Positions 1-64,000 are shown, numbered from the stretch's first letter. The stretch: 64,000 nucleotides of DNA from Desulfomicrobium sp. (GCA_040768745.1 JAXGMI010000002.1:672001-736000), one strand, 5' to 3'. Numbers and translations are program-made. The notes: a model not told the origin generated them from the sequence alone.

Positions 1-36
1 TTCCTCGTGCACCACGGCCACGCGCAGGGTCTTCAT
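1..36 (-). CDS. 5' end of a gene running off the window (MKTLRVAVVHEE...); possibly a second ATP-grasp ligase
   Basis: ATG at 36 overlaps the TGA of the upstream ligase (ATGA coupling); only 12 codons visible. Confidence 0.55.
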   Translation of the reverse strand, partial: MKTLRVAVVHEE

Positions 37-1037
37 ACAACGGCCTCGGACAGCAGACCCGTGGACTTGGCCCTGGCAACGGCCGAATTCATGATCTGGG
101 CGATGAGCATGTCGTATTCCAGTCCGATCTTGTGACAGAGGATGGGCAGGTCCGAGCTTTCCGGATTCAGACCCGCCAGGGGGTTGACCTCCAGAAAACG
201 CGCCCGGCCCTGGCCATCCAGCCGCACGTCCACCCGGCCGGCATCGAGGCAGCCCAGGGCCTGCCAGGCCTCCAGGGCCAGGTCGGCGGCCAGCAGGGCT
301 TTTTCATCGGTCACCAGGGCGTAATGCACCCGGGCCGTCCACTGCTGCTTGTTTTCGTAGGTGTAGGCCGTCTGGTCCCCCTCGGATGTGCACAGAATCT
401 CCATGACCCCGAGGACCCGCGCTCCGCGGCCGCTGCCGAGAATGCCCACCGTGAATTCACGGCCCGGAAGATAGGTTTCCACGAGAGCGGACTGGCTGTA
501 GGTTTCAAGGATTTGGGCGCAGACCTCGCGCAGCTCCCTGCGGTTGCGCACCAGGGATCTGGCGCTGACCCCCCGGCTGGACCCTTCGGCCACGGGCTTG
601 ACGAACAGGGGAAAGGGCAGGTCGATCTCCTCCACCACATCCTGCCCGCTGACAATCCAGAAATCCGCAGTGGGCAGGCCGTGGGCCCGGATCACGGCAT
701 TGGTCCAGCCTTTGTGCAGGGTCAGGGCCAGAAGCTCGGGACCGGAAAAGGTGTAGGGGATGCCCCAGGCGTCCAGCAGGGCCGGAATCTGTGACTCCCG
801 TCCCAGTCCGCGCATGCCCTCGGCGATGTTGAAGACAAGATCCCATCGCCGCCCACTGGCCAGGGCCTGCACCAGGCCGCCCACATTGCCTACCCGCTCC
901 ACCTGGTGACCCTGGGTGCGCAGGGCCTTTTCAATGGCCTCCACCGTCGCCTCGCTGTCCAGCTCGGCCACCTCTTCGGAAGAATACCCTGCGGCCAGGT
1001 ACTCGTCCTTCAGGTCGTAGGTCATGCCGACGCGCAT
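33..1037 (-). CDS. D-Ala-D-Ala ligase-like ATP-grasp protein
   Basis: Motifs DLVFNIAEG, PLFVKPVAEGSSRG, VETYLPGREFTVG, RVDVR, LEVNPLAGL; start MRVGMTYD overlaps the KamA stop (TGATG), with GGAGG upstream. Confidence 0.88.
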   Translation of the reverse strand: MRVGMTYDLKDEYLAAGYSSEEVAELDSEATVEAIEKALRTQGHQVERVGNVGGLVQALASGRRWDLVFNIAEGMRGLGRESQIPALLDAWGIPYTFSGPELLALTLHKGWTNAVIRAHGLPTADFWIVSGQDVVEEIDLPFPLFVKPVAEGSSRGVSARSLVRNRRELREVCAQILETYSQSALVETYLPGREFTVGILGSGRGARVLGVMEILCTSEGDQTAYTYENKQQWTARVHYALVTDEKALLAADLALEAWQALGCLDAGRVDVRLDGQGRARFLEVNPLAGLNPESSDLPILCHKIGLEYDMLIAQIMNSAVARAKSTGLLSEAVV

Positions 1038-2260
1038 CAGGCCTCCTGCCCGAAATCGGGATAGTGGAAAATCCGGTCCTCGTAATTTCGCAGGCCCACA
1101 CCCTGCTCGTCGCGGCCCAGCACATAGTCGGGCTGAAGGGGCACCTTGCCCCCGCCGCCAGGCGCGTCGATGACGTAGGTCGGGATGCAATACCCGGAGG
1201 TATGGCCGCGCAACCCCTTGATGATGCCCAATCCCGTGTCCACGGGAGTGCGAAAATGGGCAGAACCGGGAATGGGGTCGCACTGGTACAGATAATACGG
1301 CCGCACCCTGTTGCGGATCAGGCCGTGCATCAGGCGTTTCATGGTCGTCACGTCGTCATTCACACCCGCCAGAAGCACTGTCTGGCTGCCCAGGGGGATC
1401 CCGGCGTCGGCCAGACGGGCACATGCGGCCGATGTTTCCGGGGTGATTTCCTCCGGATGGGCGAAATGCAGGCTCATCAGCAGCGGGTGATACCGGCGCA
1501 ACATGCGCGTCAGGGCGGGAGTGACCCGTTGCGGCAACACGGCCGGAACCTTGGTCCCGATGCGCACGATCTCCACATGCGCAATGTCCCGCAGCTGGGA
1601 CAGCAGCCATTCTATCTTCATATCCGGCAGGGTCAGGGGATCTCCACCTGAAAGGAGGACGTCGCGCACCCCCCTGTGCTGGCGGATATAGTCCAGGGCC
1701 ACCTGCCAGCTGCGCATGTCGGAATGGTGCCCGCTTTTGCCCACCAGACGGGAGCGGGTACAGTAACGGCAATAGGTCGAACAGAAGTCCGTGACCAGAA
1801 ACAGGACCCTGTCGGGATAGCGGTGCACGATGCCCGGAACCGGGCTGTGCACGTCCTCCCCCAGGGGGTCAGGCCTTTCAAAAGGTCCGATCTCGGTTTC
1901 GCGGATGTCGGGCAGGATGCAGCGCTGCACGGCTTTGCTGCGGGAAGCCACCCACAGGTAATACGGGGTCACTGCGGCCGGAAGCCCACCGGCCGCCGCC
2001 ACATAGGGTGAAAATTCCAGCCCGAGGATCCGGGCCATGGATCGTGCGGAAGTGATGCGGTTCTTGAGCTGCCAACGCCAGTTTTCCCAGTCTTTGAGGC
2101 TTGCTGCGGGAAAATGGGTGGCCAGGAAGTTCTTGAGATGGCGCCAGGACTGGAGCTCCTGGTCTTGGGGATGATCGGCTTGGGCTGATAGGGAGGGAGG
2201 TTCGGCCAGTTCCTGGCCCAGTTCAGGGGTGTCCTCGTGGACAACTGCGGTATTGCTCAT
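1037..2260 (-). CDS. KamA-family radical SAM/PLP aminomutase (lysine 2,3-aminomutase-like)
   Basis: CSTYCRYCTR radical-SAM motif, HRYPDRVL, LLSGGDPL, YLYQCD, DAPGGGGK (PLP lysine); GAGG RBS before ATG 2260. Confidence 0.92.
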   Translation of the reverse strand: MSNTAVVHEDTPELGQELAEPPSLSAQADHPQDQELQSWRHLKNFLATHFPAASLKDWENWRWQLKNRITSARSMARILGLEFSPYVAAAGGLPAAVTPYYLWVASRSKAVQRCILPDIRETEIGPFERPDPLGEDVHSPVPGIVHRYPDRVLFLVTDFCSTYCRYCTRSRLVGKSGHHSDMRSWQVALDYIRQHRGVRDVLLSGGDPLTLPDMKIEWLLSQLRDIAHVEIVRIGTKVPAVLPQRVTPALTRMLRRYHPLLMSLHFAHPEEITPETSAACARLADAGIPLGSQTVLLAGVNDDVTTMKRLMHGLIRNRVRPYYLYQCDPIPGSAHFRTPVDTGLGIIKGLRGHTSGYCIPTYVIDAPGGGGKVPLQPDYVLGRDEQGVGLRNYEDRIFHYPDFGQEA

Positions 2261-2324
2261 GGTTTTCCTCATGGTCTGTGCAGGATTGTGGGGTGCGCTG
2301 CCGCAATGGAAGCACCAGAACCGA

Positions 2325-2340
2325 AGCATTACCCATGCCA
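2325..2340 (-). promoter_or_regulatory. Putative sigma54 -24/-12 promoter of the KamA operon
   Basis: Minus strand reads TGGCATGGGTAATGCT, with exact GG-N10-GC spacing, about 65 bp upstream of the ATG. Confidence 0.6.
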
Positions 2341-2627
2341 AGGAGATATCCGTCTGAATTCATGAGAAAATTTTAGCAGGAGCCCTCCATCCATGCGGAA
2401 CTCTTGATTCCTTTTTCACAGGCGGCACCTGCATCATGCCAGCCCTGACCAGGAAGAATGGGCCCGGCGTGAGGCCGGCAGAGATGCATCCTGACAGGAA
2501 TAGTCTGTAAAACAAGTTGGTTGGATATAAAAAAGAACTTTGCTTTCCGAGCCGGGAGGATCGGAATTGCAGATTCCCTTTTTCTTTCTGTTTTCCTGTA
2601 CTTGAAACAGATCGAAGCAGGATATTC

Positions 2628-3137
2628 TCATTCCGGTGACTGGAAAAGAATGCGCTCGTAGATGTCCCGCATGCTTTTCGAAAAGCAGACAAACACGACT
2701 GACTGCGGTCCGCCGTGCCTGGCTTGAAACGACCGCACCTCGGATACGGCTATGGCGCTGGCCTCTTCGGCAGGAAAACCGTACGCCCCGCAGCTGATGG
2801 CCGGAAAGGCAACGCTGCGAAGCCCGTGCTCCCTGGCCAGGTTCAGACAGGACCGATAGCATGCGCCCAGAAGCTCCCGCTCACCCTTTCCTCCGCCCTG
2901 CCAGACAGGCCCCACGGTATGGATAACGAATTTGGCGGGCAGGTCGTACCCCCTGGTCATGCGGGCCTGTCCTGTCGGGCACCCACCGATGGTCCGGCAT
3001 TCGTCCAGCAGTCCCGGACCGGCCGCGCGGTGGATGGCTCCATCCACCCCCCCTCCGCCCAGAAGGCTGGAATTGGCGGCGTTGACAATGGCGTCCACAG
3101 TCATGGAGGTGATGTCGGTCTGGCAAACGGTGATCAT
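2628..3137 (-). CDS. Macro-domain O-acetyl-ADP-ribose deacetylase (YmdB/MacroD-like)
   Basis: [55 protein letters not shown] before ATG 3137. Confidence 0.93.
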
Positions 3138-3491
3138 ACACTTCTCCTTGCATTTCATGGGACACAACCTCCTGCTCGTGCCGTTGACCCCCGCCAGCGG
3201 CACACCATGACTTTCTGTGCAGCGTTGCCCCTTCCTTTGATGAACGCCGACCACTACGCCCAAGGGATCCATTTGCGGCATCCCGGTATTGCCGCCATGC
3301 CCTGTCCCGGATGAACGGCGTGTGCGGGCGGGCCAATGGCAGAATTCAATCCCGGACCACGCCCATACCGGCTCCCCATGCCGACGACCAACTTCTCTGT
3401 CCGTTTACCGGAAATGACGTGCGAAGCGTGTTGTCTCGTGCGATCAGATCGGCATGACTAGAGCGACCCACCACAGCCCCCGGAGGAACAC

Positions 3492-3743
3492 ATGGAAAAA
3501 TCAATGCAACGGTACTGGAAATCGAACCTGACGTACATGGCCATTCTGCTGGCCATCTGGGCCCTGGTCTCGTACGTCTTCGGCATTCTCCTCGTGAACG
3601 AGCTGAACGCCTTCCACCTCGGCGGATTCCCCCTGGGCTTCTGGTTCGCCCAGCAGGGATCCATCTACGTATTCGTGGTCCTCATCCTTGCCTACTTCCT
3701 GCTCATGGATCGTCTGGACAAGAAGTTCGACGTGCACGAATAA
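3492..3743 (+). CDS. DUF4212-family small membrane partner of a solute:sodium symporter
   Basis: 83 aa, two TM segments, GFPLGFWFAQQGS motif, directly upstream of the symporter. Confidence 0.88.
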   Translation: MEKSMQRYWKSNLTYMAILLAIWALVSYVFGILLVNELNAFHLGGFPLGFWFAQQGSIYVFVVLILAYFLLMDRLDKKFDVHE

Positions 3744-3770
3744 CCCGAGCAACGACCGCGAGGAACGCAT

Positions 3771-5549
3771 ATGTCACTGCAAGCATGGACCTATCTCATT
3801 GTCGGGGCGACCTTCGCGCTCTACATCGGCATCGCCTGGGGGGCGCGGGTCAAGGACACCAGGGGCTTCTACGTGGCCGGCGGCGGCGTGCCGCCCCTGG
3901 CCAACGGCATGGCCACGGCCGCGGACTGGATGAGCGCGGCGTCCTTCATCTCCATGGCCGGCATGATCTCCTTCATGGGCTATGCCGGCTGCATGTACCT
4001 CATGGGCTGGACCGGCGGCTACGTGCTGCTGGCCCTGCTCCTGGCCCCCTATCTGCGCAAGTTCGGCAAGTTCACGGTGCCGGACTTTGTCGGCGACCGG
4101 TATTATTCCTCGGCGGCCCGTGTGGTGGCCCTGATCTGCGCCATCTTCGTCTCCCTGACTTACGTGGCCGGACAGATGCGTGGCGTGGGCATCGTCTTCA
4201 GCCGCTTCCTGGAAGTGGACGTCAACACCGGCGTGGTCATCGGCATGGTCCTGGTCTTCTTCTACGCCGGCATCGGCGGGATGAAGGGCATCACCTGGAC
4301 CCAGGTGGCGCAGTACTGCGTGCTCATCACCGCCTTCCTGGTCCCGGCCATCGCCATCTCCGCCAAGCTGACCGGAAATTTCCTGCCCCAGATCGGCTTT
4401 GGCAGCACTCTTGTCGACGGCCCGAATGCCGGAAAGTACCTGCTCGACACGTTGAACCAGATCGGCACTGACCTGGGCTTCGCCGAATACACCGCGGCCT
4501 TCTCGGGCCCCGGAAGCAAGCCCATGATCGACGTCTTCGCCATCACCATGTGCCTCATGGTCGGCACGGCAGGGCTGCCCCACGTCATCATCCGCTTCTA
4601 CACCGTGCCCACGGTGCGGGCCGCGCGCATCTCGGCCTTCTACGCCCTGATCTTCATCGCCATTCTCTACACCACGGCCCCGGCCCTGGGCGCCTTCGCC
4701 CGCTACACCCTGACCAACGTGCTCAGCAACGCCTCCTACGCCACGGCCCCGTCCTGGTTCAAGAACTGGGAAAAGACGGGTCTCCTGGCCTGGATGGACA
4801 AGAACAACGACGGGGTCATCACCTACCGCGCCGGCGCGCCCTTCAAGGGCAAGCCGATCTTCAGCGGCGAAACCGGGCCCGCCGGCCAGCGCCTGCTCAA
4901 GAACGAAGCCACGGACAACGCCAACGAACTGTACATCGACAACGACATCATGGTCCTGGCCACGCCCGAGATCTCCCAGCTCCCGCCCTGGGTCATCGCC
5001 CTGGTGGCGGCCGGCGGTCTGGCCGCGGCCCTGTCCACGGCGGCGGGACTCCTGCTGGTCATCTCCTCGGCCATCTCCCACGACCTCTACTACCGCATCA
5101 TCAACCGCGAGGCCTCGGAACAGAAACGCCTGGCCATCGGTCGCGTCATGATGGGCATCGCCGTGCTCGTGGCCGGATACTTCGGCATCAACCCGCCCGG
5201 CTTCGTGGCCCAGGTGGTGGCCTTCGCCTTTGGCCTGGCCTCCTCGTCCTTCTTCCCCATCATCGTGCTGGGCATCTTCTGGAAACGGGCCACCAAGGAA
5301 GGGGCCATCTGCGGCATGATCGCGGGCATCACCTTCACCATGGTCTACATCATTCAGACCAAATTCATGGGCGTCGCCCCATGGTTCATGAACATCAGCC
5401 CCGAAGGCATCGGCACCGTGGGCATGCTCCTCAACTTCGCGGTGACGGTTGGAGTCTCCCTGGTCACGGCCGCCCCGCCGGCCGCCGTGCAGGACATGGT
5501 CGAGAGCGTGCGCATCCCCCGCGGGGCCGGCGCCGCGGTGGACCACTAA
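3771..5549 (+). CDS. Solute:sodium symporter, ActP-like (cation/acetate)
   Basis: NGMATAADWMSAASF, GKFTVPDF, GTAGLPHVIIRFYTVP, AAGGLAAALSTAAGLL; many TM segments. Confidence 0.92.
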   Translation: MSLQAWTYLIVGATFALYIGIAWGARVKDTRGFYVAGGGVPPLANGMATAADWMSAASFISMAGMISFMGYAGCMYLMGWTGGYVLLALLLAPYLRKFGKFTVPDFVGDRYYSSAARVVALICAIFVSLTYVAGQMRGVGIVFSRFLEVDVNTGVVIGMVLVFFYAGIGGMKGITWTQVAQYCVLITAFLVPAIAISAKLTGNFLPQIGFGSTLVDGPNAGKYLLDTLNQIGTDLGFAEYTAAFSGPGSKPMIDVFAITMCLMVGTAGLPHVIIRFYTVPTVRAARISAFYALIFIAILYTTAPALGAFARYTLTNVLSNASYATAPSWFKNWEKTGLLAWMDKNNDGVITYRAGAPFKGKPIFSGETGPAGQRLLKNEATDNANELYIDNDIMVLATPEISQLPPWVIALVAAGGLAAALSTAAGLLLVISSAISHDLYYRIINREASEQKRLAIGRVMMGIAVLVAGYFGINPPGFVAQVVAFAFGLASSSFFPIIVLGIFWKRATKEGAICGMIAGITFTMVYIIQTKFMGVAPWFMNISPEGIGTVGMLLNFAVTVGVSLVTAAPPAAVQDMVESVRIPRGAGAAVDH

Positions 5550-5597
5550 CCTTTCATGCGGGGGCCGGGCAACCGGCCCCCGGACGAGGGCGCAGCC

Positions 5598-7511
5598 ATG
5601 GACACGGGCATTCAGCCTGCGGGGTATGACAGCATCATCACCTTCCTGGAGGGCACCCTGCCCTTCTCGGACCTGGACCGTCCCAGCCTGATCCGCATCG
5701 CCAGGCACTGCCTGGTGGACTTCTTTCCTGCCGGGACGCGGATCCTGCGCAGGGGGGTGACGGAGGTGGACGGACTCTATCTGATCCAGAAGGGGGCCAT
5801 CCGCCTTTTCCACGAGGACGAGGGCGTGCTGGTGGACATCCGCACCGACGGTGCTTCCCTGGGCGCCCTGTCCCTGTTCAACGGGGAAAAGGCGGCCCTG
5901 GACGCAGAAACCGTGGAGGACACCTTCGTCATCAAGATTCCGCGTGAACGTTTCTTCGAAGCCACGCACCTGAACCCGTCCATCTCCCGCTTCTACCTCA
6001 AGTCCTTTGCCGACACCTTCCTGTCCAAGGCCTTCGAGGAAATGCGCTGCAAGCCCGCGGCCCAGCACGAGGACCACGACCTGCACGTCTTCAGCAACCC
6101 CGTGGGCGGCCTGATCAGCCGCGAGCCCGTCAGCGTGCCCTTCGGCCTGAGCATCCAGGCCGCGGCCAGGGAGATGATCCGCCAGAACACCGGCTCCCTT
6201 CTTTTCCGCGAACCCTCGGGCGAAATCTGCGGCATCATCACCGACACGGACCTGCGCAAGGCCATGGCCCTGGGCCTGGACCTGCAGGCCCCGGCCGAGA
6301 CCATCATGTCCACGCCCGTGGAAAGCGTCGACGCCTCGGCCGTGTGTTTCGACGCCCTGCTGACCATGATGTCCAGGAACATCCACCACCTCGTGGTCAG
6401 GAGCCACGGCAAGGTGCAGGGCGTGGTCAGCTCCCACGACATCATGCTCCTGCAGGGCCGCTCGCCCATGTCCGTGTTCCGGGAGATCGCCTCGCGCACG
6501 ACCATCGCCGGTCTCTACCCCCTGCACGACAGCATCACCCCGGTCATCCGGACCCTGGTCCAGCAGGGGGCCAAGGCCGGCAACATCACCCGCATGATCG
6601 CCATCCTGAACGACCAGATCATCTCACGCTTGCTGGAGCTCATGCTCGGCGAACTCGGCCCGCCGCCCGTCCGGTTCTGCCTGCTGCTCATGGGCAGCGA
6701 GGGCAGGCGCGAGCAGACCTTCGCCACGGACCAGGACAACGCCCTGATCATCGACAACTGCGGGGTGGATTTTCTGGAGCGGGCGGCCGAGACGTACTTC
6801 TCGGCCTTCACCGAGCGCATGGTCGGACACCTCATCAACTGCGGGTTCCCGCGCTGCCCCGGGGACATGATGGCCTCCAACCCCGCCTGGCGGGGCACCC
6901 TGAACACCTGGAAGGGAAGGGTCGAAACCTGGGTCGCCGCGCCGGAGCCCCAGCGCGTGCTGGCCAGCTCCGTTTTCTTCGACTTCCGCGGTGTCTACGG
7001 CCACAAGGATTTGTCCGAGAACCTGCGCCAGCACGTCACCAGCGCCTGCGCCGGCAAGGACCTCTTCCTGCGCTACCTGGCCGCCGACTGCCTGAACGCC
7101 CGCCCGCCCCTGACCTTCTTCAAGAACTTCATGGTCGAGAAGGACGGGGCCCACAGGAACACCCTGGACATCAAGGCCCGGGGGCTCCTGCCCTTCATGG
7201 ACTTCGCCCGGGTCATGGCCCTCTACCACGGCATCCGCGAGACGGGCACCCTGACCCGGCTGGACCTCCTGCACCAGGCCGGGCACCTCTCGCGCGACCT
7301 GTACCACGAGGCGCGGGAGGCCTTCGAGTTCCTGCTGCACGCCCGACTCATGCACCAGCTCGAACAGATGGAGGCCGGGAAGAAGCCCGACAACCGCATT
7401 GACCCGGCCAGCCTCTCGGCCCTGGAGAAACGAACCCTGCGCGAGGCCTTCGGGGTCATTTCCGCCCTGCACGGTGTGCTGCGCGAAACCTTCCGCCTGA
7501 ACATGGGGTGA
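5598..7511 (+). CDS. cNMP-binding/CBS/DUF294 nucleotidyltransferase-like protein
   Basis: N-terminal cNMP fold (GLYLIQKGAI), CBS pair (GIITDTDL, IHHLVV), NTase motif MGSEGRREQTFATDQDNAL, C-terminal DIKARGLLP. Confidence 0.88.
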   Translation: MDTGIQPAGYDSIITFLEGTLPFSDLDRPSLIRIARHCLVDFFPAGTRILRRGVTEVDGLYLIQKGAIRLFHEDEGVLVDIRTDGASLGALSLFNGEKAALDAETVEDTFVIKIPRERFFEATHLNPSISRFYLKSFADTFLSKAFEEMRCKPAAQHEDHDLHVFSNPVGGLISREPVSVPFGLSIQAAAREMIRQNTGSLLFREPSGEICGIITDTDLRKAMALGLDLQAPAETIMSTPVESVDASAVCFDALLTMMSRNIHHLVVRSHGKVQGVVSSHDIMLLQGRSPMSVFREIASRTTIAGLYPLHDSITPVIRTLVQQGAKAGNITRMIAILNDQIISRLLELMLGELGPPPVRFCLLLMGSEGRREQTFATDQDNALIIDNCGVDFLERAAETYFSAFTERMVGHLINCGFPRCPGDMMASNPAWRGTLNTWKGRVETWVAAPEPQRVLASSVFFDFRGVYGHKDLSENLRQHVTSACAGKDLFLRYLAADCLNARPPLTFFKNFMVEKDGAHRNTLDIKARGLLPFMDFARVMALYHGIRETGTLTRLDLLHQAGHLSRDLYHEAREAFEFLLHARLMHQLEQMEAGKKPDNRIDPASLSALEKRTLREAFGVISALHGVLRETFRLNMG

Positions 7512-7516
7512 CGGGC

Positions 7517-8251
7517 ATGCCCTTCTCCGCCATCGACCGCCTGCTCCGCGTGCTGGGCCGTGGCCCAGGAACCTCGAATCTGCCTGCCCTGGACGAGAAC
7601 AACCGCCTCTGCCGGGCGCTGGACCAGAACCGCCCCCTGAGTGACTGCGTCTTCACCGTGCTGGACACGGAACTGACCGGCCTTTCGGCCCGCAAGGAGG
7701 AAATCGTGTCCGTCGGGGCCGTGCGTGTGCGGGGTCTGGCCATCATTCCGGGCGAGAGCTTCTCTGCCCTGGTCCGACCGAACATCCCCCTCCCCAAATT
7801 CAGCACCCTCATCCACCGCATCACGCCCGAGGCCATCGCCGAGGCCCCGCCCCTGCACGAAGTCCTGCCCGGGCTGGTCGAATTCTGCAAAGGTACCCTC
7901 ATCGTCGGGCACCACATCGGCCTGGACATGGCCTTCATCAACCGCGCCTGCCGCAGGAACCACGGTGCTGCCCTGGCCAATCCATGCCTGGACACCATGC
8001 GCATGGCCATGCTCTGGCGGGAACAACGCAGCCCGTCCCATTACGAGCGCTTCAGTCTGAACATCTCCTATGTCCTGGCGGACCTGGCCGAGGAGTTCAA
8101 ACTGCCGCGCTTCACGGCCCACGATGCCCTGGGCGACGCCCTGCAGACGGCCTACCTGTTCATCTACCTGGCCAAAAAAATCGCCCGGAACACCCCCCTC
8201 ACTCTGAAGGAGCTGTTCCGGGCCGGCCAGAGCTGGCGCTGGTACATGTGA
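7517..8251 (+). CDS. DEDDh 3'-5' exonuclease (DnaQ/PolC-like domain)
   Basis: Exo I VLDTELTG, Exo II GHHIGLD, Exo III HDALGDA; alternative GTG start at 7508 overlaps the upstream stop. Confidence 0.88.
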   Translation: MPFSAIDRLLRVLGRGPGTSNLPALDENNRLCRALDQNRPLSDCVFTVLDTELTGLSARKEEIVSVGAVRVRGLAIIPGESFSALVRPNIPLPKFSTLIHRITPEAIAEAPPLHEVLPGLVEFCKGTLIVGHHIGLDMAFINRACRRNHGAALANPCLDTMRMAMLWREQRSPSHYERFSLNISYVLADLAEEFKLPRFTAHDALGDALQTAYLFIYLAKKIARNTPLTLKELFRAGQSWRWYM

Positions 8252-8295
8252 ATGTCAGGGAGGGCTAGTGCAGGGGCGACTGATTGTCCTGGAGT

Positions 8296-9093
8296 TCACA
8301 GCAGGGAAATGAGCATCCTGGTGCCCACCACGAAAAGGATCACGGCAAAGACGCGCTTCAATTTGTCCACGGGCAGGCTGTGGGCCAGGCGCACGCCCAG
8401 GGGGGCCGTCAGCACGCTCATGACCGCGATGGACACCAGGGCCGTCAGGGACACGTAGCCCAGGGAGTAGGGTGGCAGGTTCTCCACGCCAAAGCCGTTG
8501 GTGATGTAGCCCACGGTCCCGGCCACGGCGATGGGGAAGCCGATGGCCGCCGAGGTGCCGATGGCCTTGTGGATGGGGATGTTGTGCCAGACCATGAACG
8601 GCACCGAGAGGGTCCCCCCGCCGATGCCCACCAGACTCGAAACCACGCCGATGACGCCCCCCGCCCCGAACATCCCGGCCATGCCCGGCAGCTGCCGCGA
8701 TGGCTTGGGTTTCTTTCCGGACAGCATCTGGTAGCAGACGAAGTAGAGAAAGACGACGAAGAAGGCCTTGAGCCAGCCCGTGCTCAGGGCCGCCGCGATG
8801 AAGGTGCCCAAGAACGTGCCGACCAGGATGCCGGCCACGATGCGCCGGACCACCGTCCACTCCACCGCGCCCCGGCGATGGTGGGCCATGAAGCTCGAAA
8901 CTGAGGTGAAAACAATGCTGGCCATGGACGTGCCCAGGGCCAGATGCATGATGAGTTCGTGCGGCAGATTCTGCAGCTCCATGCAGAACACGAGCATGGG
9001 CACGATGACAAGTCCGCCGCCGATGCCCAGAAGCCCCGCCAGCACCCCGGCAATGGCGCCCACGACAAGATACAGAGCCAAGACTTCGAACAT
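8296..9093 (-). CDS. TauE/SafE-family membrane exporter
   Basis: Repeated GLLGIGGG/SLVGIGGG motifs, ALGTS/AIGTS, about 8 TM segments. Confidence 0.9.
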   Translation of the reverse strand: MFEVLALYLVVGAIAGVLAGLLGIGGGLVIVPMLVFCMELQNLPHELIMHLALGTSMASIVFTSVSSFMAHHRRGAVEWTVVRRIVAGILVGTFLGTFIAAALSTGWLKAFFVVFLYFVCYQMLSGKKPKPSRQLPGMAGMFGAGGVIGVVSSLVGIGGGTLSVPFMVWHNIPIHKAIGTSAAIGFPIAVAGTVGYITNGFGVENLPPYSLGYVSLTALVSIAVMSVLTAPLGVRLAHSLPVDKLKRVFAVILFVVGTRMLISLL

Positions 9094-9276
9094 GTTTTCC
9101 CCCTGATGGCGGCTGCGCGGGACACGGCCCGGGGCCGGAAAAATTGGTAGGACCAATTCCTGAACCACTCCGGCGCGCTTGTCAACGCCCGGAACGCGAA
9201 ACGTGACAAAGAGGCTTGCAATTCGGCGCCGGGAGGTGGATGTGCGGTCTCAGGAAACGCAACAGCCGAGGACGGA

Positions 9277-10555
9277 ATGGGACACATCTCCAGCAAGGAC
9301 ATCTACCGCAAACTGGGCCGCCGCCTGGACCAGGCTCCGGTGCGCACGCCCTGGACGCCGGTCTTCAGGCAAACTGGTGGAAAGCCTCTACTCCAGGGCC
9401 GAGGCCGAGTTTGTCGCGCGCCTGCCCTACCGGCCCTCGACCCTGCCGCGCATCTCCCGCATGCTCGGCGAGCCCGAAGACGCCCTGCGCCCCATGCTCG
9501 ACGGGCTGTGTGCCAAGGGGCTGGTCATCGACATCTGGGACGGCGGTCACTATCTCTACATGGTCAGCCCCATCGTCATCGGCTTCTTCGAGTTCACCAT
9601 GATGCGCACGGGGCCGGATCTCCCGCGGGCCCGCTGGGCCGAGCTCTTCCAGGCCTACATGTTCGGGGAAAAGGACTTCCTGCAGGCCAATTTCGGCGAC
9701 GGACAGACCATATCGGTCATGCGCGCCCTGCCCCACGAGGAGGCCCTGGGCGAGCACGTCGAGATCCTGGACTACGAGAAGGCTTCGGCCCTCATCGAGA
9801 AGCACACGGAGTTTTCCATCGGCCTGTGCTCCTGCCGCCACGAGAAGCACCACCTGGGCCATGCGCCCTGCCCCACGCCCATGGAGACCTGCACCTCCAT
9901 GGGCACGGGCGCCAGGTTTCTGATCCGCAATGGCTTCGCCAGACCCATCGACAAGGCGCAGATGCGCGACATCCTGGCCCGCTCCCGCGACCAGGGTCTG
10001 ACCCTGTCTGCCGACAACGTGCGGCGCGACGCGGGTTTCATCTGCCACTGCTGCGGGTGCTGCTGCAACCTGCTCCGGGGCGTGCGCGAGACCGGATACA
10101 CCGGCATCCTCGTCACGGCCAGCGTCGTGGCCGCGGTGGACGAAAAACTGTGCACGGGATGCGGGCTGTGCGCCAAGGCCTGCCCGGTGAACGCAGTGAC
10201 GGTGGAGAAGGCTTCCGGGCAGGACAGCCCCAAACCCAGCAAAATTGCCGCCATAGGAGCGCATTGCCTGGGCTGCGGGGCCTGCGCCCTGAAGTGCCCC
10301 ACCGGGGCGCTCAAACTCCACCCCCGCCCGCAACAGGTCTTCCATCCCGAAGACAGCTTCGAGCGGGTCATGCTCCAGGCCCTGGAGCGCGACACCTTCC
10401 AGACCTTCCTCTTCGACAACCCTCAAAGCCGCACCCAGGAGTTCATGCGCGCCCTGGTCGGCGGCTTCCTGAAGCTGCCACCCGTCAAACGCGCCCTGTT
10501 GGGCGAAAAGCTGCATTCGCGTTTTCTCACGGCCCTGCGCAGGCTGGCCGGATAG
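9277..10555 (+). pseudogene. 4Fe-4S dicluster protein interrupted by a +1 frameshift near 9370 (pseudogene or sequencing error)
   Basis: RBS plus ATG 9277 gives MGHISSKDIYRKLGRRLDQAPVRTPWTPVFR; the rest (KLVESLYS..., CSCRH, ICHCCGCCC, two CxxCxxCxxxCP motifs) is in the +1 frame. Confidence 0.75.
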
Positions 10556-10653
10556 GACGCCCCGGTTCACGAAAGGAAGCATTCGGGCAACCGCCTCGAG
10601 TGGGCGGTGCGCTGCGCACCCGCGGGGCAGAGGTGCGTATCGGCTTGCATGCC

Positions 10654-10842
10654 CATTCCATTTCTGAATCAAAACGACGTGTTATATGAAGAGCTCACGC
10701 ATGGATTGCCGGTTTTTCAGCGGTCGCGCCCAGAAGGGCATAACCCGCAATGAACGAAGCAAAGAATCCCGACATTGCGCGGAGTCTTCGACAAAGCAAT
10801 CCATCTCTTTTGAAATTACTGCTTTGATTTCGAAATGGAATG
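10654..10842. mobile_element. MITE-like non-coding element with terminal inverted repeats
   Basis: Left end CATTCCATTTCTGAATCAAA versus reverse complement of right end CATTCCATTTCGAAATCAAA (18/20); inner IR ATGGATTGC/GCAATCCAT; lies between convergent genes. Confidence 0.6.
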
Positions 10843-10849
10843 AGGCGGT

Positions 10850-11806
10850 TCAGGAACCCAGGGCCATGGCTCCGTACTTGGCCGCTCCGCACAGGCCCGT
10901 GTCCGATCCAGTCACCAGCCGTACGGGAATGGCACCCAGCATCTCGCCATAGGCCGGAGAATCCCGGAATTCCCGCCTGAACTCATGATGATCGGCCAGA
11001 AAGGGATTCCGGACAGCGACCCCGCCGCAGAGGTTCACCCCACCCCAGGCCAGAACGCACAAGGCGTAGGACCGGCAGGATCGGCCGAGGAAACGGGCGA
11101 ACCATACAGCGGTCTCGCTGTCCGGGCCGATCTCCGCCGCGGCCGCTGCCGGGGGAAGATCCCGGCCGGTCAAGAAGCAGTGCACGAGAGAGAGCCCTGG
11201 GCCCGAAACAACAAGGTCCCCAAAGGCGTGAGAGTGGCCTGTCCGGGCCTGCAGGAATTCCAGGAACGCGAACTCGTGGCGGTCGATCATGGCCAAGGGT
11301 GCGTGTCCACCCTCGGATGGGAGAGGCAGGACCCCGCCACCAGGGAGCGGAACCAGGGCACACAGCCCAAGGCCGGTGCCTGGCCCCACGGCGGCCACGA
11401 CTCCCGGCCTGACCGGGCCATCCTGGACCGTAACGGCCGAAACCTTCGCGGATTCGAGGGTGCAGCCCAGGGCCTGGGCCACAAAATCGTTGACCAGGAG
11501 AGTTTTGCCTGGCGGCAGGTGGTTGGCCGGGTCAGCGGGATCGACACCCCAGGAGGCGTTGGTCAGCCTTGATACCCGGCCATCCCGCACGGGACCGGCC
11601 ACGGCCAGAACGATCCGGTCCGCGTCTTCCGGCCTCAAGCCGAAGCCCTCATCCCGCAGGCGGGTAAAAAGTTCCGCCAGGGACCCGACCGCGGCCGTGG
11701 GTACGGCGCAGGACTCGAGCAGTCGGGGCTCCGACCCGGATCGCGCCTCGAACCATCCGAAACGGCTGTTGGTGCCGCCGATATCGGCGGCCAGGATGGT
11801 GGGCAT
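10850..11806 (-). CDS. glk: Glucokinase
   Basis: LAADIGGTNSRF, LVNDFVA, GPGTGLG, PSEGGH. Confidence 0.9.
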   Translation of the reverse strand: MPTILAADIGGTNSRFGWFEARSGSEPRLLESCAVPTAAVGSLAELFTRLRDEGFGLRPEDADRIVLAVAGPVRDGRVSRLTNASWGVDPADPANHLPPGKTLLVNDFVAQALGCTLESAKVSAVTVQDGPVRPGVVAAVGPGTGLGLCALVPLPGGGVLPLPSEGGHAPLAMIDRHEFAFLEFLQARTGHSHAFGDLVVSGPGLSLVHCFLTGRDLPPAAAAAEIGPDSETAVWFARFLGRSCRSYALCVLAWGGVNLCGGVAVRNPFLADHHEFRREFRDSPAYGEMLGAIPVRLVTGSDTGLCGAAKYGAMALGS

Positions 11807-11986
11807 TGTTTCCCCCCTCAAAATTCACGTGTCATCGCGGACAACCGACAAGCAGCCAGGCATCCAACGCATGGCCCCCATGCAGGACAAGGTATGTCCT
11901 GTCTGCCTCAGATCTGGTCCCGAAACAGCAACCCCCCGGCTGATCAGGTCGGGGGGCGCGCAATTCCTTTGAAAAGAACCGGTGCA

Positions 11987-13060
11987 TCAGGCCGTTGCAG
12001 CCTGCTGTTGCGGCTCGGCATCGATTTTGGGCCTGAACAGGGCCAGGATCGGTGCGCCGACAAAGACCGAGGAATATGTGCCCACCAGCACGCCTACCAG
12101 CATGAGCAGGGCAAAGTCGTGGATCACGCCCCCGCCGAAAATGTACAGGGAAAGCACTGCAATGAAGGTAGTGCCGGCGGTGATGAAGGTCCGGGACAGG
12201 GTCTGGTTCACGGACTTGTTGATGACCACTTCCAGGGACGGGGAGACTTTGGCGCGCAGGTTTTCGCGGATGCGGTCGTAGATGATGATGGTGTCGTTCA
12301 GCGAATAGCCCACGATGGTCAGCAAGGCCGCGATAATGGTCAGATCCACTTCCTTGTTCAGGAGGGAGAACAGACCCAGGGGAAGCATGACGTCATGGAT
12401 CAGGGCCACGATGGCCCCCAGCGCATACTTGAGCCGCAGCACGGCGCAGAGTACCAGGGTGGCGATGGTCGCTGCAACCACCGAGACGCTCATGGGCGCG
12501 TGCAGGAGTTCCAGCACGTAGACAACGGAGGCGAGTCCTGCGGCCATGAGCCCGGCAACCATCCACTTCTGCTCGAAACGGCCGGATATGTAGGTGGCCA
12601 TGAGCAGAATCGCATAGAAAATGGCTTGCAGGGCCTTTTCCCGCAAATCCGCGCCGACCTTGGGCCCGACCATTTCCAGGCGCTGAATTTCATAGGACAC
12701 ATTCCCCAGCTTGTCTGCCATGGCCTGGTCCACTGCGGCCCGGACCTGGTTGGCGGTCTGATCGGAAAAGGAGGCCCGCAGCAAGACCTGATGGTCGCCG
12801 GCATCGCCAAAATTCTGCACCACCAGTCCGGGCAGGGCCGGACTGTCCAGGGCGGCACGCAACGTGTCCAGTTCCACAGCCTGGCTGAACTGCATCTGCA
12901 CGTTGAAGCCGCCGGCAAAATCGATGCCGTAACGCGGACCGCCTTTGATGATGAGGGACAGCACCCCGGTCAGAAGAAGGACCGCGGACAGGATGTAGGC
13001 GTACTTGCGCATCCCGACGAAATCGATGTTCGTGTCCTGTCTGATAAGTTCAAAAGACAT
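11987..13060 (-). CDS. secF: Protein translocase subunit SecF
   Basis: GIDFAGG, VGPKVG, ALIHDV, GYSLNDTIIIYDRIREN, GTYSS. Confidence 0.97.
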   Translation of the reverse strand: MSFELIRQDTNIDFVGMRKYAYILSAVLLLTGVLSLIIKGGPRYGIDFAGGFNVQMQFSQAVELDTLRAALDSPALPGLVVQNFGDAGDHQVLLRASFSDQTANQVRAAVDQAMADKLGNVSYEIQRLEMVGPKVGADLREKALQAIFYAILLMATYISGRFEQKWMVAGLMAAGLASVVYVLELLHAPMSVSVVAATIATLVLCAVLRLKYALGAIVALIHDVMLPLGLFSLLNKEVDLTIIAALLTIVGYSLNDTIIIYDRIRENLRAKVSPSLEVVINKSVNQTLSRTFITAGTTFIAVLSLYIFGGGVIHDFALLMLVGVLVGTYSSVFVGAPILALFRPKIDAEPQQQAATA

Positions 13061-13070
13061 GGTCTGCTCC

Positions 13071-14666
13071 TTAAATGCTCGGTTGGGTCCCTGGCTGTCG
13101 TCTTTCCAGCCAGGCGTCGAAAAAGATGCGTGACACGAAAATGGCCGTGAACATGGAGGCCAGGATGCCCAGGGTCAGCGTGACGGCAAACCCCCGCACC
13201 GGACCCGTGCCGAACTGATAGAGGATGACCGCGGCGATGATGGTGGTCAGGTTGGAGTCCACAATGGTCATGGTCGCCCGGGAGAACCCGTTCGTGATGG
13301 CGTTGGACACGGACTCTCCGCGCCGCAACTCCTCCCGGATGCGCTCGTAGATGAGCACGTTGGCATCCACGGCCATCCCCAGGGTCAGGATGATGCCGGC
13401 GATGCCGGGCAGGGTCAGGGTCGCCCCAAAGGCGGCCAGGCCTGCCAGAATGAGAATGATGTCGAGAACGATCTCAAATGAGGCAATGAGTCCGGCCCGG
13501 CGGTAATAGATGGACATGAAGATGATGACGGCCAGACCGCCGATGAACGCCGCGAACATGCCCTTGTCGATGGATTCCTGACCGAGGGAAGGGCCGACAG
13601 AACGTTCCTCCAGGATGGTCACCGGCGCGGGCAGGGACCCGGCGCGCAGAACCACGGCCAGATCATGGGCTTCTTCCGTTGTGAACTGCCCGGTGATGGA
13701 GGCCCGCCCACCGGCGATCCGATCCTGGATAACCGGGGCGGAGTGCACCTTGCCGTCCAGCACGATGGCCAGCCGCTTCTTCACATTGGCCCCGGTCACA
13801 TCCTCGAAGATGCGTGCGCCCCTGGCGTTGAAATTCATACCCACATACGCCTGTCCGTACGAATCGAACTGCACGTTGGCATCGGTGATGTATTCGCCGG
13901 TCAGGACCACCTCGGACTTGAGCACGATGGGAGTCTGCGTTTCGGCGGCGTTCTTCTTGCTGAAAAGATAGGCCAGCTCGCTCTCCGGTGGAACCTTGCC
14001 GGCCAGGGCTGCCTGCACATCGGCCGTTTCGTCCACAAGCCTGAATTCCAGGTGAGCGGTGCGCCCGATGATGCTGATGGCCCGCTTGGGGTCGTCCAAG
14101 CCGGGAAGCTGCACAATGATGCGGTTGCCCAGCTGCTTGCGGATGTCGGGCTCGGCCACGCCGAACTGGTCAATGCGGTTGCGGATGGTCTTCAGGGCCT
14201 GATCCATGGTCAGGTTTTCGACATATTTGACATGCTCGTCGGTGGCGGTCAGCACATATCTGAGCTGGCCATTGCCTGCCTCTGTTGAGGAGGTGACGCC
14301 CATGCTGCCGAAACGCTTCTTGAGCAGATCCTCCAGTTCCTGCCGCTGTTCGGCCTTGAGCAGGATGAATTCGAGCTGATTCGTGCCCAGGAGTTTCGGG
14401 CGCAGGACCATGATCTTCTTGTCCCGGGCTTCGGCGCGCAGGTCCTGACCGGCACTGGTCACCGCATTGGCCATGGCTGTTTCGAGATCCACCCCCAGGG
14501 TCAGGTGAATGCCGCCCTTCAAGTCCAGCCCAAGACTGATTTCATCGGAGGGCAGGAGCTTGCCCAGGAAGGACGTGCGCACCGAAGGAATCGATGGCAG
14601 GATATATATGAGGGCCACCACAATCACGAAAGCGGCAAGCACTGCCCTCCAACGCAAACTACCCAT
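13071..14666 (-). CDS. secD: Protein translocase subunit SecD
   Basis: LGLDLKGG, RIDQFGVAEP, VGPSLG, GMAVDANVLIYERIREE; start at 14666 (or 14675). Confidence 0.97.
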   Translation of the reverse strand: MGSLRWRAVLAAFVIVVALIYILPSIPSVRTSFLGKLLPSDEISLGLDLKGGIHLTLGVDLETAMANAVTSAGQDLRAEARDKKIMVLRPKLLGTNQLEFILLKAEQRQELEDLLKKRFGSMGVTSSTEAGNGQLRYVLTATDEHVKYVENLTMDQALKTIRNRIDQFGVAEPDIRKQLGNRIIVQLPGLDDPKRAISIIGRTAHLEFRLVDETADVQAALAGKVPPESELAYLFSKKNAAETQTPIVLKSEVVLTGEYITDANVQFDSYGQAYVGMNFNARGARIFEDVTGANVKKRLAIVLDGKVHSAPVIQDRIAGGRASITGQFTTEEAHDLAVVLRAGSLPAPVTILEERSVGPSLGQESIDKGMFAAFIGGLAVIIFMSIYYRRAGLIASFEIVLDIILILAGLAAFGATLTLPGIAGIILTLGMAVDANVLIYERIREELRRGESVSNAITNGFSRATMTIVDSNLTTIIAAVILYQFGTGPVRGFAVTLTLGILASMFTAIFVSRIFFDAWLERRQPGTQPSI

Positions 14667-14816
14667 GAGCGTCATCCTTACAAACGTACAAAGCAAACAG
14701 GTTGGAAAGCGCCGCGACGTCGACCTCAACCGACCGAGGGCGCGACAACACACAAAACGCCTCACCCCTCAAGATGGGGAGAGACCCGCCGTAGCGCAGG
14801 ACGGGTCAAAACACCA

Positions 14817-15170
14817 CTATTTCTTGTCCTTGGACTTGTTCACACCGCCTTCAGGGCTCAACACAGCGGAAATGAAGGCACGTCCGACCTGAACCTGCAC
14901 ATTGCTGCCTACATCCAGGGTCAATACGTCATCTTTGGCTTCGATCACGCGACCATACAGCCCGCCCGCGGTGATGACGCGATCTCCGCGGCCCAGATTT
15001 TCCAGCATCTGTTTGTGTTCCTTCTGCTTCTTCTGCTGCGGGCGGATGAGCAGAAAATAGAAGATAACGAACATGAGGATGAGCGGCATGAATGTCATCA
15101 GCGGCCCTCCGGGCTGGCCATCAGCGACCGGGGCCTGGCCCATGGCGTGGGCGAGATTTTCAAAAAACAT
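14817..15170 (-). CDS. yajC: Preprotein translocase subunit YajC
   Basis: FYFLLIRPQQKKQK, GDRVITAGGLYG; upstream of secD; GGAGG RBS. Confidence 0.96.
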   Translation of the reverse strand: MFFENLAHAMGQAPVADGQPGGPLMTFMPLILMFVIFYFLLIRPQQKKQKEHKQMLENLGRGDRVITAGGLYGRVIEAKDDVLTLDVGSNVQVQVGRAFISAVLSPEGGVNKSKDKK

Positions 15171-15248
15171 GAGTTCCTCCGTTATGTAAGTGCATCTGTT
15201 CGCTGGGTGGCTACCCTGGAGTAGCCGGAAATTCAAGATCAAACCGGC

Positions 15249-16667
15249 CTAGATCCCGAGAATCTCCCGGTATTCAGCGATTTCGTCGCGCAGTGCCCGC
15301 AGCTTGGCCTGTTGATCCGTTCTGACGGCCAAGGCTTCGGCTTTTTGCAGGTGAAATGTGTATTTGGTGAACTGTCGCTTGTAGGCAAATGCCCTGGCAA
15401 AATGCAAATGCCCGTCGAACTGGTTGCCCATGGCCGCATGGTAGCGGCCCAAATTTTCCTGCACTTCCGCATCGCGCGGCACGGACTTGGCCACCTTCTC
15501 CATAGCCGCGATGCTGGCCCCGAAGTTGCCCTGCTCAGCCACGGCCCGGGCATAGAAAAACAGGGCAAAGAGGTCTGCGGGGTTCTTCAGCACAGCCTCC
15601 TGCAGGGCCTCCACGGCGGTACTGAGTTCGCCATACTCGAAGGCAAAGCGGCCATACTCCCGCTTCCACAGGGGGTCCCCGGGGTTGCATGCCAGGGCTT
15701 CGTGAAAACGCGCTCTGGCTTCCTCGACCTGGTGCAATCGGCTCAAGGCAATGGCATCCCCGAGCTTGGAAAGGCAGGCCGTGGACGCGGAAGAGGAGAA
15801 TACAGCGTTGGCCGTGTTGGCGTCGCTGAACCAAGCGTGTACCAGTGTGCGGACCTTGTAAAACTCCCTGTTGTCCGTGGGCTGCTGATGCACGCCCTGT
15901 GACAGGCGGGAGATGCGCTCCTGCATGTAGCCGAGGCGATCGTCCAGACCGGGATGGGTGGTCAGATAGGAGGGTACGCTCCCCCCGCCGCCCAGCCACT
16001 GCAGTTTGCGGATCTTTTCAAAAGCCCTGGTCGTGCCCGCAGGGGAAAATCCGGCCTTGACCAGGTATTCCAACCCAAACTGGTCCGCATCTTTTTCGTT
16101 CTCCCGGGTGTACTTGAGCTGCAGGGACTGTGATCCGGCAACGGCTCCAATGGCCAGGGCGTCGCCGCTTTCCGAGCTGACCTGGGACCCGATCAGCACC
16201 CCGGCCAGAATGCCGAGCAGGGAACCGGCCCCGATGAACTGGCTTTTCTCAATGGAGCGGGCGATGTGCCGCTCCGAAACATGGGCCAGTTCATGTGCAA
16301 TGACACTGGCCAGTTCGTCCTCCCCATCAAGATTGGCGATCAGCCCGGTGAAGATCGTCACGTGGCCAGCGGCGGAAGCAAAGGCGTTCAGCGCGCCGTT
16401 GCGGACCACCGTGACCTTGATGGGAAAGGGCTGGGGAGGCATGACGGCCACCAGCCGGTCCACCAGGGATTGGACATAGCCCGTGATAACGCTGTCATGG
16501 ACCACGGGAAATCTGGTCTCGATGACCAGATCGAACTTCCGGGCCAGTTCCAGTTCATCCCGGATGGTGAACTCGCCCAGCCAGGCCCGGGCCGGAAAGG
16601 GAAGAAAAAGAATGGCCAGGCAGAGCAGGCCTGTCTCCCAGAGCCGGGCCGCACGGCCAAGCATCAC
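15249..16667 (-). CDS. M48-family metalloprotease with TPRs (BepA/YfgC-like)
   Basis: Signal peptide, NAFA, HELAH zinc motif, ENEKDAD, YLTTHP, C-terminal TPRs. Confidence 0.88.
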   Translation of the reverse strand: MMLGRAARLWETGLLCLAILFLPFPARAWLGEFTIRDELELARKFDLVIETRFPVVHDSVITGYVQSLVDRLVAVMPPQPFPIKVTVVRNGALNAFASAAGHVTIFTGLIANLDGEDELASVIAHELAHVSERHIARSIEKSQFIGAGSLLGILAGVLIGSQVSSESGDALAIGAVAGSQSLQLKYTRENEKDADQFGLEYLVKAGFSPAGTTRAFEKIRKLQWLGGGGSVPSYLTTHPGLDDRLGYMQERISRLSQGVHQQPTDNREFYKVRTLVHAWFSDANTANAVFSSSASTACLSKLGDAIALSRLHQVEEARARFHEALACNPGDPLWKREYGRFAFEYGELSTAVEALQEAVLKNPADLFALFFYARAVAEQGNFGASIAAMEKVAKSVPRDAEVQENLGRYHAAMGNQFDGHLHFARAFAYKRQFTKYTFHLQKAEALAVRTDQQAKLRALRDEIAEYREILGI

Positions 16668-17560
16668 GCTGTCCTCGGGTCCGCCAGGGCCGGGCCGCGG
16701 CGCTTGAAGCCGCTGAGGAGGAAACGGCGGACTGGTCCGGTCCCCTCCAGCCGGAGCTTGTCGCCGCGCTCTTCTGGCGAGAGCGCCCTGCTCTGTTCTT
16801 TGAGACGAAGGGTGAAATACGCGCGGAACAATTCCTCCACCTCGGCATAGGACCTGACCTGCAGCTGGTCGAGGTCCGAGATGCTGATGCCCAGCCCGTC
16901 GGTGGGCACGGCCTCGATGGCCAACTGCAAGGGTACGGGGTCCTTCAGGCGGGCGCAGAGCATGCGGGCCAGATCGTATTCCGTGCTTTTTGGAATAAGC
17001 TGGATGGGGCTGACATCCCCCACATCCCCGTGCAGGGTCCAGAATCCGGTCAGCAGTTCATCCAGCTGATCCGTGGAGAGCACGCAACCGCCATGAAGCT
17101 GCGCGACATGGTAGAGAAAGATCATCCGCACCCTGGCTTTGATGTTGCCTTCGGCCAACGGGGTGGAAGCGGGGCAGATGTCTGCAAAAGTCCGGGAAAT
17201 CCGGGCATAGAGATCCGTGAAATCGTGCACCTGGCGGCATGACGTTCCCTGGGGAGGGTTGGCGTAGGCCAGGGCCGCCCTTGTGCCGCGATCAATCTCG
17301 GCCGGGGTGTTGGAAGCGATGGGCAGACAGAATCCAAGATAGGGAATGCGACGGTGGTGGAGCAGGGCCGCGAGAAAGGACGAATCGACCCCCCCGGAAA
17401 GACCCATGACATAGAGTTTCAGTTTCGAGACACGCAGATACTCTTCCAGAAAATCACCCAGGGCATCCAGCAGCCCGGGAGAAGCCTTGATGTCAAGAAG
17501 TTCAAGCCAGAGCGCAAAATCGTCGTCACGAGGACATGCCGTCCTGGTCAGCCCAGCCAT
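16664..17560 (-). CDS. nadE: NH3-dependent NAD+ synthetase
   Basis: GLSGGVDS PP-loop, GNIKARVRM, GFWTLHGD, PTDGL; no glutaminase domain. Confidence 0.85.
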   Translation of the reverse strand: MAGLTRTACPRDDDFALWLELLDIKASPGLLDALGDFLEEYLRVSKLKLYVMGLSGGVDSSFLAALLHHRRIPYLGFCLPIASNTPAEIDRGTRAALAYANPPQGTSCRQVHDFTDLYARISRTFADICPASTPLAEGNIKARVRMIFLYHVAQLHGGCVLSTDQLDELLTGFWTLHGDVGDVSPIQLIPKSTEYDLARMLCARLKDPVPLQLAIEAVPTDGLGISISDLDQLQVRSYAEVEELFRAYFTLRLKEQSRALSPEERGDKLRLEGTGPVRRFLLSGFKRRGPALADPRTA

Positions 17561-17571
17561 TCCCTTCTCCT

Positions 17572-18819
17572 CTAGGAGTTCATCATCTCCAAAAAGTCCT
17601 TGTTGCCCTTGGTCCCGCGCATTTTGTCCAGCAGAAAATCCATGCTGTCAACAGAGTTCATGGGGGCCATGACCCGGCGCAGGATCCACACCTTGTTCAG
17701 CACATCGGGATCAAGCAGGAGTTCCTCTTTGCGGGTTCCGGAACGGTTCAGGTCAATGGCGGGGAAAAGGCGTTTGTCCGAAAGATGGCGGTCCAGATAG
17801 ATGTCGGAATTGCCCGTGCCCTTGAACTCTTCGAAGATGACTTCGTCCATGCGCGAACCGGTATCGATCAGGGCTGTGGAAATGATGGTCAGGCTGCCAC
17901 CCTCCTCGATGTTGCGGGCCGCACCGAAAAAGCGCTTGGGCCGCTGCAGGGCATTGGCATCCAGCCCGCCGGACAGGACCCTGCCCGAGGAGGGCGTGGT
18001 GGCGTTATAGGCCCTGCCCAAACGGGTGATGGAATCGAGGAGAATGACGACATCCACCTTGCGTTCCACCAGACGCTTGGCCTTTTCCAGGACCATTTCC
18101 GCCACCTGCACATGGCGTTGCGGCGGCTCGTCAAATGTCGAACTGATGACCTCGGCCTTGACGGTCCGCTCCATGTCCGTGACCTCTTCAGGGCGCTCGT
18201 CAATCAGAAGCACGATGAGATAGGCGTCGGGATGGTTCACGCTGATGGAATTGGCGATGGTCTGCATCAGCATGGTCTTTCCGGTCCGGGGCGGTGCCAC
18301 GATAAGAGCCCGTTGCCCTTTGCCGATGGGGGTCATGAGGTCCATGATCCGGGCCGAGTAATTCTTGTCTCCATTCTCCAGTCGGAACTGCTCGTCCGGA
18401 TAGATGGGGGTCAGGTTGTCAAACAGGACGATCCGTTTGGCCTCCTCTGGCTCGCGGAAACAAATCTCCTTCACCCTGAGCAAGGCGAAATAGCGCTCTC
18501 CTTCCTTGGGTGGCCGGATCTGCCCGGAAATGACATCCCCTGTGCGCAGTCCAAATCGCCTGATTTGTGAGGGCGACACATATATATCGTCCGGCCCCGG
18601 CATGTAACTGTACATCGGAGATCGTAGAAAACCAAATCCATCGGGAAGAATCTCCAGCACACCTTCCCCAAAGATGGAACCGTTTTGTGATGCGCAGGCC
18701 TGAAGCAAGGCGAAAATCAGCTCCTGCTTGCGCAGGCCGCTTGGATTTTCGATTTGATACTGTGCTGCGATATCCATGAGTTCAGACATGGATTTGGTTT
18801 TCAATTCGGAAAGATTCAT
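17572..18819 (-). CDS. rho: Transcription termination factor Rho
   Basis: [46 protein letters not shown]. Confidence 0.99.
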
Positions 18820-19033
18820 AACAAACCTCGCGACAAAAATATAAGCTAAAACATAAGACGTGAAATCAGATAAATCTCAATACAAATTGTATGAGTATTT
18901 CAACAGGATAGTAGATGGATGATAAAGATGCGTTGCGTCGAATCCTGGTACCATTCAAGGCATTACATATATGGATAACTTCTGGGTACGAGTAGTGTCT
19001 GGCAGGAACAATATCAAATTACTTGAACACAAG

Positions 19034-19060
19034 AAAAAAAACAAGGGGTTCGTCCCCCTT
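19034..19060 (-). terminator. Intrinsic terminator after carD
   Basis: AAGGGG/CCCCTT stem followed on the minus strand by a long T run. Confidence 0.7.
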
Positions 19061-19061
19061 T

Positions 19062-19592
19062 TCAATCTCCAACAGGCCCATCTTCGGAAGTCTTCGCATG
19101 CAGGATGTCGGCGAAAAGACTTTCGATGGACTTCTTGACCTCGGCCTGAGTCAGGCCCAAGGCAAAGGACAATTCAAGGGAAATGAGCCCCATGGCCTGT
19201 TCCAGCAGCCGACGCTCTCCAAAAGACAGCTCCTTGTCCTTGCCGATGAGGATCAGTTCCTTGAGCACATAGGCCACGTCCCGCAAATTGCTGCTTTTCA
19301 ACTTCTCCGAGTATTCGCGATACCGGCGGTTCCAGTTCTGGCCTGAATAGCCGGTAAAATCAGAACGATCCTGAAGGTACGCACGGATCTCGTCTGCCTG
19401 CTCCGCAGAATAGACGCCACGCAATCCCACGTTCTTGGCGTTCTTCACGGGCACCATGAGCGTCACGTTGTTGCTGAGGATGCGCACGATAATGAGTTCC
19501 GTGGCCACGCCGCCGATTTCCTGGGTTTCGATCCTTTCGACCTTCCCGACCCCCTGCGCGGGATAGACGACAAGTTCACCAGCGGAAAACAC
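19062..19592 (-). CDS. carD: CarD/CdnL-family transcriptional regulator
   Basis: GELVVYPAQGVGKV, NWNRRYRE, LSFGERRL; GTG start with GGAGG. Confidence 0.92.
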   Translation of the reverse strand: MFSAGELVVYPAQGVGKVERIETQEIGGVATELIIVRILSNNVTLMVPVKNAKNVGLRGVYSAEQADEIRAYLQDRSDFTGYSGQNWNRRYREYSEKLKSSNLRDVAYVLKELILIGKDKELSFGERRLLEQAMGLISLELSFALGLTQAEVKKSIESLFADILHAKTSEDGPVGD

Positions 19593-19686
19593 AACCGACC
19601 TCCAGGATGACAAAATCGAACAGCATAGGTGAGTTTTTATAGATGAAAATTGATGGGCAGTCCACAACAGGAAGTTGGACTCATCT

Positions 19687-20283
19687 TCAGCGCGCATGGA
19701 GTTTCGCGGTGGCTGAGTCCAACCCATCCCGGCAGTAGTCCAGCACAGCATCCACGGCCAGATCCAAAACCTGAGCCACGGCGCCCCATTCCTCGGCAAG
19801 AAACGATCTGAGCACGTACTCTGCCATGACTTCGCTGCTTTCCGGACGGCCAATCCCGAGGCGCAGCCGGCAGAAATCCCGTGTTCCGAGATGGGCTGCC
19901 ACGGACTTCAATCCGTTGTGGCCGGCAAGACCGCCTGAAAATTTGAACCGCACAGTTCCCAAAGGCAGATCGAGTTCATCGTGCATGACAAGAATCTTTG
20001 CCGCCGGGATTCCGTGCTTCCGGGCAAGTTCTCCCACGACCTGGCCGCTCAGGTTCATGAAGGTCAATGGCTTGACCAGAAGCCAACTCCGCTTTCCGAA
20101 GTCTTCGCCCGCTTCCCACACGGTCGCATTCAGCCGGACATTCCTGCTTTCACAAACACATCCGGGTCGATTGGCCCAGTATGCGACCACTCGATCCGCA
20201 AGCATGAAGCCGAAATTGTGTCTGGTGCGGGCATACTTGGTGCCAGGGTTGCCCAGACCGACAATCAGTCCGTCATATGCCAT
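19687..20283 (-). CDS. pth: Peptidyl-tRNA hydrolase
   Basis: VGLGNPG, TRHNFGF, KPLTFMNLSG, HDELDL, GHNGLKS. Confidence 0.98.
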   Translation of the reverse strand: MAYDGLIVGLGNPGTKYARTRHNFGFMLADRVVAYWANRPGCVCESRNVRLNATVWEAGEDFGKRSWLLVKPLTFMNLSGQVVGELARKHGIPAAKILVMHDELDLPLGTVRFKFSGGLAGHNGLKSVAAHLGTRDFCRLRLGIGRPESSEVMAEYVLRSFLAEEWGAVAQVLDLAVDAVLDYCRDGLDSATAKLHAR

Positions 20284-20324
20284 GGGGAACCGTCAAAACG
20301 AGATGTACGGAAAAGGAGGAAAGA

Positions 20325-20342
20325 GCCCCGCGTGAGCGGGGC
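20325..20342 (-). terminator. Stem-loop after rplY
   Basis: GCCCCGC-N4-GCGGGGC followed by a pyrimidine tract on the minus strand. Confidence 0.55.
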
Positions 20343-20359
20343 CCAGGGGTGCTGGAAGA

Positions 20360-20956
20360 CTACTGGATTTCTTCTTCGCCGGCCTTGGCGCCACGGCTGG
20401 TCACGACGGCCAGAACGGCATAGTTGCGGTCGTAGACGGCTTTCACGCCTTCGGGCAAAGGCAACTGGTCGACAAAAACCTTGTCTGCAATGTCCAGTTC
20501 TGTGACATCCACCACGATGGAATCCGGAATCATGGCCGGCAGGCAGCGCACCATGACGCGCTCCTCGAAAATTTCCAGCCTGCCCCCCAGAACCACGCCC
20601 TTGGCCCGGCCAGTGGTTTCAACGGGAATGGTGACCTGCACTTCCTTGTCCAGATCGATGCCCACGAAATCAACGTGATCATAGCGGCGCTTGACGGGGT
20701 GAGAAACCAGCTTCTTGAACAGGGCGTTGCGCTTCTCGATCTGACCGTCCACGTCGATGTGGAGTTCAATCATCTTGGAATAGCGCACCTTTTCGAAAGC
20801 CTTGCCCAAAGCCATGTTGTCCACAGAAAAGGAAATATTTTCACCTTTTGAATTGTAGAAAACTCCGGGAACAAGACCCTGGGAACGCAGACGGGCGCAA
20901 GGACCTTTGCCCCTTTCCGCGCGCTGCGTTAACTGCAAACTTGTGACTTCAGACAT
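20360..20956 (-). CDS. rplY: 50S ribosomal protein L25/Ctc
   Basis: GLVPGVFY, HVDF, GVVLGG, IPDSIVVDVTEL; position in prs-rplY-pth. Confidence 0.95.
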   Translation of the reverse strand: MSEVTSLQLTQRAERGKGPCARLRSQGLVPGVFYNSKGENISFSVDNMALGKAFEKVRYSKMIELHIDVDGQIEKRNALFKKLVSHPVKRRYDHVDFVGIDLDKEVQVTIPVETTGRAKGVVLGGRLEIFEERVMVRCLPAMIPDSIVVDVTELDIADKVFVDQLPLPEGVKAVYDRNYAVLAVVTSRGAKAGEEEIQ

Positions 20957-21000
20957 GATTTTCTCCTTTATTCGTCATCGAAAAGCTGTCCCGGCCCGAT

Positions 21001-21945
21001 TCAACTGAAGAGAACGCTGACCGAGGACTCGGAATGGATGTTGTGAATGGCTTTGGCAATCAGGCTGCCAACAGAAATAACCTTGAATTTGTCACTCCCT
21101 GCAGCTTTGGGATTGAGCGGGATGGTGTCGGTCACGATGATCTGCGAGAAGGGGGAACTCGTCAGCCTGTCCACCGCAGGTCCGGACAGAACCGGATGGG
21201 TGGCACAGGCCACGACATCCTGGGCCCCTTGCTCGGCCAGGAGATTGCCCGCCTCGGTCATGGTCCCCCCCGTATCGATCATGTCGTCAAGCACCACTGC
21301 GATCTTGCCCTTGACGTCGCCGATAAGCTGCATGGCATGGGCCTTGTTGGGACCTTCGCGCCGCTTGTCCACGATGGCCAACCCCACGCCCAGACGCTTT
21401 GCGTAGGCCCTGGCTCGCTCCGTTCCACCGGCATCGGGAGATACGACAATGAGGTTGTCGCCCAGCTTTCTGATGTAATCCAACAGGACCTGGGCGGCAT
21501 ACAGATTGTCCACGGGCTTGTCGAAAAAGCCCTGTATCTGGCCAGAATGCAGATCAATGGTCAACACGCGATCCACTCCGGCCACAGAGATGAAGTCCGC
21601 CACCAGCTTCGCGCTGATGGGCACCCTGGGCACCACTTTGCGATCCTGGCGTGCATAGCCGAAATACGGCACGACAGCCGTGACCCTTCCGGCGCTGGCC
21701 CTTTTGAGGGCGTCCAGCATCAGGCAAAGTTCCATCAGGTTGTGGTTGACCGGAGCGCACGTGGATTGCACCACGTACACGTCATCGCCGCGGACATTGT
21801 CGCTCATCTCGATGCGGATTTCTCCGTCACTGAACCTGTCGACCAGGGCAGGGGTCAGCTTGCAACCGAGATGATCGCAAATCCGGGTGGCAAGAGCCGG
21901 ATTGGCCGTGCCCGTGACGATCTTCAGCTCACCAACGCGTGACAT
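21001..21945 (-). CDS. prs: Ribose-phosphate pyrophosphokinase
   Basis: FSDGEI, PYFGYARQDRK, DLHSGQIQGFF, VSPDAGG, DDMIDTGGT. Confidence 0.99.
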   Translation of the reverse strand: MSRVGELKIVTGTANPALATRICDHLGCKLTPALVDRFSDGEIRIEMSDNVRGDDVYVVQSTCAPVNHNLMELCLMLDALKRASAGRVTAVVPYFGYARQDRKVVPRVPISAKLVADFISVAGVDRVLTIDLHSGQIQGFFDKPVDNLYAAQVLLDYIRKLGDNLIVVSPDAGGTERARAYAKRLGVGLAIVDKRREGPNKAHAMQLIGDVKGKIAVVLDDMIDTGGTMTEAGNLLAEQGAQDVVACATHPVLSGPAVDRLTSSPFSQIIVTDTIPLNPKAAGSDKFKVISVGSLIAKAIHNIHSESSVSVLFS

Positions 21946-21963
21946 AATGCATCCTCATATAAA

Positions 21964-22039
21964 TGGCTGGGGCGGGAGGATTCGAACCTCCGAATGACGG
22001 AACCAAAACCCGTTGCCTTGCCAGCTTGGCGACGCCCCA
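21964..22039 (-). tRNA. tRNA-Gln (anticodon TTG)
   Basis: 76-nt cloverleaf TGGGGCG...CGCCCCAGCCA; anticodon arm ACGGG-TTTTGGT-TCCGT; GTTCGAATC T-loop; encoded CCA. Confidence 0.97.
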
Positions 22040-22125
22040 ACACGGGTGCCTGGCGCGTCATGGACCAGGATCTCCCTCGTGATGAAAAAAAATACGGCCT
22101 CTGGCCAGCATCCAACCTTCTCTTC

Positions 22126-23010
22126 TCAGACACCTAGGTCAAAAGGCTGGCCGGACCGAATCCCATGGCAGACATGCCCCTGGGTCCGCATCCTCCGCGC
22201 ACAGCATGCCGCGTCTTCCGCAGAAGCAAAAAGGCCGACCATGGTGGATCCGCTCCCGCTCATGACGCAACCTGCTGCAGCATGATCCAAAATTTCTTGC
22301 TTTATCCCACTAAGTATCGGGAATTCCATAAATACTAAGTGTTCGAAAGCATTCCAGAGCGCGGGCTGTTTCGAGGAGCAAAATTTCATAATGAGGCCAT
22401 CTTGAAGTGTCAACCCTTTTCTCCGCGGCAGGCACCCCTGCGCAGACATCTCATCCCAGCGGCGATATGCCCATTTTGTGTTCGCCTGTAAGGCAGGGCA
22501 AACCAAAAGGACGGCAAGATCCCCGAGATCGAGATCCAGGAAGTGCAGATTTTCACCGATCCCGGTCACCCAAGCCGGTCTGTTCTGGAGGAAAAATGGG
22601 ACGTCCGCTCCAAGGGTCAGCGCCAGTTCAGACAGGGCCTCGGGGGCCAAACCCCGGGACTGCGCCCGGGCGTTGAGCCACAGCAGCAGCGAAGCGGCGT
22701 CACTGCTCCCTCCTCCCAGACCGGCGCCCATGGGAATGTTTTTTTCCAGAAAAAGGCGCAGTCCCGGTGCAAAACCCGTGAGGGAAGCATATTTCTGGTA
22801 CGCCCGGACCAAGATATTTTCGGGGGTGGCCAGGACGGGATCCGAGCAGGACAGGCGCAGACCTTCGCCTCCCTCTTCCAGCCGCAGCACATCGCAAGGT
22901 GCGGGTAACGGATAGAAGAGACTCTCGATCTCATGGTATCCGTCTTCCCGCACCCCGACGATATCGAGGTAGAGGTTGACCTTGCAGCCGGCGCGCAGCT
23001 CCCATTCCAT
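22126..23010 (-). CDS. ispE: 4-diphosphocytidyl-2-C-methyl-D-erythritol kinase
   Basis: KVNLYL, DGYHEI, IPMGAGLGGGSSDAA, GADVPFF, MSGSGST. Confidence 0.97.
   Translation of the reverse strand: MEWELRAGCKVNLYLDIVGVREDGYHEIESLFYPLPAPCDVLRLEEGGEGLRLSCSDPVLATPENILVRAYQKYASLTGFAPGLRLFLEKNIPMGAGLGGGSSDAASLLLWLNARAQSRGLAPEALSELALTLGADVPFFLQNRPAWVTGIGENLHFLDLDLGDLAVLLVCPALQANTKWAYRRWDEMSAQGCLPRRKGLTLQDGLIMKFCSSKQPALWNAFEHLVFMEFPILSGIKQEILDHAAAGCVMSGSGSTMVGLFASAEDAACCARRMRTQGHVCHGIRSGQPFDLGV
22385..22413 (-). promoter_or_regulatory. Putative sigma70 promoter inside ispE for tRNA-Gln-prs
   Basis: TTGACA-N17-TATGAA on the minus strand in a locally AT-rich patch. Confidence 0.55.
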
Positions 23011-23046
23011 GGATTTGAAACCGCAAGCGCCCTTGCGGGCGCTGTT

Positions 23047-24468
<1,422 letters not shown>

Positions 24469-24587
24469 CGTGTACCTCCACACGTTTGCCTGATGAGCAT
24501 CGACCGTGCCAAACCTCTGGATCAACATCATCCGGGCCTGCATACCACCCTGGGTCCCGGACTTGTGCACATTACGGCACAAACAAG

Positions 24588-25583
24588 CTACACAACCGTC
24601 TCGGCGGCCAGTAAATTTTGCACATCCAGGTCTTCGTGGCTGCACAAAAAACACATGGCCGCCCATTCGGACCAGTACATCCCGTTCTGCCCCGAACCGG
24701 CAAAGCCGACGTGGCCTCCGGTGAGAGGAGAAAAAAGCTGCAGGCAGGGATGATGGGCTGCCTCGGCTCGGGGAAAACACTTTGGCCCCAAAAATGGATC
24801 GTTGGCGGCGTTGATGATGCACGTCCGCCGGTCGATGCCAGACAAAAACTGCCTGCAGCTGCACCGGCGCCAGTAGTCACGGGCGTTGCGGAATCCATGC
24901 AGAGGAGCCGTGAACCGGTCGTCAAATTCCCGAAATGTGCGTATCGAATCCAGTCCTTGGACATCCAATGCACTGGAAAAAAGACGATTCTTTTCTCTAA
25001 TCTTCTTTCGGAGCTGGTCAAGAAGGTAGCGGACATAGATGGCGCACTGGGGGCGGGCCAGGGCCTCGGCCGCATCCTCCAGATCGCACGGCACAGAAAA
25101 GGCCACGGCCCTTCGGACTATACCTGGGACGCGGGCCGCGTCCTCGCCCAGATATTTGAGCAGCACGTTCCCACCCAGGCTGAATCCGACAATATCCGCG
25201 CTGGCATAACGGCCTTGCCCCTGAACCATGCACAGGACTTCATGCAGATCCTGCGTCAACCCGGAATGATACATGGTCAGCTTGCGGTTCATCTCCCCCC
25301 CGCAGCCCCGAAAATTCATGGCCAGGACGTCAAAGCCGTGTGCCCTGGCCGCCCTGCCCATACCCAGGACATACTTTCGTCGGGAGTGACCTTCCAACCC
25401 ATGCAGGATGAGGACGAGACGGTCGCTTTTCCCACAGGACCAGTCCAGGTCCAGGAAATCACCATCAGACGTGTCCAGCCGCTGGCGTTCATAGTCAAGA
25501 TCAGGCTGGGCGCGAAAGAGAACCGGAAATACCGTGTGGACGTGACCATTGGAGAAAGGGAACGCAGTCCACAGACGCACCAC
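24588..25583 (-). CDS. YheT-family alpha/beta hydrolase
   Basis: DGDFLDLDW, LHGLEG, GFSLGG nucleophile elbow, NDPF, GGHVGF. Confidence 0.9.
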   Translation of the reverse strand: MVRLWTAFPFSNGHVHTVFPVLFRAQPDLDYERQRLDTSDGDFLDLDWSCGKSDRLVLILHGLEGHSRRKYVLGMGRAARAHGFDVLAMNFRGCGGEMNRKLTMYHSGLTQDLHEVLCMVQGQGRYASADIVGFSLGGNVLLKYLGEDAARVPGIVRRAVAFSVPCDLEDAAEALARPQCAIYVRYLLDQLRKKIREKNRLFSSALDVQGLDSIRTFREFDDRFTAPLHGFRNARDYWRRCSCRQFLSGIDRRTCIINAANDPFLGPKCFPRAEAAHHPCLQLFSPLTGGHVGFAGSGQNGMYWSEWAAMCFLCSHEDLDVQNLLAAETVV

Positions 25584-25586
25584 GTT

Positions 25587-26072
25587 CTATTCCTCCACGT
25601 AGACCCTGGTGATGGCCACCGGCTCCGTGGGCACGTTTTGGTGAAAGCCGAAAGACCCCGTGGGCACCTGGGCAATGGCATCCACCACGTCCATTCCTTC
25701 TTTGACCTGGGCAAAGACGGCATACCCGAAGTCTCTGAGCCCGTGATCAAGGAATGCGTTGTCCCGCAGGTTGATGAAAAACTGGGATGTGGCGCTGTCC
25801 ACGGCCTGGGTTCTGGCCATGGACAGGGTGCCGCGCACATTTTTGAGGCCGTTATCAGCCTCGTTTTTGATGGGTTTGCGGGTCTTCTTCTCGCTCATGG
25901 ATTCTGTCATGCCGCCGCCCTGCACGACGAAATTGGGGATGACCCGATGGAAAACGGTCCCGTCATAAAAGCCTTCCTGAACATAGTTCAGAAAGTTCTC
26001 GCAGGTCAGCGGGGCCTTGTCCGCAAAAAGCTCGATCTTGATGGTGCCCAGGGTTGTTATCATCACAATCAT
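25587..26072 (-). CDS. Cyclophilin-type peptidyl-prolyl isomerase
   Basis: [36 protein letters not shown]. Confidence 0.96.
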
Positions 26073-26192
26073 GGTTGTTCTCCTCAATAGTGCAAGATTT
26101 AGTATCAAGTCCCTGCCGGCTGGGGATGTGCGGTCTCCTTATGCCCTGTCTGGTCTGCTGGACAACAGAACTGCACACCAACGTTTTCCGGC

Positions 26193-26645
26193 TCAGAGAA
26201 ACCGCTCCAGAATCAAGGCGTCTTCTCCGCTGTCGGCGTAGTATTTTTTGCGCAGCCCGACCTGCATGAATCCGCACCTTGCGTACAGGGCCAGGGCTGG
26301 CCGGTTGCCCCGGCGAACATCCAGGACCACCCGTCCCACGCCAATCATGCGGCACCGATCCAAAAAACAGTTCAGCATCGTACCCCCGACAGCCTGTCTC
26401 CGCAAATCCTGCCGTACGGCAAGATTGACTATTTCCGCCTCACCGCCCATGCTGTAAGCCGTTATGTAGCCGCACAACGCATTGCCCTGAAAGGCGCCGA
26501 CGGCTATGAAGGATCCCTGGCCCAGCAGGGTGAAAAAACGCTGCTCGTCCCAGACATTGTCAAAGACTGCGGCCTCCAAGGCAGCCAAATCCGGGGCATC
26601 AGCGGGAACCAGGACCCGCAGTTCGAGATCCTTAACTTGCGTCAT
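26193..26645 (-). CDS. rimI: Ribosomal protein S18 alanine N-acetyltransferase
   Basis: EAEIVNLAV, RRQAVG, LDVRRGN..ALALY, RKKYY...GEDAL. Confidence 0.85.
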   Translation of the reverse strand: MTQVKDLELRVLVPADAPDLAALEAAVFDNVWDEQRFFTLLGQGSFIAVGAFQGNALCGYITAYSMGGEAEIVNLAVRQDLRRQAVGGTMLNCFLDRCRMIGVGRVVLDVRRGNRPALALYARCGFMQVGLRKKYYADSGEDALILERFL

Positions 26646-26672
26646 GAGCTGACCAGAACAATTGAAAAACAC

Positions 26673-27191
26673 ATGGCCGCAGAACAAACCTCGGAAAAAA
26701 TCTACATTGTGGATGCAGAAAACCGCCCTGTGGCGGTCATGGACGCTGAGCAGGTGCACCGGCAGCGTCTCTGGCACCGCGGCGTCCTGCTCATCCTGCT
26801 GGACCGGTCAGGCCGGCTTGTTCTGCGCAGACTGGGCAAAAACCATCCCCTCCACCCATCCAGATGGGATCTTACGGGAAGCGGCCATGTCCTCTGGCAC
26901 GAGGCCTCGGAAGAGGCCGCCTGGCGGTATCTTCCCATGGCCGCCCGTACAGCAGGCCCAGCCCTGTTTCATCGGTGCACCATGCACGAGGGCGTAGGAA
27001 CCGGGCTGGAAATCGTGGACGTCTTTCATGCCCATATCCCGGATCCCGTTGCAGGCACACTGGCCAGAGATACGGACTATCTGCTCGTGGACCAGGACGA
27101 ACTTCACGCCCTGGCCACATCATACGCGGATCAGCTCACCCCAGCCCTGCTCGACGTCTGGCGAAACAGCCCGGATACCCTGTCTAGTTGA
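26673..27191 (+). CDS. NUDIX/Idi-like protein with a degenerate Nudix box
   Basis: IVDAENRP, VHRQRLWHRGV, WDLTGSGHV..E; the RE..EE residues are missing. Confidence 0.7.
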   Translation: MAAEQTSEKIYIVDAENRPVAVMDAEQVHRQRLWHRGVLLILLDRSGRLVLRRLGKNHPLHPSRWDLTGSGHVLWHEASEEAAWRYLPMAARTAGPALFHRCTMHEGVGTGLEIVDVFHAHIPDPVAGTLARDTDYLLVDQDELHALATSYADQLTPALLDVWRNSPDTLSS

Positions 27192-28209
27192 TATAGACCT
27201 TGGAAAAAGTCGCCTCGTCCTCCAGACTCCGGCCCGTGCCCCGCACCACCGTGGTCAAAGGGTCATCGTCAATGTGCACCACCAGGGAGCTTTGCTGGGT
27301 GATGAGCTTGTCCAATCCCTTCAAAAGTGCTCCACCGCCGGCCAGAAGCATCCCATTGGTGGCGATGTCGGCCACCAGCTCCGGAGGGGTTTTTTCCAAC
27401 GCCCTGCGCACTGCGGCCACGATGGCCCCCACGGGCTCCTTGATGGCCTCCCGGATATGGCTGTCCGTCAGGGTGATGGACTTGGGATTGCCGTCCACCA
27501 GATTTTTGCCTGCCACCCTGTACTGCAGAGGTTCGGGCAGAGGAATGGCGGAAGCGATCTGAATCTTGGCCGCCTCGGCCATGTTCTCGCCGATCAAGAG
27601 CTGGAATTCGTCCTGCACATACCGCTGAATGGCCTCGTTGATCTCGTCCCCGGCAATGCGCACGGACTCCGAATATGCCACGGCCGAGAGGGAAATAACG
27701 GCCACCTCCGTGGTCCCACCGCCGATGTCCACGACCATGTTGCCCCGCGGTTCATCAATGGGCAGCCCCGCGCCGATAGCCGCAGCCATGGGTTCCTCGA
27801 TGAGCTTCACCTCCCTGGCCCCGGCCTGCAGTGCCGATTCGATGACCGCCCTTTTTTCCACCTGGGTGATGCCGGCCGGCACGCAGATGACCATGCGCGG
27901 CTTGACGATGCGCATGCCGGTGATGACCTTCTTGATGAAATAGGCGATCATTGCCTTGGTTACCTCAAAGTCGGCAATGACCCCGTCCTTCAGAGGCCGC
28001 ACGGCCCTGATCCGCTCCGGAGTCCGCCCAAGGTACTCCTTGGCTTCCCTGCCCACAGCCAGGATGGTCTCATTGCGCACGTCCAGGGCAACCACCGATG
28101 GCTCGTTCAAGACGATTCCGTCCTTGGGCGAGTACAGAAGGGTGTTGGCGGTGCCGAGATCCATGGCCAGATTCTTGCCCAGAAATCCGAAAAGTTTGCT
28201 GAAAAACAT
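27184..28209 (-). CDS. mreB: MreB-family actin homologue (not followed by mreC)
   Basis: DLGTANT, RPLKDGVIADF, EEPMAAAIGAG, DIGGGTTE, LAGGGALL. Confidence 0.93.
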   Translation of the reverse strand: MFFSKLFGFLGKNLAMDLGTANTLLYSPKDGIVLNEPSVVALDVRNETILAVGREAKEYLGRTPERIRAVRPLKDGVIADFEVTKAMIAYFIKKVITGMRIVKPRMVICVPAGITQVEKRAVIESALQAGAREVKLIEEPMAAAIGAGLPIDEPRGNMVVDIGGGTTEVAVISLSAVAYSESVRIAGDEINEAIQRYVQDEFQLLIGENMAEAAKIQIASAIPLPEPLQYRVAGKNLVDGNPKSITLTDSHIREAIKEPVGAIVAAVRRALEKTPPELVADIATNGMLLAGGGALLKGLDKLITQQSSLVVHIDDDPLTTVVRGTGRSLEDEATFSKVYIN

Positions 28210-28220
28210 CGGTATCCTTC

Positions 28221-29249
28221 CTAGTCGTTGACGTCGTGGTTGTCAGGTTCAGGCCGGTCGCTGTCCAGATCAGCCGGAACGGGGGGAGCGAATTGCTTGA
28301 CCCTGCTTTTCAGGTATAAATTTTCCAGAAAAAGAGCCAGATAGTCTGCAGCCATCCTGGCAAACGAGCGGATGTCCTCCCCGATGACCCGTCTTTCGCG
28401 GTCCCCGAAAACCAAAACCCCCCGGCAACGCTTGTGGACCTTCAGCGGCAAGGCCAGCAGCGTGTTCAGGGTCGGGACAGACACATCGCGGCCAAAAAGG
28501 GGAATGCGACCCAATTCGCTCTTGCCATCCCCGAACATGACCGGCTGGCTCTTCTTGAAGACCCATCCCAGAAGTCCGCTGCCGGTGCTGAAGGTCTGGC
28601 CGACGGCAGCCGCCTCGGTCATGAAGGGCCTGTTGCTGCCTTCGAGCATGTAGTTGTGCCCCCATTCGTCGCTGACCACCAGAAACGTGAATTCGTATCC
28701 ACTGGCCCCGGCCAGCAATGCCAGGTAATGGCTCAAAAAATCCGACCACGTAGGATGACTTTCCCGCAACCCGTAGACCTGTTGCAGTATGCGGTAGAGC
28801 TGTTGCTCGCGGAAGGAGGTTTCGGCATCGCCCATGTCCTTCACTATGGCAAACACGACCTGGGCAAAGAGCGAGAGGACCCGCTGGTTCTTGTCTGTGA
28901 ATGCGTACGTGCTCTTGCTGTCCATGCACAACGCGCCAAGACCCTCGGGGAGGGGGCAGCCCACGAAGACCTTGATCTGCTCGTCCTGCCCGGACCCGTA
29001 ATAACCCAGGAAAGCGTTCTTCTGGTCAAACTTCTCGACCAGAAGGGGCTTGTTGTTCTTCAGAATCCAGCCGACCAGGCCGTGCCCGGCCTCGATGACG
29101 AGATCTCTTGGTATGGAATCGCCCAAACTGAATGAGGCGCTGAGGTCAAAGCCTCCCTTGGCGTTGCGGCAGAACAGGACCACGGAATACGCGTCAAACA
29201 CGCTCCCGATACTTTCCAGCAGTCTGTCCAGGGATGAATATCTGGTCAT
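28221..29249 (-). CDS. Tandem GAF-domain protein
   Basis: Two repeats GHGLVGWI and GSGLLGWV, each followed by a PL..G.L strand; no output domain. Confidence 0.8.
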   Translation of the reverse strand: MTRYSSLDRLLESIGSVFDAYSVVLFCRNAKGGFDLSASFSLGDSIPRDLVIEAGHGLVGWILKNNKPLLVEKFDQKNAFLGYYGSGQDEQIKVFVGCPLPEGLGALCMDSKSTYAFTDKNQRVLSLFAQVVFAIVKDMGDAETSFREQQLYRILQQVYGLRESHPTWSDFLSHYLALLAGASGYEFTFLVVSDEWGHNYMLEGSNRPFMTEAAAVGQTFSTGSGLLGWVFKKSQPVMFGDGKSELGRIPLFGRDVSVPTLNTLLALPLKVHKRCRGVLVFGDRERRVIGEDIRSFARMAADYLALFLENLYLKSRVKQFAPPVPADLDSDRPEPDNHDVND

Positions 29250-29434
29250 GGGGTTCTCGAACACAAGGATGCCGTCTTGGAGGCCAAGGCCGGATACGGG
29301 CATATAGGGAATGAGGCCGGGCAGCAACCACCGCAACAGGGGAATGGGTGGAAAATCCTGTTTACGGGCACCTCAAAACATGCCACACAGTCTACACACA
29401 ACCCCAACAAACACAATGAGATAGTTAGCCCCAT

Positions 29435-31147
29435 ATGAACTGGAAAAACGCTTTCGCCAGGGTCCCGTCGTTGCGTACAGCGAAAGACGGATTGCTGATC
29501 CCACACACACCTCTGCGCAACATCGATGATCTGCGGACCTTCCTGGATTTTGTGCACATAAAATTCTGTCTTCTGAAGCCTTTTCAGGAAATCAGAAACT
29601 ATCCCGCTGTCGATGCCCGGGACCTTTTGCCATCCTTTGAACCCTTTCTCACCGAATTCCCCGCACTGCCCGGTTTTTCCATGGTCGCCCTGAACCGGAC
29701 CCTGGATTATTTCAACGAGGTCTTCCAGTTCGACCTCCTGCATACCTGCCGGGACCCCGATCAGACTGTCCAGGGCGAAATCTGCGTCCTGGAACACTCC
29801 CTGCAAAAAAAGAATGCGGAATGTTTCCTGCGCCACCTGCCCCGGGAGCAGCGGGAGGCGTTCAAGTCGGACACGACAGACATCCAGGTTTCGGACATTG
29901 ACTGCTATTCTCTGCTCATCCACTACCTGAGCCACATGGACCGGGCCCATGTCCTGTCCCTGGATCGGGACGGCCAATATTACCTGTCCGGGATCTATGC
30001 ATCCCTTCCTTCGGACCTGGACACGGAACTCAAACGATTCGGAATCAAGGCCCGTAAATTCCACCCCAATGACAATCGCCTTTATGAAAAAAACCGCGAG
30101 TTTGTTTATCAATTCCTGATGGAGCTCTATGGATACCCCATCTCATCGGAACGCAAGACGTCGGCCGCCATTTTTTCACGGCGGCTGCACAAAATGGGAG
30201 AACGGTTTTTGATCAAGGTCCTCGGCCAATCGGACCGGACCATCACATCCATCTTCAGCACCGACGCTGGCAGACCCTATCCGCAGGTCGAAAAAATCGC
30301 CCTGGTCCCCGTGGAAACCCGGGGCATGGATGTGGTCAGCACCCTTGAACGCGGCGGCTATTTCGTGGACGCCAAGAAAAGGATCGTCATCCTGCGCGTC
30401 GTGTACCGGCAGCACAAATTCGACGCCAACAACGTGCGCCAGGATCGGGCCTTGTCGGTTTCCAGACAGGAAATCGTCCACCCCCTGACCGGAGAGGTGT
30501 GCACGGCCATCAATCTGATCAAGGACTCCTATTCCATGAGCCTCAAGCTCAACGACATTGTGCGCGGCGAATTCACCGGCCGGGTGGTCTTCAAGGGAAA
30601 CGAGGTCGTGGAGAACACGGAAAGTCACGAAAAGCGGCTCAAATTTCTGCATTCCTGGCTGACCAAGCACCAGCGCCGCATGATCGGATATTCGGACGAA
30701 TTTTACCGGGATATCGTGCGTGTCCTGGATGGCTACCTGAACAATCCCGACGTGCGCGATGAATTGTCGGGACTGCACGACCTGCTGCAGGAAGTCTCCT
30801 CCAACTACAGCTACATCCAGCAGGCCAGGAAAATCCGTCAGATCGAGGAACTCAAAGACCGCCTGCACAAGGGCAAGAAAATTTCCTACCGCCACATGCT
30901 GCAGCTGACCACGGATCTCATGGCGGACCTCCGTTTCGAAGCGACAACGTATTTCGACACCCTGATCCGCAAGGCCATCTATTTCTCGGAGACCATCCTG
31001 AATGACCGCTACCTGATCAGGTCCTACATCCAGCCCAGGGAGGACCAGCTGACCGACAATGGGTTGCAGATCCGTAAACTTTACCGGCGCCTCGTTTCCC
31101 TGGTTGACGAACTGAAGGCCATACGCAAAACAAGGACCGACGCATGA
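29435..31147 (+). CDS. Hypothetical protein, 570 aa, no recognised domain
   Basis: Long ORF with protein-like composition; lies 31 bp upstream of gcvT. Confidence 0.8.
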   Translation: MNWKNAFARVPSLRTAKDGLLIPHTPLRNIDDLRTFLDFVHIKFCLLKPFQEIRNYPAVDARDLLPSFEPFLTEFPALPGFSMVALNRTLDYFNEVFQFDLLHTCRDPDQTVQGEICVLEHSLQKKNAECFLRHLPREQREAFKSDTTDIQVSDIDCYSLLIHYLSHMDRAHVLSLDRDGQYYLSGIYASLPSDLDTELKRFGIKARKFHPNDNRLYEKNREFVYQFLMELYGYPISSERKTSAAIFSRRLHKMGERFLIKVLGQSDRTITSIFSTDAGRPYPQVEKIALVPVETRGMDVVSTLERGGYFVDAKKRIVILRVVYRQHKFDANNVRQDRALSVSRQEIVHPLTGEVCTAINLIKDSYSMSLKLNDIVRGEFTGRVVFKGNEVVENTESHEKRLKFLHSWLTKHQRRMIGYSDEFYRDIVRVLDGYLNNPDVRDELSGLHDLLQEVSSNYSYIQQARKIRQIEELKDRLHKGKKISYRHMLQLTTDLMADLRFEATTYFDTLIRKAIYFSETILNDRYLIRSYIQPREDQLTDNGLQIRKLYRRLVSLVDELKAIRKTRTDA

Positions 31148-31178
31148 ACATCCAAACCTTCAACAGCAGGTAGAATCC

Positions 31179-32264
31179 ATGTCCGAGTTGCTCACCACCC
31201 CCCTTCATGCCTGGCACAAAGAACATGGGGCCAGAATGGTGCCTTTCGCGGGCTGGGACATGCCGGTCCAGTATGCGGGCATCCTTGAAGAACACAAACA
31301 CACCAGGACCCAGGCCTCCATTTTCGACATTTCTCACATGGGCGAATTTCTGCTCAGTGGAGATGGAGCCACCGCGGCCCTCGCCGGCATCGTGACCCAC
31401 AACCTCGCCACCCTGGGCGTTGGCAAATGCAGGTACGGCTTTCTGCTGAACGAACGGGGCGGCGTTCTGGACGACCTCATCGTCTACCGCCTGGAAACCG
31501 ACAGATACATGCTCGTCGTCAACGGGGCCTGCATTGATTCGGACTTTGCTTGGATCAGGTCCCGTCTGCCAGGCGGCCTGACCTTTGAGAACAGGAGTTT
31601 CGAACTGGCCAAAATCGACCTGCAGGGGCCTGCCGCCTTTGACGTGCTCTCCAGGACCATCCCCGGGGACTGGGCCACACTGGGCTATTTTGGCTTCCGT
31701 GAAGTGGAATTCGACGGGTTTCACCTCATCGTCAGCCGGACCGGGTACACGGGCGAACTCGGGTATGAACTTTACCTGCCTTGGGACAAGGCCGAAACGA
31801 TGTGGTGCAGGCTCCTGACCGACAGTGCTGTGCGGCCGGCCGGCCTCGGCGCCCGGGACACCTTGCGCCTGGAGGCAGGACTGCCTCTTTACGGACAGGA
31901 CCTGGACACGGACCACACGCCGGTGGAAGCCGGATACGGAGCCATGATCACCTCGGAGGCCGAGTTCATCGGCAAATCGGGTTTGGCCACGGTACGCCAG
32001 CGCCTGATCGGTCTGCGCATCGATGGACGGCGGAGCGCCCGCCATCATGATGACGTGTTTGTGGACCAGACCAAGGTCGGCGTAGTCACCAGCGGATCCA
32101 TCGCCCCGAGCCTGGGTTACTGCGTGGCCATGGCCTATGTCCGGGCCGACATGGTCGAAAGCGTCAGCTTCACCATCAGGGGTCCCCGGAACACCCTGGA
32201 GGCGGTCAAGGCGGATATGCCTTTCTTTACCGCCGGCACTGCGCGCAAAAAGCTGAAACCCTGA
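31179..32264 (+). CDS. gcvT: Glycine cleavage system aminomethyltransferase T
   Basis: FAGWDMPVQY, FDISHMGE, SRTGYTGE, GLGARDTLRLEAG. Confidence 0.97.
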   Translation: MSELLTTPLHAWHKEHGARMVPFAGWDMPVQYAGILEEHKHTRTQASIFDISHMGEFLLSGDGATAALAGIVTHNLATLGVGKCRYGFLLNERGGVLDDLIVYRLETDRYMLVVNGACIDSDFAWIRSRLPGGLTFENRSFELAKIDLQGPAAFDVLSRTIPGDWATLGYFGFREVEFDGFHLIVSRTGYTGELGYELYLPWDKAETMWCRLLTDSAVRPAGLGARDTLRLEAGLPLYGQDLDTDHTPVEAGYGAMITSEAEFIGKSGLATVRQRLIGLRIDGRRSARHHDDVFVDQTKVGVVTSGSIAPSLGYCVAMAYVRADMVESVSFTIRGPRNTLEAVKADMPFFTAGTARKKLKP

Positions 32265-32266
32265 CC

Positions 32267-33013
32267 ATGTCCCGGCTCAATTCCTTTTATCTGGCTCCTG
32301 CCCTCTGGCAGGAGCCTTTTCGTCTGCACGGCGAGGAGGCCCACCATCTCCTGCGCGTGCTCCGGGCCAGACCCGGGGACACGATCCGGCTCTTTGACGG
32401 GCTGGGACGATGGGGATTTTTCCGGGTGTCCCACGCAGGAAAGAAGGACGCAACCATGGACCTTTTGTCCGTGCACAAGGCCGATGTTCCCGCCTATCCC
32501 CTGACCTTGGCCCTGGGCTGGTCCAAAGGCACGCGCCGGGGTTTTGTCCTGGAAAAGGCCGTGGAACTGGGCGCGACGGCCATCTGGTTCTGGACTGCCC
32601 GCCGCTCCCAGGGGGACATCCCGGATACGGCCAAGGAAAGCTGGACCCATCAGCTTGTAGCCGCCGCCAAGCAGTGCGGAACAGCCTGGCTGCCGCAGAT
32701 CCGCACCTTCACAGGGCCGGCGGAGATGATCCAGACTGCCGAGGTCTGCGGGTCCCGCATCCTGTGCTGGGAGGAAGCACCCCAGAGGGCGATGCTCGGT
32801 CCTGACGATCTGGTCCGTGAAAACGGGGCCATCGTGATCATCGGGCCGGAGGGCGGTCTGGATGGCCAAGAGGCCGCATTCTTTCAGGAACGCGGATTCA
32901 GCCCCGCATCCTTGGGCCGACGCGTTCTGCGCTTTGAAACAGCGGCTCTGTATGTCCTGGCCATGTACGCCTGGGCTGCGTCCAGAACAGCTGATGACCA
33001 AGACCGCCCATGA
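32267..33013 (+). CDS. rsmE: 16S rRNA m3U1498 methyltransferase
   Basis: HHLLRVLR, EKAVELG, IGPEGG, SLGRRVLRFETA. Confidence 0.95.
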   Translation: MSRLNSFYLAPALWQEPFRLHGEEAHHLLRVLRARPGDTIRLFDGLGRWGFFRVSHAGKKDATMDLLSVHKADVPAYPLTLALGWSKGTRRGFVLEKAVELGATAIWFWTARRSQGDIPDTAKESWTHQLVAAAKQCGTAWLPQIRTFTGPAEMIQTAEVCGSRILCWEEAPQRAMLGPDDLVRENGAIVIIGPEGGLDGQEAAFFQERGFSPASLGRRVLRFETAALYVLAMYAWAASRTADDQDRP

Positions 33014-33189
33014 GATACGTTGCGCCGGCCTGATGCCTTATCCGGGAATCCGTGATCCCCTTGACGGAATTTCATATGGATTTATTGGCATTTGCACTGA
33101 CATGCTAAAATTAATATAAGTGCGGACATCTTTGGTTCCTGAATCCAAAAACCGCTTGCAACCAACATCTGAAAAATAGAGGAGCTCCC

Positions 33190-33774
33190 ATGCGCACAGC
33201 TATCTTCTGGCTCTGTTTACTGATTCTGCTGCCCACCGGCACGGCCTTGGCCCTGGAGGCTTCCGAGAGCCCCAACGCACATCCCCTGCCCGTCGGAAGC
33301 ACCATGCCTGACCTGCAGCTCATGGGCAAAATAAGTCCTGAACTCCTGGCCACCCTCGGTTTGCAGGGCAATGAGCCCTACCCGCTTTCGAACATCAAGG
33401 CCAAGACCATCATCCTCGTGGCATTCAGCATGTACTGCCCCCATTGCCAGCGCGAGGCCCCGGCCTTGAATGAGCTCTCCGCCCTGATCAAAACCAAGGG
33501 GCTGGACAAGGACATCAAAATGATCGGCGTCGGCATCGGCAACTCCGACTTCGAAGTGAACGTATTCCGTGAAAAATACGCCGTAACCTATCCGCTCTTT
33601 TCTGACCCGGACTTCGTCACCAACAAGGCCATAGGCGAAGTCGGCACACCCTATTTCTATGTGTTGAACATGGATCCCAAGAACAAGGAAATTAAGGTCG
33701 CTCACACCTTGCTCGGGCGCATGGAGTCGGTTGAAGGGTATCTGGACCAGGTCGTCAAGGTCAGCGCCAAATAG
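33190..33774 (+). CDS. Exported TlpA-like thioredoxin/redoxin
   Basis: Signal peptide, CPHC motif, cis-Pro GTP. Confidence 0.85.
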   Translation: MRTAIFWLCLLILLPTGTALALEASESPNAHPLPVGSTMPDLQLMGKISPELLATLGLQGNEPYPLSNIKAKTIILVAFSMYCPHCQREAPALNELSALIKTKGLDKDIKMIGVGIGNSDFEVNVFREKYAVTYPLFSDPDFVTNKAIGEVGTPYFYVLNMDPKNKEIKVAHTLLGRMESVEGYLDQVVKVSAK

Positions 33775-33784
33775 GGGATAGATC

Positions 33785-34378
33785 ATGAATCAGACAGTGC
33801 GCTTTTGTCTCATCTCCCTCCTCCTGATGATGCCTGCCCACGTCTTTGCGCAGGGTCCGTCCATCCCCAAGGAAAGGATCTTTCAGGTCGGCACGCTGAA
33901 GGCCCTGGACAGCACGCTGAAGGTCAAGGTCGGGGACCCTGCTCCGGATTTCTCCCTGCCGACCGTTGACGGGAAGCACCTCAGCCTGAGCCAGTTCAAA
34001 GGAAAGAAGAATGTCGTTTTGTCATTTGTTCCTGCAGCATGGACTCCGGTCTGCTCCGGGCAATGGCCCGGGTACAACATCGTGCAGGACATGTTTGAGC
34101 AGGCCGAGACGCAGCTCATCGGCGTGACAGTGGACAACGTGCCCACCCTGCATGCCTGGATCCAGGAAATGGGCGGAGTGTGGTTCCCTGTGGCCTCTGA
34201 TTTCTACCCCCACGGCAAGCTGGCCGGTGCCCTGGGCATCCTGCGCTCGACCGGCGAGGCCGAACGGTCGCTCTTTCTGATCGATAAGCAGGGCATCATC
34301 CGCTACATTGACGTGCATGACATCAACTCCAGGCCGGACCTGGGCCCCCTGATCAAGGCCATGCAGGCTTTGAAGTAA
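33785..34378 (+). CDS. Exported peroxiredoxin-like protein (AhpE-like)
   Basis: Signal peptide, [16 protein letters not shown] (PxxxTxxC), ERSLFLID. Confidence 0.85.
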
Positions 34379-34428
34379 AAAACCCCATGAGCGACGGACA
34401 CAACGTGCTGTCGTCCCGACCTTCCCCT

Positions 34429-34461
34429 GCCCCTGCTTCCTGGAAGCGGGGGCGATTTTTT
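34429..34461 (+). terminator. Intrinsic terminator after the redoxin pair
   Basis: GCCCCTGCTTCC/GGAAGCGGGGGC stem followed by a T run. Confidence 0.65.
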
Positions 34462-34523
34462 CCCATCACCCCTCGGCCCTGTCCGTGAAAATCGAATCCA
34501 GGCTATCCCGGGCCGGCCCTAAC

Positions 34524-34539
34524 CGGCAATTTTTTGCCG
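34524..34539. promoter_or_regulatory. Palindrome CGGCAA-N4-TTGCCG (copy 1)
   Basis: CGGCAATTTTTTGCCG, identical to 35774-35789. Confidence 0.6.
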
Positions 34540-34592
34540 CCATGAACCGTACAAAGGCAGAAGATGAAGCCAGAAGATCTCTGGCGGGGCAC

Positions 34593-35603
34593 TCAAGCCA
34601 GCTTCAGCTCATACTCGGCCAGCTTGTAGCGCAGGGTGCGGGGAGACACGGCCAGGATTTCAGCCAGTCTGGCCTTGCTGCCCTCGGCCTCGGACCACGC
34701 GCGGACGATGGCAGCCGCCTCGGCCTGGCGCACGGCTGCCTCCATGGTCAGGGCGCCGCGACCAGGATTCACGGCTGGCAGCCCCGTGGCCAGGCGCATT
34801 TCCAAGGGCAGGTGACAGGGCTCGATGACGGGCTCCGTGCACAGAAGGACAAGGCGCTCGGTAAGGTTGCGCAATTCCCGCACGTTCCCGGGCCAGGGAT
34901 AGGCGCACAGCGCACCCAGGGTGGCCGGTGAAAGGTGAACATCGGGCTTGTGATACCGATGGCGATACATGGCCAAAAAATATTCCGCCAGGGGAGGAAT
35001 GTCTTCGGGACGCTCGCGCAGGGGTTCCAGGGTGACGGGAATCACGTTCAGGCGGTAGTAGAGGTCTGCCCGGAATTCCCCGGCCGCGACCATTTTCTGC
35101 AGCACGCGGTTGGTCGCGGCCACGATGCGGGCGTCGAACGATTGCGTCCTTTCCCCTCCCAGCCTCCGAAAGGTCTTTTCTTCCAGGACACGCAGGAAGT
35201 CGACCTGATTGGGCAGGGGAATCTCTCCGACTTCGTCCAGGAACAGCGTTCCATCGGCGGCCAGTTCGAAGCTCCCCTTGCGTTGGCGCTGTGCACCTGT
35301 GAATGCGCCTGCTTCATGGCCGAAAAACTTGTCCGCGAAAAGCTCCCCCTTGAGCACGCCGCAGTTGACCGGGACAAACGGTTTGGCACGTCTCCCGGAA
35401 AGCTGGTGCACCAGGCGGGCGAAGAGCTCCTTGCCCGTTCCCGATTCTCCGTAGACCAGGATTGTGGCGTCGGAACCAGCAACCTGGACCGCCAGACGAT
35501 GAAGATCGCGCATGGCTTTGGACTGGTAAACGAATTCGCCGCTCCCCTCCTCGCTCCCCAGGGAAATGACCTCGGTTCTCGATGTCCATGTCGAGTCCGG
35601 CAA
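34593..35603 (-). CDS. Sigma54 enhancer-binding protein (AAA+ plus Fis HTH) with no sensory domain; DVU2956-like
   Basis: [38 protein letters not shown]-terminal HTH; start uncertain (TTG 35603 with AAGGA upstream chosen). Confidence 0.88.
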
Positions 35604-35613
35604 ATTATTGCCG
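35598..35613. promoter_or_regulatory. Palindrome CGGCAA-N4-TTGCCG (copy 2), at the regulator's 5' end
   Basis: CGGCAAATTATTGCCG. Confidence 0.6.
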
Positions 35614-35753
35614 ATCCTTGCAGCCACCTTCCCCGTGCCGACTGAATAAGAACCTACTGAGGGCTTCCGCGCCAAGAGAACTCCTTCTGCACATCCGGAT
35701 TGTTCTGCGTATCTCCCGACGGCGTCATGGGCCCGTCCACATCCCACCGAAAA

Positions 35754-35789
35754 AAGCACCATTTTGCCGGATGCGGCAATTTTTTGCCG
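35754..35789. promoter_or_regulatory. Tandem upstream activator sites (imperfect copy plus perfect copy 3)
   Basis: AAGCACCATTTTGCCG (35754-69) and CGGCAATTTTTTGCCG (35774-89), 20 bp apart, upstream of a -24/-12 box. Confidence 0.7.
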
Positions 35790-35842
35790 TCTACACCCTG
35801 GGCTTTGACACGTCAACCCGCACTTCACCTGCATCGACACGC

Positions 35843-35858
35843 TGGCATGCTCCTTGCC
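35843..35858 (+). promoter_or_regulatory. Sigma54 -24/-12 promoter of the tauE operon
   Basis: TGGCATGCTCCTTGCC, close to consensus TGGCAC-N5-TTGC. Confidence 0.8.
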
Positions 35859-35944
35859 CTATAGAGCGCGTATGAGGAACGTCCCAAGGTCATGGAGATA
35901 CATCAGGTAGGCAACGGAAACGTGTAAATGGGAGCGGAGCAGGA

Positions 35945-36937
35945 ATGAAACTGAATGCGAATGCGAAGTGGATGAGAATTCTGGGAGGCGCCGGCTTGGC
36001 TGTACTCCTGTTGGCGACACTGGCCTGGGCCAGCAATGAAGCAGGGATCGCGGGGGAGGCGGCCAAGCAAATGGCGGAAGCAACTGGCACCTTCTCATCC
36101 CTGCCCTGGTGGGCATGGCCCGCCATCTTGCTGGTCTTCTGTTTTGTGCTGGGCATCATCGCCGTCCTGGCCGGCGTGGGCGGGGGAGTGCTCTTCGTGC
36201 CCCTGGTCAGCGGCTTCTTTCCTTTTCACCTTGATTTTGTTCGCGGAGCGGGTCTGCTGGTGGCCCTGGCAGGCGCATTGGCCGCAGGGCCAGGCCTCTT
36301 GAAACGCAATCTGGCCAGCCTTCGTCTGGCCCTGCCCGTAGCCCTCATCGCCTCCAGCTGCGCCATCGTTGGAGCTTTCCTGGGCCTGGCCCTGCCTGGC
36401 AACGTCGTGCAGATCTGCCTGGGAGGCACCATCATGGGCATTGCCATCCTGCTGCTGACCTCCAAGAACACGGCCCGTCCTGTTGTCACCAAGCAGGATG
36501 CCCTGGGTCTGGCCCTGGGCATCCAGGGCGCATACATGGAAGCCAACGGCGAGATCGTCGAATGGAAGACCCACCGCACCCTGCCGGGCCTCCTGCTCTT
36601 CATCGTCATCGGCATCATGGCCGGCATGTTCGGCCTGGGGGCAGGTTGGGCCAACGTCCCGGTTTTGAACCTGCTCATGGGCGCACCGCTCAAGGTCGCC
36701 GTGGGCACCAGCAAGTTCCTCCTTTCCATCACCGACACTTCGGCCGCCTGGGTCTACCTGAACCAGGGCTGTGTCATCCCGCTCATGGCCATCCCGTCCA
36801 TCATCGGCCTGATGATGGGCTCCTTCGTGGGCGTGCGTCTGCTGGCCAAGGCCAAGCCGGCCTTCATCCGCTACATGGTCATCGGCGTCCTGCTTTTCGC
36901 GGGCGGCAAGGCCCTGGCCAAGGGTCTCGGCTTCTAA
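35945..36937 (+). CDS. TauE/SafE-family membrane protein
   Basis: LAGVGGGVLFVP, GMFGLGAGWANVP, AVGTS; N-terminal signal-like extension. Confidence 0.88.
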   Translation: MKLNANAKWMRILGGAGLAVLLLATLAWASNEAGIAGEAAKQMAEATGTFSSLPWWAWPAILLVFCFVLGIIAVLAGVGGGVLFVPLVSGFFPFHLDFVRGAGLLVALAGALAAGPGLLKRNLASLRLALPVALIASSCAIVGAFLGLALPGNVVQICLGGTIMGIAILLLTSKNTARPVVTKQDALGLALGIQGAYMEANGEIVEWKTHRTLPGLLLFIVIGIMAGMFGLGAGWANVPVLNLLMGAPLKVAVGTSKFLLSITDTSAAWVYLNQGCVIPLMAIPSIIGLMMGSFVGVRLLAKAKPAFIRYMVIGVLLFAGGKALAKGLGF

Positions 36938-36962
36938 CTATCAGCATCCAAGGAGAAAAAAC

Positions 36963-37382
36963 ATGCATAGACCCGAAACCAACGCCCCGGCCGAGCAGAT
37001 CACGTATGCCAACATACTTTTTTACGGATGTTGGGGTGGCTTGGCGCTCATGATTCTTACGTATATGCTGTATGTCACGGGCATCATGGAGCCCTATGTA
37101 TCCATGGAACTGGTAACCAGGTTCTGGTCCCTGCCGGTCCACAACTACCTGGCGGAAAACAACGTCCCAACGGGATGGGGTTGGGCGAGACTCCTCGGCA
37201 AGGGAGATTTCCTGAATTTCACAGGGATCGCGCTCCTGGGCGGACTGACCATTGTCTGCTACATCCCGGTCATCTTTGCCTATTTCAAGAAAAAGGACAT
37301 CCCCTATGCAATTATCGCGTTCCTTGAAGTCCTCGTGCTTTGCTTTGCCGCTTCTGGCATCGTCGGGGGCGGAGCCCACTAA
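36963..37382 (+). CDS. DUF1634-like membrane protein
   Basis: Three TM segments, GWGW...GDFLNF; typical partner of TauE. Confidence 0.75.
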   Translation: MHRPETNAPAEQITYANILFYGCWGGLALMILTYMLYVTGIMEPYVSMELVTRFWSLPVHNYLAENNVPTGWGWARLLGKGDFLNFTGIALLGGLTIVCYIPVIFAYFKKKDIPYAIIAFLEVLVLCFAASGIVGGGAH

Positions 37383-37393
37383 GGGAGTACATT

Positions 37394-38614
37394 GTGACGA
37401 AACGGTTTGAAGAACTGATCGGCTCCGACTGCCCGGACCTCCCGGCGTTGCTGGACAGCCTGCCCATGGGGATGGTTTTGCTCGATGGGCAGGGTCACGT
37501 GATCATGCTCAACAAAGCACTCGAGGAGCTGACCGGTTTTCATCGAGACGATGTTCGGGGTCTGCCCTGCCGGCATGTGTTGCGCAGCAGGGCCTGCGTG
37601 CAGGGCTGTCCCCATGAGCGCCCGGACGGTCCGGGCTCCAGCATCGAGACCGATTGCATCAACCGTCACCGCCGCAAGATTCCCGTTCGCATCACGCCAG
37701 TGCGCATGACAGACGACCAGAACCGCCCGGTCTGCATCCTTGACGTGGTGGAGGATCTGACCGCCCTGAAGGAAATGGCGGCCCGCCTGTCCCAGGTCAC
37801 TGGCCAGGGACAGATCGTTGGCCGCAGTCCGGCCATGGAAAAAATCCTGCGTCTGGTGCCTGTCCTCGCCCAGCACAGCTCCCCCGTGCTGATCACCGGA
37901 GAGACAGGGACAGGCAAAGACCTGCTCGCCGAGTCCATCCACAAGGCCTCGCCCAGATCCCGTGAACCCTTTGTCAGGTTCAGCTGCGGCCCCATGCCCT
38001 CGGAACTGCTGGACGCCGAACTCTTTGGTCGCGCACAGGGCGAAACCGGAGAGCTCAAACCCGGTCGATTTCAGCAGGCCCAGGGCGGCACCCTGTATCT
38101 TTCCGAAATCGCGGACCTGCCCTTGACCCAGCAGGCCAGCCTGGCCCGATTCCTCGACGACGGCATCATTCTCCCGGCCGGATCGGCCAAGCCCATCAGG
38201 GTCAACGTCCGGCTCATGGCTTCCACAGCCGGTTCTCCTGAAAAACTCGTACAGGAAGGCCGCTTGCGGGAGGATTTTTTCCACCGCATTACGGCCATCC
38301 GGCTGCACCTGCCCCGGCTCAAGGACCGCGGGGAAGACCTCGGCTTTCTGCTGCACCACTTTCTTGCCCACTATGCGGCACGGTTCAAGAAAAACATCAC
38401 CGGGATCTCGCCCAAAGCCCTGCGCCTGATCAGCTGTCACGACTTTCCCGGCAATGTGCGCGAGCTCAAAAACATCGTGGAATTCGCGGCCATGATCTGC
38501 ACCGAGGACACGATCCGGATCGAGCATCTCCCGGGGCATCTGCCGGGGATAGCCGACAAACCTGTACCGTCCACGCCATCGCAGACCCGCAAGGGCCTCC
38601 GCAAGAGCACATAG
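37394..38614 (+). CDS. PAS plus degenerate sigma54 AAA+ protein, no HTH (pseudo enhancer-binding protein)
   Basis: PAS with CRHVLRSRACVQGC; Walker A GETGTGKD intact; GAFTGA replaced by RAQGETGE; Walker B reads LYLSEI; ends without an HTH. Confidence 0.85.
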   Translation: MTKRFEELIGSDCPDLPALLDSLPMGMVLLDGQGHVIMLNKALEELTGFHRDDVRGLPCRHVLRSRACVQGCPHERPDGPGSSIETDCINRHRRKIPVRITPVRMTDDQNRPVCILDVVEDLTALKEMAARLSQVTGQGQIVGRSPAMEKILRLVPVLAQHSSPVLITGETGTGKDLLAESIHKASPRSREPFVRFSCGPMPSELLDAELFGRAQGETGELKPGRFQQAQGGTLYLSEIADLPLTQQASLARFLDDGIILPAGSAKPIRVNVRLMASTAGSPEKLVQEGRLREDFFHRITAIRLHLPRLKDRGEDLGFLLHHFLAHYAARFKKNITGISPKALRLISCHDFPGNVRELKNIVEFAAMICTEDTIRIEHLPGHLPGIADKPVPSTPSQTRKGLRKST

Positions 38615-38626
38615 GAGCATACATCC

Positions 38627-38980
38627 ATGGAACGCCGCGTTCTCATCACCGTCGCCAGGGACGAAGTCGCCCCTCGTTTCGACCTGGCCACCGAAGCCCT
38701 GCTCCTGACTGTTGCAGACAGCGGAGAGATCGTCTCCCGCAAATCATTCCTCATGGCCCACGCCTCGGGCGACGAGCTCTGCGACCTGGCCCTGTCCCGG
38801 GACATCGGCACCGTCGTGTGCGGGGGGATTGAGGACGAATATTTTCATTATCTGCGCTGGAAGCGGATCGAGGTCATCGACTCAGTCATGGGGCCCCTGG
38901 AACCCGTCGTGAGCCGGCTGGCAGCAGGCGCGCTCAGGGCCGGGGACATTCTCTTCGAACGGAGTGTGACGGGAGTATGA
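38627..38980 (+). CDS. NifB/NifX (MTH1175-like) small protein
   Basis: VAPRFD, VVCGGI. Confidence 0.75.
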   Translation: MERRVLITVARDEVAPRFDLATEALLLTVADSGEIVSRKSFLMAHASGDELCDLALSRDIGTVVCGGIEDEYFHYLRWKRIEVIDSVMGPLEPVVSRLAAGALRAGDILFERSVTGV

Positions 38981-40692
38981 AGAATATCCTGGCAGGCCCC
39001 ATGGACGCCATCAAGGCCGATCTGGCCACCGAAATCACGTCTCCCGACCGCTACAAGCTTTTGCAGCGCAAGATCGTTTTGCTCATGGCTCTGGTCACAC
39101 TTTTGCCGCTGCTCTCGCTGGCCGCCATCAACTATTACGAACACCAGAGCTCCATGTCGGCCGAAATCCAGGCCCCGCTGCGCGCGCTGGTGGGCAAGGC
39201 CAAGCACTCCTTCGAGCTGTTCCTGGCCGAACGGACCTCGGCCGTGAGCTTCATCGCTTCGGCCTATTCCTTTGAGGAGCTTTCGAACGACGCCAACCTG
39301 CAGCGCATCTTCCAGGTCATGCGCCGCGAGTTCACGGGGTTTGTGGATCTCGGCCTCATCGACACGCAGGGGAACCAGATCAGCTACGCCGGTCCCTACG
39401 ACCTGGCGGGCCGCAACTATGCTGAACAGGCATGGTTCCGTCAGGTCCAATTCAAGGGCGCATATGTCAGCGACGTGTTTCTTGGCTTCCGTCAATTTCC
39501 GCACGTGGTCATCGCCGTCCGCCACACCACAGAGAGCGGCAAGTCCTGGATCCTGCGCGCCACCCTGGACACCATGCATTTTGACCGCATCATCTCGGCC
39601 ATGGGACTGGAGCCCGGCAGCGATGCCTTTCTGGTCAACCGCCAAGGCGTGTTGCAGACAGAATCCCGCCAATATGGCCACGTGCTGGACGCGTTGCCCT
39701 TCTCCCTCCCCCCGACCAATTTCGAGGCCAACGCCCTGGCCATCCTCGACCCACAGGGTCGGGATATCTTTCTCGCCTCGGCCTTCATCGCGGACACGGA
39801 TTTTGCTCTGGTCGCCATCAAACCCAAGCCCACGATCCTGAGCACCTGGTACACGGTGCGGGCAGACCTGCTTTTCATCTTTGTCACTGGCGTCGCCGTC
39901 ATATTCCTGGCCGTCTACCGCCTTACCAGCGTGCTCATCAAGCGGCTGCAGGAGAGCGACGAGCAGCGCATGGGCGCCATCCATCAGATGGAGCATTCCC
40001 AGAAACTGTCATCCATCGGCCGCCTGGCTGCAGGGGTGGCCCACGAGATCAACAACCCCATCGCCATAATCAACGAGAAGGCAGGCCTCATGCGCGACAT
40101 TTTGAACATGAGGCCCGAGTTCCCGGACAAGGAGAAATTCATCAAGCAGATCGAAGCAATTCTCCGATCCGTGGACCGCTGCCGAGGCATCACACATCGC
40201 ATGCTCGGGTTTGCCAAACGCATGGACGTCAAGATCGAAGTCCTCGATCTCAACGCCGTGCTGTTGGAGACCCTGGGCTTTTTGGAACGCGAAGCCCAGT
40301 ACCGCAACGTGGAACTGCGGCACAATCTGGCCGAGAACCTGCAAGCCATCTCCACGGACCATGGCCAGATCCAGCAGGTTTTCCTGAACATCCTGAACAA
40401 CGCCCTGGCTGCGGTGCCTGACGGCGGAACCATCACCCTGACCAGCTGGGACAAGGACCAGAACTTTGTTGGCATCTCGGTGGAGGACAACGGTTGCGGC
40501 ATGTCCGAAGAAACCTGTAAACACATGTTTGAACCGTTCTTCACCACCAAGAAGGAAAAAGGGACGGGCCTGGGCATGTCCATCACCTACGGCATTGTCA
40601 AACGCCTGGGTGGTGACATTCAGGTCAAAAGCAAACTTGGCGAAGGGACCACGATCACCATCATGCTCCCCAAAAAGCCAGTGGAAGGATAG
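38977..40692 (+). CDS. Membrane sensor histidine kinase with Cache-like domain
   Basis: Two TM segments, H-box AHEINNP, N-box NILNNA, DNGCG, FEPFFTTK, GTGLG. Confidence 0.94.
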   Translation: MKNILAGPMDAIKADLATEITSPDRYKLLQRKIVLLMALVTLLPLLSLAAINYYEHQSSMSAEIQAPLRALVGKAKHSFELFLAERTSAVSFIASAYSFEELSNDANLQRIFQVMRREFTGFVDLGLIDTQGNQISYAGPYDLAGRNYAEQAWFRQVQFKGAYVSDVFLGFRQFPHVVIAVRHTTESGKSWILRATLDTMHFDRIISAMGLEPGSDAFLVNRQGVLQTESRQYGHVLDALPFSLPPTNFEANALAILDPQGRDIFLASAFIADTDFALVAIKPKPTILSTWYTVRADLLFIFVTGVAVIFLAVYRLTSVLIKRLQESDEQRMGAIHQMEHSQKLSSIGRLAAGVAHEINNPIAIINEKAGLMRDILNMRPEFPDKEKFIKQIEAILRSVDRCRGITHRMLGFAKRMDVKIEVLDLNAVLLETLGFLEREAQYRNVELRHNLAENLQAISTDHGQIQQVFLNILNNALAAVPDGGTITLTSWDKDQNFVGISVEDNGCGMSEETCKHMFEPFFTTKKEKGTGLGMSITYGIVKRLGGDIQVKSKLGEGTTITIMLPKKPVEG

Positions 40693-40697
40693 ACATT

Positions 40698-41090
40698 ATG
40701 GACATGAGCACGTGGAACATCCTGCTGGTGGACGACGAGGTCGAATTCATCACTACCCTGGCCGAGCGTCTGGAACTGCGCGGCATCAACGCCAGGGTCA
40801 CCCATGACGGAGAATCGGCCCTCAAGGAAGTGGCTGTGAACGAACCCCAGGTCATCGTTCTGGACGTGATGATGCCGGGCATGAAGGGACTCGAAGTCCT
40901 GCAACGGGTCAAGGAAGCCCACCCCAAGGTGCAGGTCGTCCTCCTCACCGGCCAGGGCAAGACCAGGGACGGCATCGAAGGCATGCAGCATGGCGCGTTT
41001 GCCTATCTGATGAAGCCCCTTGACCTGGAAGAACTCATTCATACCCTGAAGGACGCCCTCCAGTCCGGACGAGGAAACCGCCATGACTGA
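40698..41090 (+). CDS. Single-domain response regulator
   Basis: LLVDDE, LDVMMPG, LTG, KP. Confidence 0.93.
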   Translation: MDMSTWNILLVDDEVEFITTLAERLELRGINARVTHDGESALKEVAVNEPQVIVLDVMMPGMKGLEVLQRVKEAHPKVQVVLLTGQGKTRDGIEGMQHGAFAYLMKPLDLEELIHTLKDALQSGRGNRHD

Positions 41091-41709
41091 TATCGCGGGC
41101 GAAGCCAGATTTATGGGTGCGGTCACGGCCCTGACCATGCATGAAATGCAGAACATCCTGGCCATCATCCGGGAATCGGCCGGACTCATGGGCGACATCC
41201 TGAAGGTCAATGCCAGGGTGGACTTCAAGCATCGGCCAAACATGGAGCGCACCCTTGAACACATCACGACCCATGTGGAGCGCGGCAAGGGGCTGTTGGA
41301 GGCCACCAGCCGGCTGGCCCACTCCCCGGACGACGACATGCTGGACAGTTGCGACCTGGCAGTCCATGCCCGGGTGGTGGCCCTCCTGTCCGAACGGCTG
41401 GTCCGCCTCAAGGGAGCGTCCGTGAACTTCACCCCTGTTCCCGCGCCCCTGCCCGTGGCAGTGGGTGCCCTGCGCGTGCTCATGATCGGCTACCAGTCCG
41501 TGCAATGGGCCGTGGGATCAGGCACAAAGGATGGGCACGTCAAGGTGGAACTGGAGCCAGGCCAGGACTTCCACATCATGACCGTGGTCCCTCCCCAAGG
41601 AGTCACTCCCGATGCCAAGGCACTGGACTGCATCCGCAAACTCCTCGATGATGGCCGCCTGGAATGGGACGGAAGAATGCTGCGCATCTTTTTCCCGGTG
41701 CGGAAGTAA
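41083..41709 (+). CDS. Histidine-kinase-like protein with H-box but degenerate ATP-binding domain (possible phosphotransferase)
   Basis: MHEMQNILAIIRESAGLM resembles HEINNPIAIINEKAGLM of the upstream kinase; no N, G1, F or G2 boxes. Confidence 0.65.
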   Translation: MTDIAGEARFMGAVTALTMHEMQNILAIIRESAGLMGDILKVNARVDFKHRPNMERTLEHITTHVERGKGLLEATSRLAHSPDDDMLDSCDLAVHARVVALLSERLVRLKGASVNFTPVPAPLPVAVGALRVLMIGYQSVQWAVGSGTKDGHVKVELEPGQDFHIMTVVPPQGVTPDAKALDCIRKLLDDGRLEWDGRMLRIFFPVRK

Positions 41710-41716
41710 GGGTGTC

Positions 41717-42097
41717 ATGGACGCCATCAATGTTCTCCTGATCGACGACGAAGAGGCCTTCGTCACCACCTTGCAGGAAAGACTTGAACTGCGGGGACTC
41801 AATGCTCGGGTGGCCCTTGACGGCAGGACCGGTCTGCAGATGATCGAAGCCGATCCCCCGGACGTGGTTGTCCTGGATCTGCGCATGCCGGGCATAAGCG
41901 GCACCGATGTCCTGCGGCGGATCCGCGCCCAGTGGCCCGGCATGCCCGTCATCATGCTCAGCGGGCATGGGTCTGACCAGGACTTCGAGTCTTGCATGAA
42001 CCTGGGAGCATCTGTCTATCACAAAAAACCGCTGGACATTGCCGTCCTGCTGGAAAGCATCCTGTCCGTGGTTCAGGGCCCGGTTCCAACCCTCTGA
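41717..42097 (+). CDS. Single-domain response regulator
   Basis: LLIDDE, LDLRMPG, LSGHG, KP. Confidence 0.92.
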   Translation: MDAINVLLIDDEEAFVTTLQERLELRGLNARVALDGRTGLQMIEADPPDVVVLDLRMPGISGTDVLRRIRAQWPGMPVIMLSGHGSDQDFESCMNLGASVYHKKPLDIAVLLESILSVVQGPVPTL

Positions 42098-42104
42098 GGT
42101 TCCC

Positions 42105-43244
42105 ATGGTCAATGTCCTAGTCGTTGATGACGAGCGGGATTTCGCCGACATTCTGTCCCAGCGACTCCAGGCGCGCGGCCTTGATGTGCGTGTCGCCTAC
42201 AGTGGGCAGGAAGCCCTGGATCAGACACGGCACATTCCGCCCGACGTGGTTGTTCTGGATGTGACCATGCCTGGCATAAGCGGACTGGACACCCTGGAGG
42301 AATTGAAGAGGATCAGCCCCCGCACCGAGATCATCCTGCTCACGGCTGATTCCACCGTAGGTACGGCCGTGAGCGGCATGAAGCTTGGCGCCGGAGACTA
42401 CCTGATCAAACCGGCCGATATCGACACCCTGGTCGCGGCCATTGGCGAGGCCGAGACACGTCGCATGGATGGATTGTCCCGGCAGCGCATGGCCGAAACC
42501 GCCAAGCTGGCCGCCCTGGGCGAACTGGCCACGGGTGTGGCCCATGAAATCAACAATCCCCTGCATGTCATGGTCAACGAGGTGGGCTGGATCGGAGAGC
42601 TTCTGGAAGAAGCCGGGATCGAAAAAAAACTGGGTGAGGAAATCCGTCAAGCCCTCCATCTGATCCGCCATCAGGCCCAACGCTGCAAGGCCATCACCTC
42701 GAAGCTGCTGACCTTGCGCCCGGTCCGGAATTCGCGGGCGTCCCTGACCACGCTCCCGTCGCTGGTCAGAGTCATCCTGGACCGGCGCAGGGACAGAATT
42801 GACGGTCTGGGGGTCACCACCCATGAGGCGTGGGGATCAGATCTGGGCCACGTTCCGGTCCCCGAGTCGGAATGGGAGCAGATCCTGGCCAACGTCATTG
42901 ACAACGCCCTGGATGCCATGGAGCAGGGAGGGGGAAACCTGCGCCTGCTCGGAGAGACCCAGGGACACGAATTGGTTGTGTCTGTCGGGGATTCGGGCTG
43001 TGGCATCGAAGCCCATCTGCTGACACGAATTTTTGAGCCCTTTTTCTCCACCAAGGACGTGGGCAAGGGCATCGGATTGGGGCTGGCAATCTGCCACAGC
43101 ATCATCGAGTCCATGGGAGGAACCATTTCCGTGCGCAGCTCGCCCGGAAACGGTTCGACCTTCACCATACGGGTGCCCGTGGCCATGCATGCGCAAAACG
43201 AACACACCAGGCCGGAACATCCGGCGTCTTCCAAGGAGGAGTGA
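42105..43244 (+). CDS. Receiver-histidine kinase hybrid
   Basis: N-terminal REC (VVDDE, LDVTMPG, KP), then AHEINNP, NALDA, DSGCG, GIGLGL. Confidence 0.92.
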   Translation: MVNVLVVDDERDFADILSQRLQARGLDVRVAYSGQEALDQTRHIPPDVVVLDVTMPGISGLDTLEELKRISPRTEIILLTADSTVGTAVSGMKLGAGDYLIKPADIDTLVAAIGEAETRRMDGLSRQRMAETAKLAALGELATGVAHEINNPLHVMVNEVGWIGELLEEAGIEKKLGEEIRQALHLIRHQAQRCKAITSKLLTLRPVRNSRASLTTLPSLVRVILDRRRDRIDGLGVTTHEAWGSDLGHVPVPESEWEQILANVIDNALDAMEQGGGNLRLLGETQGHELVVSVGDSGCGIEAHLLTRIFEPFFSTKDVGKGIGLGLAICHSIIESMGGTISVRSSPGNGSTFTIRVPVAMHAQNEHTRPEHPASSKEE

Positions 43245-43246
43245 AC

Positions 43247-43666
43247 ATGAACAAGATGAAGCTGCTGATCGTGGACGATGAGAAGGATCTGTGTCGTATT
43301 CTCGCGGACCGCTTGAATATTTTGTACGGCATCACCCCGGACATGGCCCACACGGGCGATGATGCCCTGGAGATGGTGAAGAAGAAAAACTACGATGTCG
43401 TGGTCCTGGACATCGAAATGCCCGGCATCGACGGCATCGAAACCCTGAAGCGAATCAAGGAGATCAACCCCAAGATCCAGGTCGTGCTCTTCACCGGACA
43501 CGGCAGCGACGAAACTCGCCGCATGGGTGAAGTCCTGGGCGCATTCAGCTACGTGGACAAGATCGACGGCCTGCCCAAACTGGCCCCCATGATCGAAGGC
43601 GCCTTCCGCCTGCGCAAGGTGCTGGAAGACACCTACGCCGACGCGGCCCTGAACGAGTACAATTGA
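43247..43666 (+). CDS. Single-domain response regulator
   Basis: LIVDDE, LDIEMPG, FTGHG; AGGAGG RBS. Confidence 0.9.
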   Translation: MNKMKLLIVDDEKDLCRILADRLNILYGITPDMAHTGDDALEMVKKKNYDVVVLDIEMPGIDGIETLKRIKEINPKIQVVLFTGHGSDETRRMGEVLGAFSYVDKIDGLPKLAPMIEGAFRLRKVLEDTYADAALNEYN

Positions 43667-43744
43667 GGTTTTGCGGCAATGTACAAAAATAAGGGGACAG
43701 TCCGGCAGGATGGTTCCCTTTTTCCTGCAATGTTCGCGTTGCCT

Positions 43745-43778
43745 CGAAGTCATCCCCGCGAAGGCGGGAATGACTTCG
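43745..43778. repeat. REP-like palindrome
   Basis: CGAAGTCATCCCCGC-GAAG-GCGGGAATGACTTCG, a 15-bp stem with one mismatch, between convergent operons. Confidence 0.65.
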
Positions 43779-43898
43779 GGCAGTGCGTGGGCAGTGTGGG
43801 CTTGTGATCTCAACTCCATGCCTGCCCAGTGCGGTGTGGCTGACTTGAACCTGTCGGAATGAACGCCCCCCAGGCACTGAATTCCGTCTGCCTGTGGC

Positions 43899-44258
43899 CT
43901 AACCCTGACCCAGCAGCAGGCAAAGCCTGTCCATGGTTTTGATCCCGCTTTCGCGTCCGGGGTGTTCCGGCACTGAGCAGAGTACGCCCAGGCCCTCGCT
44001 GTCCTCGTGGAATGTCTCCTCGTCCATATCCGTGACGACCACCGTGTTGAGCATGGCGTTGACGCGCAGAAGATCCATCAGGAAGGACTTGTAATCCAAT
44101 CCCGGCGTCATGGCGTCGACCACGACGAGCTTCCAGGGCCTGCTTCCCGCCCGGCTCAGGACTCCGCCTGCGTCGGCGGTCCACTCGACGTCGGCTCCCA
44201 GGCCCTGCGCAAAATCCAGCAGGGCTTCCTTCCGGCCGGTGACAATGACCACCTCCAT
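43899..44258 (-). CDS. Receiver-like protein of the orp cluster (DVU2105-like)
   Basis: LVVVD, VNAMLNTVVVT, FHEDSEGLGVL; last gene of the cluster. Confidence 0.7.
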   Translation of the reverse strand: MEVVIVTGRKEALLDFAQGLGADVEWTADAGGVLSRAGSRPWKLVVVDAMTPGLDYKSFLMDLLRVNAMLNTVVVTDMDEETFHEDSEGLGVLCSVPEHPGRESGIKTMDRLCLLLGQG

Positions 44259-44330
44259 GTCTCCTCCTCGGTTGTGTGCGTGAAAAGGCCGGGTCCGCCG
44301 CGCACTGACGAACCAGGCCAGGGAGGATGG

Positions 44331-44708
44331 CTAGTGCCCGCCGCCGCAGGTGTATTCCTGGGTGAAGCGGACCAGTGCCCCTTTCAGCAGGGCCTCGACA
44401 GCCGTGCCCACATTGGGGGCGCCGGCGCCATAGAAGACGTCGATGCCCACCTGATTGAAGCCCATCAGCGGCCGCATGCCCATGCCGCCGGCGATGAGCA
44501 GGTTGACGCCGTTCTGGGCCAGGTGTTGGACCGGGGCCATGCAGCCGCCCTGCTGGTGGGGCACGTTGGGCAGGGTGCTGACCTGGGACACTGACCCGTT
44601 CTCCACGTCGATGATGGTGTACAGGTCGCAGTGCCCGAAATGGGCGCCGACTTCCGCTTCAAGTCCGCCAGGCAGGGCCGAGGGGACGGCGATTCTGAAC
44701 TTTTCCAT
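44331..44708 (-). CDS. NifB/NifX-family protein
   Basis: IAVPS, AHFGHC, HQQGGC, AGGMGMRP, C-terminal CGGGH. Confidence 0.88.
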   Translation of the reverse strand: MEKFRIAVPSALPGGLEAEVGAHFGHCDLYTIIDVENGSVSQVSTLPNVPHQQGGCMAPVQHLAQNGVNLLIAGGMGMRPLMGFNQVGIDVFYGAGAPNVGTAVEALLKGALVRFTQEYTCGGGH

Positions 44709-44736
44709 GATGCTTCGATCTCCTTGTACGAAACGC

Positions 44737-45609
44737 TTATGATTGCAAAAGATCCATAATCCTGTGCCACGCATCCCGAATGTTCCGGGCGATCTCGCTA
44801 TCGGGGCCCTCGGTGACCGCCTGCCGGCGGACCATGGCCTCGGTGACCGCCGTGTCGTGGGGCAGACGGGCCAGCAGGACATAACCCTTTTCGGCGCACA
44901 TGGCATCTATTCGACCTGTATGCTCGGGATTGAGGTCGTGCTTGTTGACGATGACCGCGACCCTGGTGCGGAAATGCTCGCACAGGCTGGCGACCCGCTC
45001 CAGGTCGTGCACCCCTGAGGGCGTCGGCTCCGTGACGACCACGGCCAGGTCCGTCTGCGAGAGGGAGGCGATGACCGGGCAGCCGATGCCCGGTGCGCCG
45101 TCGCAGAGGATCAGACCCAGGCCGCGCTCCTCGGCCAGGGCGCGGGCCTCCTTCTTGAGGCGGGAAACCAGAAGCCCCGAGTTCTCCTGCCCCGCGAAGA
45201 GTTGGGCGTGGACCATGGGCCCGAAGCGGGTGTCGCTCAGGTAACGCTGCCCACAGTGCCGATCCGGGAAGTCGATGGCCTGCTCCGGACAAAAGGCCAC
45301 ACAGACCTTGCAGCCCTCGCAGCGCAGGGGGGCGACGCGGTAGACGTCCCCGTCCGGCTCGATGGCTTCGTACCGGCACATGGAGGCGCACAGGCCGCAG
45401 GCCGTGCATCTGTCGGAGTTGATGACCGCCTCGTGACCGGAAATGAAGGCCTCTTCCCGGACCACGGACGGGTCCAGCAGCAGATGCAGGTCGGGGGCGT
45501 CCACATCCAGATCGCAGATGACCCTGTTTGCGGCCAGATGGGCGAAGGCCGCGGTGATGGACGTCTTGCCCGTGCCGCCCTTGCCGCTGATGACGACGAT
45601 CTCACGCAT
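44737..45609 (-). CDS. MinD/ParA-type ATPase with 2x[4Fe-4S] insert (ORP complex)
   Basis: SGKGGTGKT, DLDVDAPDLHL, two CxxCxxC motifs, PGIGCP, VTEPT. Confidence 0.92.
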   Translation of the reverse strand: MREIVVISGKGGTGKTSITAAFAHLAANRVICDLDVDAPDLHLLLDPSVVREEAFISGHEAVINSDRCTACGLCASMCRYEAIEPDGDVYRVAPLRCEGCKVCVAFCPEQAIDFPDRHCGQRYLSDTRFGPMVHAQLFAGQENSGLLVSRLKKEARALAEERGLGLILCDGAPGIGCPVIASLSQTDLAVVVTEPTPSGVHDLERVASLCEHFRTRVAVIVNKHDLNPEHTGRIDAMCAEKGYVLLARLPHDTAVTEAMVRRQAVTEGPDSEIARNIRDAWHRIMDLLQS

Positions 45610-46471
45610 GCTCGTCCTCCTTGCCCATGGCCATCAGCTTCGCGGCCAGGCCGGCAAACAGCTGACCAAGACCTCGATCCATCTCGGCCAGCACGAGACC
45701 CCTGGAATAGTGTTCGGCGATGTCCCGGCGGTAGGGGATCTCGGCCAGGATGGGTAGCCCGTGGGCCGCGCAGAATCCGTAGACCCGGTCGTCGCCCAGG
45801 CCGGCTCGATTGAGGACCACGGCCATGGGTGTGCCGAAGGGCTCGAAGGCCTCCCAGGCGAGCTTGAAATCGTGGAACCCGAAGGGGGTGGGCTCGGTCA
45901 CGAGGACGATGACGTCGCTGTCGGTCACTGCGCTCATGGCCGGGCAGCTCACGCCGGGAGGCGCGTCGACGAGCACGTCTAGACCCTTCTCCCTGCTCTC
46001 GGCCCGCATGTGCGCACGCACGACGCGCATGAGCGGGGGGCTCATGGCCTCGCCCACGCGCAGCCGCCCGGTCATGCAGGGAATCCGCCCGCGCGAGACG
46101 CCGGACTCCATGACGCCGAGTTCGCGCGTGGCCGTGCCGATGGCCCCTTCGGGGCAGATGGCCATGCACCCGCCGCACCCGTGGCACATCTCGGGAAAGG
46201 TCATGATGGCCTTGCCCATGACAGCGATGGCCTTGAACTGGCACAGCTCCGCGCACTTGCGGCAGAAGGTGCATTTGGACTCGTCCACGTCGGGAACCTC
46301 GAGGGTCACGACCTCGGTCCTCGACACGTCGGGCTTCAGGAACAGGTGCAGGTTCGGCTCCTCCACATCCAGGTCCACGGCCATCAGAGGTCTGGGCCAG
46401 GCCACCGCGAGGGACGCGGTGACCGTGGTCTTGCCCGTGCCGCCCTTGCCGCTGGCAACGGATACGATCAT
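45602..46471 (-). CDS. MinD/ParA-type ATPase with 2x[4Fe-4S] insert (ORP complex paralogue)
   Basis: ASGKGGTGKTT, DVEEPNLHL, two CxxCxxC motifs, PPGVSCP, VTEPTPFG. Confidence 0.92.
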   Translation of the reverse strand: MIVSVASGKGGTGKTTVTASLAVAWPRPLMAVDLDVEEPNLHLFLKPDVSRTEVVTLEVPDVDESKCTFCRKCAELCQFKAIAVMGKAIMTFPEMCHGCGGCMAICPEGAIGTATRELGVMESGVSRGRIPCMTGRLRVGEAMSPPLMRVVRAHMRAESREKGLDVLVDAPPGVSCPAMSAVTDSDVIVLVTEPTPFGFHDFKLAWEAFEPFGTPMAVVLNRAGLGDDRVYGFCAAHGLPILAEIPYRRDIAEHYSRGLVLAEMDRGLGQLFAGLAAKLMAMGKEDEHA

Positions 46472-46479
46472 GGCATCAC

Positions 46480-47172
46480 CTATCTGTTGGGGGCGTCGGT
46501 GTACTCGACCTTGCCCGCCTTGAAAGCCTCCACCGCCTGGGCCACGGTCATCCCGCCCATGTTGTGGCCGATCTTCACCCCACCGCCCTTGAGGGCCGCG
46601 AAGGCCTTGGGGCCAACGCTGCCGGTCAGCAGCACCGAGGCCCCGGCGTTGATGATGTTCTCGGCCGCCTGGATGCCTGCCCCGTGGGACAGGGCCTGGG
46701 AACCGCCGTTGTCGACATAGGTCGAGGCCATGGTGTCGAGGTCCACGACGATGAAGCCGGCGGCGCGGCCGAAACGGGGATCCACGCGGTCCGTCATGTT
46801 CGGGCCCTCGCTGGTGATGGCGATCTTGGTCATACTAAGCTCCTTGCTGCGGGCCGCGGAACGGTCCGGATATTGGTGCATGCACGGCGTCTGGGCATCG
46901 TGGGCGATGTACAGAGCCAACCCGTCCACGAGAGACCGCGCCACGGCCCGGCGGGCGTCGCCGAGAATGCGGCCGAAGGTGTGCCGGGACACATGCATGC
47001 GGGCGGCCCCCTCTGCGGCGGTCAGGCCGTGATAGTCGGCCAGGCGCAGGGCCTCGAACCCGTCCATGGTCATGTAGACCTCGGCCAGTTCCTGCAGGGG
47101 AATGCCCTGGGGCTTGAAAAAGCGCGCCCTGGGGCATCCTTCGATCCGGCGGCATTTCCTGGGTCTCGGCAC
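46480..47172 (-). CDS. DUF134 HTH domain fused in frame to an orange-protein (MTH1175/NifX-like) domain
   Basis: PRPRKCR, FKPQGIP, EALRLAD, VSRHTFGRIL, then MTKIAITS..VDPRFGRA..HGAGIQAA; internal AAGGAG plus ATG at 46833. Confidence 0.85.
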   Translation of the reverse strand: MPRPRKCRRIEGCPRARFFKPQGIPLQELAEVYMTMDGFEALRLADYHGLTAAEGAARMHVSRHTFGRILGDARRAVARSLVDGLALYIAHDAQTPCMHQYPDRSAARSKELSMTKIAITSEGPNMTDRVDPRFGRAAGFIVVDLDTMASTYVDNGGSQALSHGAGIQAAENIINAGASVLLTGSVGPKAFAALKGGGVKIGHNMGGMTVAQAVEAFKAGKVEYTDAPNR

Positions 47173-47200
47173 GCCTCCTCCTTTTTGCTCAAATGAGCGC

Positions 47201-47437
47201 TTATTCCTCGGATTTCCTAGTGTCAACACCCGGAGCGGGATTTCCCGGGGCCGTCACGTCGTCCACGCACGAACCGTCCCGCCGCGTGCGCCTCAGGCCT
47301 CCTCCGCCACGGCCGCCGCTGCCTGCGCCGGCTCCGACGCCTGTCCGCTGCCCGCGGCAGCCTCCGCCGCCCTGGCCGCGACCCGCTCCGCCCTGGCCAC
47401 GTCCACCTCTGCCACCTTGTCCTGATCGACCCGGCAT
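47201..47437 (-). CDS. Small Gly/Arg-rich protein (DUF5320-like)
   Basis: GGAGG RBS; MPGRSGQGGRGG...; small Gly-rich genes occur in orp-type clusters. Confidence 0.6.
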   Translation of the reverse strand: MPGRSGQGGRGGRGQGGAGRGQGGGGCRGQRTGVGAGAGSGGRGGGGLRRTRRDGSCVDDVTAPGNPAPGVDTRKSEE

Positions 47438-47811
47438 GTTCGCCCTCCTTGCTGTTTATGCGCACCGGAGACCCGGCCCTGGCCGCGGCCCTGGCACGCC
47501 ATGTTTGTCTTGTCCTGGCTTTTGACCTCCGGCGAATCCATCTCGATCCGGATGGCCCACCCCCTGGAAAGGGCACGGGCCACCTTGGCCCTGGCCCGCC
47601 CCAGGATGCGGCACAAGGTGGGACGGGATACCTGCATGAGCGTGGCCGCATCTTCCTGGTTCAACCCCTCGGCGTCGACCAGACGCATGGCCTCAAGTTC
47701 ATCCAGGAGCAGGGCCACGCCCTGCAGTTGGGTCATGGGCACCCCTTGAGGCTTGAACACAGTCACCTCCGGTGCCATGGACACGATCCGGCATTTTCTA
47801 CGTCTTCCCAC
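47293..47811 (-). CDS. DUF134 domain protein
   Basis: GRRRKCR, FKPQGVP, ELEAMRLVD, MQVSRPTLCRIL; GTG start with GGAGG. Confidence 0.85.
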   Translation of the reverse strand: MGRRRKCRIVSMAPEVTVFKPQGVPMTQLQGVALLLDELEAMRLVDAEGLNQEDAATLMQVSRPTLCRILGRARAKVARALSRGWAIRIEMDSPEVKSQDKTNMACQGRGQGRVSGAHKQQGGRTCRVDQDKVAEVDVARAERVAARAAEAAAGSGQASEPAQAAAAVAEEA

Positions 47812-47822
47812 GCCGCCTCCAA

Positions 47823-47865
47823 TTGAAATTATGTTCAAAATATAGTCTCCACACCATCCTGTCAA
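47823..47865 (-). promoter_or_regulatory. Sigma70-like promoter with overlapping palindrome, upstream of the orp cluster
   Basis: TTGACA (47865-60), 17-bp spacer, TATTTT (47842-37); palindrome TTGAACATAATTTCAA (47838-23). Confidence 0.6.
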
Positions 47866-48009
47866 TACCCTGTCCGCATATTCTCGAGGCCCCCCTGCCG
47901 CGTGCCCAAAAAGATGAAAGGCCCAGGAAATCATCACAAGCTTGTGCTGGATTTGCGGACGGGACATTGGTAGCTGTAGGGTATTCTCCACCCAACATCT
48001 GGAGGTTGC

Positions 48010-48465
48010 ATGGATCCTCAGTATTGGCATTGGCTTGTCTTCGGCATGGCGCTCATCATTGCCGAGCTGTTTGTGCCGAGCTTCACCATCTTCTGGTTCG
48101 GCCTGGGTGCCCTGGCCGTGGGCGGACTGATCTGGCTCACTCCGACCTTGAGCCTGACCACGCAGCTCCTGCTCTGGGCTCTGTTTTCCGCCATGCTGAC
48201 GGCCTTCTGGTTTTTGGTCATGAAGCCTCGCATGGTGGACAAGACCCGGGCCGGCATGTCCAGAGAGGCGCTGTTGGGGGAGGTCGGTCAGGTCATCCGC
48301 GTGCCCGACGGCGAACGCCGCGGCCTGGTCCGCTTCACCAAGCCTCTCCTGGGATCGGACGAATGGTCCTTTATCTGCGACGAGCCTGTTCGTGTGGGTG
48401 ACCGGGTCCAGATCCGGGACGTGTCAGGCAACACCCTGGTCGTCGCAACCAAAACCAACAAATAA
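48010..48465 (+). CDS. NfeD-family membrane protein
   Basis: WLVFG..AEL..P.F..WFG; C-terminal OB fold ending VSGNTLVV. Confidence 0.9.
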   Translation: MDPQYWHWLVFGMALIIAELFVPSFTIFWFGLGALAVGGLIWLTPTLSLTTQLLLWALFSAMLTAFWFLVMKPRMVDKTRAGMSREALLGEVGQVIRVPDGERRGLVRFTKPLLGSDEWSFICDEPVRVGDRVQIRDVSGNTLVVATKTNK

Positions 48466-48484
48466 GCCCACAAGGAGATCCGCC

Positions 48485-49345
48485 ATGCTCACTCCGGGAC
48501 TGACTGTCGTCGTTTTTCTGCTCATCCTCGTCATCATCACCATTTCCATGGGCGTGCGCCTCGTACCCCAGGGATACAAATACGTGGTCCAGCGCCTGGG
48601 CAAATACCACACCACCCTGGCCCCGGGGCTGAACATCATCATCCCCTATATGGATAACGTGGCCTTCAAGGTGACCACCAAGGACATCGTCCTGGACATC
48701 CCCTCCCAGGACGTCATTACCCGGGACAATGCGGTCATCATCACCAACGCCGTGGCCTACATCAATATCGTTTCCCCGGAAAAGGCGGTCTACGGCGTCG
48801 AGGACTACCGCATCGCCATCCAGACCCTGGTCCAGACCTCGCTGCGGTCCATCATCGGCGAAATGGATCTGGACGATGCCCTGTCCTCGCGGGACATGAT
48901 CAAGTCCAAACTCAAGGAAGCCATTTCCGACGACATCTCGGACTGGGGCATCATGCTCAAGACAGTGGAAATCCAGGACATCAACCCGTCTGAAACCATG
49001 CAGCGGGCCATGGAGGAACAGGCTGCCGCAGAACGCGCCCGCCGCGCCACCGTGACTCGGGCCGAAGGCGAGAAAACGGCCGCCATCCTGCAGGCCGACG
49101 GGCGCCTGGAAGCGTCCCGGCGCGACGCCCAGGCCAAGGTCGTGCTGGCCGAGGCCGACCAGCTGGCCATCACCAAGGTGGCCGAAGCATCCCAGAAAGG
49201 CGAGCTCCCCCTGGTCTTTCTCCTGGGCCAGCGCTACGTCGACTCCATGCGCAAGATGGCCGAGACGGACAACGCCAAGATCCTGGTCCTGCCCGCCGAC
49301 CTGCCCGCCGCCGTGCGGGGGATCATGGGCACCCTCGGAAAATAG
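48485..49345 (+). CDS. SPFH/band 7 (stomatin/QmcA-like) protein
   Basis: RLGKYH..L.PGL, QDVITRDN, QAAAERARRA; paired with NfeD. Confidence 0.93.
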   Translation: MLTPGLTVVVFLLILVIITISMGVRLVPQGYKYVVQRLGKYHTTLAPGLNIIIPYMDNVAFKVTTKDIVLDIPSQDVITRDNAVIITNAVAYINIVSPEKAVYGVEDYRIAIQTLVQTSLRSIIGEMDLDDALSSRDMIKSKLKEAISDDISDWGIMLKTVEIQDINPSETMQRAMEEQAAAERARRATVTRAEGEKTAAILQADGRLEASRRDAQAKVVLAEADQLAITKVAEASQKGELPLVFLLGQRYVDSMRKMAETDNAKILVLPADLPAAVRGIMGTLGK

Positions 49346-49403
49346 CAAAGGCCGGAGACTTTCCGGCCTTTGCCTGCAGAACCCCTCGCGCAGGGGTTTT
49401 CTA
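49345..49403. terminator. Two stem-loops between the convergent SPFH and icd genes
   Basis: GCAAAGGCCGGA/TCCGGCCTTTGC and AACCCCT/AGGGGTT followed by T residues. Confidence 0.65.
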
Positions 49404-49424
49404 TCGCCCCGCACCCATGGAGCC

Positions 49425-50648
49425 TTACGTCCACAACCCCATGGCCGTCCGCAGATTCTCGTCCAGCCGGGCCAGGAACTCCTCGGTGGTCAACCAGCTC
49501 TGCCCGGGACCGACCAGAATGGCCAGATCCTTGGTCATGGCCCCGGACTCCACAGTGTCGATGCAGACCTTCTCCAGGGCCTCTGCAAAACGCACCACCT
49601 CCGGGGTCTGGTCGAACGTACCGCGGTACCAGAGACCCCGGGTCCAGGCGAAGATCGAGGCGATGGGGTTGGTGGAGGTCTTCCGCCCCTGCTGGTGCTC
49701 CCTGAAATGGCGGGTCACTGTGCCGTGGGCCGCCTCCGCCGCGACGGTGCTTCCGTCCTCGGTCATCAGCACCGAAGTCATCAGGCCCAGGGAGCCGAAA
49801 CCCTGGGCCACCGTGTCCGACTGCACATCCCCATCATAGTTTTTGCACGCCCAGACAAAGCCTCCGGACCACTTCAGGGCGGAGGCCACCATGTCGTCGA
49901 TGAGGCGATGCTCGTAGGTGATTCCCGCCTTCTGGAACCGGTCTTTGAATTCCGTTTCGTACACTTCCTGGAAAATGTCCTTGAACCGGCCATCGTACTT
50001 TTTGAGGATGGTGTTCTTGGTCGACAGATAGACCGGCCAGCCGAGGTTCAGCCCATAGTTCATGCATGAGCGGGCAAAACCGCGGATGGATGCGTCGAGG
50101 TTGTACATGCCCAGGGCGCAGCCGGAACCCGGGAAATTGAAGACTTCGAAATCCTGGGCCGGACCTCCGTCGGCCGGGGTGAAGGTCATGGTCAGCCGGC
50201 CTGGGCCCGGCACCAGAAAATCCGTGGCCTTGTACTGATCCCCGAATGCATGACGGCCAATGACGATGGGCTTTGTCCAGCCCGGCACCAGGCGGGGAAT
50301 GTTGGAGCAAATGATGGGCTGACGGAAAATCGTGCCCCCGACGATATTGCGGATGGTGCCGTTGGGCGAACGCCACATCTTTTTCAGATGGAACTCCTTG
50401 ACCCGTGACTCGTCCGGGGTGATGGTCGCGCACTTGACGCCCACCCTGACCCTCTTGATGGCCTCGCCCGCCTCGATGGTCACCCTGTCCTCTGTGGCAT
50501 CGCGGTTCTGCACCGAAAGGTCGTAGTACTGAAGATCGATCTCCAGATAGGGCAGAATCAGCTTGTCCTTGATGAACTTCCAGATAATCCTCGTCATTTC
50601 ATCCCCGTCGATCTCGACGACGGGATTTTTCACCTTGATTTTGTGCAT
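49425..50648 (-). CDS. icd: NADP-dependent isocitrate dehydrogenase (type II, eukaryote-like)
   Basis: [47 protein letters not shown]. Confidence 0.97.
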
Positions 50649-51013
50649 GTTCCTTCCTCGATGTGATGTTTTCCAGCGGGATCTGCCCGGCGGCCCTGCT
50701 GCAAGGAGATTTTGGATATCCCTTGCACGGGAAATACTCTCAGTAACGCGCGGGTTTTTTCCCTTAGTCAAAGACTTGGCTTCGCGCAATCGCCGGCAGC
50801 CGGGCCGAACAAACGGTTCAAGCTGGTCGCAGACCTGCACGGGCTTAAACCGAGGCAACCTCGTGCGCCTTCACCGCCGATCATGACCGGCGTGCGATCG
50901 GACAGGCCAAGGGACGGCCCTCGCCTGCATGGCAGCTTATGTGCAGGATGCACGCGGTTCCGGACGTCACCTTCGTGCATATGTAACATATTGGGACGAT
51001 TTAAAAACTCCAG

Positions 51014-52054
51014 TCAGCTGGACCTGAGCATGAGGTGGAAAAGTTTCTGTACATATCTCCCTGACACCACATCGGCCAAGGCAAAGACAGGCAGGACTTC
51101 GCGGGCCATCACGCCGGCAATGGCCAGCCACATTTCCAGGGACAGCCTTTCCAGGGAGGGAGCCAGAACGGTTTCCCACAGTTCTCTGGAGGCATCGGCC
51201 GCCAGGCCGTGAGACCTGCACTGCAGGGGCCGGCAACTGAAAAGCATGCACTTCGCATCCTGATTCAGGGGGCAAAGGGCGCCCGCGTCAGAAAGGCAGA
51301 ATGTCTCTGCCTGCACCTCCTGCACCGTGGCCCGCTCGCGCTTGGCCGTTTCCACAGCCCGGGCAATGACCTCCAACCGCCTCTCGCTGGTCAGCCTCAC
51401 GTTCATCTGGTGGGTCAGGGAAACCGCCTCGACCAGGGACAATGTCACGGGCGTGCGGCAGCAACGGTCATGGTCTTGACCGCACCGCAACGTTCCATGG
51501 GCAGCGGCCAGCCCGTCAACCCTGCTCCACAGCGCTTCATAGTCGCGAAGATAGGGACTGAAATCCACGGCCCGGTGCATTTCCAGAGTGGGTTCGCGCA
51601 CCGAGAGACGCGGGCTGCTTTTGCCGTATTTGCGAATGGTCCACCACTGGGCGAAATTCGAGGGCTTGGAGCGCAACGTGCGCAGCTTGAACCAGGCCAG
51701 GCGGTGTCCGAGACCCCTGCGCAACAGGTACGCGTTGAGCACGGTCCCTGTCCGGCCAATCCCGTGCCGGCAATGGATGAGCACTTTCTTGCCCAGATAG
51801 ATGGCCTCGTCGAGCCAGGCCAGGGCCTTTTCCAGTTCCTCAAGCTCCGGGGCCTCCTCGTCTGCCAGGGGCATGTGGTACACCTCGAACCCGGCTGCGC
51901 ATTCGATCTCATGCAAATCGCAGAATTCCCCGCACAAGTTCAAAATGGCAACGATTCCGGCCTCGCGCAGGCAGTCGAGCTGCTCATAGCTCATGGGTGC
52001 GGCCCCGACTGCCAGCTGATCTGTGACCCACGTGGGGCTGTAGGCGGCGCTCAT
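51014..52054 (-). CDS. Dual-specificity/tyrosine phosphatase fused to a YkgJ-like Cys-cluster domain
   Basis: HCRHGIGRTG (HCX5R); C-terminal CGQDHDRCC...CPL...C...RPLQCR. Confidence 0.88.
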   Translation of the reverse strand: MSAAYSPTWVTDQLAVGAAPMSYEQLDCLREAGIVAILNLCGEFCDLHEIECAAGFEVYHMPLADEEAPELEELEKALAWLDEAIYLGKKVLIHCRHGIGRTGTVLNAYLLRRGLGHRLAWFKLRTLRSKPSNFAQWWTIRKYGKSSPRLSVREPTLEMHRAVDFSPYLRDYEALWSRVDGLAAAHGTLRCGQDHDRCCRTPVTLSLVEAVSLTHQMNVRLTSERRLEVIARAVETAKRERATVQEVQAETFCLSDAGALCPLNQDAKCMLFSCRPLQCRSHGLAADASRELWETVLAPSLERLSLEMWLAIAGVMAREVLPVFALADVVSGRYVQKLFHLMLRSS

Positions 52055-54498
52055 CTGTCCCCTCCCAAAAGAAAACGACCTATAAAGGATTGGGCTTCCT
52101 CCTCGGCCTGGGTTCTGCCGTGCAGCTTCATGTCCTGCAGACGGGTGGCCGCCAGAATAAGACCCAGGACGTGCAGGGCCCGTGAGGTTTCCGCAGCGGA
52201 CTGACGGGAAAAGGCGGCGTCAAGCATGTCCCCTTTGATGACCGTGTCAAACCCGCTCTGGGACAATACACGCTCGATAAAAACAAGACGGTGCCCGCGC
52301 TGCTCCATGGCCGCCCCGCCACCTTTAAAGCAAAACTTGATATAATTTGTCCCGGCCTCATCCCCGCACAGAGAATCCACGATGGAGTAATGATAGCCGA
52401 AGCGGATGTTCAGGTGCATGTATTCCGATGCGATCAGTGCATAGCTGGCCAGGATTTTCGAATCGAGCCGAAAGATCCCGCCGCTGACCCGGTCGAACTC
52501 CTCCCAGTCCACATGCAGCTGGGAGTGATCCCAGGCAATGCGCCCGTCGGTCATGCCGGCCCACAAGGGCTGCAGCGGGCGGCACGTCAGATGGCCTGCG
52601 TGAACAGGGCCATTGTCTCCAGACTCTGGCGAGAGTCCGCCACCAAGGTCGAGCACGTACATGACCAGGGGCAAGCTGGTGGTCAATCTTCTGGCCTTGC
52701 CCAGGCCCCGGCCGCCCCGACCCACCAGAGAGAACATCTCGGACACGCTCTGCTCGTGACAGAAGCGAACCATGTCGTGCAACGACTGGCACCCCTCGGG
52801 AGAAAACTGCGGATGTTGCGGGTCGGTCAGGTTCAGTTTCACGGTGCGCAGGACCAGGGCCTCTGTCCCGGTCCGGACCAGGGTTCTGGCCTCTGCGGCG
52901 TGCAGATCCCGTTCCACGATCGTCGACAGGCAGTCGGAAAAAATTCGTCCGGCCGCGGCATCCACGGTGACAACCTGCCCGGCCATTAACGACGCACCTT
53001 CCCGGCCCACCACCACTGGAATCCCGCGCTCCCTGGCCACGGAGGCGAGGTGGCTGGCCCGACTGCCGCTTTCTGAAACGATGGCTGCGATGCGGTCCAG
53101 AAACTGGGACAAAGCGGGTCGCATGGAAGAGGTCACCACCACGGAGCCCTTGGGAATATCCTGAAAATTGGTACCCAGCGTGGCGTGATATACCGGTCCG
53201 CAGGCTGCGCCCGGAGCGGCGCAGTCCAGACCTGAGAGGAGGATTTTCGCTGCTGCGATCTCCTGTGCCGAAAAAACCTCCTGTTCAGGGTCCTGCAGCA
53301 GCCTCCTGGTCTGCAGGATGATGATCCCCTGCGGCCCAAAGGCCCATTCCACATCCTGAGGCTCCCCGAAATGCCTTTCCAGGACCAGACTCCACGCGCC
53401 CAGTCCAACGACTGCCTCGTCCGGCAGAACCGAAAATCCTGCAAAGGCAGACCCGGACAGAATGCGCGGCAGCTCCTCCCGACTCAAACAGTACTTTCCC
53501 GGGGTTGCCGATCCATCCACCAGTTGGTCGCCAATGCCCTGGACCACGTAGGCGGCCATGGATTCACCCCGGACTGCGCAGGACGGATCCCGGGTGTAGA
53601 CCACCCCAGCTGCTGTGGCCTCGATCATGGGGACGACCAGCACTGCCATGGCCGTATCGGCGTCCGACAGGCCATGCCGGATGCGATAGGCCACGGCCCG
53701 GGGGCAGTATTTGCCGGCCAGGGCCCGTTTGTAGGCCGCAAGGACATCTTGGGGAGGCACATTCAACTCGCTGGCGTACTGACCGGCAAAGGAAATCCTG
53801 CCATCCTCGGCCAGGGCGCTGGAGCGCACAGCCAGAAACCCGCCATGGGACAGATCATGTGCGGCCGCACTGATCTGGGCGGCGATGTCCTCCGGAACTG
53901 TCCCGGCCAGGATCAGCTCCTGCATTTCTGCGGTGGCCTGGATGATCCCGTCATGATTGGCCAGGGAGACACCCTGGAAGCACCGTTCCACCTCGTCTTC
54001 CAGCTTGTTCTCGCGCAGATAGCGGGCAAAGGCCTGGACCGTGATCACGAATCCGGGTGGAGTGGGGGCCCCGAGCCGGCGGGACACTGCCAGATTGAAC
54101 GCCTTCCCGCCGACCCGTTGCGGATGATCGGCTGCCTCGTCCAGACTGAGGACGTAGGGGGGGGAAACATCCATGTCCTGCTCTGCCAAGCATGGTGCAA
54201 CTTCTGCGCGAATTCGCTCCAACGCCGTGGAAAGGGGTTCGTGCATGGAGGGATTCATGCCCGAAAGCTCCAGGGTCATGTCACGCACAGCCTGGACCAA
54301 CTGGGTGGTCAGGGACCTGATCCTGGCCATGTCGGCCGGATCATGCCCGTACAGATGGCTGTCCAGATCCGCGATCACGTCCTGGGCCAGGGCATCGATA
54401 CGCAACAATTCCATGAAATGTTCGTATTTTCTCCGGATGAACTTGTCCGGAGCCAGAATGCGGGTGGACCAGTGGCGGAACAGACGGGAGGCGGTCAT
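52051..54498 (-). CDS. PEP synthase/PPDK-like protein (ATP-grasp plus swivel His domain, no pyruvate-binding barrel)
   Basis: VGGKAFNL, AVRSSALAED..SFAGQY, PQDVEWA, LQTR, SGSRASHLASVARE. Confidence 0.87.
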   Translation of the reverse strand: MTASRLFRHWSTRILAPDKFIRRKYEHFMELLRIDALAQDVIADLDSHLYGHDPADMARIRSLTTQLVQAVRDMTLELSGMNPSMHEPLSTALERIRAEVAPCLAEQDMDVSPPYVLSLDEAADHPQRVGGKAFNLAVSRRLGAPTPPGFVITVQAFARYLRENKLEDEVERCFQGVSLANHDGIIQATAEMQELILAGTVPEDIAAQISAAAHDLSHGGFLAVRSSALAEDGRISFAGQYASELNVPPQDVLAAYKRALAGKYCPRAVAYRIRHGLSDADTAMAVLVVPMIEATAAGVVYTRDPSCAVRGESMAAYVVQGIGDQLVDGSATPGKYCLSREELPRILSGSAFAGFSVLPDEAVVGLGAWSLVLERHFGEPQDVEWAFGPQGIIILQTRRLLQDPEQEVFSAQEIAAAKILLSGLDCAAPGAACGPVYHATLGTNFQDIPKGSVVVTSSMRPALSQFLDRIAAIVSESGSRASHLASVARERGIPVVVGREGASLMAGQVVTVDAAAGRIFSDCLSTIVERDLHAAEARTLVRTGTEALVLRTVKLNLTDPQHPQFSPEGCQSLHDMVRFCHEQSVSEMFSLVGRGGRGLGKARRLTTSLPLVMYVLDLGGGLSPESGDNGPVHAGHLTCRPLQPLWAGMTDGRIAWDHSQLHVDWEEFDRVSGGIFRLDSKILASYALIASEYMHLNIRFGYHYSIVDSLCGDEAGTNYIKFCFKGGGAAMEQRGHRLVFIERVLSQSGFDTVIKGDMLDAAFSRQSAAETSRALHVLGLILAATRLQDMKLHGRTQAEEEAQSFIGRFLLGGDR

Positions 54499-54516
54499 GG
54501 CATCTCTCGAACAGAG

Positions 54517-54882
54517 TCAGGAGTTACTTTCCAATACTTCCAATACTTTGGATTCCAACTCCTCCTTGTCGATCGGCTTGACGCAGTATTCGTTGGCCCC
54601 CAACTTGAGCGCCTCCCGGGCCGTTTCCAGGGTCGGATAGCCCGTGAGCATGATGATTTTGATGTCAGGCGCGTGCTTTTTCATTTCGGCCAGGACTTCG
54701 ACCCCGGTCAGCCTTTTCAGCTTCATGTCCAGAATGGCCAAATCCGTCGTTCCCTTGGCCACGTGCCGGATGGCGTCCTCTTCTTCCGTAAAGGCCGTGA
54801 CCTGATGTCCCTTGCGGTCCAGGATGCGCTTGACCAGGGTCCCCGCATCGGAAACATCATCCAGAACTACGATCGATGCCAT
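54517..54882 (-). CDS. Single-domain response regulator
   Basis: VLDD, ILDMKL, LTGYP, KP; AGGAGG RBS. Confidence 0.92.
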   Translation of the reverse strand: MASIVVLDDVSDAGTLVKRILDRKGHQVTAFTEEEDAIRHVAKGTTDLAILDMKLKRLTGVEVLAEMKKHAPDIKIIMLTGYPTLETAREALKLGANEYCVKPIDKEELESKVLEVLESNS

Positions 54883-54909
54883 GTATTCCTCCTTCATAGA
54901 ATGGGCAGG

Positions 54910-56943
54910 TCAGAATCCGCTGTGATGATCCAGGGGGATGTCCACCGTGAAGACGGTTCCTGGCCCTCTGCCTGCTCCCGGGGGCAGAGGGGGGAAATCG
55001 GCATCGGCGGGCAGGGGACTGTCCACCCGGATCTCGCCCATGTGGTCCTTGATGATGCCAAAGGACACGGAAAGCCCCAACCCCGTGCCTTGGCCCACGG
55101 CCTTGGTGGTGAAGAACGGATCGAAAATCTTTTTCTTGGCTGCCTCGTCAATGCCCATTCCGCTGTCCATGACTTGCATGGTCACGATGCCCTGCGGCGT
55201 GTTCAACTGGGTGCTGACCACGATGACCCCGCCGCCTTTGGGAATGGCGTCCTTGGCGTTGTTCAGAAGATTGAGCCAGACCTGTTTGAGTCGTTCCGGA
55301 TCGCCATAAATGATGGGGAAGCTGTCGTCGAGTCGGGTCACGATCTCCACCCGGTCCAGGGAAAAGGAATGCCTCACCAGGCTGACCGACTCCATCACTG
55401 AATTGTTGAAGCACATTTCCCGCTTGTCCGACACGGCCTGACGGGAGAACCCCAGCAAATCGGCCACGATCTTGCGGCAGACCTTGGCCTGCTTCTCGAT
55501 GATGCCCAGATCCTGGGCCTGCTGGCTCTCGGGTGGCGTGTCATCCTTGAGCAGCTGGGCATAACCCAGGATGATGCCCAGGGGAGTGTTGATCTCATGG
55601 GCCACCCCGCCGGCCAGTTTGCCGATGGATTCCATTTTCTGGGCCTGGATGAGCTGTTGCTCGTATGCCTTGATGTCGGTGATGTCCCGGTCCATGCGCA
55701 TGAGACCAACGATGTGTCCGGATTCGTCGTGAACCGGAATCTGGACCACATGAAACCACTTCTGTCCTTTCTGCCCGTCCACGCGCTCCTGCCTGTCCAC
55801 CCGCTTGCCCGTGACCAGGACTTCGCGGCCTTCCAGATTCCTGCGTTCTGCTTCGTCTTCGGGAAAAAGATGAAAGTCATTGAGCCCTTGGATTTCAGCC
55901 ACGCTTTTACCCACACTTTGGGCAAAGGCACGGTTGGCTGCCTGATAGACCATACGTGTGTCCACCATGGAAATGAGATCAGGGTTCATGTCCAGGACCG
56001 TGGACAACAGCCGTTGCTGGCGGGTCAAGATCTGCTGCGCCTCCCGTAATCCCCGGATATGGTCCCGCAGTGTGTAGGCCATGAAGTCGAAGGTTTCGGA
56101 CAGGTCCTGGATCTCGTCGCCCACGCTCTGCTGGAATACGGGACAGTCATGGCAACTGGCCGGCTTGGGACCGAGCTTGCAGGCATGGCTGGCGCATTTG
56201 GTCTCGGGGATGAGCCAGCACCTGCGCATGCGGTCCTGATGGGCCGGACACTCATTTTCACGGCAGTGCATGATCTCCCAGCAGAAATGCTCCTTTGGCA
56301 GAATTGCCAGGGTTTCGAGGCTGCCGGTGACCAGTTCCTCGGCGTGGCTTCGCAATTCACCCAACCGCTGGGTCACGGTGCGGGCAAAAATGCTGCCCAG
56401 AGCCATGGCCGCCAGCAGCACTCCACCGAACATGGTGGCGATGGCTGAAACGAGCTGGCGGGTCGTGCCGCTGATGCGGGACTTGGAAAGCCCAACCCGG
56501 ACCGTGCCGATGCGTTCGCCGGCGACCACGACGGGTGCGGCAAAATCGTAGATGAATATCTGGCCCGTATCGAGCAACTGGACATGAATCCCCTGCTCGT
56601 CACCCACGGCATTGGCCTGCATCAGGTCCACGGGAAAACCCTTTGGAAAGGAATGGGTGACCACTCGTCCGTCGGCGTTTTGCACAAAGGCATAGACCAT
56701 GTCCCCAGTTTCCCCGACCATGTTGCGCAGGCGCAGATAGTCCTGGGCCAGCAGGGGATCCACGGCCCGTGCGGCAAGGCTTTCGGCCATGGCGATTCCA
56801 CGGAGCTTGTTCTCTTCCACCATGGCGGTGGATGTCATCCTGGCCACCACGGGCAAAAGAACCAGGGCCATGCCGAGAACGATGGCGATGATGCCCAGAT
56901 TGAGCTTGGTCTCGAATTTAAGCCGGGAAAAAAGGGTTTTCAC
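54910..56943 (-). CDS. Sensor histidine kinase (TM, Cys-rich-interrupted HAMP, PAS, HisKA, HATPase)
   Basis: GTG overlaps the upstream stop; two TM segments; CWE..C...CP...CW...C...C..CP insert; AHEINTP, NAKDA, DSGMG, GTGLG. Confidence 0.9.
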   Translation of the reverse strand: MKTLFSRLKFETKLNLGIIAIVLGMALVLLPVVARMTSTAMVEENKLRGIAMAESLAARAVDPLLAQDYLRLRNMVGETGDMVYAFVQNADGRVVTHSFPKGFPVDLMQANAVGDEQGIHVQLLDTGQIFIYDFAAPVVVAGERIGTVRVGLSKSRISGTTRQLVSAIATMFGGVLLAAMALGSIFARTVTQRLGELRSHAEELVTGSLETLAILPKEHFCWEIMHCRENECPAHQDRMRRCWLIPETKCASHACKLGPKPASCHDCPVFQQSVGDEIQDLSETFDFMAYTLRDHIRGLREAQQILTRQQRLLSTVLDMNPDLISMVDTRMVYQAANRAFAQSVGKSVAEIQGLNDFHLFPEDEAERRNLEGREVLVTGKRVDRQERVDGQKGQKWFHVVQIPVHDESGHIVGLMRMDRDITDIKAYEQQLIQAQKMESIGKLAGGVAHEINTPLGIILGYAQLLKDDTPPESQQAQDLGIIEKQAKVCRKIVADLLGFSRQAVSDKREMCFNNSVMESVSLVRHSFSLDRVEIVTRLDDSFPIIYGDPERLKQVWLNLLNNAKDAIPKGGGVIVVSTQLNTPQGIVTMQVMDSGMGIDEAAKKKIFDPFFTTKAVGQGTGLGLSVSFGIIKDHMGEIRVDSPLPADADFPPLPPGAGRGPGTVFTVDIPLDHHSGF

Positions 56944-57863
56944 CGCCCTATCTCTCCTAGCCCCAGAGCCTTCTCCAAATCGCGCACCGACTGGTAATCC
57001 TCGTCCCGGGCGCTGATGATGCCAACCATGCCCGCCGGCTTCAGGATTGCGGCGTCCTCGGCTCGACGCATGTCCAGATCGAACAGGGCCTTGGCTATCT
57101 TGTCCTTGACCGACGGGTCGAATCCCCTGCGCGCGGAATACACCCAGCCCGGGTATGGTCTGCTCTCGGCCAGAACCCGGATCTGGTCCAGGTCGATTTT
57201 GTCCCGGACCACGGAAAGCGTTCCCTTGCGGATCGTGCCCACGTCGTAGGCCCCGGCGTAGACTGCCAAAACCACCGACTCCTGCTTCCCTCCCGCCCCC
57301 GATGCAAAGGCAATTTCCCGGAAGTCCTCCCGCCGGATGCCGTGTTCGTAGAAGTGGCCGAGTGGGTACAAATAGCCGCCAGCCGATGCCGGATCCACGG
57401 CGATAAGCCGCTTGCCCCGGCAATCCTCGATGCTTCTGATGGCCGGGTTGTCGACACGCACGATGATCTGTCCGGAAAAATCAGCACCGCCTTCGGGCTC
57501 GACAATGCGGGCAAAGGCCTCGGAGCCGAAGCGGGCCATGGTGGTGTAGACAAAGGGGTTGGTGAAGGAAATATCGATTTCCCCGCGCTCCACCATCCTG
57601 ATGTGCTCGGCAAAGGTATCGGGGAAAACCTGGCGGAATGGCACACCTGTCTTGTGCCGCAGGTATTCAAGCAATCGGCGGTGGCGTTCGAAGGACACAG
57701 AGTGGGAATACTGGGGCAGGTAGGCATAGGTCACGGCCTTGTCATGCCCCGGAGGAGAAACCGTTTCGACCCGGAACATGTCCACGGTCACGACAGGCTC
57801 ATTTTCGCCGCAACCGGACAATGCCGCAAGAAAAAGAAAAACGACGGCCCGCACCAGGAACAT
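56940..57863 (-). CDS. PhnD/PtxB-like phosphate/phosphonate-binding lipoprotein
   Basis: Lipobox LSGC, NPFVY, DPASAGGYLYP, YDVG; no ABC permease or ATPase adjacent. Confidence 0.85.
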   Translation of the reverse strand: MFLVRAVVFLFLAALSGCGENEPVVTVDMFRVETVSPPGHDKAVTYAYLPQYSHSVSFERHRRLLEYLRHKTGVPFRQVFPDTFAEHIRMVERGEIDISFTNPFVYTTMARFGSEAFARIVEPEGGADFSGQIIVRVDNPAIRSIEDCRGKRLIAVDPASAGGYLYPLGHFYEHGIRREDFREIAFASGAGGKQESVVLAVYAGAYDVGTIRKGTLSVVRDKIDLDQIRVLAESRPYPGWVYSARRGFDPSVKDKIAKALFDLDMRRAEDAAILKPAGMVGIISARDEDYQSVRDLEKALGLGEIGR

Positions 57864-58077
57864 GCTTCACCACCCAGCGTACTTCCTTCGATGCTGCGAC
57901 AGTATGCCAAAGAACCATGTCGGACAACACAAAGGTTCCATCCCAAAGTGTCCGGGCAGTCAACCACACCGGTCGAAAATCCCTCCTTGCATGAGGTCCC
58001 CACCCCTGGCCCTTGCTGGAACCCGGGTGACGCTGTATCAACAACACGACTCCATACCTCAACGCCCCGGAGGGCCC

Positions 58078-58938
58078 ATGCATTCGGTCAGAAAACTCGC
58101 CAGAATCGATTTCAATATACCCGGCGTAAAAGTGGTCGGGATGGAGCTGATAACCCTGCTCAATGCCCCGGAACCGAACATGGTCGAGATCGCCCGCACC
58201 GCCGAACTGGACCCGGCTGTTCTGGGATCCATCCTGGCCTGCGCCAATTCTCCGCTCTACGGAGGCATAACGGAAGTGGTCGACTTGCGGGTGGCCCTGC
58301 CCAGACTGGGCCTCAAAGAAATTCGGCGCATCATTTTTCATGTCGTGCTGGAGTCGGCCTTTCGCTCCGACAATGCCGAAGCCAACACGGTGTTGCGCGA
58401 ACTCTGGCGCCTGAGTCTGACCGTTGCCCTGATCATGCAGCGCCTCATACCCGACTGTCCGCAAGTGCGCAGCCTCCCGGTGGACAGGTTGGCCATGGTT
58501 TATCCCCTGGGACTCATGCACTCTATCGGCATTCCGGTCCTGCTCATCAATTTCTTTGATATTTTCGCGAAAGTCCTGCGCGAGGGGGTGGACCCATCCC
58601 AACCCCAGATGTTCCATCGGGAAAAGGGGCTTTTCGACGGATTCGACCACTGCGTCCTGGGGTCGGAACTGGTCAGCCGCTGGGGCTTTCCGGACTTCTT
58701 CTGCGATGTGATTGGCGCTTACCATCAGGCGAACCCGGACCTCAACGCGCACAGCCGCGTTCTGCACTCGCTGCTCCGCTATGCGCGCTATCTTGCCGCG
58801 GACCTTGTCGCAGCCGATGACACGCACCAGGACTACTGGCTGCAGGGAAACATGCTGGACACCTCGTCGGTGGATCCCGTGTCGGTCATGGCCGATGTCA
58901 TCGACCAGATCAGCAACATCCCGCTCATGCTGAAATGA
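58078..58938 (+). CDS. HDOD-domain protein
   Basis: DPAVLGSILACANSPLYG, RLG, GLMHSIG, DHCVLG..W.FP....I..YH; GGAGG RBS. Confidence 0.85.
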   Translation: MHSVRKLARIDFNIPGVKVVGMELITLLNAPEPNMVEIARTAELDPAVLGSILACANSPLYGGITEVVDLRVALPRLGLKEIRRIIFHVVLESAFRSDNAEANTVLRELWRLSLTVALIMQRLIPDCPQVRSLPVDRLAMVYPLGLMHSIGIPVLLINFFDIFAKVLREGVDPSQPQMFHREKGLFDGFDHCVLGSELVSRWGFPDFFCDVIGAYHQANPDLNAHSRVLHSLLRYARYLAADLVAADDTHQDYWLQGNMLDTSSVDPVSVMADVIDQISNIPLMLK

Positions 58939-59037
58939 CGGAGACAGGCCCTTTCAGCAATTCCACAGCCCACTGGCCGCGTCCCGGCATGGAGCCGGCC
59001 ATGCATGAAGGCATCGGCTGAGGCATGCCCTTCCGGC

Positions 59038-59060
59038 TCGGCCGCGCTGTGCGCGGCCGA
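59038..59060. terminator. Stem-loop between the convergent HDOD and FadL-like genes
   Basis: TCGGCCGCGC-TGT-GCGCGGCCGA. Confidence 0.5.
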
Positions 59061-59066
59061 TTGCGA

Positions 59067-60323
59067 TTAGAATCGGTAGGTCAGGCTGAGACCGCCCATG
59101 TGCGCATGGGCATCTTCCCGCGTCAGCTCGACGATGCCCTCCCGGGGAGTCCTCGGCTCGTAATCGCGGTCCTTCATCCACAGGTAGCCATAGGACACGT
59201 CCGCGGTCCAGGCCTCGTTTATCCTCCATCCTGCGCCCAGGGTCACGATCTGGCGGTCGGTGCAGGGCACGGCGAAATCCTCGTAATCGTCGTTGACCGG
59301 GGACTGGTCGTAAACATAGCCGGCACGCAGGGCCACGGTATCCGTCAGGGCGTACTCGGCGCCGAACTCGAAGCGCCAGGTGTTGCTCCAGTGCTTGGGG
59401 GCGGAGACGTCGCCCAGAATCTCGTCGTACTCGATGACCAGTTCCTTGTAGGCGCTCCAGTTCGTCCACACGGCGTCAAACTCGAGGCTCAGACGGTCCA
59501 TGGGCTTGACCATGACGCCCATGGTCACGGACTCGGGCACGGGCTCGGTGCCGGAGACATCGATGCTGTCCTTGAGAGGGGTCATGGAGAGCGGGACGAC
59601 ACCCTTCTGGCTGAACTCGGCCTCCCCGTCGACCGTGAGCTGGATCTCGCTGCGCCACAGGATGCCGAAAGCAAGCCAGTCATAGGGGCGGTAACGGGCA
59701 GCCAGGCTCATGCCGTACCCCCACCCGTCGGCGGATATCTCCTGCTTGATGTCGCCCGTGTTCGTCGCCGGGTTGTATGCCCTGAGAACGTCCGAGGTCA
59801 TGTGGTATCCGAAGTCCAGGTAGGTCATGTCCACGCCAACGGCCAGGGAGAAGGCGTCGGAGAACTTCATGGCCAGATTGGGGGTGAAGCTCACGGACTT
59901 GATGGCAGCGTAGGAGCAACTGTAGCGTCCGGCCCAGGTGTCGGGGTCGTCGTAGTCCGTGCCCAGGCCCACGCGCGAGAACATGCCCATGCCGAACCAG
60001 TAGTTGTCCGAGAGCTGCCGGGTGTAGTACATGGTCGGCAGGGGCCAGACGTGGTCCGCGAAGTCCATGCTTTCGAGGCCTTCCTGATGGACGTCCATGG
60101 TCGCCGAGGGGGCCACGGCCGTGAAGCCGAGCTGGAACTGGTCGCCAGGCAGGTCCGTGATGGCCGCCGGGTTGTAGGCCACGGCCGAAGGGTCCGCATC
60201 CCTGGCCACCATTGCCCCGCCCAGGGCGTTGCCCCTGGCACTCCATTCGTAGATTCCGTATCCCGCCGCCCAGACCTGCCACGGCATGAGCGCCAACACC
60301 AAGCCCACGATCCATCTGCGCAT
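59067..60323 (-). CDS. FadL/OmpP1/TodX-family outer-membrane transporter
   Basis: Signal peptide, AGYGIYEWSARG, YNPA hatch motif, LRAGYVYDQSP, terminal YRF. Confidence 0.92.
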   Translation of the reverse strand: MRRWIVGLVLALMPWQVWAAGYGIYEWSARGNALGGAMVARDADPSAVAYNPAAITDLPGDQFQLGFTAVAPSATMDVHQEGLESMDFADHVWPLPTMYYTRQLSDNYWFGMGMFSRVGLGTDYDDPDTWAGRYSCSYAAIKSVSFTPNLAMKFSDAFSLAVGVDMTYLDFGYHMTSDVLRAYNPATNTGDIKQEISADGWGYGMSLAARYRPYDWLAFGILWRSEIQLTVDGEAEFSQKGVVPLSMTPLKDSIDVSGTEPVPESVTMGVMVKPMDRLSLEFDAVWTNWSAYKELVIEYDEILGDVSAPKHWSNTWRFEFGAEYALTDTVALRAGYVYDQSPVNDDYEDFAVPCTDRQIVTLGAGWRINEAWTADVSYGYLWMKDRDYEPRTPREGIVELTREDAHAHMGGLSLTYRF

Positions 60324-60470
60324 CTCTTCCCTCCCTCTTGTGATTTTCCCGGCCGAAGTTGACAGGGCCCGGCGACTGTAGCAGGCAAAGATAAAAATTC
60401 AATGAATCGTGATGCAATAATTATTCATATTTCATTAATACCCCGAACCCCCTTCATTCCCGGTGAATCC

Positions 60471-62102
60471 ATGAACCGCTCCGACCTCGTCGCGTTTTAT
60501 GCCCCCCGTCTCGAAAGCATGTCGGACCCTGCCCTGGTCATGGACCAGGGCGGCAACGTGCTCTACGCCAACCGCACCCTGCGGGAAATGGGCAACACCC
60601 CGTCCGGCGCACTTGCGCCCGGGGATCTCACGGAAGAGCTCAGATCCTTGGTCCGCGACTGGGAGCTCCAAAAGCCCGAAGACGATCGGCCTCCTGTGCG
60701 GGAATTCCGGCTGCGCGTCGTCCTGCCCGACGGGGCGGGCACGCGCCACGTGAACTGGAAGTGCGCGGCCGTCCCCGCCGCCGACGGCATTGCGGCGCTG
60801 GCCTGGGGGACATTCAAGTCCACGGGTCCGGGCCGGGAGATGGGTTTCACCGTCCTGTCCAGCGGCATCATTCAGGCCGCCAGCCCCGCCCTGTGCACTG
60901 TCTGCGGCTATTCGCGGGACGAGCTGGTCGGTCGCCTGGCCCGGCATTTCTACTACACGGCCGCCTCGCGCCGACGCATCGTCAACCAGCTGAACGAACG
61001 CAGCGAGGTGGAGAACGGCGTCGTGACCTTGCGCCGCAAGGACGGCTCGCCCCTGACCCTGTGGTACAGCGCCGAGGCCATCCGCGACGGCAGTGGCCAG
61101 ATCCAGGCCTACAGCGGATTTTTCCAGCAGCGGCCATTCCCCTTCTTGTCCAAGCTGGCGGGGGAATTCTCCCTCATCGTCGACGCCCTGCCCGACCTGG
61201 CCTGGGTCAGCAGCCGCGACCTGCGCATCGTCGCCGCCAACCAGGCCTATCTGCAGGCCTACGGCCGGACCCGCGAAGAGGTCATCGGCCGCACCGAGTA
61301 CGACTTCTTGGAGCCGCGGCAGGCCCGCTTCCCCATCGAGGCGGCCATCAAGGTCTTCGACGAGAAGCAGGAGCTTCTTCACCCGGCGGTCCCTCATCTC
61401 GCGGACCCGCAGGTCTGGTATCGCGTCATCCGCCGGCCCATCTTCGACGACGACCGGCAGGAAGTCATCGGTCTGCTGGGCATTGCCCAGGACATCACCA
61501 CCAAGGTCCTGCAGGAAAACGCATTCATGGAGCAGTTGCGAGCCTGCACCGAGGATGTGGTCGTGGTCACCGATGACCAGGGCAGGATCCTGCGGCGCTC
61601 CACGCAAACCCTGAATCCCTCCATTTATGGACGCCCTGGGCTTTACGACGCCTACACCCTGGACATGCGACCCGTCCTCGACCTCCTGCATGCCGCGGAC
61701 CTGCCCGCTGTCCGCCAGGCCATGCACGTGGTCATGCGTGAACACCGCGAGCAGTATCTGGAGTGCCGCATCCGCAACCAGGCTGGCAGCTATTCGACGG
61801 TCATGGCCAGGCTGATCTTCAATGACTCCATCTACGGTGAGCCACGCATGTACGTAGTGGCCCGGGACATTTCTGAACTGAAGGGTCTCCGCGGGGTCTC
61901 GCTGGTCATCGAGCGGCTCAAGAAAGCCTCGGGATCACGTACGGATCGGGAATTGGCCTCCTTTCTGAATGTCTCGGCCGCGTCCATCTCCAACGCCCGC
62001 AGAAACCTCCGCATCCCTCCGGATTGGATCATTGACACCGGCCTGCGGACCGGAACGTCCATCGACTGGATTGTTTCCGGCAGCGGTTCTGCCCCGGGCT
62101 GA
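60471..62102 (+). CDS. Multi-PAS protein with C-terminal phage CI-repressor-type HTH
   Basis: PAS motifs (YANRTL, GYSRDELVG..RRKDGS, AANQAY..EEVIG, LLHAAD..CRIRN); C-terminus TDRELASFLNVSAASISNARR..IPPDW...IDWIVSG. Confidence 0.8.
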   Translation: MNRSDLVAFYAPRLESMSDPALVMDQGGNVLYANRTLREMGNTPSGALAPGDLTEELRSLVRDWELQKPEDDRPPVREFRLRVVLPDGAGTRHVNWKCAAVPAADGIAALAWGTFKSTGPGREMGFTVLSSGIIQAASPALCTVCGYSRDELVGRLARHFYYTAASRRRIVNQLNERSEVENGVVTLRRKDGSPLTLWYSAEAIRDGSGQIQAYSGFFQQRPFPFLSKLAGEFSLIVDALPDLAWVSSRDLRIVAANQAYLQAYGRTREEVIGRTEYDFLEPRQARFPIEAAIKVFDEKQELLHPAVPHLADPQVWYRVIRRPIFDDDRQEVIGLLGIAQDITTKVLQENAFMEQLRACTEDVVVVTDDQGRILRRSTQTLNPSIYGRPGLYDAYTLDMRPVLDLLHAADLPAVRQAMHVVMREHREQYLECRIRNQAGSYSTVMARLIFNDSIYGEPRMYVVARDISELKGLRGVSLVIERLKKASGSRTDRELASFLNVSAASISNARRNLRIPPDWIIDTGLRTGTSIDWIVSGSGSAPG

Positions 62103-62198
62103 GGTCGTGGGCCAAGGAATTCCCATCGTTGCTCTCATGTTGTGCTTGGCGCACGACACGCGTACACGGATAACGCAACATCCATGTGTATGTGAGGT

Positions 62199-63527
62199 AT
62201 GATCGTGAAAACAATACATTATCTTGTTTGCATACTCCTTTTGACCTCGGCCTGTGCCGGAAATCAGGCAAAGTCCACCCGTCCGGCCGAATGGCTGGCC
62301 CTCAATCAGGAGTTCATCCGCTTGTACGCGCAGGGGGACTATGACAGGGCATTGATCACAGCCCAGAGGGAAGTGGATCTGGCCGGGGGATTTTCTCCGA
62401 GAGAAAATGCTGACTTAGCAACCTCGCTGAACAACCTGGGAGTAGCCTTCACTGCCCTGGGCCGCTTCGCCGAGGCCGAGTCTCCGCTGCGGCGGGCCCT
62501 GGCCATGCGCGAGAAGTTGTTGGGATTCAATCACCTGGAAGTAGCCACAACCCTTGGGAATCTTGGCGAGCTCTACGCGGCCCGGAACATGCCTTCCGAA
62601 GCGGAAGACGCGTTCATCCGGGCTTTGGAAATCCGCGAGGCCGCATTGGGTCCGGAAAATCCCGACTTGGCCGACACCCTGCACAACCTGGGAAAGCTTT
62701 ACTATCAGAAGGGACTCCTGGACCAGGGCGAGACCTCGCTCAAGCGCGCCTTGCTGATCCGCGAAAAAACCCTCGGACCGGACAGCGCGCACGTGGGACA
62801 GACCCTCGACAACCTGGCAGGCATTGCCCAAACCCGCCGTGAGTACCACAAAGCCCAGATCCTGCTGGAACGCTCCCTGGCCATCAAGGAGAAAGCCCTT
62901 GGACCTGATCATCCCTGGCTCATGAACACCCTGACCAACCTGACAGAAACCCTCATGGCCCAGGGGCAGGTGGCCGACGCCGAATCAGTCATCCGCCGGG
63001 CCGTCGCCATCGGAGAAAAGGTCTATGGCCCTGAAAACGTGACCATGGCCGTACCCCTGACCACCCTCGGCAACCTGGCCACTGCCCAGGGCAAGTACCA
63101 GGAGGCAGAACAGGTGTATGTCAGAGCCCTGAACCTCCGAGCCAGGGCCCTCCCTGCGGATCATATGGACATGGCCCTTTCCCTGGGCAATCTGGCCACC
63201 CTCTATTATCTGCAGGAACGCTTCACCGAAGCGGAGCCCCTGTACGAACGCGCTCTGGCCATCAGCGAGGCGCAACTCGGCCCGGACCACGCCGATGTGG
63301 CCCAACTCCTGCATAACGTTGGCGTTCTCAATCGCAAGCTCGGCAATCTGGACCAGGCGGAAACCAACTTTCTGCGCGCCCTGGCCATCCGCGAGAAGGT
63401 CTTCGGCATGTCCGACCCCCTGGTCGCCGAGACGCTGGAGGCCCTGGCCATAGTTCTCAGAGAAAACGGGGACGCGATTGGAGCCATCCAGTATGCCGAT
63501 CGCGCCAAGGCCATTCGTGTCAAATAA
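62199..63527 (+). CDS. TPR-repeat lipoprotein (42-aa kinesin-light-chain-type repeats)
   Basis: Lipobox-like LTSAC; about 8 repeats of A.TL.NL..LY...G...EAE....RAL.I.EK.LGP.H. Confidence 0.9.
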   Translation: MIVKTIHYLVCILLLTSACAGNQAKSTRPAEWLALNQEFIRLYAQGDYDRALITAQREVDLAGGFSPRENADLATSLNNLGVAFTALGRFAEAESPLRRALAMREKLLGFNHLEVATTLGNLGELYAARNMPSEAEDAFIRALEIREAALGPENPDLADTLHNLGKLYYQKGLLDQGETSLKRALLIREKTLGPDSAHVGQTLDNLAGIAQTRREYHKAQILLERSLAIKEKALGPDHPWLMNTLTNLTETLMAQGQVADAESVIRRAVAIGEKVYGPENVTMAVPLTTLGNLATAQGKYQEAEQVYVRALNLRARALPADHMDMALSLGNLATLYYLQERFTEAEPLYERALAISEAQLGPDHADVAQLLHNVGVLNRKLGNLDQAETNFLRALAIREKVFGMSDPLVAETLEALAIVLRENGDAIGAIQYADRAKAIRVK

Positions 63528-63686
63528 TCCCAGAAGGATGTGCCGTGTTCGAACCGAAAAATTGACACTGCCAATCCACGCGTGCGCGGAATAGACGTTT
63601 TCCTGTTTTTCCGTTAGGCCTCTCCGCAGAGAATCACAGGTCTGAACCATGAACTTATTCGAACAGAAAGAAAGGGTTGCAGCGTA

Positions 63687-64000
63687 ATGTTCGCAGTAAT
63701 CGGCATATTGGTCGTCATTGGCTGTGTCGTCGGGGGCTACCTCATGGGACATGGCAATCTTTCGGTGCTGTGGCAGCCGGCGGAATTTGTCATCATCGTT
63801 GGCGCGGCACTGGGCTCTTTTCTGATTTCCTCGCCCATGCCGGTCATCAAGCTGACGTTCAAAGGCTTCGCCAGCGTTCTCACTGCAAAAAGCCCCGGAA
63901 AAAGCGAGTACCTGCAGCTTTTGCGGGCCCTGTACGATCTGCTGAACCTGGCCAAGCACGAAGGCATCATCGCCCTGGAAAGTCATGCCAACAAACCCAA
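63687..64000 (+). CDS. motA: Flagellar motor stator MotA (5' part, runs off the window)
   Basis: MFAVIGILVVIGCVVGGYLMGHGNLSVLWQPAEFVIIVGAALG...KHEGIIALESH; not in the ORF track because it is incomplete. Confidence 0.92.
   Translation, partial: MFAVIGILVVIGCVVGGYLMGHGNLSVLWQPAEFVIIVGAALGSFLISSPMPVIKLTFKGFASVLTAKSPGKSEYLQLLRALYDLLNLAKHEGIIALESHANKP

Follow-up and report, generated by a model that had tools for sequence, protein, structure and literature searches.

The closest described counterpart of the locus studied here is DVU2956/DVU2960 of Desulfovibrio vulgaris Hildenborough (Kazakov 2015, PMC4641369). In the accessible text of that paper, a divergently encoded activator without an N-terminal domain, DVU2956, faces a sigma54 operon preceded by three half-sites, and this operon encodes a TSUP transporter and DVU2960, a second EBP whose activity is doubtful. 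Binding of DVU2956 to the promoter was demonstrated by EMSA, three conserved half-sites were reported as bound by it, and DVU2960 was shown not to bind the promoter. An unknown partner protein was suggested for the sensorless EBPs; the same text does not propose DVU2960 for this part and is silent on its Cys motif, on the Walker B change and on a NifX-like gene.

The window, by which we mean the whole 64,000-nucleotide stretch of Desulfomicrobium sp. DNA analysed here, carries a locus of this type, with a sensorless activator (ACT) and a divergently encoded second bEBP, the pseudo-activator (PSE). Gene order, the three-half-site motif and the orthology of PSE to a second EBP with GAFPGA and an HTH all agree with the published description, and the first-pass annotation was right to point to a similar locus around DVU2956. 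DVU2960 is described in that text with GAFPGA and an HTH, a state seen at 8 of 60 loci, whereas the PSE of the window has lost both the loop and the HTH. The ACT-PSE pair has already been published as a locus type, and a sensor-only pseudo-activator acting in trans would be the new part.

Other described systems resemble the locus in some respects, as far as partial texts of the papers cited in this paragraph go. In Rhodobacter sphaeroides FleQ/FleT (PMC10084136, PMC9542535, PMC7277832), a sensorless activator turns on the operon of an HTH-less second bEBP, and the two act jointly. PSE likewise has no HTH and lies in an operon that ACT would drive, judging by the promoter and sites; FleT, however, is required for activation and lacks an N-terminal domain, whereas PSE carries a sensor PAS domain, so that the absence of an N-terminal sensor from both partners is not reproduced, and it lacks the sigma54 loop. 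Pseudomonas syringae HrpR/HrpS with HrpV (PMC3105312) shows unequal subunits, one of which tolerates Walker B changes, and control in trans, as proposed here; both subunits have an HTH and require their GAFTGA Thr, neither has a sensor, and the inhibitor HrpV is not a bEBP. PSE, with neither HTH nor GAFTGA Thr, departs from this co-dependence. In PspF/PspA (PMC4641369, PMC3105312), a sensorless activator is restrained by a protein that its target operon encodes, as proposed here, but PspA is unrelated to bEBPs, whereas the inhibitor here would itself be a bEBP, disabled and equipped with a sensor. Paralogous bEBPs hetero-oligomerise in RedR1/RedR2 and VnfA1/VnfA3/VnfZ (PMC10084136, PMC9542535), where inactive subunits can silence active ones and a small co-transcribed protein modulates one bEBP; all of these bEBPs are complete (sensor, loop and HTH), unlike PSE. 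The PAS domain of OrpR (DVU2106, PMC8359166) binds a redox-sensitive [4Fe-4S] cluster through C-X8-C-X3-C, a motif shared by PSE. As a one-component activator OrpR is complete, has Walker B DE and has no NifX-like partner described on its PAS, whereas PSE has His at the proposed place of the fourth ligand and is predicted to have such a partner. A literature search, mainly of freely available papers, found no paper proposing an ACT-PSE mechanism or a PAS-NifX complex.

The two activators and their operon

By motif and Pfam reading, ACT is a DVU2956-type protein (AAA+ and Fis HTH) encoded on the minus strand at 34593-35675. It has Walker A GESGTGKE (35450-35427), GAFTGA (35309-35292), Walker B LFLDEV (35246-35229), RxDxxxR, sensor II and a Pfam HTH_8 match (E 7e-8), as expected of a bEBP, with a sigma54 promoter and a site cluster close by; a Pfam scan found no input domain. 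A family signature, LFADKFFGH, replaces the usual LxESELFG. The first-pass annotation had read Walker A and B, GAFTGA, the Fis HTH and the missing input domain correctly in a gene at 34593-35603. Its start has to be revised, as TTG at 35675, which gives 360 aa, is probably the true one because AAGGAG lies upstream and homologues are mostly 340-365 aa long. All 59 complete ACT orthologues keep GAFTGA or GAYTGA, Walker B DE, the switch Asn and RxDxxxR, and the dN/dS of the AAA+ domain is 0.053 (13 same-genus sequences).

An upstream activator sequence of three half-sites, TTGCCG / CGGCAA / TTGCCG, is located at 35764-35789 and is followed by a sigma54 -24/-12 promoter, TGGCATGCTCCTTGCC, at 35843-35858 on the plus strand (located by our own consensus score, without a shuffle control). 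The palindrome is present in 57 of 59 ACT-linked (class A) loci and in 8 of 59 other loci. These elements indicate that ACT likely drives the PSE operon. A further copy, CGGCAA-N4-TTGCCG, lies directly beyond the ACT stop (34524-34539) as a predicted ACT site; such a palindrome occurs within 300 nt of the stop in 17/54 loci, compared with 5/2360 control windows. The second copy, in the 5' coding region of ACT (35598-35613), is a predicted autoregulatory site. It is in frame in 54 of 58 orthologues, and the Leu codon within it is TTG in 51/54 cases, against 191/2161 across the gene body. A conserved N-terminal GKxLP peptide of ACT was considered as a protein motif and set aside, the DNA palindrome explaining it better.

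The plus-strand operon opens with a TauE/TSUP-family gene of DVU2958 type (35945-36937; Pfam TauE E 2e-34), a putative sulfur-oxyanion transporter according to the treatment of DVU2958 in the available text of PMC5840216. A small membrane protein follows (36963-37382, plus strand), which adjoins the TauE gene in every class A locus and had no match in Pfam or NCBIfam. Beyond PSE and a NifX-like gene, the remaining operon encodes a Cache histidine kinase, a receiver, a kinase-like protein, a receiver, a receiver-kinase hybrid and a receiver (38977-43666, plus strand). RNA-library contigs from two digester studies overlap parts of ACT and PSE and are uninformative on transcription or its level.

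PSE (37394-38614, plus strand) is a PAS-AAA+ protein of DVU2960 type and is only 35% identical to ACT. Its PAS domain covers residues 16-123 and contains C59-X8-C68-X3-C72 (37568-37609, plus strand), predicted Fe-S ligands by likeness to OrpR. The AAA+ domain is bEBP-type (PF00158, 160 bits), its modelled fold resembles NtrC1/PspF, and both domains are folded in the model (pLDDT 87.8). Walker A (GETGTGKD), REDFFHR and sensor II are retained, the loop is shortened relative to GAFTGA and reads ELFGRAQGETGE (38018-38053), and the Walker B position reads LYLSEI (38093-38110), with SE in place of Asp-Glu. Pfam found no HTH_8; a frameshifted HTH hidden after PSE was ruled out, since the stop sits just 12 nt ahead of the following gene. 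Motif reading, Pfam and the orthologues thus bear out what had first been described for PSE: the cysteine motif, the intact Walker A and sensor II, and the loss of both GAFTGA and HTH. The replacement of the Walker B Asp by Ser is also present as described, but the change is ancestral and occurs in apparently self-sufficient activators as well. It was inherited from a wider family with GAFTGA and HTH and is therefore no sign of ATPase death; the Ser as stand-alone proof of a dead ATPase was accordingly rejected.

Conservation and descent of the pseudo-activator

Among the best 120 of 4816 PSE homologues passing E 1e-40, a set biased to the query, a GAFTGA-type motif was found in 0 of the 119 sequences other than PSE itself; Walker B Asp and Pfam HTH_8 were each found in 0, and CX8CX3C in 105. 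Of the 61 Desulfovibrionales genomes inspected that encode an ACT orthologue, 60 carry both PSE and the NifX-like gene in the divergent operon. The GAFTGA Thr is kept in 0/60 ACT-linked PSEs, and the HTH is missing in 52 and kept in 8; every one of the 52 HTH-less forms adjoins ACT. The first-pass annotation had allowed that orthologues might mostly retain GAFTGA and an HTH and that the two genes might not co-occur, and these counts point the other way on each. Class A forms one clade (SH-aLRT 100), and the co-occurrence of ACT and PSE therefore represents one event followed by retention.

All 60 PSE orthologues have the Walker A Lys and the sensor II Arg. Full RxDxxxR is found in 51/60 and is broken in the other 9, in more than one branch, and the switch Asn remains in only 31/60. 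RxDxxxR, Asn and the catalytic Glu occur together in 19/60 PSEs versus 55/56 members of the intact family described below, and PSE branches are longer than those of that family. The PSE frame is open in 59/59 class A loci across 15 genus labels, and dN/dS is 0.116 for the AAA+ domain and 0.171 for the PAS domain (13 same-genus sequences), values comparable to those of operon neighbours. PSE is thus under purifying selection, which is tighter on AAA+ than on PAS. This selection and the conserved losses among orthologues exclude strain-specific decay.

The exception among the 61 is one draft genome (locus L181), which lacks both PSE and the NifX-like gene. Its ACT has lost the GAFTGA Thr, the Walker B Asp and the switch Asn, no sigma54 site scores at least 7.5, and the deletion took the sensor domain of the kinase as well. 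A search for further relatives of this degenerate activator found none.

Tree and locus comparisons show that PSE arose from a family of intact one-component activators whose genes are accompanied by the NifX-like gene. Members combine a PAS domain with the cysteine motif, GAFTGA, an HTH, Walker A GKD, Walker B TE (T in 53/56) and their own sigma54 promoter; Walker B Asp is found in 0/56 of them and in 0/60 PSEs. A cassette of bEBP, NifX-like, kinase, receiver and kinase-like genes occurs without ACT, inside and outside Desulfovibrionales, and predates ACT; the intact family is also present in loci lacking the kinase cassette. An internal sigma54 promoter follows the kinase-like gene in 12/13 ACT-less cassettes versus 0/59 ACT-linked ones. 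Two ACT-less loci, L174 and L180, have lost GAFTGA independently with the HTH retained, so loop loss does not need ACT. The window genome lacks an intact TE activator and has a single NifX-like gene of this family; its nearest PSE paralogue is OrpR-like (251 bits), a sister group in the trees. Two further ideas were dropped or weakened. Identity of the intact family with the ohc regulator DVU3142 was rejected, no ohc genes being found in 49 neighbours scanned. A strict Walker A/Walker B residue swap is suggestive only: among 150 representatives, non-Asp Walker B is paired with GKD (12) or GKG (2) and never GKE, with single Asp-Asp and Asn-Asp oddities as exceptions, but GKD with DE also occurs (12/150).

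A predicted sensor unit

PSE C59/C68/C72 aligns with the OrpR-like paralogue of the window genome, and PSE likely senses redox through this predicted iron-sulfur site. The OrpR-type motif first proposed holds in that alignment; across orthologues it is complete in 51/60, with at least one Cys absent in 9/60. Two positions after the first Cys, 57/60 PSEs have His, not the Asp/Glu proposed as fourth ligand in OrpR. His is able to ligate clusters.

The gene directly downstream (38627-38980, plus strand), missing from the first-pass annotation, belongs to the ACT-PSE unit. It encodes a small NifB/NifX protein (Di-Nase, MTH1175-like) with a Pfam score of 25.0 bits, slightly below the 26.3 cut-off, and profile matches to MJ0327, 1rdu and PH0822 (E 4e-7 to 2e-4). 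In 115 of 118 loci it follows the PSE-family gene. A complex model of the two proteins scored 0.83 versus 0.00 for the best control; the mark used is reached by 116/157 solved pairs and 2/215 mismatched pairs, which is a rough calibration only. Model runs share at least 87% of contacts, and the partner pLDDT is at least 87. In the model's own alignments, interface columns were more conserved than the remainder, both in the NifX-like protein (0.67 vs 0.53, p 0.01) and in PAS (0.61 vs 0.50, p 0.05). The NifX-like protein is therefore predicted to bind the PSE PAS at the cysteine motif; this neighbour is the sole PSE partner with positive model support, one complex pair having been modelled. The single match to a natural PSE-NifX fusion, P0282, was a frameshift artefact, and the search is weak evidence of absence.

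Possible roles of the pseudo-activator

The reading that we favour, tentatively and at somewhat less than an even chance, is that PSE acts in trans on ACT as redox-gated negative feedback. The first-pass annotation had proposed that PSE co-assembles with ACT and supplies redox sensing or inhibition in trans, giving a feedback loop; the conserved losses and the co-occurrence support this proposal in part. ACT, with all catalytic and DNA-binding motifs and no sensor, would serve the operon headed by the conserved sites and the sigma54 promoter. Where ACT joined, the old internal sigma54 promoter vanished, and the old activator lost the GAFTGA Thr first and the HTH next. PSE and the NifX-like protein would form the sensor unit; the PSE AAA+ domain, presumably still nucleotide-binding as its catalytic and trans-acting residues drift, may dock on or mix into the ACT ring and lower its activity by cluster state. 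The outcome would be negative feedback on an operon for a putative sulfur-oxyanion transporter and a phosphorelay. In 2019 work attributed to Zhu and co-workers, DVU2960 production reportedly reduced biofilm, as DVU2956 did, a result that fits a plain inhibitor poorly. PspF substituted at residues of the RxDxxxR/Asn/Glu type retains at most 5% ATPase (PMC3419264), and given the drift of these residues in PSE, a brake therefore suits better than a working subunit. Inactive RedR subunits silence active ones (PMC10084136, PMC9542535), and the OrpR PAS acts negatively and needs its CX8CX3C Cys (PMC8359166). The co-occurrence in 60 of 61 genomes and the tighter selection on the AAA+ domain also favour the brake. 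Weighing against it are the low identity of ACT and PSE, the single clade behind the co-occurrence, the reliance on one draft genome for the L181 pattern, the loop loss without ACT in L174 and L180, and the PSEs with incomplete cysteines. Incorporation of loop-mutant subunits, moreover, left mixed PspF rings with 55% activity (PMC3467059), which shows that mixing does not necessarily silence.

A broader and more speculative proposal, which may well not hold in full, is a three-protein sigma54 switch. An ancestral Fe-S/PAS activator with a rewired ATPase site (Walker A Asp, Walker B Thr) and a NifX-like cluster cap would have become a dedicated pseudo-enzyme sensor that gates a recruited sensorless activator in trans by redox or metal-sulfur status, controlling sulfate-type transport in sulfate reducers. 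Fe-S PAS activators in general, among them OrpR, would have NifX-like proteins as partners.

A serious competitor, on balance unlikely, is that the PSE-NifX-like unit signals to the operon kinases and receivers or to another target, with ACT having merely replaced the old activator under control of its own sites or something else. The cassette is older than ACT and found without it, the sole predicted partner of PSE is the NifX-like protein, and the extra ACT-site copies in and after the ACT gene would suffice for self-limiting expression. This would, however, leave sensorless ACT without an input and would not explain why an AAA+ domain with nucleotide-binding residues stays conserved above PAS; the intact family, moreover, works where the kinase cassette is absent.

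It is quite unlikely that PSE is a required co-activator, mixing into ACT hetero-hexamers in FleQ/FleT style, giving the sensor and trans arginines to ACT's DNA binding and sigma54 loops in a positive feedback. The gene logic is that of FleQ/FleT, a first activator switching on an operon with an HTH-less second; RxDxxxR is intact in the window PSE and 51/60 orthologues, ACT has decayed where PSE is absent (L181), Walker-B-defective PspF complements trans-defective PspF, and the reported DVU2960 biofilm result would agree. Yet RxDxxxR is broken in 9/60 orthologues, which do not all fall in one branch, the GAFTGA Thr is required in both HrpR and HrpS, and 59/59 complete ACT orthologues have a complete active site of their own. 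FleT itself keeps GAFTGA.

A decoy or cluster sink, by which PSE would titrate the NifX-like protein, Fe-S or ATP from OrpR or intact TE activators, or store a cluster, without acting directly on ACT, is improbable. CX8CX3C PAS domains are common (53/97 related canonical activators), in L257-L265 OrpR-like activators adjoin NifX-like genes that are more distant, Di-Nase domains bind metal-sulfur clusters, and OrpR ChIP gave a minor peak at the ACT-operon intergenic region with no expression effect; against this, the window genome offers a single NifX-like gene of the family and no intact TE activator to titrate from, and a sink has no need of a conserved AAA+ domain. That PSE is a slowly decaying functionless relic is largely refuted and hardly credible, as the drifting catalytic residues and loop and the longer branches are set against 59/59 open frames over 15 genus labels, dN/dS of 0.12-0.17 as in operon neighbours, invariant Walker A Lys and sensor II Arg, and a folded model.

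In the heteromeric sigma54 activators known so far, the partners are complete or sensorless; a sensor-only pseudo-activator conserved in many sulfate-reducing bacteria, as in the favoured brake in trans, would be a new input-output wiring. The evolutionary steps are still visible, from GAFTGA through GAFPGA to loop loss, with loss of the HTH and a moved promoter. PSE is a candidate for the DVU2956 partner left open in the 2015 regulon paper; the available part of a review connects DVU2956 with biofilm and with sulfide output, in a model organism relevant to corrosion. The predicted PAS-NifX-like complex would provide a testable function for a family that is widespread but uncharacterised. The intact TE family, for its part, poses the question of how a bEBP can function when the Walker B aspartate is absent.

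Sensorless activator and pseudo-activator

The first-pass annotation had described a sensorless sigma54 activator beside a pseudo-activator, and the motifs in both proteins bore out both descriptions. The activator (ACT; minus strand, 34593-35675, probably starting at the TTG at 35675) pairs an AAA+ region with an HTH, carries canonical motifs and has no sensor; a sensor Pfam domain was likewise absent from the 120 top-ranking homologues of its loop region (lengths 198-630 searched). The pseudo-activator (PSE; plus strand, 37394-38614) combines PAS and AAA+ domains with a CX8CX3C motif, has SE at Walker B and lacks GAFTGA and HTH; its structure model is well folded (pLDDT 87.8). The operon runs from a TauE/TSUP transporter through a small membrane protein, PSE and a NifX-like protein (38627-38980) to kinases and receivers, and Desulfomicrobium records were the closest named relatives among the homologues listed. 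A matching gene arrangement is already published for DVU2956-DVU2964 (PMC4641369); the window system is real and conserved, and goes beyond that description.

The stretch between ACT and PSE holds three clustered half-sites (35764-35789) and a sigma54 site at 35843. Predicted ACT sites inside its own 5' coding region (35598-35613) and past its stop (34524-34539) suggest autorepression or looping. The former site recurs in 54 of 58 orthologues, with the TTG codon fixed, and of the genome's five exact copies three fall at the ACT locus. Immediately before the GAFTGA loop, ACT orthologues carry LFADKFFGH (57/59 exact; window about 35345-35319, minus strand), a charge reversal against the LxESELFG of most sigma54 activators (bEBPs) in this genome.

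Two tandem thioredoxin-fold genes (AhpC/TSA and redoxin; 33190-34378, plus strand) end just before the downstream ACT site, a pair seen near ACT only in several same-genus loci. Convergent with the PSE operon is an orp-like operon (43899-48030, minus strand) encoding a pair of MinD-type P-loop proteins that carry ferredoxin motifs, along with NifX-like and DUF134 proteins; the OrpR-like activator of this genome sits elsewhere (G000 C2:843468-844844).

Two classes of NifX-linked activators

The census took the NifX-like gene as its anchor instead of the trait being counted. Among 301 genomes of this class, 159 matched the gene, and loci came from 100 of the 150 matches listed plus 20 regions completing the ACT-positive genomes, with one fragmented ACT-positive genome (G282) left out. 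A PAS-bEBP lay directly upstream in 115 of 118 loci and no bEBP in three. Two classes were distinguished: class A, with a divergent ACT (59 genomes and the window; 15 genus labels), and class B, with no adjoining ACT (56 loci). The losses first read from one PSE extend across the aligned orthologues: the GAFTGA Thr is kept in none of the 60 class A proteins (GAFPGA in eight, a GAxPW-type loop, assigned by pattern, in two, and no recognisable loop in the remainder), and only eight have an HTH; three Cys persist in 51. Class B has GAFTGA or GAYTGA in 54/56, HTH in 56/56 and three Cys in 54/56. An ACT-tail query found no orthologue-level ACT in the main class B genera (g19, 0/22; g13, only E >1e-6).

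Of a further 301 genomes, sampled around another genome, 39 matched the NifX-like profile and 38 loci were fetched; GKD/TE proteins, picked by pattern, had GAFTGA in 26/26, an HTH pattern in 24/26 and the Cys motif in 21/26. This TE family (class B in L120-L180; L228-L256) is widespread, nearly always with the NifX-like gene next. A protein without Pfam or NCBIfam match (41083-41709, plus strand) holds a conserved position in class A cassettes and in many of class B; its H-box-like stretch resembles the adjoining kinases, and it is possibly a phosphotransfer protein.

The Walker B Asp is indeed missing from PSE, as had been noted, but this does not by itself mark PSE as disabled, because class B proteins bearing GAFTGA and HTH also lack it. 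They have Thr there in 53/56, Walker A GKD in 56/56, sensor I His in 48/56 and changed trans residues, while retaining the switch Asn (55/56), catalytic Glu (56/56) and RxDxxxR (56/56); the names switch Asn (Asn64) and sensor I follow PspF. A TGTTTCA-type repeat motif of their own and a sigma54 site (own consensus score of at least 10, without shuffle control) lie downstream of the NifX-like gene in 32/56 loci, the site often preceding receiver, CBS and DASS transporter genes; among 13 ACT-less cassette loci, 12 have it after the kinase-like gene. An Asp-less Walker B thus accompanies an apparently working activator. Since PspF D107A retains 0.6% of ATPase (PMC3419264), the class B site may be rewired, or a partner may help. 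Judged by sequence, the disabled state of PSE is marked by the lost GAFTGA loop and HTH and by drift of coupling residues: RxDxxxR, switch Asn and Glu occur together in only 19/60, while every class A protein has the Walker A Lys and the sensor II Arg. The PspF residue names R162, D164, R168, D107 and E108 are after PMC3419264.

Proposed origin of the disarmed form

Trees were built with FastTree (AAA+ core) and IQ-TREE in quick mode (PAS + AAA+, 67 chosen rows, OrpR-like root). Class A formed a single clade inside class B (SH-aLRT 100), in which all HTH-less forms together were the sister group of the GAFPGA+HTH lineage (support 99), and ACT likewise formed a single clade. The class A counts therefore show long retention, not independent repeats. 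Three scanned ACT-less TauE cassettes (L135, L237, L238) had no operon-head sigma54 site; class A shows the reverse, with an internal site after the kinase-like gene in 0/59. ACT and a new head promoter would have taken control, the old activator being disarmed yet retained. Canonical OrpR-like activators (GAFTDA, Walker B DE, CX8CX3C) adjoin more distant NifX-like genes in L257-L265, so the pairing may predate the TE family.

Locus L181 has ACT and lacks PSE, the NifX-like gene, the sigma54 site and, through the same deletion, the sensor part of the kinase. Its ACT (L181:3106-4122) has lost the GAFTGA Thr, Walker B Asp and switch Asn and kept HTH and half-sites, and has possibly turned repressor; LFADKFFGH is lost too. 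L236 keeps the operon and NifX-like gene without PSE, ACT or sigma54 site, and its genome has a PSE-family match elsewhere. Two class B proteins (L174, L180) lost GAFTGA independently (NALPG), with HTH retained and no ACT; no sigma54 site was found after their NifX-like genes.

Predicted NifX-like partner and proposed action in trans

Because a pair of bEBP domains would be apt to score well through resemblance to ring structures already solved, PSE was modelled with the NifX-like protein. The complex scored 0.83 against 0.00 for the best control; the mark, reached by 116/157 solved and 2/215 mismatched pairs, applies only roughly to this pair, which had its own alignments and carried a 4Fe-4S ligand. 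Runs shared at least 87% of contacts (partner pLDDT at least 87). In the predicted interface, the Cys region of the PSE PAS domain (H61, R64, C68 and R91-K95) meets the most conserved NifX-like face (P16-R17-D19, G66-E69, D85-G89). The model supports binding and says nothing about the cluster. Structure matches to either protein were single proteins and bEBP domains; we know of no solved PAS-NifX complex, and a literature search found no paper on one.

As the likeliest reading, we tentatively propose that PSE and its partner form a redox sensor braking ACT in trans. The grounds are indirect. An activator without a sensor needs an input, the ancestor that had one was retained precisely at the loci where its own output was lost, and conservation of the PSE AAA+ favours nucleotide binding over catalysis. 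Related PAS domains, of the OrpR type, have a negative effect (PMC8359166), and inactive bEBP subunits can silence rings (PMC10084136, PMC9542535). Against a brake stand the Cys losses in 9/60 PSEs and the single origin of class A. A DVU2960 biofilm result, reportedly from Zhu in 2019 and in the same direction as DVU2956, also counts against it. So do partly active mixed PspF rings (PMC3467059). That PSE is instead a co-activator with ACT seems unlikely, and somewhat better placed is the possibility that the PSE/NifX-like sensor signals to the kinase cassette encoded behind it. A decoy or sink is improbable, and a relic hardly credible, with dN/dS among 13 same-genus sequences of 0.116 for the AAA+ and 0.171 for the PAS; the tail gave 0.55. 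If it acts in trans on ACT, PSE would represent a variant within the heteromeric or trans-regulated bEBPs.
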